The notes beneath the pieces are model-generated. The model made no database searches, was not told the DNA's origin, and worked only from the letters and a program-made list of their open reading frames with translations. Positions 1 through 64,000 of a stretch of DNA of 64,000 nucleotides are shown in pieces (the first letter of the stretch is position 1; the number at the start of each line of letters is the position of its first letter). The position numbers and the translations under genes were made by a program. This DNA comes from Saccostrea cucullata. Lineage: Eukaryota. The DNA is taken from the NCBI RefSeq assembly GCF_032062105.1, contig NW_026939872.1, forward strand, positions 1-64,000, given 5' to 3'.

Positions 1-699
1 ACGCTTCACATATAAAATGAAAATGAACATCAGCTGCAAGATTTTCAGAGAAAAAGTATTTATTTATCTATACATATGGCCGTTATGGTTTTAAAACATA
101 TTATGTATATATAATATACGGTCCAACAACAAACCCTCATATGTAAATCTGTGAAATCTTTTAATATTGTAGGAGGGGGGTACTGAAAATGCGCGTAGCT
201 TTAAAATGAATCCGATAACCTTACTTCATATTTTAACCATAAGTCACTTATAATGACTAGTACAGCATATATTAGTGTTGGGAATATTAATTGGGTAATT
301 TTCTGTCTAGACGTTAAAAACTGCTGTCAGGGTGAAAATATTACTGCAAATTTACAATTAATACTTCCCCAAAAAACAATGGCATTACTACATCTATCAA
401 CAGTTACCGAAACAATTTTTATTTTCAATAAATATAAAGCTTATTATCAAATATCTGCAGGAAATTATTAAATTTATTTCAATTTTGTTGCGCGTATGGC
501 ATAATAAAACATTCACCTCATAAATATAAAAAAAAATTAGAAAATGGTGGTTACCATGGCAACCATAACTTCTTTATAATCCCGAAAACCATGGTTGATA
601 CTTTGATATTATGGTATCATTGACATAAGGCACATTATATGTAAAAATGAGAAAAATTCATCGGGCGGAATTTTTACACGGACCGTTGCAATCCTTTCC

Positions 700-1200
700 T
701 TAACTTTTCTCTCCTCAACTTTCCTTACTTATGCAGCAAAATATATTCATCGCCTGTTTACGGAAAAAATATATTTCAGTTGATTTGATACGCAAGAGCA
801 TGCTCTACTTATGAACAACTTCTTAAACGATGTTAATTATTGACGAACAAGATAATGAAACATGAATATCAGCAGTTTTGTTTAAGGTCATCATTTCTTA
901 AGTTCTTTGGTAGATACAATGACCTTTTCAGCAAACACAATTTATCATTGATGGACGTTTTTATACTAATTGTTAGTCTATTATCTATAACTGAATTGAC
1001 GACGGATTTTTCCGTTCTTTCCCAATCATGACAAGGGGCACATGTGGATGTGACCGGTCGGCAGAAAATACTCACTCTTCTTTGGAACTTTATTTAACCT
1101 CTGATGTTTCGGAGGTCCGTGTTTGCTCTGTCCCTATTTTGTAAGTTTTATGAACTTCGATATTCAGTGTTGTTCGTTATCTCGATTTACCTCATTCTTC
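700..1200 (+). mobile_element. 3' fragment of a Penelope-like retroelement (RT C-terminus plus conserved 3' tail)
   Basis: Degenerate translation NFPYLCSKI..YARACSTYEQ..LTNKIMKHEYQQ..SSFLKFFGRYNDL continues the RT seen at 41460-42110. It is followed by the tail GTGACCGGTCGG..GGAGGTCCGTGTTTGCTC shared with three other copies. Confidence 0.6.
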
Positions 1201-2024
1201 AGTGCTATAAAATATGGTATCCCCCTCATTGCCGACAAATTATTTACAAAGTATTCTAACTTAAATATAGATATATGCGTTGCAAAAAATAAATATTAAT
1301 TACAGACAAGATATCAAGACTATGAAGTTGATACAACTCCATGTTCGGATTTACAATCTTACAAGTCTGCATTTTAAAACGATTACCCTCCGTTTATGGG
1401 TTTTATTAGAGTATCAACAAGAAGGATGTTTTTCGTAAAATGAGCGATAACTCAGTTCAATAGTCTTTTATGTATGTTTCTTTTTACACTTAGTATATTC
1501 CACAATTGTCAAAATATGAAAATATGAAGCATTTTCTCTTGTTTGTTTGTCTTACCAAAATATTTGGGGTTTTTATAATGTTTGATCAATATTTCACTTT
1601 GTATTTTTCCTTTTAATTATAAGCAGTTTTTAAAATCAATTTCAAACTGTTGAGATTATTAAATGTGCGATTGATAAGCACCCTTTTCAAATGACATTTA
1701 AAAATGGCCACTTGTTAAACGCTCCAGTCTGGCAAAATATATGTTTGTGCAAAAGAGTTTGTACAATCTATTCAAAAATCATTCAATCGGTTTATTCTTT
1801 ACCGAATGATAGGTTTATACACCTGAAACGAATATTTTAATATTCTGGATGGCTTAACAGCGAGTATCGAAAAATTCATGTTACCCTTAGCTTTCAATTG
1901 AAGGTTTGTATTTTTGTTTATTAGCGTCCATGACATTTCATATAACGATAGAGAAACTTACTAATAAAAAAACACGTTTTCTTTAAATGTAATGGTAAAC
2001 TTGAAAATTTAAGGAATCACTGTC

Positions 2025-2210
2025 TAGTTTTGAGAGTATGCCAGGTCATCAACAATAGTGGGAAACATGGGATAATTTGCATAACGGGCGATGAGTAAAA
2101 TAGTAACACTTCACATTAGTTTTGAGAGTATGCCAGGTCATCAACAATAGTGGGAAACATGGGATAATTTGCATAACGGGCGATGAGTAAAATAGTAACA
2201 CTTCACATTA
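2025..2210. repeat. Perfect 92-bp tandem duplication
   Basis: TAGTTTTGAGAGTATGCC...AACACTTCACAT starts at both 2025 and 2117. Confidence 0.95.
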
Positions 2211-2323
2211 ATAATTAAGAATAAAAGCTGAAATGAGATTAACAACGTTATTGTTTTAAGATTTTAGAAGTAATTTGTGACGCTAAAAGTGACGTATTAA
2301 TCGTTTGTATGTTCAAGACGTCC

Positions 2324-2583
2324 AGGAACGTAGCAACAGGGGGAGGGGGGGGGGGGTTGGGGGGGGGCAAGGGGCTGCCCCCACCTTTTACCCAACCTTA
2401 CTTATACTATAGGAAATGATATTTGAAAGTCTTGTTTTACCCACCCACCCCCACACACACACACTTTTAGTGATGTACCAAAAATGTAGTATAAGATTTT
2501 TGTTTCTGCTTGTCAATCTTTTTCAGGTAAATAATATCTTTGCCCCCCCCCCCCCTGCACTTTTGAAAACGATGCTACGTGCC
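2324..2583. mobile_element. hAT-like MITE
   Basis: Imperfect TIRs GGAACGTAGCA / TGCTACGTGCC with G-run and C-run subterminal tracts, flanked by the 8-bp direct repeat AGACGTCC (2316-2323, 2584-2591). Confidence 0.6.
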
Positions 2584-3794
2584 AGACGTCCATTGATATT
2601 AAACTAAAAGCTGTAGTAAGAACGTTTAAAGAAACATACTAGGAATCTAAACATTGCTATGTTTTCGAAGAAAAAGTCACCTGTGCCGAAAATTCATCTG
2701 CAAGTGTATGTAGTATACCGCAATATGGTAATTTTAGAAAAATTGGGTATTGTAAAAAAAACTTTGCAAATAATGCCCAGGCCAACCTAGATGGTGAACT
2801 TTTTTAAAATATCACAATTTGGTGTCATCTACCATAAGGAAAAAAATCCCTGGAACAGAAATACAAAAATAAGGGAAAAAAGAATGTGGCGCTTTTCCAA
2901 AAATTTCATGAAGGGTCCAATATAAAAATTTTGAAACTTTTACCCCCAGAGAAATAGGGAATGGTAAATGGTAAACATTCGCTTTTTCGTTCTTAAAACA
3001 CTAAATATGACATTAAATTATTTTTTACGAAAAAATCATCAAAATATCTAGGGTAGTAAAAAAAAATAAATTCGCCCTCGTTAAATAAATTTGCATATAT
3101 AGCAAATATATGGACTTAAAGTGGGTTTTAAAAACTAGTTTTGATCCCAGTGCAACTGCATCAAAATTTACCTTTTCTGAAGTTTATGAATTCAGTTTTA
3201 AAAAGATGTGTTGGTGAAACACTGTGCCCCCGTCGGCAACAAAGTTCTAAAAAGCTATTATTAGCATAAAGGTTACAGTCAAAGTCACAAGGTCATTGTC
3301 GTTTGAAAGCACTTAATTAGTGAAGTAGGCATACCAAATATAAAGTCTCTATCTCCTTTGATTCAAAAGTTCTACCGAAAGTTCGAAAAATCTATTTTTA
3401 GCATATAGGCCACAGTCAAGGTCAAAAGGTCATTGTCCTTGGTGTCAGTTGAAAGTGCTTATTTAGTGGAGTATGCATTTTAAATATGAAGTCTCTATCT
3501 CGATCTGTTCAAAAGTTATTCAAACTCCAAGGTCAAGGTCAAGAGGTCAAATTTAATGGTACCCAAAGAAAGGTCATAAAAATATATATATTTTCCTAAA
3601 CCACTGACATTGTTTGTATTCAAAATCAACTCTCAGAATTGCGATTGATCGAAACCGCACATACATATATGAAAAGTAGATCAATGTTTTAAAACAATAC
3701 TTATAATAGGACGGTAAGATTTACTGACAAAATATTGGTTTATGTTGTAGATCAAAGATCACACGTTATGTAACAAAAACAAAAAGACAGAGCC

Positions 3795-4422
3795 ATGTCT
3801 TTATCAAAATACACATCAACACCGGAGACCACAAACACTGCTCGGCTGGCGAGACTCATACTGGGTCCCTGTACTGATGTGTTACGTGAAATTCTAAAAA
3901 AGGAAATTCCCCCGTCTGATTTATCTAAAGAAGTGAAGCAATGGATTGATGATCTTAAGAAAAACAAAAAACGCAACCCTCTGAATCCATCACAAAATGA
4001 CATTGTTTTCCCCTCACCGACAAACCAGTATGGGGGAGACTACTCAGATCTGGACATATCTATCTTGTACACCATTCTTCGAAATGTCGGTAAAATACCT
4101 CAACATTCTAAGGGTTGGGGCGAGAATCCAGATCCCGCTGACAGAAGTGTTGCTGCCAACATCGAAAGGGTTCGATTTCTTCGGAACAAATACTACGGCC
4201 ATTCTGCCGATATATCTCTTTCCGACTCAGAATTTAAACAGGAATGGCGGAACATCCGGGATATCGTTGTAGAATTGGAGAGAGATCTTGGGAGTTCTAC
4301 ATTTTATCAGGATTCAGTGACGGATATCAAAATTTGCTCAATGGACCCTGAAACAGAACAGAAGTACATTGAGAAACTGGATAAAGTCGACGAGTTATAT
4401 TCTACAATCTCGAATTTTTCAG
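3795..4422 (+). CDS. Gene 1 coding exon 1: DZIP3-type HEPN domain
   Basis: ORF with DLDISILYTILRN, GWG and IERVRFLRNKYYGH (HEPN Rx4-6H motif). Donor AG|GTACAC at 4422/4423, phase 1, 628 nt. The paralogue exon has identical length. Confidence 0.85.
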
Positions 4423-4766
4423 GTACACAGTACACATAAATAATTAAATAAGAAGAAAACATTTGATTTTCTTGAAGACTTGATGCAAATAATTTTATTC
4501 TTAAATATCATAAAATTTGTTCATGTTTTTATAGATGATATATATAAAATCACAGGATGGATTTCATGTTTTTCATTAATATTTTACCAAAATATCATTT
4601 AGTGTTGTAAAGATTAATAAGATTGCCTGCAAAAGGTAAAATTAATAAATCATTAAAAAATCTACAATCTCTGAATATTGTCAAAATGGGATATTTATCT
4701 AATCTAAAATGTACTTTCAACGAATGGCCTATCCATTGGTGTTATCATACTTTATTATTATTTTAG

Positions 4767-4808
4767 ACAGCATGAAGAATATTAAAGAAAATCTTACAAA
4801 GCTTCGAG
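4767..4808 (+). CDS. Gene 1 micro-exon 2 (42 nt; DSMKNIKENLTKLR, helical/coiled-coil-like linker)
   Basis: TTTTAG acceptor, G|GTGAGT donor, phase 1-1, open frame. A 42-nt counterpart exists in gene 2. Confidence 0.75.
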
Positions 4809-6334
4809 GTGAGTATTGTGAAAATTCATTTATGACATTATTTCTTTGGCAATAAGACATGAAATTATTTAAACTCACTGTCCATATAATGTCCTTAATG
4901 GTCCATGGTTAAAAGTCTTTATATATTACATATAGCAACAGCATTAATCAACTAGGGAGTCTGCTATTGCAAGCAATAGCGTATGTCGCCCCGAACTGGT
5001 TTTATTGTCCCTCGATTTCACGAGAGTGAGGGGACAATGGAACTCATTCATCTACAAGTCTGTCCGATTGTCACAAATATTTACCTTGACCATTATATTT
5101 GATTCAGTGGAGCTATGACTTTCATATCTCATATGTGTATCCCTTGTGACAAGACTTTTGATACCAAAAACTTTTACCCTTTGACCTAGACCTTGGAGAA
5201 CACATGCGCACTTATTAACCTGTTTTTCTTGTTCGTTTCTATGGCAAATGTTAGCGACTAATTACTATTATTTTAAAAAAAGAAATCACTTTGACACATT
5301 ACAAGAAATTATTATTTAAAGTTTCAAAACGATTGCTTTAGTAGTTATTGGGGAAATCGAATTTGAAGAATTTCACTTTTTCCTGCTTCCATGGCAACAA
5401 TCGATTATTTGCGAGACGAACAAGAGCATGCAATAACGTATAAACAATTTCATTTATATTACAAAGTTTATGATGAAAGCAAGTTGATGAAAGAGAACAC
5501 TCATCGTTTAAAAAAGTCGTAAATTTTTGCACGTTCCAATGGCAACCTTGTAGCAAATACAATTTATCATTGAATGAAATGCTGACTGCAAAACCAATTG
5601 TTATCATTATTTATAAATTTTGACCACGGATTTTTTCCGTTATTTCCTGATTATGACAACGAGCACACGGCAAACAAACTGTTTAGGCGTACAGTAGCAA
5701 TAAATCGCCCAACTTTGTTCGGGGAGACAAGTCAATTTATAATAAAAATAATTTATTGACAAATATTAGTGAAATTGTGCAACCCCAATGTGTCTGTATT
5801 TTTACCATATCCTCTTTATTGATTGACTGTGGGGAAATCGAATTTGAAGAATTTCACTTTTTCCTATCCATGGCATACAATCGATTATTGATGACCAGAG
5901 AAATAACAAATTTAAACATTTTTGCACATAAATGACAAAAATATTATTTTGAAACTGAAAGTTATCACTGCAAACTAATCATAACCAGCGATCATCTTAG
6001 GAAAAATATAATTTGTTTCAAGAAGATTGCCCAACCATTTTTTTCATATATAAATTTTGCTAACAAACTTATTAGGCGTATAATCAATTTACAAATATTT
6101 AAAGTAAATTTGGAAAAATAAAAAAGAATAAATAAACATTAATGAATATTATTGAAAAACCTAAAAATGCCTTGTGTTTAATCTCATATATTGACTGCAT
6201 TTTATACTGAAGGAATCTGATTACAATTTACAGTAATAAAAATATTTTAAAATTAAAAATGTACACATCAACACTGGTAACTCAGAGCACTCAAATCAGA
6301 TTGAAATTTTATTTTGACCCTTTTTCTCTTTCAG

Positions 6335-6358
6335 ATCCAAAACTTGAAAAAGAAATTG
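6335..6358 (+). CDS. Gene 1 micro-exon 3 (24 nt; DPKLEKEI)
   Basis: Polypyrimidine tract + CAG acceptor, G|GTATGT donor, phase 1-1. Nearly identical to the gene 2 exon NPKLEKEV. Confidence 0.85.
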
Positions 6359-6779
6359 GTATGTATACTTATTATCAACCTGTATGTATACTTCACTTTC
6401 TCGAACACGGCTTAATTGTCAAAGTGAAACCGAGGTCTCGGCCGTTTTTACTATATACATGTAAATGACAAAAAAAATCTCAAATATCTCAAACACAGAA
6501 CTGGTAAACATGCTATCTTTTGAAGTTTTAATTTTTCTCTCCTGGGTCATATTTAGCAATCAATCTAAGCGCAAGTCTAACACGATCAAGGATGCCTCTT
6601 CCAATATAGTGAATTTCATGGCCCCCGGTAAAAGGTTCTTTTGTTAATGTAGGGTTCTTTTGATAATATAGTAGAATTGGTTGTTTCTTTAAGTGTGATC
6701 TGTTTAAGAAGGTAAAGTGCATAGTTATGATGATCACAGTGTAAAATCTTCTGTTGGGACAAGGCTCTGGGTTTTAAGG

Positions 6780-6946
6780 GGGGTAGTACAACAGTTTCTG
6801 TGACACGTGATGTCGGTTAATACTGTCTAATCCGAAGGACAAGTTTCCTTGTCCAACGGTGGGATTCGAACCCGTGACGTAAGGATCAACTTCTTACTTC
6901 GCAACTCAATAGCAGATGCTCTTACCACTTCGCCACACAGGCGACT
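6780..6946 (-). mobile_element. tRNA-derived SINE-like element in gene 1 intron 3
   Basis: Minus strand has A box TGGCGAAGTGG and B box GGTTCGAATCC followed by a non-tRNA tail. No clean cloverleaf is evident. Confidence 0.55.
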
Positions 6947-7089
6947 AAACAAGAATGATATGCTATCATGTTATAATTTTTGAAAACTATATTGGCTTGG
7001 AATTTTATTTATGTTTTCATAAAATTTAACAAAACATGTATAAGTTTTGTAATATTTTCCTTAATCTTCCGTTTTCTTTATTTGATTAG

Positions 7090-8723
7090 ATTCCAGCAGA
7101 ATTATGATTGAAAGACATGAACAGGACATGACAAATACATTTGTTGAAATAAGAGCTTTAGAGAGAGCAAAACAACTATTAGAGGAGAATAGTTATGTTA
7201 TCATAAAGGGTAACCCTGGCTCGGGGAAAACAACACTTGCTAAATGGTTATTAAAGATATTAATGGATAATGGAAAACGCCCACTTCAGCTCTTTAAGGT
7301 CTCTAAACTTTATGGCAGAGTGACAGCAGATGATAACATTGCAGTCTTCATAGACAATCTGTTTGGTGAATTCTCGTTTTCAAGTACTGAGTTCAACGAA
7401 TTTATCAATAAAAAAGAATTAATCGAATCTGTTTTAAAATCTTGCGAGAACAGATCGGGAAATGTTTTACTTTTGACAATCAGGAATGATATTTACATGG
7501 AAGTGGTCGAGAAACAAAAGTCCAATCCCTTCTTCTGTACCTCTGTGACCGATTTATCAAGTGGTGAATATGCTTTACAAACGAACGAAATAGAAATGTT
7601 TCTCAAAAAATATGGTTTAACTGCAGAAGGCAAGGATGAAGATATGAAAGAAAAACCCTCTGAATTATATCGAACACTGGGATTTCCTCAGTGTTGTAGC
7701 TTAGCACGTGAAAATCCAGAGTTTGGAAAAAATATTTTAACTTTTTTTAATGATCCTCATCTGTATCTTAAAGACTACATTGACACCCAGATAAAAGAAA
7801 AACATGCTAAAACTGCTGTACTTATATACATATTACTGAAAGGTGGTCAAGTGGAAGCGGCGATCTTAGAAAATCCAAAGGATCGGGAAGCTAAAATTGT
7901 TGCTTTAGGAATGCTTGATTTAGGGCGTTCATCATTTGGCCAATTTCAAAAGAGCATTTATTCATATAAAGGTTTCTTAACAAAACATGACAAAATAAAT
8001 AATGCGTTCGTGTTTTCGCACAGTTCTGTTCAGGAGGCACTATTCAAAGAGATGTTTGTTGCATTTCCAGAGGATATAACACGCAATTGTCATCATTCCT
8101 TGCTTCGGAGTTTAACCACAAATATAAATCCAAAAAGTACACAGAATGTCGTAGAGAAGGAAATGTTTGAAATTGTCGCCAGTCGGATCGAACAAATTTT
8201 GAAGAAAGGTTCAGACTCAGGATTCCGTTCGGTATCTGTTTTGGAGCTTTGGAATGATTCAGACTTTTACAATCATGTTCTCAAAAATGAGTTATGTATT
8301 GAATATATTATAAAACAGGTCGATTCCAAAGGAAATGGAATGATAGTACATTTCGCAAAGGCAGGGAATATAGATTGGGTTCGTAAACTGCTGCAGATCT
8401 CAGATGAATCACAAAAGTATCGCTCGCTAAATGCTGCATCTGCAGAAAATCAACAAAGCGCTGTTAGGATTATTTTATCTAGCAGAGTGAAATCTGATCT
8501 AACAACTTGCTTTCACGCAATACATGGTGGAAATGTGGACCTATTCATGGAATTATGCGAATCAGTAGACGCACTTCAAACTTCTTTCTCTCTTCATCCA
8601 AATTGTTCCAACACCAACAACAGTTTACTTCACGAGGTTTGTTCAATGGGGCAATTACGATTTGTGGAACCTTTGTTGAGTCGTTATCCAAAACTTAAGG
8701 ACATAAAAAAACAATTTCGGTGA
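7090..8723 (+). CDS. Gene 1 exon 4, 5' part: nSTAND3-type STAND NTPase, helical/winged-helix region and first ankyrin repeats
   Basis: TAG acceptor at 7087-7089 is in frame (DSSRIMIERH). Walker A GNPGSGKT, Walker B AVFIDNLFG, sensor-1 LLTIR, GxP motif GFPQCC, WHD-like FSHSSVQE. Confidence 0.85.
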
Positions 8724-8730
8724 AACAGCA

Positions 8731-11700
8731 ATGCATTCTGCTGCACAATCTGGAAATATCATTGTCTTCAATCTTCTATTAGAAGCCGGTTTAAATCCTT
8801 TAAATAGAAATTATAAAATGGAAACTGTTCTGACATGCGCTGTTAAACATGGAAAACTATCCATGGTAAAATTCTTGGTAAAACAATACCCAAGTTTATT
8901 GCACTACCATAGTTATTACCGTGGAACCACAATTTTACATCTGGCGGCCTTATCTGGAAATGTTGATCTTTTTGAATTTCTTACGGAACAGTACGAAAAT
9001 CTCTCGACCACACTTAAAAAACCAAATATAAGCGATCGAGATGAAGATGGCCTAAACGTATTACAATACGCATGTTCTGCTGGCCATCTTCAAATCAGTA
9101 AATTTTTAATATTTAAATATCCCCAGCTGCTTTCTGAGAAAGACAATTACGGAGAAGACGTGCTATACAAAGCAGCAGCAGGGGGTAATGTTGATTTGTT
9201 TCAATTCCTAATGAAAAAAGGATTGGATATGGAAAGCACAGCAAAAAACGGGAATAATGTATTGCATTCCTCTTTATACACAGATAAAGAAGACGTGTGT
9301 AGGTTCTTAGTTAACAACTTTCCCGACTTCATAAACAAGAGAAACAATGCGGGATGGACGGCCTTGCATTGTGCATATGAGGGTGGAAATGTCGGGCATT
9401 TAACTTTCCTTTCCGATAAAGGTTTGGATATCGATGCATTAACCAATTGTGGGAAATGTTCCCTTCATATTGCATGTTATAGTGCTAATTATGATGTAAG
9501 CAGGTATTTAGCTGAGAACTATACAAAATTTCTACATATTATTGATAAAAGAGGACACACAGTTTTGAATGATGCAAGCTTTGGAGGAAGCGTAGATATT
9601 TTCAAGCTTTTGATAACTAAAGGTTTAGACATCAACTGTGTAGACCACGACGGAAAGACAGTTCTTCATATCTGCTGTTCTAAGGGAAGAAAAGAAATGT
9701 GCGAATATCTGGTCGAGAATTTCCCAACTTTACTCGATATTAAAGATATCAATGGCTATACAGTTTTACACGATGCTTGTATTGGTGGAAGGGTTGATGT
9801 GGTGGATTTTCTGGTCACTAAAGGCATTGACATCAAAGCCGTGACAAACATTAAAACTTTGAATGAACACACCTATCCAAAAAATAGAGAAATGTCTCAG
9901 TCTTTGAAGAAATTTAAAAATATCAATGTCCTAGGAGGGAAAACGGTTTTACATATAAGTTGTTTATACTGTAGAGGACAGATATGTGAGTATTTGGTCC
10001 AACGTTACCCCCAGTTGATGGAGGTCAAGGACAATGCTGGTAACACAGCCTTACATGATGCATGTCTGGGTGGAAATGTTGGTATTTTGTCATTCCTTCT
10101 TAGAAAAGGTATGGATATCAATGCCTTAACGACCATTGGTAATTCAGTCCTTCATGCTTCATGCATCGGAGCTAAATATCATGTATGTGAGTATTTAGTT
10201 AACAACTTCCCACACTTACTGAATATTATTAACAAAGATGGTTACAAATGTTTGCACAGCTCAGCCGCTGGAGGTAACGTTGACATTTTGAAACTTTTAT
10301 TACGAAAAGGCATGGATATAAATTCCGTCGTAAAAAGTGGAAGAACAGTTCTAGGGATAAGCTGCAGTTTTGCTCGGTCAGAAATGTGTTATTTTCTTTC
10401 CGAAAATTTTGCCCATTTGAAAGACATCAAGGATAATGAGGGTCAAACCGCGTTACATGATGCATGTTGGGGTGGAGATGTGAATATTTTTACTTTTCTT
10501 CTTGAGAAAGGTTTAGATATCAATGTTTTGACAGACAGGAGAGAAACACTACTTCATATTGCATGTGAAAGTGGTAAATACTCCATATGTGAGTATCTTA
10601 TCTGCAACCACTCACACTTACTTAATCATAAGGATATTTATGGCTATACAGCTTTGCATTTAGCAGCGTCAAGTGGTAATATAAATGTCGTAAAACTTCT
10701 GAAAGAGAAAGGAGTGGATATAATGTCTACAGGTCTAAATGGTAAAACTGTATTGCATCTTTCAAGCATGAATAGTAGAAAAGAAATGTGCAAATATATT
10801 CTTGAACATTATCCTGAGCTCAAGGATACTAGGGATGAAGATGGTCACACAGCCCTTCATGATGCGTGTGAGGGTGGAGATGTGGACACTGTGTCGTTTT
10901 TACTTGACAGAGGTTTTGATATCAATGCATTGACGAATACTGGTGAGACTGTCCTACATTCTGCATGTTTCAATAGCAATTATTGTGTTTGCATGTTTTT
11001 ACTTGAGAATCATCCCCATTTACTTAATGTAAAAGACAATGGTGGAAACTCAGTAATGCACGACGCAGCGTCAAGAGGACATGTCAATATTTTAAAGAGT
11101 TTGATAACGAAAGGACGAATATCAATCAACTCACTAGAGAAAAACGGCAAGACCATTCTACATTTAGCCTGTCAATTTGGTAGAAAAGATATGTGCAAAT
11201 ATCTTATCCATAATTTTCCCCATTTAATGAAAATCTATGACATTGATGGTTATACCGCATTGCACGAAGCTTGTGCTAGTGGTGATGTGCCAATTTTTTC
11301 GATTCTTCTAGATAAAGGTATGGATATAAACGAGTTAGACAAATGGGGTTATTCTGTTCTTGACATCGCATGTTCAAATGGTAGATATAATATGTGCAAA
11401 CATTTAGTTAACAAATATAAAGAGTTACTACATATTCCACACCTTAATGGTTTTACAACTTTGCATAGCACGGCTTTAGGAGGCAATGTGGATATCCTTA
11501 AATTTCTGATACGAAAAGGAGTAGAATTCAACCCTGATATAGATGGGAAAACGGTTTTACATGTATGTTGTCTTCAGGGTAAGCAGGAGATGTGTGAGTA
11601 CCTGGTTGAGAATTATTCTTATTTAAAAGATGTTAAAGATAATTATGGTCATACGGCCTTGCACGACGCCTGCATTGGAGGAAAAGTAGGGATGGTCTGT

Positions 11701-11850
11701 TATCTTCTTAGCAAAGGGATGAATGTGAACGCTCTAACAAATTCTGGGCAATGTGTCTTACATCTGGCATATTACAATGGAAAGAAAGATGTATTTCATT
11801 ATTTAGTCAGCAACCATCCTCATTTAATCTTATGTTTATTTAAACATTAA
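8731..11850 (+). CDS. Gene 1 exon 4, 3' part: array of roughly 30 ankyrin repeats (separated from the 5' part by a 1-nt frameshift)
   Basis: 1039-aa ORF of GxTALH/GKTVLH repeats. Removing one A from 8705-8711 gives the continuous repeat LKDIKNNFGETAMHSAA. Confidence 0.9.
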   Translation: MHSAAQSGNIIVFNLLLEAGLNPLNRNYKMETVLTCAVKHGKLSMVKFLVKQYPSLLHYHSYYRGTTILHLAALSGNVDLFEFLTEQYENLSTTLKKPNISDRDEDGLNVLQYACSAGHLQISKFLIFKYPQLLSEKDNYGEDVLYKAAAGGNVDLFQFLMKKGLDMESTAKNGNNVLHSSLYTDKEDVCRFLVNNFPDFINKRNNAGWTALHCAYEGGNVGHLTFLSDKGLDIDALTNCGKCSLHIACYSANYDVSRYLAENYTKFLHIIDKRGHTVLNDASFGGSVDIFKLLITKGLDINCVDHDGKTVLHICCSKGRKEMCEYLVENFPTLLDIKDINGYTVLHDACIGGRVDVVDFLVTKGIDIKAVTNIKTLNEHTYPKNREMSQSLKKFKNINVLGGKTVLHISCLYCRGQICEYLVQRYPQLMEVKDNAGNTALHDACLGGNVGILSFLLRKGMDINALTTIGNSVLHASCIGAKYHVCEYLVNNFPHLLNIINKDGYKCLHSSAAGGNVDILKLLLRKGMDINSVVKSGRTVLGISCSFARSEMCYFLSENFAHLKDIKDNEGQTALHDACWGGDVNIFTFLLEKGLDINVLTDRRETLLHIACESGKYSICEYLICNHSHLLNHKDIYGYTALHLAASSGNINVVKLLKEKGVDIMSTGLNGKTVLHLSSMNSRKEMCKYILEHYPELKDTRDEDGHTALHDACEGGDVDTVSFLLDRGFDINALTNTGETVLHSACFNSNYCVCMFLLENHPHLLNVKDNGGNSVMHDAASRGHVNILKSLITKGRISINSLEKNGKTILHLACQFGRKDMCKYLIHNFPHLMKIYDIDGYTALHEACASGDVPIFSILLDKGMDINELDKWGYSVLDIACSNGRYNMCKHLVNKYKELLHIPHLNGFTTLHSTALGGNVDILKFLIRKGVEFNPDIDGKTVLHVCCLQGKQEMCEYLVENYSYLKDVKDNYGHTALHDACIGGKVGMVCYLLSKGMNVNALTNSGQCVLHLAYYNGKKDVFHYLVSNHPHLILCLFKH

Positions 11851-12218
11851 CTGTATCAAATTTTCTTCCGTTATGGTGTCGTAAAAATGCTTCGAAAAAA
11901 TTTGGGAAAAACATTTCAGCTCAAATGTATTGCCTATTTGACTTTTTTCTGTAGATGCTGCTGGCTTTTTTCATGTAGTTGATTATATTTATGTCAGGAC
12001 GAACTACGCATTTTTTCCCGAGGGTGAAAGTGAAAAACACTTGGTTATTAGTCACATTAAGATAATTGAAATGAGAAAGATCCACTGAAAATTTGAAATA
12101 AATTAAAAATCTTTCTGTTTTTGTTTATTTTGTGTTGAACGATATTAAAAGATAAAACTGTGTGTGAATAATATAACCATTTGAATAATTCAATTTATTC
12201 ATAAAATTACAAGACTTA

Positions 12219-13295
12219 CGAGGGTTGTCCGTAAAGTTCGTGGACAACATTGATAATTACTGACAAACATTGATAAAATATATGAAACTATTATTTTCAC
12301 TAAATTCATGTTTTATTTTCTTAAAATGCAAGTTTTCAACAAAAACAAAGTACAAATAGTCATATTTTTATCAGATACAAAAAAGACACACTCTCATACC
12401 CGGAGCACTAAAACGTAAATCCTTGACGTTACCTGACGTCAAAAGCTTAATACGAGTACATGTAACTTTTTTCAACATAGTCTCCATTCAACTCAATACA
12501 TTTCTTATGTTGCTTTAACCATTCATAAAAATGTGCACAAAATGTTCAGTTTTCGTACGTAAAATAATATTTAACAATGCCTGTCTCATTACCTGAAAGC
12601 ATCCTACCCCTGTCCGCGTAAAACCGACTTTATTTAAGGAAATACGGCAAAATCACGTTACGAAATTAACTTATTACTGCACTGCAATCTCGGAATGATG
12701 GTCTTCCTTCAACCATGTCATCCTGTAAACTGTTCCTTCCGTCTGAAAATTTTATTTTCAACTAAATACTTAAGAACGGCTTTCTATACTATATTTTCCC
12801 GACTGTTTACAGCTTTTCAGGGTCTCTGTTGGTGTTTTCCCGACGTCCACGCAGAATTTTATTACTGCTCACTGCTCCGCCTATTTCAAAAATGTCACTT
12901 TTTCGAATAAAGCCGATCCTGTCCTAATAGATTCTAACCTCTATTTCTCAGCCATTTCTGAACTCTGAACGTTCAAATTTTGCAGATTTGTAGTTATAAC
13001 TTTTGTCAACCTCAGAATGTCAAAGCAATCCGAATTTCCGCAGAATTTTACAAAATACAAATGAAATTTATAAAGTGATAAATAACTTTTTAATTAAAAT
13101 TTTGTGGTGCTCCGGGTCACCATCCCAAGTCTAATAAAGAAGCCATTACTATAATTATTTATTTGAAATTGAATATGATTTTACATTTTGTAATTGATAT
13201 TTAGTAAAGGATTATAAATATGTTAATAATAAATATCAATGACACCATCTTTCTTGAAATTTGAGCTTGTCCACGAACTTTACGGACAACCCTCG
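12219..13295 (-). mobile_element. Internally deleted mariner (Tc1/mariner) element
   Basis: Perfect 29-bp TIRs CGAGGGTTGTCCGTAAAGTTCGTGGACAA with TA on both sides. Minus-strand transposase relics FSDGRNSLQDDMVEGRPS (N-terminal) and KKCIELNGDYVEK (C-terminal). Confidence 0.9.
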
Positions 13296-14647
13296 TATTG
13301 TTGTAATTCATTGCCCTGTCACTGTCATAAATTTCAACTGGAGAAATTACAGTCTCTTAGGCGAATAAGAAAGCTTAGATGTTATTTGAAAAAGTAAAGC
13401 AAGTCTTATACCTAAAGAAAATCAGCATTTTTTTCTAAAAATTCCATTTTGGGGGTGTGTGAATTTATATCATATTTATTACAATATCCTTGATAAAGCA
13501 TAATAAAAAATGTATTGTGCCTGAATAAAAAAGTATAAGGTTATCTTTTTAAAAAAAAATGTTTTACCCTCTGCTATTCGAACTCAAGAGTAAGAACACT
13601 GGTTGTTATGTGGAACAATTCAATATATTTGTTGATAAAATTAAGGGGGAAAAAGAGAAAAAGTTTTAAATCGGCCCATTTTAGGCCAGCTGGATGGATG
13701 AGGGCAACAAAAATTTTACAGGTGTCATGAGACGTATATATTTTATACGGAGGCAGTATAAATTTTTATTCGTATACGTACTACCCACATGTTAAAACTC
13801 GTACACAATTTGACGTCAAAGAACACTAAAGGTAATTTAACACATTAACATAATTGCATCTGAGCAAAGACATACCCTATCTGCTTTTAAATAAATAGTG
13901 TTTAATATTCAGAAGAATGTTAAAAAAATCATAAAACTGTTGTTCAAATCCCTTTGCACTTTTTCATTTATGGACATATGATACAAACCTTTGTCAGAAT
14001 TTCTGAAAATAACAACTTGGGCCTTGTATTCATAAATAAAATGAATTAGTTTCACAGCGTAGTTTTTGATGTTTTTAATTCAGAGTTACACGAAAATCGA
14101 ATTTGAAGTGAAATACATTTGTATCGAATAATAAGGATGGTTTCAGAGGGGTAAAATGTTGACCATCACAGAAGGTTTATAATTTTTTTATATTCGAGAA
14201 AAATATTATTTGCAACATTTGCAATAAAATTAGGTCAAAAAATTTATACCAATGCAGGCATCCATTAATTGTTTGTATCATCTGTCCTTAAAAAAATGAG
14301 GAAACTTATACAGGACTATGATATTTTCCTGTTTCAACTAAAAACTTTTTTGAATAGCAAGTAAACAATTGTACTGCAGACAGTGTATTCAGTAGTATCA
14401 TATATCCTTGCTTCCAATCATGCAATGTACTTGTAAAACAAAATAAGACATGCTTTTGTGTTGAAGCTGTTTTGTTGATGTTCCTTTTCATCTTGTTTAA
14501 AAAATTCTCATTTTTGGTTATTGTCAGTCCTATGACACACTTCGTAGCTAGATAAATAAGAATTCAATGCCTATTTTCAATTTTTTTTAATTTTCTCTCT
14601 TCATGACTATTTATTTCGTTAATTTTTATTTGATCAGCTGAGAGAAC

Positions 14648-14960
14648 TTAGGTGACCTATTGCTATCCTTTTTCCTTCGTTGTCGTGCGTCGTTCGTCAT
14701 GTTAACATTTGAAAATTTTCAGCTTCTCAGCAACCACTCAACCAATTTTGGCATAAAATATCTGTAGAAAAGAGGAACAAAACTGAGTTTCATGGTCCCT
14801 GTCCCATAGAGACAAAACCACCAAAATTGATGCAATTTTTAAAAATTTCTTTTACTCCTGGACAATAAGTACTCAAACTGTTTGCATGATTGTAGTAAGC
14901 CTTGAGTCCTATACCAAAATTGTGAATTTCATTTCATGACCTCATGGGTCTAGTGTTTTC
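14648..14960 (+). mobile_element. Degenerate Helentron-like (HINE/Pearl-type) element
   Basis: AGGTGACCTATTG..., a GTC-rich microsatellite and satellite-like body that match the element end at 29515-29657 in opposite orientation. Confidence 0.55.
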
Positions 14961-15909
14961 AATATATTCTTGGATGTTTTTAGACTGGTCACTATTCGTT
15001 TTCTCCACTCCATCATTTCAAAAGATAAACATTCAATCCAATCAAACAATGTTTTCAGGTCTTCCTTTTCATAATTTGCTTAACGTCTGACACAATCTTA
15101 AACAGAATTCATTATAGATACTGGGGTTTTTGAATGTATGGCTTTTGAATGCCATTTTAAACTAACAAAGTCACCAGTAATGACATGTTCAACTTGCAAA
15201 TGATTGATGGAGGAAGTCGAACACTACAGCGGAATTAGTTTTAGATATTTTAAATATTAGATATGAATTTTTGGCATTGCTACATTCATTACACGTTTTG
15301 CTATCGCAGACAAAAAAGAGACTCTAAAGTAATTAAGTCGGTGTATTTGATAGTATTTTAAAAATCAAATTAAAAAAAGGTGGATTTTTTAAAAAATAAA
15401 ATTAATTAAAAAAAAACAGAAAACGTGCACGATCAAAACATTTTTATTGCGACAAATATTACTTTATATTACATACATTTCTTATTTATAGATCAAAATA
15501 AGAATAGGAAGAGGTGGGTAAAACACAATTCATCATCACAAAAAAAAAAACGTATGTACTACTCTGTATCAAGAATCAACATACATATACATTTATTTTT
15601 GAAATCTTGTGCAAGATTATCATACAAACGACTCGACAGACCCGTAACAATGATATATACTTCACAGCACACAATAGATTTCCCGTAAATCAATGTATCC
15701 GCGAACTTTTCTAAAAACACTTGTATATACAGCCTGCAACATGCAACACACAATCAATAGATAATTACTGTGATGCATGTCTGGCACTTTCAGTTATAAT
15801 ACAACAAACGCTACTGCACAGTCATCTGAATCCTTCAAACTGGAATTCAAAACAAAATATACATATTGTCCATTACAGCGTAACATGCATTATGTCAAAT
15901 ACTTTCTCG

Positions 15910-18725
15910 ATCATATGCATTCATCTCCGATCATTTCTCCAAAAATATAATAAAACACCTGCCTGTCTTCATTTAAACGTGCAGATTGAAATACTGTTTG
16001 ACCTTTATTGTCTTTGACTTCAATTTAATGCGGATAATTAGTGGCAAGGAATTCACATGAATCAAATTTACCTGTGCGACATGCAATATGAAGAACGCTT
16101 TCTCCATCATTTGTCAGTGCATCAATATCCAAACCTTTTTCTAAGAGGAACGAAATTAATTTTTTGTCTCCTTTAACACATGCAGAGTGTAATACTGTGT
16201 ACCCCTTATTGTCTTTGATATCAATTAATTTTGGAAAATTAGTGACGAAGAATCTACATGCATCATACTTACCATTTAAACATGCAGATTGGAGAACACT
16301 TTCTCCATCATTTGTCAGTGCATCAATATCCAAACCTTTTTCTATCAGGAAAGAAATCAATTTTCTGTCTCCATTTGCACATGCACAGTGTAAAGCTGTG
16401 TATCCTTGATTGTTTTTTATATCAATTAATTGTGGATAATAAGTGACAATGAATTCACATGCATTATAATTACCAAATAGACATGCAATATGAAGGACAC
16501 CAATTACCTCATTTGTCAGTGCATTAATATCCGATCCTTTCTTAATGAGAACGGAGATCACTTTTCTGTCCCCATTTACACATGCAAAGTGTAAAGCTGT
16601 AAACCCTTCATTGTTTTTGACATCAATTTCATGTGGAAAATTTGAGAAAAGGAATTCACATACATCATATCTACCCACACGACATGCAATATGAAAGATA
16701 TTTTTCTCCGTTAATTGTCAGTGCATCAATATCCAATCCTTTTCCTCCTATTAGATAAGCAATCAATTGTTTGTTTACACTAGCACATGCAGAGTGTAAT
16801 ACTGTGTTTCCTTTATTGTCTTTGACGTCAATTAAATGTGGATAATTATCGACAAAGAACTCACATGCATCATACCTACCACATAAACATGCAATATGAA
16901 GGACAGTTAAACCATCATATGTCAGTGCATTAATATCCAAACCTTTTTCAATCAGAAATGATATCAGTTTTTTTTTCTCCACTAACACATGCAGAGTGTA
17001 ATGCTGTGAACCAAGCGTTGTTTTTCATGTCAATTAATCGTGGATAATTATCTACTAGGTAGCTGCTTATACTGATATCCCCAATTTCAGATGCATAATG
17101 CAACACAGTGTCGCCATTTCTAGATCTAATATCTTTCAAAATAGGATATTTTTCAATCAAAAGCTGTACTAAATGAGTTTGTCCCGAGACACAAGCCTCT
17201 TGGATTAAACTGTGATAAGTATTAGCCCTTACAATTGATAAACAAGTTTGATTCAAATCTACAGACTTACAGATTTTCAATACCAAATCTAAATTACCAC
17301 TTCGTACTGCGTGGAAACAAGCATTTAAATCACAATATATATCTTCCCTTAAAATACGATTGGCGATTTGTACATGATTTTTTCTACTCGCGGCATTTAG
17401 GGATCTATATTTCTGAATTTTATCACAGCTATGTTGTAACAAGTGTTGCACCCAACCAATTTGTCCTGATTTTGCAAAATGCACTAGCATAGAGTTACCA
17501 TTTGAATCCAACCTTTCCTGAAAGCGGTCACTACAGACCTGATCTTTTAAGACATATTCAAAAAATGCATCGTCTTTCCATAACTCTAACAAAGAAATGG
17601 ATTCATATTCATCAGGTGATCCATCTCTCAAACTTTGATTTATTCTACTAGAAACAATTGCAAACAATTCTGCATCAGCCAAAATGTTTCTGCATTTTTG
17701 ATGCTCAGCTGTTGTCAATCTTTGAAGCAAGGTATGGTGACAGTTTAGAATTGTTTCCTCAGGAAGAGTGACAATAAGAATATGGAATAAAATATCTTGT
17801 ACGGAGCTATGGGAAAAGGAATACGAATCGTTAATTTTATCGTACATTTTTAAAAAAAACCTTCAAAAATATGAAAACTTTCGTGGAATTCACCTATTAA
17901 AAGGGGACTTAATTCAAGCATTTTTAATGCAATGGATTTCATAATCCGGTCTTTCTGATCAGAGAACAGCGAGGAATGCACATTTCCACCTTTCAACAGA
18001 AGGTATATCAACACTGCCGTTTTAACAGCTTTTTCTGTTATCAGGGTTTCCATATACTTTTTTAGGAAAAGAGAGGGACTACGGACAAATTTTGGAAGAT
18101 CACTTCCGAGGTCAGGATTCTCATGTGCTAGTCTACAACATTGTGGAAATCCCAAAGGTAAAAAATGCTCGGACTGTTTAAAGTTCATATCTTCTTTTAT
18201 ATCTCGAAGAAGATTATATTTGTTGAGAAACATAGTAAATTCTTCAGATTCTAAGGCATATTCACCAATTGATAAATAGATCTCAGATGAGACGGCACTT
18301 TTTGTTTAGCGGCAATTTCCATATAAATATCGTTTCTGACTGTTAAAATAAGGATATTTCCCATTCCACTATTGTTTGGCTTCACAAGACATTCTATAAC
18401 GTTTTTCTTATTTAAAAAATCGTTCAAGTTATAGAAAACGACGATTCCCCGAATGCATTATCAATAAGTACTGCCATGTTGTCAAACGGCGACACCCGTC
18501 CGTAGAGTTTGGACATTTTAAAGATTTGAAGAGGACGATTTCCTCCATCCATGCAAATCTTCAACAAGCATTTGGCTAATGTCGTCTTCCCGAATCCAGG
18601 AACACCTTTAATTACCACGTATCTGTTTTCCTCTAAAAGTTTTTTTGCTCTGTTAAATGCCCGGGTTTTAACAAGGATTTTCTCCGTTTCCTTATGATGA
18701 TCGTTGACCATAACCATTGTTGTTT
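15910..18725 (-). pseudogene. Gene 2 exon 4: disrupted nSTAND3 NTPase plus ankyrin repeats
   Basis: Collinear with gene 1 (GVPGFGKT, AVLIDNAFG, GFPQCC, FSHSSVQD). Frameshifts near 18425, 18280, 17850, 16970 and 16690. An in-frame TAA at 16025-16027 is followed by more ankyrin sequence (IEVKDNKGQTV). The acceptor was placed by homology (ETTMVM vs DSSRIM); an alternative in-frame acceptor gives an exon start at 18746. Confidence 0.85.
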
Positions 18726-19847
18726 CTATCATGAGTTTAAATAAACCTGATTATGATATTTTTCTTGTAAAAATTCAAGACAAAAATTATTAGTATATCG
18801 CTACCGAACAGTTCTACTTTTTGTATTTTCAGAGTAAAATGTATTTGGCATTTGCGTTAAAATATTGTTGTGTAAAATTTTTGCTGTACTTGTGGCTTTA
18901 TTTCTGTCATTTAGCCCAAGGAAAAATAAAAATGCCATTATGATAATCGCGTGTAAATAAAAGTTTCAGTAGCTATAGTTGTATTAAGATTAAATTTTAT
19001 TTACTTTTTAATATTTTAAAATATCTTGGACAATACAGAAATATATTAAGTAGGAATAGCATGACCCTTTCAAGCCTAGATGACTAATGTGTTGAAGATG
19101 TAAACATAGCATTTTTTATTAATTATTTATTTTTTTAATCTTAGCCGTAAAAATTTATTTCAGTATGTTTACATCATGCTTACTTTAACCTATATCCTAC
19201 ATGTATTTCTATCAGAAAAGGTCAGATTTATTTTAATTTTGGCTCCCCCAAATAATGGCTTTTTAAGTGTTGTTATTGCAAATTGTATTTTTAAAAAACG
19301 ATTTTCCAGATTTTTGAAACATTATACAGGTAATTACCGTTCTCCTTTTTTTTCCTATTCATTCTTTCTTATATTTGAGAGAGAATAGACAATATCTTAT
19401 CAATGTACTTAAATGCTGTTGATTTCTATGAAGTTTCAAATATGTATAATAAAGACTTCACCGGTCTCTATGTATTTTCTACATTTTCCCTAAGCAAACA
19501 ACAGAAACTTGTATTTGATAGTCTACATCTCTAAAATTTATTTTAATTGAAGTTTTATGGTTACCTCATATTCTGCATGTGACCATCTCCTATTTATCCT
19601 ACTTTAACAATTGTTTAGGTCACTGTTTCGTTTTCTTCAAGATGCCTTTTCAATACAATAATTTAATCCTGGTTGTCACGCTGTATTTGATTGGATAAAA
19701 ATTCATATCGTATAAAAAGGGTTGCCTACGTCACAATGACGCGCAAAAACGTACCAATCCGCAAATTTTTTTTTACAAATTGGTCATTTTTTTTCTTACA
19801 TTAAATGAATGAAAATTAAAATTATAAGCAATGAAGTTAAAATTTAA

Positions 19848-19960
19848 AAGCTACCCATTCTATACGATATTAACTGGGTTGAAACAGTTTACGCTTTTTT
19901 ATAAACCGCGATAGCATATCTGCCCAAACCCAGTTTATACCGTATAAAATGGGTAGCTAT
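19848..19960. repeat. Imperfect long palindrome, probably the core of a non-autonomous palindromic element
   Basis: AGCTACCCATTCTATACGATATTAACTGGGTT pairs with AACCCAGTTTATACCGTATAAAATGGGTAGCT. Confidence 0.7.
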
Positions 19961-20079
19961 TAAATTCATCCCTTAATTAAAATAAATACTCGTATATGTA
20001 AATTCATTTAATAACTGTTAGATTTCGTTGATAGAAAACAGAGTTTGATGCCGTATATATATATATATTTATCAACCCT

Positions 20080-21338
<1,259 letters not shown>

Positions 21339-21492
21339 ATATATAATGGCATTGGAGTCACAGTTTGAGTGGGGAAAAATCTCCGTCAGTTATTCGTTCT
21401 GGTTATTAAAATAAAACCCAGCCATTGGATATCATAAACGTACATACGTGTTGAAAAATCTTTAACTGAGGACAATGTGAACATATTCATAC

Positions 21493-21516
21493 CTACTTCT
21501 TTTTCAAGTTTGGGAT
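21493..21516 (-). CDS. Gene 2 micro-exon 3 (24 nt; NPKLEKEV)
   Basis: TTTTTTTCAG acceptor and G|GTATGA donor; homologous to 6335-6358. Confidence 0.85.
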   Translation of the reverse strand: MPNLKKK

Positions 21517-21614
21517 CTGAAAAAAAGAATCAAGGCAATATAAGACATATTAATCACTGAAAAATATGCATTGAGATGTTCCGAGATAAAATAATCAACA
21601 CGTTCATCACTTAC

Positions 21615-21656
21615 TGATGTGCAAACTTAGTTTCTTTTCCATGTCACTCAGCTTCT
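21615..21656 (-). CDS. Gene 2 micro-exon 2 (42 nt; EKLSDMEKKLSLHI)
   Basis: TTTTCAG acceptor, GTAAGT donor, phase 1-1, same length as gene 1 exon 2. Confidence 0.75.
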
Positions 21657-22054
21657 CTGAAAATATATATTTATTTTAATACACTCAAAATAGTATAATT
21701 TAAAATTGATTATGAACATTTGAGAGTTTAAAATAAATGTAAATAGGAAAAGGAGAATATAAAAGGAAAGCTGGTTTTTTTTTCAAAAAACAAACGATAA
21801 AGGTATGAAAACTGAACTCTGCTTGGATAATGTAAGGAATTTTATCGCACATATTTTTTTTCAATAGATTTCCATAACAAAATATCCAATCCTTCCAGTT
21901 GAAACATAAGCAGTAGATCTACCTTTTCACAATATTACACAGCCCAAAAAAATCTGTCGCTGCTTTCTGTTCCATATTCTTTGAAGAGAGTATAAAATAA
22001 TTCAAAATAACCAGTATTTAAGTAAAATGAGCCTCTATTTGAAAGTATATGTAC

Positions 22055-22682
22055 CTGAAAATTTAGACACAGATGAATGTAGATCTTCAAGAACCCCAAG
22101 TCGGTTTATGTATTTATGCTCATGTTCAGGATCCATGGAACATGTTTTTATTTCTTTCACAGACTCCTGGTAGACAGTAGACATCCCTAGATAGCGCTCT
22201 AATTCAACAACGATATCCCGGATGTTCCGCCATTCCTGACTAAACTCTGAGTCAGAAAGAAATATATCGGCAGAATGGCCTTCGTATTTGTTCCTAAGAA
22301 GACGAATCCGTTCGATATTTGCGGCGACACTTCTATTAGCGGGGTCTGGATTCTCGCCCCAACCTTTAGAATGTGGAGGTATTTTACTGACATTCCGAAG
22401 AATGATGTACACGATAGATATATCAAGGTCTGAATAGTCTCCCCAATACTGATTTGTTAGTGAGGGGAAAATGATGTCATTTTGTGATGGATTAAGAGGG
22501 TTGCGTTTTTTGTTTTTCTTGAAATCATCAGTCCATTCTTTGACTTTCTTGGATAAATCATACGGTGGAATTTCCTTTTTAAGAATTTCACGTAATACAT
22601 CAGTACATGGTCCCAGTATGAGCCTCGCCAGCTGAGCGGTGTTTGTCGTCTCTGGTGTCGATGTGTACTTCGATAACGACAT
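22055..22682 (-). CDS. Gene 2 coding exon 1: DZIP3-type HEPN domain (intact ORF)
   Basis: About 80% amino-acid identity to gene 1 exon 1 by manual count; RNKYEGH motif; donor AG|GTACAT; 628 nt. Confidence 0.85.
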
Positions 22683-22759
22683 CGTATTCTTATATGATGA
22701 AATGTTCTAAAATCACAAACTCCTCGTTATGTTTTCTATATAAAGAAAAGGAATATTAT

Positions 22760-23395
22760 TGCATGAAGAAGGATATGGAGCTAACAAACGGTATTTAATC
22801 TCAATGTCCATTAAACAGTATACAAAAAAAGAGCAGAGCAAACACGGACCTCCGAAATATCAGAGGTGGGATCAGGTGCCATGGAGGAGTGAGCATCTCC
22901 TGCCGACCGGTCACACCCGCCGTGTGCTCGTTGTCAGGATCAGGAAAAAATCTGTCGTCAATTCAGTGTATAAATAATGGACTAACTATTGGAATGATAA
23001 ATTGTCTTTGCTGACAAGGTTATTGTATCCACCATAGAACTTACGAAATGATGCATTTAAACGAGACTGCTGATATTCTTGTTTCATCAACTTGCTTGTC
23101 AATAATTTACCTCGTTTAAGAAATTGTTCATACGTAGAGCATTCTCTTGCGTATCGACTCAACTGATATATATATACTCCGTATGCAGGTGATGAAGGTA
23201 TATTGTGGCATAAGTAAGGGAAGTTGACGATAGAAAAGTTAAAGTCATCAAGTTTATCATAAAGCTTCGTTGTTATATTACCATTAGCGTCTTTTGCAAA
23301 CGAGTAAAATATCCAAATATGAAGCAGAAGTGTGGGACTCTGTGGTATCTTTTATTTCAAGCTCACCATGATATATCGTATCGACTTACGAATGG
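22760..23395 (-). mobile_element. 3' fragment of a Penelope-like retroelement
   Basis: Minus strand matches the RT C-terminal part (ELEIKDTTES, YDKLDDFNFSIVNFPYL) and carries the conserved tail at 22836-22929. Confidence 0.7.
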
Positions 23396-24131
23396 ACTGT
23401 ATATGTATATAAAACGATGCTAAGAATATATTACATTAGTAATTTCACAGTTTTATTTGTATTACTTGAACTTTGACTAATTACTTCATAATACTACAAT
23501 AGCAGGCATCATACTAAGGAAATGTTGACTTCATCAATACTGTTGATGTCATCATTTCATCAACTTATTTTCAATAGCTTGCCACTTTCATGAAATTGTA
23601 GAGCATGTACTAACGACAACTGACAATTGTTGCTATCATAAATTCTTCTCTATGATTTGGAGGATATTCCATTAGTGTTCTTTCTCAGCTATTCAGATAT
23701 TCTTTTGTCATATATGTAATTTCTTAATGATAAGAGATTTCTTTTAAAAAAAATCGTTCCATGCTGAAATATTTTCGAAAGTTTCAAAGATTTGCTTAAC
23801 TAATGAGATGAATTTTAGTCTGACAAATTCACAAGTTTGTATTTAGATATAAAACATTACATTTTTAGCAATAAAGCAGCCAAAAAAAATATATGACATT
23901 GTTATACCTTTAAAAATTTGTTCCTTTACAAATCTTTACGAAAAAAGTCTAACATTTTTAAATGTTTTGCTGAGCGGGCATTACAAAATCGATGTTGGAC
24001 CGTTCGCAGAGATATTGAACCGCTTACATCACAGAATGGGCGGAGCTTAATCTCATTTTCTTTCGTTGGTGTTAAATAGTGACAGACATTATGTTACATA
24101 ACAGAATACAAAAAAATGAAAGGTATAACAA

Positions 24132-24280
24132 AACATCTATTGACAGAGTTCTCGGGCAAAATGCGTTTTGTCGGACCCTTGAACCAAACTGTCTGCCTTC
24201 GGCCTAACGGCCTCAGGCAGACAGTTTGTTTCTTGGGTCCGACTAAACGCATGTTGCCCTCGAACTCAGTCAATAAATGT
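24132..24280. repeat. ~150-bp imperfect palindrome (possibly a Crypton-like non-autonomous element)
   Basis: ACATCTATTGACAGAG...CTGCCTTCGGCC-TAAC-GGCCTCAGGCAG...CTCAGTCAATAAATGT folds back along its full length. Confidence 0.8.
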
Positions 24281-24843
24281 ATAATATTAACGAACATCTT
24301 GAGAGCACAAAAAGGACAGAAATGCTCAGCATTTTATGTGAAAATGTTGGGCTATTTGTAGTTTCGTCAGTGCTTTTTTTGCATGATACAAAACTGGTAT
24401 ACGAAATATGTATTATCTCTTGTACTGAATGTTTATAAACATATTTGTTTTATCTGTTATTGACTGTAGATAAGTAAAATCACGCGCTTATGCCACAATG
24501 AACGGTAAACAATTATGGTAAAGATAATTTGATAGTTGATATAAAAGTATGGAATATTTTACATGTGTTTAAATTAATGAATTAATTAATGAATTTTTTA
24601 TATGTGTTAGGTGAATGTGTAGACATTGTTCTAAAATATACTTGATACCTAAATTATAATTCCTATCATAAAACAGACAGTGGGTATTGCGGAGTTGGGT
24701 GAACATTTTTTTCAATTAAGTGTAAAATAATTTTTCTGGCTAAAACAAATGATACTACATGCCTGTATATATTTGTATATTCTTGCTTTTTACAAGTTAA
24801 ATTTTTTTTTATTTCTTCAAGTTATTGATTATTTCTTCCTTAA

Positions 24844-25965
24844 TGAGGCCCGATCTACTTGATCTGCGCATACGTTTTAACGCAGCGTCGACTCAGGCAC
24901 GTCACAATACCCTTGACTGCCGTCACAATTGAACATAATAACGTCACAATTAAAATGACGTCAAATTGCGCTAAACTATTTTGCTGATCTTGCTTACCTG
25001 GTAGCTCTATCGAATATGCATTGAAAGCTGGCATTTCTATTTTTTTTTTAAATATTTAGATTAATTAACAACTTTGGGACCTAAATAATTTTGAGGGATC
25101 AAATTTTTGGTACAGATTTATTGATTTTATCCTGTTTTATTTCAATTTGTGAGTTTAAAAAAACAAACGCTGCAACTAAAAGTAAACGATTTTAGTCTTT
25201 CTCTTTGAACATGTTGAAGAGTTTATACACACTCTTTTTATTGCGGACTTAAATATGCATGCATTATCTTCAGTTTTAAAAAACAAAATAAGTTTATAAA
25301 TCATTTAAATTGAACCCCCAAGATATTTAATTTTTCTATATATTACATAATATTAGTAAAAATCGCAATGTTGTCGCCTTTAACCCCCCCCCCCCCCCCC
25401 CCCCCCCACACACACACACCCTTCTACCCCTATTTTCCACGTAAAACAAAGTCGCGTGTGAAGAGAAAAATAGTGCATGGCGAGAAAATAATTTCATAAT
25501 GTATGAATTATTTATTTTTTTAGAAACTAATACAGTATTGCAATCGTTTGTTGGTGTTATGTAAATCCATTGCGACCTATAAAATATGTAGTTGGATAGA
25601 ATAAATCTAAATTTTGTGTTTTGACATGAGCCCTTTTCATTGCAATAAAGGCTACCGCCAATTTTCTTTTCATTTTTTATAAGAGGAATGAAAATTGCAT
25701 GATATATGTGAAAAACAAAGAATTTCATCATGTATTTTTTTTAACTTGTAAATTTCTTTGTTTTTTGAAGAGTTTTAGTATGTAATTGTGTATAAAAACG
25801 CGAAAAATGGTCCATATCTTGACAGTGCCCCCATTTCACTACAATAAAGGCAAGGTAACAAAATTTCATCCTAATTTTTCTAAGCATAAAACATACAAGT
25901 ATATTTCCAAGAATTAAAAAATTTTATCATTCCGTTTTCGTAATTTTCAACTAGATCGGGCCTCG
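24844..25965. mobile_element. TTAA-flanked non-autonomous TIR element (piggyBac/Kolobok-type target)
   Basis: TTAA-TGAGGCCCGATCTACTTGA ... TCAACTAGATCGGGCCTCG-TTAA. Confidence 0.75.
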
Positions 25966-26496
25966 TTAAAAGGACTTAACTTCTCCCATAGTTTTATTCA
26001 TTACATCTGATGCATAAGCAAATCTTTTCTGAAGAATGATGCTTAGACTGTAAGATATAACAGAGACCTATACAATGTCGCTGGCAATATGCAATAGCTA
26101 CCACAGGCAATTTAGAACCTGTGGGAGGAAAATAGGAGGAAAATAATTTACAGAAACTTTTGAAATGAATACATAATTATCTCACCAGCATGTCATTGTG
26201 CAACAAAGTCGTCAGCATTTTATTTGTCCTTTGAACTGGTGAAACGTTTTGAATGGCACTCTTATCGATGAATTTTCCACTAAACCAAGCTATCTTCGCA
26301 GATCTAGCTTTATTTACCCGCCGTTTCATCTTAAACCGGAAGTGCGAGTTCGTAAATTTGAAATCTCGATCCCGACTCAAATTTGAAATCGGAAAACTTT
26401 TTTTCCTGAATATTCAAAACCTTGAGCGGAGGGTTTGTAAAACTGAAAATAAAATAAAACCTGGCCTTAAATATTTAATTAGATCATTAGCATATT

Positions 26497-40466: not shown

Positions 40467-40664
40467 ATCTAGGTCAAAGGGGCATAACTCTGTCAAAAAT
40501 GGTGCATTCGTACCCAAAACACATTTATTTGATAAATCTGTGTACAAAAATTCCATTTCAGTATGTACAAAGGTTGTTAAGAAAATAAATAGAAACTAAA
40601 TGGACAGACGGACAGCAGTAAAGCATTATACAATCCCGTCTTCTAAGGGGAGGGGGGGGGGCAA

Positions 40665-40900
40665 AATATATAGTGACCTTTGGTCAACATATTGATGTAC
40701 AGTGTACAATGTAAGTTTACTTCTGGTCAACTAATAATTAACGTTTTAAGTGACTTTTGATCTACCTATTAATGTAAAATTAAAATATAAGGTGACCTCT
40801 AGTCCCTCTAGTGATGTACAGTATAAGTTGACATCTGGTCCCTTTTGTGTTTTATAAAGTGACCTCGGAATCTGCTCCCCCTATTGATGTAAAATATAAA
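40665..40900 (-). repeat. Inverted, decayed copy of the 36-bp minisatellite
   Basis: AATATAAGGTGACCTCTAGTCCCTCTAGTGATGTACAGTATAAG is approximately the reverse complement of the 38447-39230 unit. Confidence 0.7.
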
Positions 40901-41459
40901 TCCAACAACAGACTCATGGAACACATTGCTCACAGAGCATTGTGAATTGCAAAAAAAGCAAAAATACATTTGGAATTAAAGAGCTTTAATGCATAAGTGG
41001 TCATTAACTACCCTGAAAAGGCAAGGGGAGTATGATTTGAACAAAATCAAATCTACAGTAAGAATATTTATCTATATTTTTGAAGGTGACTTTTTCCCTA
41101 CATTGTGGTCCCATCTTATCCATGGGGATCATGATTTGAACAAACTAGACTACTCTAGACTATCTTATAATGATCCCAAATGGATTTCATATTTCCTGAC
41201 CCTTGGTTCTTGAAAAAAAACTCTTTAATTATGCGATTAATTTTTAGCTAATTCATAATTGTCTCCCCTTCATTTCAACAAACTTGAATCTCCTATACCT
41301 AGGGATTCTCTGAGCCAAATATGGCTAAATTTGGCTCCTTAGGTCTAAAAAAGAAAATGGTATTGTTAAAGGTTTATGACAAAGGCAACGCCTACAACAT
41401 GACCCAGCGCCTGTTAGAAACATGCATCTTTATAATGTGGTACCTGTACGAGGTAAGTA

Positions 41460-42455
41460 TCTTACGACTTTTCAACTTTATACACAACCATTCCCCACGA
41501 TAAATTAAATCCAAGCTTTTTGATATCATTGACAGCTGCTTTTTCAATAAAAATGGAACTCGTAAATATACTTACCTGGTCATTGGTCAATTGCAAAAAT
41601 ATTTTATTAAAACACATTCTGATTGCACACACAAGTACTCTGAAGTTGACATCAAAGAGATGCTTGAGTTTCTGATTGACAATATCTATGTAGTTTTGGA
41701 GACCAGGTATTCCAACAATCTACTGGAATTCTAATGGGTACCAATTGCGCTCCGCTATTAGCGGACCTATTTTCTATATTCATATGACGCAGAATATGTG
41801 CAAAATCTAATGCATGAAAAGAAGAAAACACTTGCTGTGGCCTTCAAATCGACATTTAGATATATCGATGACGTATCGTCAATAAACAATGGTCATTTCC
41901 ATTTCTACATCGATACGATATGTCCTGGTGAGCTTGAGATAAAAGATACTACAGCGTCTAACACATCTGTTTCATACTTGGATATTTTACTTGAAAAAGA
42001 CATTAATGGTAATCTAACAACCAAGCTATATGATAAACGTGATGACTTTAACTTTTCTATCGCCAGCTTCCCTTACACATGCAGCAATATACCTTCATCG
42101 ATACCTTGGTCGATACAATGGCCTTGTCAGCAAATATAATTTATCATTGAGACAAATGCTGACTTACGTTTTGCATACTGTACAATTATGGACTTCAGTG
42201 TAAGTCGATATGTGGATATAAAGACTCATGATAATTGAGATTGACCGAAGACACGGAAAGTGATAGCGACCGAGCCTGCTGTCACAATGACGGCGAGCAC
42301 ACGGCAGGTGTGACCGGTCAGCGGGGGATGCTCACTCCTCCATGGTACCTGATCCCACCTCTTATGTTTTGGAGGTCCGTGTTTGCTCTGCTCCTATTTT
42401 GTATTGTATTATAGACTTTGATATTAAATACTCTTCGTTATCTCCATATCTTTCT
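41460..42455 (+). mobile_element. 5'-truncated Penelope-like retroelement (RT core; possibly Naiad/Chlamys-type)
   Basis: YDFSTLYTTIPH, QQSTGILMGTNCAPLLADLFL, FRYIDD and SYLD motifs with stop/frameshift damage, followed by the conserved 3' tail. Confidence 0.8.
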
Positions 42456-42461
42456 TAAATA

Positions 42462-44340
42462 CGTTACCTGTTACAGGTAGGTAGCTTTAAATTTGGTACA
42501 TCTTACAGGTCGGTGTTAAAATAAGACATCTGTAAGAAGTATGAGGGTTAAAGTTCTAGAATTTCATTGTGTAAATATCTGGTACCTGTTACAGGTCGGT
42601 GTACTAATAACTGGTACCTGTTTCAGGTCGGTATGTTATAATCAGACATCTATAAGAGTAAGAAGGGTTAAAAAACTAGCATTTGATTGTGTAATAATCT
42701 GGTACCTCGTACAGGTCGATGAGCTGAAATCTGGTACCTGTTACAACTAAGTATGCTATAATCAAACATCTGTAAGAGGTAGGAAGGTTAAAGTACTAGC
42801 ATTTAATTGTGTAATAATCTGGTACCTGTTACAGGTCGGTGAGCTGAAATCTGCTACCTGTTAAAGGTCGGTGAGCTAATATATCTGGTACCTCTTACAG
42901 GTCGATATGTTATAATCAGACATCTGAAAGAGTTAGAAGGGTTAAAGTACTAAAATTTTATTGTGTAAATATCTGGTACCTGTTACAGGTCGGTGAGCTA
43001 AAATCTGGTACCTGTTACATGTCGGTATGCTATAATCAGACATTTCTAAGAGTTTGGAGGGTTAAAGCAATAGAGTTTTATTGTGTAAATGTCTGGTATC
43101 TCTTACAGGTCGGTGACCTAAAATCTGGTACCTCTTACAAGTCGGTATGCTATTATCAAACATCTGTAAGACGTAGAAGGGTTAAAGTACTAGCATTTGA
43201 TTGTGTTATGATCTGGTACCTCTTACAGGTCGGTGAGCTGAAATCTGGTACCTGTTACAAGTCAGTATCCTATAATTAGACATCTGTAAGAGTAAGAAGG
43301 GTTAAAATATTAAAATTTTATTGTGTAAATATCTGGTACCTGTTACAGGTCGGTGAGCTGAAATCTGGTACCTGTTACAAGTCGGTATGTTATAATCAGA
43401 CATCTGTAAGAGGCAGGAGGTTTTAAGTAGAAACATTTGATTGTGTAGTAATCTGGTACCTCTTCCAGGTCGATGAGCTGAAATCTGGTACCTGTTACAA
43501 GTCGGTATACTATAATTAGACATCTGTAAGAGGCAGGAGGGTTGAAGTACTAGCATTTGATTGTGTAAAAATCTGGTACCTCTTACAGGTCGGTGAGCTA
43601 AAATCTGGTACCTCTTACAAGTCGGTATGCTATTATCAAACATCTGTAAGACGTAGAAGGGTTAAAGTACTAGCATTTGATTGTGTTATAATCTGGTACC
43701 TCTTACAGGTCGGTGAGCTGAAATCTGGTACCTGTTACAAGTCGGTATGCTATAATTAGACATCTGTAAGAGGCAGGACGGTTGAAGTACTAGCATTTGA
43801 TTGTGTAATAATCTGGTACCTCTTACAGGTCGGTGAGCTAAAATCTGGTACCTCTTACAAGTCGGTATGCTATTATCAAACATCTGTAAGACGTAGAAGG
43901 GTTAAAGTACTAGCATTTGATTGTGTTATAATCTGGTACCTCTTACAGGTCGGTGAGCTGAAATCTGGTACCTGTTACAAGTCGGTATGTTATAATCAGA
44001 CATCTGTAAGAGGCAGGAGGTTTTAAGTACAAACATTTGATTGTGTAAAAATCTGGTACCTCTTTCAGGTCGTTGAGCTGAAGTCTGGTACCTGTTACAA
44101 GTGGATATGCTATAATTAGACATCTGTAAGAGGCAGGAGGGTTGAAGTACTAGTATTTGATCGTGTAATAATCTGGTACCTCTTACAGGTCGGTGAGCTG
44201 AAATCTGGTACCTGTTACGAGTCGGTATGCTATTATCAGAAATCTGTAAGAGGCAGAAGGTTTAAGTACTAGAATTTAATTGCATAAATATCTGGTACCT
44301 GTTACAGGTCGGTGAGCTGAAATGTAGTACCTGTAAAAGA
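42462..44340 (-). repeat. 120-bp tandem array in the right foldback arm
   Basis: Reverse complement of the 36490-38420 array. Confidence 0.95.
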
Positions 44341-46659
44341 TCGGTTCGGTTTATTCATGTATATGTATCTGCGAGGCACAATGTTTTATTTAATTGAATC
44401 AAGAATGGTTAAATATCTGGTACTTGATTAGGGTAGCTTAAGTGCAATTCCATACCCTTTAGCAGTACCTAATTGATGTATGAAGGTTCCTTTCTGAATT
44501 ATACCTTTTACATATACACACGCAGTCCTTATAACAGGTAGTTGGCTTTTTACGCCGGTATCTGTTGTAGAGATAGAAATTATCAGATCCTGATTCATAT
44601 TACTACTACCAAGGCAGCTTCATAACCTAATGCTTATCATATTTAATAAATGAACCAACTTGAAGATTTTACAGGTAACTTCATATTCTGATATCTCATA
44701 CAGGTAAGTTAGTGCCAGTAAGAATTAGGGTGATTCCTTATTGTATGTCACACCTGTCTATCCGTTTCTGTCTGTTTTCTTCATGCATAGGCGTCGGAAC
44801 CAGGGGGTTGAGGGGAGGCTTAGCCCCCTCCCCCACACTTTTTTGCAAATATATACTAAATATAGGCATGCATTGAAAATTGGAGTTTACCTTTTTTGTT
44901 GGTTCAGCCTACCCCCCCCCCTTTCAATTAGCCCCCCTTTCAATTTGCTTCCGAGGCCTATATCATGTTTAGGATCACATTCATACGTATGCTTTCTTTT
45001 TTTTTATTCTTGAGGTCTTTTTCTTTTTATTTCAGTTGCAGGCAAGAAAAGTTCATTGCCAAGCCATGCCTTAGAGAAATGTTCTCATTTATTGACACAT
45101 TTTGATGACGCCCTATATTTGATAATAGTCGGAAGAAACATTTCAATATACATGTACATCTATCATTCATCCAGCTACTTCGCGAAAAACTTTGATATGA
45201 CACACGAATTAAATCAATATCTTTCGCTCTGTGTTCCGTAATTTTTTCGCTGCATTTACACATAGCTTTAAATAAAACAATTTCAAACTGTTCTGGCTCA
45301 TTGTATTGATCTCGAGATGTGGAATAAATTGACATTTTCCTCGAAAATATTTTGTGTGCGATAATGATACTTTTTAAAAATGCCAAATAGAAAATAAAAT
45401 GATTTCAAGTGCTTATAGGAATTAAATACTGAAAATTGTTAAAACAGTTCGAATAAAAAGTTTATGTTTGAAAAAATATCTAATTGTAGATGATTAATTG
45501 AAATATATATCATATGCCGTTAAAGTATTGCTGTGAACGTTTTTGTTTAATTATGCCATTTATGCCTACTTCAAACCAATATATGCAAAAAATTTTAAAT
45601 CGACATATAAAAGACGCATTCCGTTCATTAAATTCCTCGTCTTGCATTGACTGGGTTTATCTGTGTGTGTGAGTGGGGGGGGGGGGAGTGGGGGTGGTAT
45701 CTGTAAGTCTGGTAATCGCGCGCCTCTCCCAATTTATTCAGGATGTAATCTCTAAGCAGGGCAAATATGTACTTATAAAAATAAATTATTTATAGTACTT
45801 AAAGTCAATTTCTTTCTAATTTTTTTAATTAATTTTTTTGGAGGATGGTCTGTAAAACACCTTTGTTTTCTATTGAAGATAATTAAAATTGTTATGTCGA
45901 CCCCGCCCCCCCCCCCCCAACACCCACACCCTCCCTCACACACACTGAGTTTCTTTCCGTTTTACATATTTACATAAGCATGAACCAAACGAAGAACGAA
46001 TTAATATGGTTTCATTATACGTCACAGTAATGCGAGATAACTCGTGTACACTTATGGAAAGATAACTCCCGCCACCTTCCAGGCGGTACCAAATAGCCTC
46101 GACCTTTTACAAAAGGACTTACATTGTACGACTTAAGACCAAATTCAATTCTTCGTATAACTTTTTATTAACTTTATATCGAAAATTAATTTTAATTTTG
46201 TTAAAAGAATATGGTAAGATATATTTACAGAAACAATTTTAAAGAGAATGATTAATTTTGCAAAATTTTACAATCATCTAAAAATTTTTGGTTTTACTCG
46301 TAAGTTCTTTTGTAAAACGGACCCCTGATACCTATATTACAAAACATCTGCCTTACATTCGATATTTGACTTGTGAAGATTTGGAAAACAAAATTTCAAC
46401 ATATATACAGCAAGTTCAGAATTTGTGACATTTAAGATCCGCTCAGGTTTTTTGAGATTTCTCTGAAAGTACATGCTTCAGAATGGCAAAGAAAAGATTC
46501 CATATGTACTTATTGTAAAATTTAGAGTATCTGTATTTTCAGGTAAATAAAGAGCAGAGTCTTTCAACTGGTTCCCAAACGCAGAAAAAAGTCATATCAC
46601 AGGATCAAGAAAGAAAAATCGTGACAGAAGAAAAACTTATGCAACAACAATAATGTTTA

Positions 46660-46810
46660 CTTTGGTCGGTACTATGACTCAAGCTAGACTAAATAACCTG
46701 ATGATTCTTCACGTATATCAAAAAGAATCGGAGAATCTAAATCTAGGGGATGTAACAAATGAATTGTTGGTGAAAGTGAACACAGATTGTTCGTTTTTGG
46801 AAAGTTCCAA
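46660..46810 (+). mobile_element. hAT transposase C-terminal dimerisation-domain relic
   Basis: TMTQARLNNLMILHV resembles the hAT/ZMYM1-like STMxQxRLNxLxxLHI motif. Confidence 0.6.
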
Positions 46811-47429
46811 TGAAACAAAGGACTTAAAATTGTTCCATTTTGATTATCCAATTCCTGCAGCTTACTCAATTTTTTTTTTCTTTAGTTGTTTAATATCCCT
46901 CTAGATTATAGGTACCCCTGGTAATAAATTACTCTCCAGTCATTTGTGTTGTTATTCGGATGCAGCCAAGGAGTGAAGACGATTGATGGTGTTCTGAAGA
47001 CTGTAGCAAATAAAGTTTGCGGTTATATTTTCCTCGCCTGTATTTACAATTTGAGAGGGAACTTAGAAGACCAATTGAAGTTTGCCATTTTTAAACTGAA
47101 TATCTGAAATCCAGGATATCCTGAAGTACCTGGTATTTTCTCGTTCGAGATAATGAGCTTGGACTGTATATACCTGTCATTAATGATCTCAGCTTCATTT
47201 AATTTTTTTCGGGGGGTGGGGGGGTGGGGTGGTTCAATTGTTTATAGTTATTGTGAAAATTCTGTGTAACTTCGTGCATCTTTAACAGAATATTTAGTAC
47301 GTGCTCCTTTGATCAAAAAGTATGTTATGTAGTAACTGATGCTAAATACTTCATTTTCTATATGATTCTTATTGCAGATCCATCAGTTAAAGACATGATA
47401 ACCAAAAGCTTGTAGAACAATGAAGTATG

Positions 47430-48088
47430 TGTAACCGAGCAGTAAGGCAGATGTTATGTTTTCATAATTTATTCAGTAAATAAAGGCATTGATCTAAACT
47501 AAACAAAGTACATAATAAGTCAAAATTACAAAAATTAAGAAAAGGAAATAACATATGAGATAATTTACCTACAGTATACGTTTAAGAAAAATGAACTCTA
47601 TGAAAAAAATGTGTTCTGTAAACAATTCAAATTGAAATCTTACAGACTCATTATAATTTCAATTACAACACTGAATGCAAAAATACAATAAAGTAAAATG
47701 TTGCAATCAAAATAATAATGTAAATCAAATCTTTATATGGCAATGAAACACATAATTAAATGTACAAGTTACATACCATAAGATGCGTATGATGGACACT
47801 GTATTTAAAATATACTTCTTTCTGGAAAACGTATACTGCTCTGATATACAAAGTAAAGCGCGGTAAATTTATAATTATAATGAAAATGTATTATTGGATG
47901 AAAAAATAGGAAATAACCAATCAAATGAAAGAGCCAATGAAATCATAGAATAAAACTTTACTCAGACAACTCAGGTGCGCAATAGAACTTTTGGTTAATC
48001 AAATTTTAAGATTATATTTCTCAAAACGATATGAAAAAATAAATAAAAACGAATAAATACATATAGAAATATATTTCATAATATCACA
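47430..48088 (-). repeat. 3' LTR (659 bp)
   Basis: Direct repeat of 53086-53750. Confidence 0.95.
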
Positions 48089-48289
48089 TACTCCCATGGA
48101 AAATTGTTAATCTGTCCTCAGATTATAATAATATCATATTCACATAATAATAAATACATATAGATATAACCACGAATCAATGAATTCTTCCATTTCACAG
48201 AACAAGAAATAACTTTCTTATCACACATATTCACAACCACAATCACTGACGAATTGGCTTCAACCCCTGTCTGTTCACGTTTCTGGTCT

Positions 48290-51200
48290 TAGAATCGTCG
48301 TTTTCCAAACGCACACAGTAAACGGATGGAAACGGTTTTCCAACAATGATGAACACTTCTGGTCTCCACTTGTCTTGTATCTTATCGCGTCCTTTGATCC
48401 CTCTGTTTCTTACGTATACACGGTCACCGATCTGTAACTCATCATTCGCTTTTCCTGCATCGTGTCTCTGTTTCCGGTCATTTTCGTTACGCTGAATCTC
48501 TGCCTTTGCTCTGTTGTACGCGAATTGTAACTTTTCCGAATGAAAATCAATCCACCGGTCCAGACTGACGTCGTCGGTTGGAGGATTAGTGTTCCGTTCT
48601 TATAGGAAATCTATCGGCAGGTATGGGTCGCGTCCGTACATCAGGTAATAGGGTGAATATCCGGTTGACGAATGAGGTGTCACGTTGTACGAAAACACGA
48701 GCTCCTTGATGTATTCCGGCCACTTCCGCTTCCTCGCTGGGGGTAGAGATCGAAGTAAATCATGTAGCGTTCTGTTGAAGCGCTCGCACTGTCCGTTTCC
48801 TTTAGGGTGGTACGCTGTCGTTCTTGTCCTTTTAATGCGATAAAGAGTACACAGCTGCTGAATAGTCTCCGCTTCAAAACACTTTCCTTGGTCTGAATGT
48901 ATACGTTTGCATACTCCAAACTTAAAGAAAAACTCGTTAACTTACACTCTGGCTACCGTTTGGGCTGTCTGATCTCGTGTCGGAACGGCTGTAGTCCACT
49001 TAGAGAAAACATCTGTGATCACTAACACATTCTCAAATCCTTGCGCTTTTTCCAACACAGAAAAATCTATCGCTAAACACTCCAGTGGTTCGGATGCTGT
49101 GAGGTGTCCCATATTGGTATGCACTTTGGGTGGTGGAATCTTGGATATTGCACAACGGTCACACTTTTTACAGAAGTTTTTAATATCCAGAAACATTTTT
49201 GGCCAATAACACCGCTGTCGAATCATATTGAATGTTCTTTCTATACCTTGATGACCATTCTAATCATGGAGACACTCTAACACTAAGTCCTTCAAACACT
49301 CCGGAAGTAGAATCTGCGTGAGCTCTCCTAATTTTGGATCTTTAATCTTCCTGAGAATAACACCATCAGAAATACATAAGGACTTTAACTGCCTAAACAA
49401 AACTTGCACTTTCTTGTTCTGTTTCCTCGAAAAACTTGGTTTAGGAACAGTATTTGTCTCCAGGAAATTCGTACACTTTGAAATCACTGCGTCTTTTCTT
49501 TGTAATTCACTGATTTCATCCTTTGAATATCCAGGAAATGTTTCTGCATGAGTGACAGTAGCTGATTCAATGAATAACACTGAGGAATGCGCAGTTTTAA
49601 CATCCAAAGGAACAATAGATCCATGAATGCATTCACTAGAAACATCAGCACTTTTTATGGGAAGTCTTGACAATGCATCTGCGTTAGTATTCTGTTTCCC
49701 CGTCGGTACTTTATTTCGAAATCAAAATCTGCTAGTTGTGAAGCCCATTTCTGTTCATAAGCACCAAGTTTAGCTGACGAAAGGTATTGCAACGGGTTGT
49801 TGTCTGTAAGTACCACAAACTTGTTTCCTAGTAGATAGTCTCTGAATTTCTCCGTCACACTCCACTTAAGTGCTAAAAGTTCAAGCCTCAGGCTACTCAT
49901 GGTCTTTGCGGAACGTTCAATAGGTCAAAGAGTTCTGCTGGCGTATAAAATATTCACAATACGTCCATTATGCACTTGAGAAATAACGGCTCCTAGTCCA
50001 TGTGCACTTGCATCAGTTTCAACAATGAATGGTAATGTGAAGTCAGCGTATCCAAGTAAAGGAGCACTAGATAACTGTGTTTTCTGTTTTCAGCTGTTCA
50101 AGCGAATCCTGACAACTTTTAGTCCACTTATCACCAAATTTTGTTTTTGGATGTTTCATATTAAGTTTGGCAATTTCAAGTAATGGTTCCGCAATCTGTG
50201 AGAAATGTCGGATAAAACGGCGATAATAGCCCGCAAATCCAAAGAATGATTTTACTTCTTTCACATTTTCAGGTGTTTTCCAATCAACAATGCATTTGAT
50301 CTTCTCACTATCAGTACTGATGCCGTCTTTTCTCACAATATGTCCCAGATATTGCACAGATGGTTTAGAAAAATTACCCTTCCGCATCTTCAGTTTAAGG
50401 CCATGTTGACGAGAATAGAAAACACTTTGTCAAACGTTCAATATGTTCACTTAAAGACTTTGAATATACAATGATGTCGTCTAGGAAAACTAACATTATG
50501 TTGAATACTTCTTCCCGGAAACAGTGCTGCATTCAACGCTGGAACGTAGCTGGTGCGTTGGTAAGTCCGAAGGGCATGCGCATAAATTCATAAAGTCCGA
50601 AAGGTGTTGTGAATGCTGTTTTCTCTATATCCTTTTCTGCTACTGCTATTTGGTTGTAACCGGAAGTTAAATCCATGGTAGAAAACATAACAGAACCGTG
50701 TAACACATCAAAAGTTTGTTCAACCCTGGGTCACAGAAATTTGTCTTTGATCGTCTTCTCGTTAAGCTTGCGATAGTCCACACAAAGTCGTAAAGTATTG
50801 TCTTTCTTACGAACAAGTACAATAGGTGAAGCAAAAGGGCTGGTACTCTACCTGATCATACCGTTATCCAATAACTTTCTAATGTGCTGTTTCACTTCCT
50901 CAAACTGAGATGGTGGTATACGGCGGTACTGTTGAGAAACCGGTTTATCATCAGTGAGACGAATGCGATGTTGAACAGTATCTGTACTTCCGATGTCGTC
51001 ATCATTCTTGGAGAAAATGTCACTTATATTTCTGGAAAAGTGAAGTTATTAACGTCTTTTCGTCTTTGCTACAGTCGAGATGGTAAATGTCCTCAGGTAA
51101 CGTGAATTTATCATCAAGGGTCGTGATCTCTGAGACGTCACAACTCTGAATAAATATTTTCTCAACACTGCCGACTCTATTAAATCCAATATTTGATCTA

Positions 51201-51919
51201 TTGGGATCAACTTCACATCTAGACACAGTTCCTATTCTTGTACGTGGTTTAACTGAAATATCCTCATCTCTAATATTGGCTACACGAACCCATAATTTAC
51301 CACTGTTGATGGTAACACACGTATCCACGGTCCGGAAATTCCTGTGTAGATGTGATCCATTAATCAAAGGATTAACAATGATATCACTGTCAATATGTGG
51401 TCAAGTGCACTCTATAACAATGGCAGTATTTGCTGGTGTACGAATAGGAATTGACCCGCTCACTCGTGCAAATCCAATAACAATCCTGCGATCGAACACG
51501 TTGCTTTCAGTTAAAACTTCCTGTAAATGTGCACTTGTTGGAATGTTACAAGTAGATAAGATATCCTTGCAAACACTGAGAATATTCATACCGATGAGAC
51601 CTGGTAGAGCTTCTTTACGCTTTCTCGTTTCACTATCTACGGAGTCTTTCACTATAAGAAAACCACGTTGAGGAATAGTTTTTCCTAGGTACTGGATATC
51701 AAGTTCTATATATCCTACATATGGGATGGTTAGTTCATTCGCAGCTTTAAGTCGAATTAGATTGTCTTCTATGATGGTTGTTCCTAATGGCTGAATAAAC
51801 TGTTTGTAAAAGCTTTCTGTCAGTGTTGAAACCATTGAACCTGTGTCGACTAAGCAGGGGATTTTCACATTAAACACAGTAATATCCATCACAGGACACT
51901 TCCCTATAAAGCGTTGCAT
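48290..51919 (-). pseudogene. pol: Gypsy pol (protease, RT, RNase H, integrase), disrupted
   Basis: LVDTGS; [20 protein letters not shown]; ETDAS, LTDNNPL; GHQG..CKKCDRC, IDF, HSDQG. Many stops and frameshifts. Confidence 0.9.
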
Positions 51920-51988
51920 AAACGATGAGTCCTGTTGACCGTCATCTATTGTCGGACTCGTGTCAATAGATGTGACTTGTTTTCCGAA

Positions 51989-52905
51989 TCATTCACTTTT
52001 ACTCGACAAAATCTCTGTATATGGCCCAGTTTCCACACTTGTAACACTTCGGACGGTTGCTGTAACGCGTTCCGTAGAATGTTCACTGCCTTCGCGATCT
52101 TTCATCAGGCTGGTTAGTGAGTCGATCTGCTTTTGTTGTGCTTGGATGATTTTCAATAGTTGATCCGTTGTAGACGATTCTGGTGTTGGGACATTTAAAT
52201 TTGGCTGATCGCTGATCTTCTCGAGCGGTTTACTGTCTGGAAGCTTTGACTGCGTGTTTGAATGGTGTTGCGTTGTTTCTTCTTCACTGAATAGAATAAT
52301 TTCATCTCGAAGTGTGTAGAAATCAACGGGTCCGTATTTGCTTCTAACGAGTCGTTTCGCTTCCTTGCGTATGAATGGATCACACAAGCCGTTAGCGAAT
52401 CGTTCACACAAGGTGTGCTCTTTCTCTGGAAAAACACTGCTGTCTTTCTTAATCACTTTCTGAAATAGATCCAAAAGCACATAAGAATATTCACGAATTT
52501 TTTCACTTTCTTTCTGGTGTCGCTCAAAGAAATGTGTTGTAACGTAATAACACTTTCCTGATTTCCGAATGCCGCCCGTAGACAATCCAATAGTGCATAG
52601 GGGTCATGACGAATATCTTCTCTGTATTTCACTTCGTCCTTGGCCTGGCCTTCCAAATGCGTAAATATAAGATCGACTTTCTGCGCATCGGTCCTTTCAC
52701 GAGCTGCAAACGCTACTTCTAGATCGCCAATCCAGTCATCAATTGACAAATCATTTTCAGTTTTAGGTCGACCAGAAAATGTTTTAATCTTGCGACTTTC
52801 CGGAATAAATGTTTGTTTTTCAACAACTTTTGGCTTGGAAAGTTTTTCTTCTAAAAGTTCTTGTTCCAATTCATGGATACGGTTTTGAAGATCTCTTTTA
52901 TTCAT
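51989..52905 (-). pseudogene. gag: Gypsy gag, frameshifted
   Basis: ORFs 52453-52905 and 51989-52585 join near 52530 (FSG..IDDW..HLEGQAKDEV; FFERHQKESEKIREY; ERFANGL). Confidence 0.8.
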
Positions 52906-53070
52906 TTTCAGAGTTCAGATTCTAAGTTCACGATTAACATTTACCGTTCCTATGAAAACAGTTCACAATACAAATCCCAGGTAAATCGAACACTCTGTCG
53001 ATGAGTAGAAATCACCATAAACACGCATAAGTGGAATATAAGTTCCCTAATCAATGCCTTGGTGTTGTTT

Positions 53071-53082
53071 CTCGCAGCGCCA
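53071..53082 (-). promoter_or_regulatory. Primer-binding site, tRNA-Ser-like
   Basis: TGGCGCTGCGAG lies 3 nt inside the 5' LTR boundary and is complementary to a tRNA 3' end ...CUCGCAGCGCCA. Confidence 0.7.
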
Positions 53083-53085
53083 TGA

Positions 53086-53750
53086 TGTAACCGAGCAGTA
53101 AGGCAGATGTTATGTTATCATAATTTATTCAGGAAGTAAAGGCATTGGTCTTAAATAAACAAAGTACATAATAAGTCAAAATTACAAAAATCGAGAAAAG
53201 AAAATAACATATGAGATAATTTACCTACAGTATACGTTTAAGAAAAATGAACTCTATGAAAAAAATGTGTTCTGTAAACAATTCAAATTGAAATCTTAAA
53301 GACTCATTATAATTTCAGTTACAACTTTGAATGCAAAAATACAATAAAGTAAAAGGTTTGCAATCAAAATAATAATGTAAATCAAATCTTTATATGGCAA
53401 TGAAACACATAATTAAATGTACAAGTTACATACCATAAGATGCATATGATGGACAGGGGATTTAAAATATACTTCTTTCTGGAAAACGTATACTGCTCTG
53501 ATATACAAAGTAAAGCGCGGTAAATTTATAATTATAATGAAAATGTATTATTGGATGAAAAAATAGGAAATAACCAATCAAATGAAAGAGCCAATGAAAT
53601 CATAGAATAAAACTTTACTCAGACAACTCAATCCAGGTGCGCAATAGAACTTTTGGTTAATCAAATTTTAAGATTATATTTCTCAAAACGATATGAAAAA
53701 ATAAATAAAAACGAATAAATACATATAGAAATAGATTTCATAATATCACA
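53086..53750 (-). repeat. 5' LTR (665 bp)
   Basis: TGTAACCGAG...ATATCACA, adjacent to the PBS. Confidence 0.95.
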
Positions 53751-54539
53751 TATGTATATCATCATGTCAACCCACCATGATGTGCCCGATTGCTACCTCT
53801 TCTTAGATTTATTCTTCTTTACAAAGAACTTTAAACGCAGTATCAAAGTAATCTGCTACCTCCTTGCCCTCACAAAGATGAAATAACACTTCTCCACCCA
53901 TACCCATCAATACTAGTTAGACTAGCACATCAACATCGCAGGAGCCAGGTACATCTTTCCACACTTTGAAGGAAAACGAAGAGGATATACTCGTTTCACT
54001 AAGGCATGATCATGAAATGCACATCGAGTTCTTGAAATGCAAAATTCACAACCAGGTATGGATGGCAATAAGCACTAAAATAAATTAAAACGTCATATAG
54101 CACCATCACAGGCTGCATAAAAAATGTCATATAGCACCATCACAGGCTGCAAATAAGTACAATAGTTTAAAGACTATATAAATATAATAGCAGTGCCCAT
54201 GTTTTGCTGTGGGAAAATCAAAATATGTGTTGAATCAAAATGTAAAAGAAGATGCACAATAGCAATACATGTATGTTATAAAGATTCTGTGATGGTTTCA
54301 TCAAAATTCATTCAGTGGTATGAGAGGAGTTGCGGATAAGTGATGAGTACCCCCCAGCCTAGCAGACGGACGGACAGACAGACGGACGTACAGAGAGTCG
54401 CAGGGGAAACCTAGAGTAGAGGACTGATAATTTTTTAATTGATATTAAACGCGCAATAACGTAAAGAACACTTTCTCTTTCACTGTTACTTGCACATTAT
54501 ATTTTCTTTTCTCCCCATTTGGTCTCACATTCTCCCTTT

Positions 54540-54850
54540 CCTCGTGTCTGTTCTTCCATGCATACACCCACACCTGCTATCCCTTAGTATTATCCTCATT
54601 TTCAAACTCTATTTGCTTCAGTTTGCACTTGCATTTTTCTCTATACACACATTCTTTGGTTGGAAGGTGGCAACAAATTTGCTCACACAATTCTCTCATA
54701 GACTTTTTCGTGATAATTTTGTTTTCCCTCAAGCGATCCATCATATACTGCATGTTTGCGTGCAACTTGCAGTCGTAAACGTCTCTTTGTTCACATTTTG
54801 GATCAATGATCCAAAAAGATTTTCATCTACAAAATGAAGAGTATGAGCAA
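54540..54850 (-). pseudogene. Probable DNA transposase relic (Cys/His-rich segment)
   Basis: SYSSFCR*KSFWIIDPK..RDVYDCKLHANMQY..ICC..CVYREKCKC resembles transposase-associated FCxxxPFW..RxTCxCxxHxN motifs. Family not determined. Confidence 0.35.
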
Positions 54851-55335
54851 TTAACAGATGTATATGTAGCGCAAAATGTTCTGTTTCTTGTAAACGTTAA
54901 GAACACTTTCTCTTTCACTGTTCCTTGCACATTTTTGGAAGAGCATCTTTCGTTATCAAAACTACGTACATGTACATAATTCATTGGTTTAATACCCCGG
55001 AGCAGAGAAGAAATGTTTTTGACGAAACATTGTATTTTCACCGTATAATCAAAATTACCCCGCCCTAATATCACTAACCCCAACCCAGGGGCCAGAAAAT
55101 TAACAATTTTGAAAGAGAAATACTTCCTCATTTTAACTATATACTTACTTAGTTTAATACCCAGGATCAAAGGAGATTTTTAAATTATTGTATTTTATTG
55201 TATTTTCACTATATAATCAAAGGATATTTTTATATTATTATATTTTCACAATATAATCAAAAGTTCCCATTTTACATCAAAACCCCTGACTAGGAGCCAT
55301 GAAATTCCCAATTAACGATGAGGCATCTTCCCTAA

Positions 55336-55675
55336 TTCACGGTAGCTCAGTCGGTAGAGCGCTCGCTCTGTGATCGGGAGGTTGTGAGTTCGCATCTCGG
55401 CCGCTACCGACCTAGTCGTTAAAATGGGTAGCAACTGTTTCTTCGCCATGCGCTCGGCACTTCGAAGTGAAAGTTGCGGGTCTTTCGAAAAGAATCTTAA
55501 AAACCGAGGCCCCGTGTCAGCGGCAGGCGTTGGCACGATAAAGATCCAACACTGCTCAATGGCCCTGAGTGCCGAGTAAAGGTCAAAATTTAAAGCCTTC
55601 ACCGGCATACGGTGACGTCTCCATATAAGTGAAAAATTCTCGAGTGGAGCGTTAAACAATATACAATCAATCAAT
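55336..55675 (+). mobile_element. Near-full-length tRNA-derived SINE (Meta + Deu/Nin domain, BivaMD-like)
   Basis: A box TAGCTCAGTCGG, B-box-like GTTCGCATC, central AAACCGAGGCCCCGTGTC..GGCACGATAAAGATCC, (CAAT)n tail. Confidence 0.85.
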
Positions 55676-56459
55676 CTTTCCTAACCATAACTATGTACTA
55701 AGTTAGCTTGTTTTAGACCCAGGAGCAGAGAAGAAAATTTGAACCTGAACCCCTGACCCAGGTGTCATTAAATTAACATTTTTTGTCCTGTTAACTTAAA
55801 AGATTTCAGGAGGGACCGAAGTGAGTGAGAAACATCAGGTTCTTTGACCCCGGAAAGGGAATTTTACCGCTGGCCCCAGTGAGCAGAGCTCGGGAGGAAT
55901 TCCGGGCGAGGGAAGCCAAAGACCTGTGTGGTCCGCTTGTCAGAAGCCAAACCATGGCTCTTGACCAAGAGGTTAGGCTGTCCTGAGGAGAAAATGTATT
56001 AATCACTGGAAGATTGTGGGGAAAACAGTCAGTCCCATCCGTTGAAAAACATACACTGTAACAAACACGTACAGTTGTAGAATTGAACTATGTTGATTGG
56101 AACAGTGACAGGGTGAAGTTATGTTAATATTTACTATCAGGACTCATTGGAATCAAATTCAAAAGGCCACCATTTGTATTACCACCTTCCGGTTTGTCGG
56201 TTTGGAAGTGGCAAGAAAAACAAAGTTAACAGACACCTAAGATGCCAACGAAGAAGGTGTGTTCCCCCAGACCAAATGGGTAAGAAACATCAGGTTCCTT
56301 GAGTTGAGCTCGGGAAGTGTTCAGGGCGAAGGAAGCTGAAAGGAGAAGGAAGGAACCACAGACCTGTGTGGTCCATCTTCCAGAAACCAAACCGTGACTC
56401 GTAATCAAGAGGGAGGGAATGTGTTGATCACTGGAAGACTATGGGAAAATTCTTCTCTA

Positions 56460-56630
56460 CCCAAAGTGCATGGCGGGTGTGACCGGTCGGCAGGGGATGC
56501 TCACTCCTCCATGGCACCTGATCCCACCTCTGATGTTTCGGAGGTCCGTGTTTGCTCTGCTCTTATTTTGTATATTTGTTTAATGGACGTTGAGATTGAA
56601 TACTGTTCGTTATTTCCATATCCTTCATCT
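56460..56630 (+). mobile_element. Isolated 3' tail of the Penelope-like element
   Basis: GGCGGGTGTGACCGGTCGGCAGGGGATGCTCACTCCTCC...GGAGGTCCGTGTTTGCTC. Confidence 0.65.
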
Positions 56631-57099
56631 ATCAGAATAGATTTGATCAAGATCGCACTTACATTAAAGTGTTGACAATATTTTTTTTTTTTTTATTTCA
56701 GAAGTTGAAAAATATTTAATTTCTTGCTAATGAGAATTTAAAATTCCTGCCATTAAATTTTATGCATCATTAAATGTTTAATTTTTTAATAAATGATATA
56801 ATCATTTATATCTTAAGAAGGGGGTTATATACATTTAGGCTTTGTAATTAAATAGTATTGTATCAATATTGCTGTTTTAATACATATTATTTTGTTGGGC
56901 ACATGGTAGCAAATACTATTTAATTCACGATCCAATGCAATATTTCATACACATGTACATGTATACCACAATGTTATTACGCATATATGATTATCACAAT
57001 GATGCTAAGAATTTACAACAATAATAGAATTAATAAAAAAAAACTGATGTCGAATAAATCAGGAACAGGTTAATTGACAAATTAGTTCAGGCCAGCGTC

Positions 57100-57520
57100 A
57101 TAATTTGAACAAACTTGAATCTACACTACCTGAATACGTTTCCATAAAAATATGATCATTCATGGTTTTGCTATTCATCAAAGGTTTTTTAAAAAGAATT
57201 TTCCTATACATTTCTATGTAAAACTTTGATCAGTCATTGTGGCCCCGTCCTACCCCTGGGGGTCATGTTTTAAACAAACTTGAATCAACACAATTTGAAA
57301 ATGTATCCATAGAAGTTTTAATTTCCCTGGCACAGTGGTTCTTGAGAAGATTTTTAAAGACTTTTCCTAAATATTTCTTTGTAAAACTTGGTCGGCCATT
57401 GTGGCCCCGCCCTACCCCGGGGGTATTGATTTGAACAAACTTGATTTTACACTACCTGAGGATGATTCCACATGAGTTTCATCATTCATGGCCCAGTGGT
57501 TCTTGAGAAGAGTTTTTTTT
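57100..57520 (-). repeat. Decayed 166-bp Cg170-type satellite units
   Basis: TTTGAACAAACTTGAATCTACACTACCTGA is the reverse complement of part of the unit in 20340-21250. Confidence 0.75.
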
Positions 57521-58455
57521 TTAAGAATATGATTTCACATAACCAGGGCAGCCCGAGTGCAATTGAAAAAGGATTGACAGAATTGTCCTCTCATCCCTTT
57601 GATAACTCATAAAAATTACATCTCTCTCATTTGGTCGACCATTGGAGAATAAAGCTCTGCAACAAGACTTGGAAGACATCTTTAACAAGTAAAAGAAAAA
57701 ATCACAGAAATAAGCCAACCTTGGCAGCACGCAATCAAACGAAAGTTTTAACAAAACTGTAGCATCTTTTAGGCTCTAAAGAATCGTCTATTTAGCAGAA
57801 CCATAACCTACAGAGAAGCTGCAATTGTGGTACAAAAAATATTGGTCAAGGCTATCTGATGCAAGTAAGCAATATTACACATTTGGTTAAAGCATTTTTA
57901 TTCGATTTTAATGTCATTTGTTTCTCTATCTAAGGTATATGAAGCCGAAAGAAACTATTGCCAAATAGAAAAAGAACTACATGTACTTGCTTTTGTCTTC
58001 GGGTGCTTGAAATATCACCAATATATCTATGGGATATCACGCATCAACATCGAAACTGACCATAAACCATTAGAAAGTTTATTTAAAAAACCACTTGTGA
58101 CAGCGCCTCCTATAATCCAAAGAGTGATGCTACGCATACTTGTTTAAGATTTAAATTGTAAGGTATAGTCCAGGCAAAGAACTTTATATTGCCGACACCT
58201 TAAGCAGAGCAACAATGAAGCACGACGAGAATGAAGACAAAAATGGAAAATTCAAAAGACATACCCTGGAATATTTGCCTTTAAACGAAAAGAAACGATA
58301 AACGATGTTAAACTGCAACAATTAAAGCAAGTTGTCTTGGACTGATGGCCGGGCTCTAGAGCCGAATGTCAAGAAGCTGTTAAACCTTACTGGAATTACC
58401 AAGATGAAATCGGATATTACGATGGATATGTGACGAGAAATAAACGATTGTACCC

Positions 58456-58652
58456 TGTAGTGTAAACATAGTCCGCAATGATTGAATGAAAGCTGATTGG
58501 CATACATGATATATGATATGGGTGTAGTATGGGAGTATGAGAACCTATAGAGAGCGGACACAATTTGTATTTCATGTAGCTGGATGTGGTTTGTAGCAGA
58601 ATAAATATATGTATATAACGAACCCTGTGTTAGGTTATTGTCCAACACAACA
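58456..58652. mobile_element. Solo LTR (197 bp) inserted in the Gypsy relic
   Basis: TGTAGTGT...ACACAACA ends, internal AATAAA, 5-bp TSD TACCC. Removal restores IVPDSLRPDML. Confidence 0.85.
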
Positions 58653-59276
58653 TACCCGACTCATTGAGACCGGACATGCTAACACAACTGCATAATACAC
58701 ACGTGGGACTGGAAAAGACCAAATAACGAGCCAGAGATATTTTGTTTTGGCCAAGAATTAATGCCGACATTACCGAACTTAATACAAGTTGCGGAGTGTG
58801 AAATCAATTTAAAAATAAACAACAAAGAGAGCCATTACTTCAACATTGAATACCTTGGCAAAAAGTCGGAACGGATTTATTCGAGCTTGATCGGCAAAAT
58901 TACTTTATAATTGTGGATTACTTTTCAAAATTCTTTGCAGTAGCAAAACTTACATCAACAAAGAGCTCAAACGTTATCAAGAAATTAAAAGAATTTTTTC
59001 AAGATAAGGGATACAAGAGAAATTTATGAGCGACAACGGACCACAATTTTCAAGCGAAGAATTCAGGAAACTTTAAATGAATTATGATTTCAAACACTCA
59101 ACAATTTCACCGCATTATCCTCAGTCAAATTGAATGTAGAACGGACCATACAGACCGTGAGGAAAATTATGAAGAAGGCCAAATTCGATAGAAAAGACCC
59201 GTACGTTAGCTTTTTGGAATTGCGAAATACACCAATAGACGGAAATTTTAGAATCGTCATCTCAAATATTGTTTGG

Positions 59277-59283
59277 CGTCTCC

Positions 59284-59314
<31 letters not shown>

Positions 59315-59336
59315 ACAATATACAATCAATCGAACA
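59277..59336 (+). mobile_element. Very short 3' SINE fragment inserted in the Gypsy relic
   Basis: CGTCTCCATGAGTGAAAAATTCTCG..ACAATATACAATCAATC flanked by TGTTTGG repeats. Confidence 0.7.
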
Positions 59337-60961
59337 ATGTTTGGGCGAATAACTAAAACTCTTATTTCATGTATTACCAGAATAATTGAAGCCAAACACC
59401 ATAAATAAAACTCAAGACAAATTACACGAAAGAGCAGCAATCCAAAAACAATATTACGACCGAAATATCAGACAAATGCCTGAATTAAAAACAGGTGACG
59501 CTGTGCGATTCCGGGAAGGAAAGATGTGGAAACCGGCAGAAAACTTTTCTGTGTTAAAATTGTAGCATCTTTATATTTTGTGCATTTTGTGAAGTAATAG
59601 TTTGTATGTGGTACATGCCTGCGTGTGCGTGTGTAAAGGGAGGGGGGCAGGGTTGATATGAATGATGAAACATTTGAGATTATTTTTCCACTCTTTGGAA
59701 AGGTCTGAAAAGTTGCAAATGATCCTCCCCTCCCCGTTTGACATTAGCTCGAGACCTTTTAACTGTTGAAATGTTCATTGAAACCCAACAGTTTTTATTA
59801 ATGCAATTCATGTAGTAAGATTGTGAAAAAGTAAAAGTACTGAAAGATGTTGGACTTTGAACAAAATTGTCTTTTGTATTTTTCGCTTGTCAAACTCCTT
59901 TTAAATAAGTATTATGTAGGAAACCCCCTACACACACACACTTTCAAATACGATTCTACGTCATTGCTATGTCAGCGATTTTCGTGAATAAGAGACTGAA
60001 AATGACTTAATAACCTGTTTTTAATTAAAAAAAATCAAAGGCCTGAAGGGCCTGCGAGTTGACTCGCTCGAGTCAATTGAGCTTTTTCATACATCTGGGC
60101 ACCATACCTTAATATATTCAGTTTATTTTGCATCTTAAGAGATTGAATATTATATGTCTGATCCATGTTCGGTTCATAAATAAAGTGTATATTGCTTTTC
60201 CTTAATAAATACAGGTTGGCACTAATGGGCTTCCGTATTATTTTGACTGGATTCTATAATTTCAGCACATTAGCTGAAGTGGTCAGTGTTATGGAATAAT
60301 TAGATTAAAGATTCCCACAGCAAATCTGGATTCTAAAAATAGATTTTCAACAACAACTAACTGCAGCTAATGAGAGCAGCAGGTGTTTGTGTTAGGGAGT
60401 ATTCTAGGTCAATTATAAATAAACTTCAGATGGGAAGATTAGATCCGCCTTACAAGTTTGAACATATTCATACGCAGTAATTGTACATGTTACAGATATT
60501 TAATCAAAAATTTCTTTAAAAGCATGAAGGTATAAATAATGTTACAGTAAGGAATTTTATACAGTTTTTACCTCTTAAGTTTATACAAACACTCAAACCA
60601 AAGCATGTATTGCTAGAACTATTATCTTTGGCGTATGAATCACCTTGATGAATGCGTGAAAATTTTTACAGCTCTGAAACGGTTAACCCTCTGAAACGGC
60701 TATGTCGACAGGGAGTAGCTCGCTACGCGAGCCAATTCAAAAAGGATTTAATATCAATAAAATATATCGTTTATGATGAAAAGCATGTATTTGAATTGAT
60801 TAAATATAAAATAATATATTCCGTTTTCCGTCCCGCGCTTTAGCAACACCCCATTGACACTGACGCGCTTCCAAAATTCCAGTCAAAAATGTTGTAATCG
60901 AACAAAGGGCAACAAGGTCGCGCTGCGGAGTACAAATAAATCGTCCTAAGCGTTAAATCCA

Positions 60962-61308
60962 TGATTGATTGATTGTATATTGTTTAACGTCCCTCTCGAC
61001 AATTTTTCACTCATATGGAGACGTCACCGTATGCCGGTGAAGGGCTTCAAATTTTGACGTTTACTCGGCACTCAGGGCCATTGAGTAGCGAGGGATCTTT
61101 ATCGTGCCAACGCCTGCCGCTGACACGGGGCCTCGGTTTTTAAGGTCTCTTCCGAAGGACCCGCAACTTTCACTTCAAAGTGCCGAGCGCATGGCGAAGG
61201 AACAGTTGCTATCAATTTTAACGACTAGGTCAGTCGCGGCCGGGATACGAACTCACGACCTCCCGATCACGGATCGAGCGCTCTACCGTCGAGCTACCGT
61301 GAACGGTG
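60962..61308 (-). mobile_element. Full-length SINE, same family as 55336-55675
   Basis: Reverse complement match over the whole length; flanked by the imperfect direct repeat GCGTT(A/T)AATC. Confidence 0.85.
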
Positions 61309-62009
61309 CGTTTAATCGAAGAAATGTGAATGAGCAAAAGGTAAAGTTGGGTTCCAACGGAGTTAAGTGATCGTAACCTCTAACTCCACTAAGAGACATT
61401 TTCTTATGTATATTTGCGATAAATTCTACTGCTGCTAATTGTTGGTGTATCTGACAATTATTTTAATTAATGTCATATATATGGGAACTGCTGAAACAGA
61501 TTGTTTATCTTAAAGGGCCGGGGGGAGTATAAAGATTTTGAAAGGTTTTCTTTATTTACTTCGATATTTACAGTGCAGGGAACTAATTATGTTACATAAA
61601 CCAGCATCAGGATCAGCATAAGTAGGATCAGGATAGAACTAGCATCAGCATCAGCATTTCAAAAAACAGCATTACTTGGATCAGCATCAGCAAGCAAAGG
61701 ATAGAACTAGCATTGACCAAAGTTAAAACAAACAAAGGAAAGTCATTTAATACAAATAACAAATAAAAACTAGACCTTATTTTTGTCGTTCAACAAAAAC
61801 GGAGGGCTTTTCGACCCCTGAAAATTAAGGAGCTTAAAGTGAATAGGTTATTACATAATAACATTTCAAAAGGTTCATTATGCTTCAAGTGATATCAATA
61901 ATGAAACATTACAAGTCACTATATTCATCAACAGCTACTCAAAGAGATATAACTCTTTCACGATTATTCAAAAAATGCAACAAAAAACCCGACTGTTTTT
62001 CAATTCACT

Positions 62010-63480
62010 AATGGACATTGCATGATTTCAAATTTAACTGAGAAATCTCCATAGTCAAATTTAATGTACTTATAAAACCGGAAATACTGCACATACCCAT
62101 ACCAAAATTGAAACATAAGGAGCATATAAGACCCCAAACAGGTTGACAAAGGGAGTTAACTCTTGCTCAAATATTTTTGAAAATACTTAAAAATACAAAA
62201 TTTCAGGTGTCTAAAACACGTATAAGGGATCAAAAAATGACCCCACGGACCATAATTTTTAAATTGCTCTTTTTATGCTGAACTCAAAACCGAAATCAGT
62301 TTGACGATTGAAGGATAAATAAAACAGTTATATACAAAAATCGATTTTCCGTACTGACCCCTAAAATCCCTTTTATTTTGAGAAATTTTATTTTCATGAC
62401 CTTACCACCCGAAGGCAATACTAAAGTTATTATTCATGTGAAATATCACAAGACTCGCTTGCTTCCCTTTGAAAATAATGGACATTGCATGATTTCAAAT
62501 TTAACATGGAAATCTCCGTAGACAAATTTTATGAACTTATAAAACCGGAAGTACTGCACATATCCATACCAAAATTGAAACATAGGGAGCATATAAGACT
62601 CCAAACAGGTTGACAAAGGGAGATAACTCTTGCACAAATATTTTTGAAAATACATAAAAATACAAAATTTCAGGTCTCTAAAAAACCCATAAGGGGTCAA
62701 AAAGTGACCCCACGGACCATTATTTTTAAATTGTCCTCCTTATGCTCAACTCAAAACCGAAATCAGTTTGAAGTTTGGTGGATAAATAAAAAAGATAAAT
62801 ATATAAAAGTATTTTCTGTACTGACCCCTAAAATCCCTTTTATTTAAAGAAATTTCATTTTCATGACTTAACCACCGGAAGGTAATACGGTAGTAATTAA
62901 TCATGTGAAATATCATGAGACATGCTTGCTTTCCTTTGAAAATAATGGACATTGCATGATTTCAAATTTAACATAGAAATCTCCATAGGCAATATTAAGG
63001 TACTTATAAAACCGGAAGTACTCTACATATCCATACCAAAATTGAAACATAGATGGCATATTAGACTCCAAACAGTTTGACAAAAGGAGATAACTCTTGC
63101 ACAATTATTTTTGAAAATGCTTAAAAATACAAAATTTCAGGTCTCTAAAAGTCCTTTAAGGGGTCAAAAAGTGACCCCACGGACCATAATTTTTAAATTG
63201 TTCTTCTTATGTTGAACTCAAAACTGAAATCAGTTTGAAGATTGGTTTATAAATTAAAAAGTTACAGGGCAAAAACGGTTTTCAGAGTTGACCCCAAAAA
63301 ATCCCTAAGTTTTAGGGATTTGGTTTTCATAACCTTTTCCCATGAAGACAATGCTGAATTAGTTATCAACTATAAATATTATGAAAATTGCTTGCTTTTT
63401 TCTTGAGATAATGGAACACGCATGATTCGTTTATAATATAGAAACTCCCATAGACAATTTAAAAGACATATAGAACCGGA
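62010..63480. repeat. 467-bp tandem repeat (~3.2 units), probably the internal array of a Helentron-like element
   Basis: AATGGACATTGCATGATTTC at 62010, 62477 and 62944, with a decayed copy at 63410. AACTAG plus hairpin end near 61768. Confidence 0.85.
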
Positions 63481-64000
63481 GGTTCTGCTCTGATGGACAT
63501 GAAACTTACCTTACAGCCTTTTGTTACGTTGATTTACAATTTTTAACCTTCGAAATAAATTTCCTAAGTTGTTTTCAAAATTTTACTTTTCAATCCCCCC
63601 TTTTCTTAATTTTGGAGCCCTATAACACCAAAATATACCATAGGTGCAAAACCACCAACGATGACTTTTTTGTAGATATTACTTTGAGGAATATATTCCT
63701 AAATTATGAACCAAATTGCATGTAAAATAAGGAAAGTTTTAGGCTTTAGAGAAATTTTAGTTTCTGACTTATAAATACCGGAAGTGATGTTTTCGGAAGT
63801 ACAAAACCTTACTTACGCGAGACTTTTAGATATGCTGTCTAATGATGTTGTTATAAATTGCATATCTCCAATGATGTTCTGTAAAATCCACCTGTGACGT
63901 CATTCTTTTGTTTAAGCGCTCCATTATTTTTAAGGAATGGAGAGTTGCAAATTACATTGAAAACGGAATTTGTTATGGTCTTTTTCTCCTTTCCGTGCCT

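Follow-up and report, generated by a model that had tools for sequence, protein, structure and literature searches.

The locus considered here raises the question of whether three open reading frames (3795-4439, 7104-8723 and 8731-11850) in a 64,000-nucleotide stretch of Saccostrea cucullata DNA, referred to as the window, are parts of one spliced gene, and whether that gene could encode an immune receptor that carries its own nuclease. The 64-kb window contains no N. The features of the gene, and of a second copy of it in the window, are listed in the table below.

Table. Features of the HEPN-nSTAND3-ankyrin locus (positions in the window)
Feature	Positions	Strand	Remarks
Exon 1	3795..4422	+	DZIP3/hRUL138-like HEPN domain and start of helical linker; phase-1 donor; junction in RNA
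Rx5H motif RNKYYGH (R130, N131, H136)	4182..4202	+	invariant in 29 bivalve homologues
Exon 2	4767..4808	+	42-nt micro-exon, helical linker; seen in RNA and RefSeq
Exon 3	6335..6358	+	24-nt micro-exon (PKLEKEI); seen in RNA and RefSeq
Exon 4, first part	7090..8300	+	nSTAND3 module: NBD-HD1-WHD-helical arm; PF20720 E 1.6e-24
Walker A	7209-7232	+	K conserved 53/55
Walker B	7341-7370	+	D conserved 54/55
Sensor-1 R	7482-7484	+	R conserved 50/55
GxP	7680-7688	+	G and P both conserved 55/55
WHD His	8019-8021	+	H conserved 55/55
Exon 4, degenerate ankyrins	8301..8723	+	~4 repeats to TGA past frame break; Ank_2 match, ORF2 residues 444-527
A7 run, site of this copy's only frame break	8706..8712	+	S. 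echinata orthologue P0003 continuous there
Exon 4, ankyrin array	8731..11850	+	30 repeats, mostly 33+34-residue doublets, up to stop codon
Second, convergent paralogue	15914..22682	-	exons 22682-22055, 21656-21615, 21516-21493, ~18725 onward

The HEPN-STAND-ankyrin gene is real and spliced, and it is one member of a large oyster family. It consists of four exons separated by three GT-AG introns of 344, 1526 and 731 nt, every one of them in phase 1 and in frame, as the initial annotation had proposed when it joined the ORFs through two micro-exons. The junctions that it had predicted (4422/4767, 4808/6335 and 6358/7090) were found in RNA contigs of a ~92%-identical relative (run X1), which carry gaps of exactly 344, 1526 and 731 nt in the same places, and all three skips are absent from DNA run X2. 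The RefSeq model LOC134254142 agrees with the three junctions, its product XP_062592670.1 contains the translations of all four exons at the expected offsets, and all three junctions are conserved in paralogues. Counterparts of exon 2, 39-54 nt long, occur in most paralogues and also in S. echinata, and almost every paralogue has the 24-nt exon, which comes in three clade-specific variants. Raw reads of the poly(A) runs X10 and X11 included no junction reads and covered exon 4 at a depth near nil. Three separate genes are ruled out by the RNA junctions, RefSeq and the orthologue, bacterial contamination by the spliceosomal introns together with the oyster homologues, and a transposon by the lack of any transposase or RT match in a Pfam search of the gene's ORFs.

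The initial annotation further held that the correction of one base would restore a protein of ~1817 amino acids. That length is consistent with the exon arithmetic (~1817 codons), and the single break was located; it may be either an assembly error or a null allele. When the last exon was compared with the intact S. echinata orthologue, which reads straight through this position, the sole net frame-breaking difference was one base in the length of the A7 run. The assembly thus reaches a TGA at 8721-8723, early in the ankyrins; the RefSeq product ends at 775 aa, and the assembly as it stands does not encode the full-length protein. We favor a homopolymer assembly error as the source of the break, while a real and recent null allele is a substantial possibility. 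It is to the same degree conceivable that this copy is a genuine pseudogene, or yields just the truncated RefSeq product, as suggested by the TGA itself and by the decay of neighboring and near-identical copies through non-homopolymer indels and stops. Against this, there is only one break, placed in a run of seven A; the orthologue has no such break, and the 3.1 kb downstream remain open with a dN/dS of 0.28; more weakly, the alignment of one RNA contig from the relative ends inside the A7 run. Identity to the orthologue is 85% as far as its residue 530, and the 30-repeat part is 80% identical to, and collinear with, its residues 535-1571.

Profile searches and structure predictions of the spliced model were run per exon, and the HEPN_DZIP3, nSTAND3 and Ank profiles that the initial annotation had suggested were all matched. 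The N-terminal domain hit HEPN_DZIP3 (PF18738) with 99.4 bits against a curated cut-off of 27 (E 2e-28), and the RNKYYGH motif described earlier is intact and conserved: among genomic copies the R is kept in 59/60, the N in 60/60 and the H in 60/60. The model of the HEPN exon had a pLDDT of 87, and its best fold matches include Csm6 and the AF_0298 HEPN. In the VIA comparison Csm6 ranked best (rmsd 3.3, 114 aligned) at a modest Z of 8.6, in a range common for helical bundles; other HEPN proteins also stood in the top rows, and the second match was to the RNA-binding protein Roquin, in its ROQ region. Foldseek returned zero matches to this model, and a PDB sequence search with the exon gave no significant relative.

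The HEPN could be an RNA-binding or homotypic adaptor on a STAND-ankyrin immune sensor rather than a nuclease, with output passing through nSTAND3 relatives headed by DED, TM or SAM domains. The Roquin match is in keeping with such a role, as are the DED or Ig N-termini that scallops carry on the same nSTAND3 module and the reported RNA binding of the Sacsin HEPN. We regard it as unlikely, since R, N and H are near-invariant over ~90 sequences in which the adjacent residues vary, and inactive HEPNs usually lose the motif. RNA cleavage by a DZIP3-type HEPN was not found reported in the literature searched.

The NTPase is classed by its sequence as nSTAND3, the Avs5 type, and as neither NACHT nor NB-ARC, a point missed by the initial annotation. 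It matched PF20720 with 86.8 bits (cut-off 27.2), while NACHT (21.1 against 26.7) and NB-ARC (12.8 against 23.5) fell short and were confined to the P-loop region. The Walker A and B, sensor-1, GxP and WHD motifs previously noted are all present and conserved, with the qualification that Walker B reads hhhhDN, not hhhhDD. The second residue is N in 18/55 sequences including this one, so that hydrolysis may be weak. The predicted structure (pLDDT 90) has the NBD-HD1-WHD fold and matches SAMD9, NLRPs including NLRP3, NOD2, NRC2, Apaf-1 and Avs4/5; SAMD9 is the top match, tied, at Z 12.5 with 16% identity over the aligned part. A bacterial nSTAND3 cluster (1/4 with an Mrr nuclease) matches at TM 0.79. 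PADLOC gave a P-loop match only, with no Avs model among its matches, and a PDB sequence search with the NTPase exon found no significant relative.

The ankyrin repeats number ~30-34: 30 lie in ORF3, preceded by ~4 degenerate repeats with which ORF2 ends, in line with the ~30 originally counted. Repeat doublets are internally similar. Compared with the orthologue, the binding face of the ankyrins is not enriched in amino-acid changes (0.36 vs 0.24) in a way that would indicate positive selection.

The initial annotation had also missed the size of the family, which has more than 100 members. In the S. cucullata genome, matches to related HEPN exons number at least 150 and those to the NTPase at least 100, arranged in tandem clusters with many broken members and with very variable ORF lengths in the last exon. 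The second paralogue in the window has the same four exons, and four frameshifts were found within the part checked. HEPN and NTPase trees recover largely the same clades; nSTAND3 was present in 48/48 long proteins with this HEPN subfamily, and ankyrins in 44 of these. The full HEPN-nSTAND3-ankyrin build also occurs in Magallana and Ostrea, and HEPN-nSTAND3 in scallops and unionids, while a single Logan contig holds an intron-free ORF of 1754 aa with all three parts. Sequence comparisons indicate purifying selection (dN/dS ~0.1-0.3): values against the orthologue were 0.16 for HEPN, 0.21 for the NTPase and 0.28 for the ankyrins, and the HEPN median against paralogues was 0.11. As had been anticipated, automatic names are uninformative ('ankyrin-1-like', 'PP6 regulatory ankyrin subunit-like'). 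The locus probably belongs to an oyster family that evolves by birth and death and encodes single-chain immune receptors of the cytosol.

The proposed effector-STAND-repeat layout of NLRs and Avs proteins was borne out as an architecture. The protein is not a canonical NLR: NACHT (like NB-ARC) and LRR are both absent; the Pfam search found no C-terminal LRR, only ankyrins. In SAMD9/SAMD9L the nuclease is AlbA-type and the sensor TPR/OB, and no AlbA-type nuclease, TPR or OB domain had a Pfam match in the gene's ORFs. SAMD9/SAMD9L (PMC10246899) resemble the proposed oyster receptor as animal single-chain STAND proteins with their own RNase effector. The general concept is already published, which the initial annotation had missed, in bivalve and cnidarian HEPN-NACHT receptors and an oyster HEPN expansion. 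The HEPN_DZIP3-NACHT proteins of pearl oyster and anthozoans (PMC9646362, PMC8260672) share the N-terminal DZIP3-type HEPN, Rx4-6H, STAND NTPase and C-terminal repeats, are expanded and are proposed, putatively, as immune RNases, with >50 such NLR-like proteins in pearl oyster (PMC9646362); theirs combine NACHT with LRR, TPR or WD40, in contrast to nSTAND3 and ankyrin doublets here. The accessible portion of the DZIP3/hRUL138 paper (PMC3710099) covers the same domain family, its oyster expansion and fusions to ankyrins and NACHT ATPases, and is without the three-part architecture, nSTAND3 or gene structure. Bacterial Avs5 (PMC11897194; bioRxiv 2025.07.08.663546) shares the Pfam NTPase family, the enzyme-STAND-repeat layout and a fold match, but has a SIR2 NADase effector and a TPR/Sel1/PPR sensor, whereas the oyster protein has HEPN and ankyrins and no sequence-level membership. 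RNase L couples an ankyrin sensor to a dimerization-activated RNase of the HEPN superfamily (KEN), but in reverse order, with a pseudokinase instead of STAND and 2-5A as ligand; the oyster protein has no kinase. Crassostrea TRADD-N receptors (PMC8195603) are likewise oyster immune expansions built from STAND, HEPN and ankyrin modules, as TM-DED-TRADD-N or HEPN-Ig-DED-TRADD-N proteins, and such domains were not detected in our gene. Literature searches found no nSTAND3-ankyrin version of HEPN receptors or functional test of one, relevant work on nSTAND3/PF20720 limited to Avs5 and fungal NLRs, and no assembly paper for the S. cucullata genome.

By analogy with these systems, we think it probable that ligand binding by the ankyrins drives STAND assembly and thereby pairs the HEPN domains into an RNase. 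The resting protein would be an auto-inhibited, ADP-bound monomer with the WHD His on ADP and the ankyrins folded back, until the array is bound by a protein of a pathogen or by a host protein that infection has altered. Exchange of ADP for ATP, involving the sensor-1 Arg, would then let STAND domains assemble and, by way of the helical linker encoded by the micro-exons, draw the HEPN domains into contact, creating a two-motif RNase site that may cut host or viral RNA and stop translation in the infected cell. Avs7 uses an ADP-to-ATP switch with the same Arg and His roles and nuclease assembly (PMC13581612), Avs5/nSTAND3 is activated by assembly (PMC11897194; bioRxiv 2025.07.08.663546), and SAMD9 is reported to be an anticodon nuclease (PMC10246899).

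A gated RNase might instead serve self/non-self rejection or stress-induced death (allorecognition, transmissible tumors, transposon RNA) in the manner of fungal NLRs. Similar repeat doublets and variable last-exon ORFs recall fungal allorecognition NLRs (PMC13449251), and infectious tumor cells have been suggested as targets of related oyster proteins (PMC8195603); bacterial nSTAND3 proteins and SAMD9 are, however, antiviral, and we consider this role quite improbable. A non-immune scaffold or RNA-processing enzyme of housekeeping or development, like NLRP2/NLRP14 lattices or Las1, would fit the oocyte NLRPs among the top fold matches and the purifying selection throughout, but is very improbable, as >100 copies in tandem clusters with many broken members suit conflict-type rather than single-copy genes.

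More broadly, and tentatively, bivalves may possess a large unrecognized receptor class built on a bacterial-type nSTAND3 switch, in which the oyster HEPN-nSTAND3-ankyrin protein could be a STAND-gated HEPN RNase that senses pathogen proteins directly and kills or silences the infected cell. Most molluscs have 5-20 NACHT proteins (PMC9646362); oysters are apparently NACHT-poor, and NLR surveys keyed to NACHT and LRR would therefore overlook a family whose nSTAND3 loci number at least 100. Provided that its HEPN is active, the family would add a further single-chain sensor-nuclease route in animals next to SAMD9 and RNase L, and the 2013 prediction of DZIP3-type HEPNs as immune RNases would become directly testable. 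Intact members exist in the farmed oysters Magallana gigas (for example LOC117685382) and Ostrea edulis, which would make the family relevant to work on disease resistance in oyster farming. If the proposal is true, the oyster branch would be a eukaryotic counterpart of the Avs anti-phage sensors, hidden by 'ankyrin-repeat protein' names.

LOC134254142 is a real gene, and the family to which it belongs is real and conserved. The three open reading frames of the initial annotation lie where it had placed them, and they join with both micro-exons, which are in frame and free of stops, through GT-AG introns of 344, 1526 and 731 nt that are all in phase 1. The three Pfam profiles proposed for a check were all matched: exon 1 is HEPN_DZIP3 (99 bits, cut-off 27) and the start of exon 4 is nSTAND3 (87 bits, cut-off 27.2), followed by ankyrins, and NACHT and NB-ARC scored below cut-off in the gene. 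The estimate of about 30 ankyrin repeats agrees with the 30 counted in ORF3 (8731-11850), mostly of 33 and 34 residues in alternation, plus about four degenerate repeats at the C-terminal end of ORF2 (7104-8723).

Features of the window gene, its paralogues and nearby repeats
Feature	Location	Strand	Remarks
Window gene, exons	3795-4422, 4767-4808, 6335-6358, 7090 onward	+	GT-AG introns
Neighbouring paralogue	22682-15914	-	convergent; four exons as in window gene; motif RNKYEGH
201-bp tandem ankyrin-doublet array	15964-17012		within neighbouring paralogue
166-bp tandem repeat	20339-21255		last intron of neighbouring paralogue
Shared upstream sequence, ~500 bp	700-1213 and 23242-22753		upstream of both window paralogues; 77% identical
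120-bp tandem arrays (two)	36489-38367 and 42465-44334		opposite orientation
Decayed copy (L036)	S. cucullata contig C17545, about 60850-62060	-	81-91% identical to window NTPase; stops, multi-base indels

Splicing of the gene is real, because RNA contigs, paralogue junctions, RefSeq models and the intron-free reading frame of a homologue agree. Contigs of an RNA run (X1), from a relative approximately 92% identical over exon 4, skip exactly 344, 1526 and 731 nt where the introns were predicted and contain all three proposed junctions (4422/4767, 4808/6335 and 6358/7090), while none of these skips was seen among contigs of a DNA run (X2), which read through intron 1 and parts of introns 2 and 3. 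The paralogues keep the phase-1 donor that closes exon 1, the phase-1 acceptor 14 nt ahead of the NTPase ATG position, the 24-nt micro-exon and usually the 39-54-nt micro-exon, and the same micro-exons are contained in their RefSeq models. The RefSeq model of LOC134254142, XP_062592670.1, holds the translations of all four exons in their proper order and stops at 775 aa; it and the RNA contigs both link exon 1 to the NTPase exon. A homologue on a single 6.6-kb Logan contig encodes HEPN-nSTAND3-ankyrin as one unbroken 1754-aa reading frame. Searches were run one exon at a time; exon 4 drew almost no reads from two poly(A) libraries, an outcome that low expression or absence in those animals might explain.

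As assembled, this copy is broken, since ORF2 and ORF3 lie in different frames. The S. echinata orthologue P0003, sister of the window gene in both the HEPN and NTPase exon trees, matches ORF2 at 85% across its residues 1-530 and ORF3 at 80% across residues 535-1571 without interruption. Its locus (L041, 4918-14728) has all three upstream exons, intact splice sites and RNKYYGH, and RefSeq annotates the last exon only, as PP6 ankyrin subunit-like, missing the HEPN exons. One base was said to need correction, and the sole net frame-breaking DNA difference from the orthologue is indeed one base of length, at the A7 run 8706-8712. Values of dN/dS against P0003 were 0.16 (HEPN), 0.21 (NTPase), 0.36 (ORF2 tail) and 0.28 (ORF3); the last implies that sequence 3' of the break has been constrained, which fits an assembly slip and a recent null allele equally. 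We consider assembly error the probable cause, and a real, recent null allele quite possible. Of the four breaks in the neighbouring paralogue (near 18430, 18302, 17859 and 16976; checked in part), one lies outside runs of at least five bases, and the near-identical copy on C17545 is clearly decayed, both of which favor a null allele; the other three breaks fall at such runs.

Copies related to the 166-bp repeat also lie in the S. echinata locus and in other parts of the window. The shared upstream sequence, found in part upstream of the S. echinata orthologue too, is partly a dispersed repeat and possibly regulatory.

The S. cucullata genome contains at least 150 matches to the HEPN exon and at least 100 to the NTPase, counts possibly inflated by haplotig duplication; often they lie in clusters and pair up within a few kb. 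Many copies are broken, and the open frames of last exons run from a few hundred to >3000 codons. Another >50 HEPN_DZIP3 exons, 39-47% identical, form a second tier. R130 is present in 59 of 60 genomic HEPN exons, and N131 and H136 in every one; the median dN/dS is 0.11 (31 non-saturated pairs). These three motif residues do not vary in 29 homologues, out to scallops and unionids. All 48 long proteins found to have this HEPN subfamily (from S. cucullata, S. echinata, Magallana gigas, Ostrea edulis and further contigs) carry nSTAND3, and 44 carry ankyrins. Family members are labeled 'uncharacterized', 'ankyrin-1-like', 'rabankyrin-5-like' or 'PP6 ankyrin subunit-like', much as had been anticipated of pipelines that name such proteins just by their ankyrins. 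The trees of the HEPN and of the NTPase largely agree on three clades, which correspond to three 24-nt exon variants, and thus the two domains travel together. Against paralogue loci L021-L024 and L040, pS is 0.40-0.53 in the HEPN exon (3795-4421) versus 0.67-0.74 in the NTPase, a hint that exon 1 may have undergone gene conversion.

Remoter nSTAND3 relatives occur in Pecten, Argopecten, Mizuhopecten, Potamilus, Sinanodonta, Tegillarca and the snail Gigantopelta, with HEPN, DED, Ig or other N-terminal heads. Scanned homologues P0037, P0044, P0066, P0031 and P0061 (P0031, P0037 and P0044 being scallop proteins) have nSTAND3 with DED, Ig or Ig+HEPN heads, or tandem nSTAND3-ANK, the latter arrangement being that of Gigantopelta.

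The HEPN model (pLDDT 87) is all helices, and its best fold matches include Csm6 (Z 8.6), Roquin, AF_0298, sacsin, AbiF and LsoA, consistent with a HEPN, though for a helical bundle such matches are modest. The NTPase model (pLDDT 90) matched SAMD9 (Z 12.5), a maltose-system regulator (8bob), NRC2, NLRP3/9, NOD2, Avs5, Dark and Apaf-1; nearest in the Atlas were mollusc and bacterial nSTAND3 clusters (TM 0.77-0.84), some of the bacterial ones fused to Mrr nucleases or having PUA domains. The bacterial clusters match the oyster model (TM up to 0.79) no less closely than one of the mollusc clusters.

The STAND motifs called earlier (Walker A K, Walker B D, sensor-1 R, GxP and WHD H) are each kept in 50-55 of 55 sequences. 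Walker B reads DN in 18 of the 55, this gene among them, so its hydrolysis may be slow. In Avs7, the gamma-phosphate of ATP is touched by an Arg and the beta-phosphate of ADP by a His, and what activation requires is nucleotide exchange, not hydrolysis (PMC13581612); by analogy, we infer that the conserved oyster R and H are their equivalents. The EfAvs5 NTPase domain has been described as inactive yet ATP-dependent (PMC11897194).

Extrapolating from STAND and HEPN biology, we favor a ligand-gated STAND receptor that pairs HEPNs into an RNase. An auto-inhibited monomer would bind ligand through its ankyrin array, exchange nucleotide and assemble, bringing HEPN domains together via the helical linker as a composite RNase site that would shut down translation or cleave invader RNA. 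That the HEPN is instead a non-catalytic adaptor seems unlikely, and that a gated RNase serves non-self or stress-induced death somewhat more so; a housekeeping role is very improbable. Arguing for caution, along with the scarce exon-4 reads, the ankyrin face showed no positive selection in the one orthologue pair compared, window gene versus P0003.

The protein belongs to the HEPN_DZIP3 and nSTAND3 families. With its enzyme-STAND-sensor plan it would work like Avs5, Avs7 and SAMD9, but it does not belong with canonical NLRs, Avs5, SAMD9 or RNase L. PMC3710099 lists an oyster DZIP3-HEPN expansion with ankyrin and NACHT fusions and proposes that related HEPN-NACHT proteins act in defence in the manner of RNase L. 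Pearl oyster has >50 HEPN-NACHT proteins, and 194 of 202 HEPNs contain Rx4-6H (PMC9646362); anthozoans have HEPN-NACHT expansions (PMC8260672), and STAND, HEPN and ankyrin modules are listed among Crassostrea expansions (PMC8195603). A literature search of incomplete coverage found no paper mentioning nSTAND3 in molluscs or a functional test of a DZIP3-type HEPN. The invertebrate NLR-like kind of receptor is already known; the HEPN-nSTAND3-ankyrin form is new, as a putative receptor.
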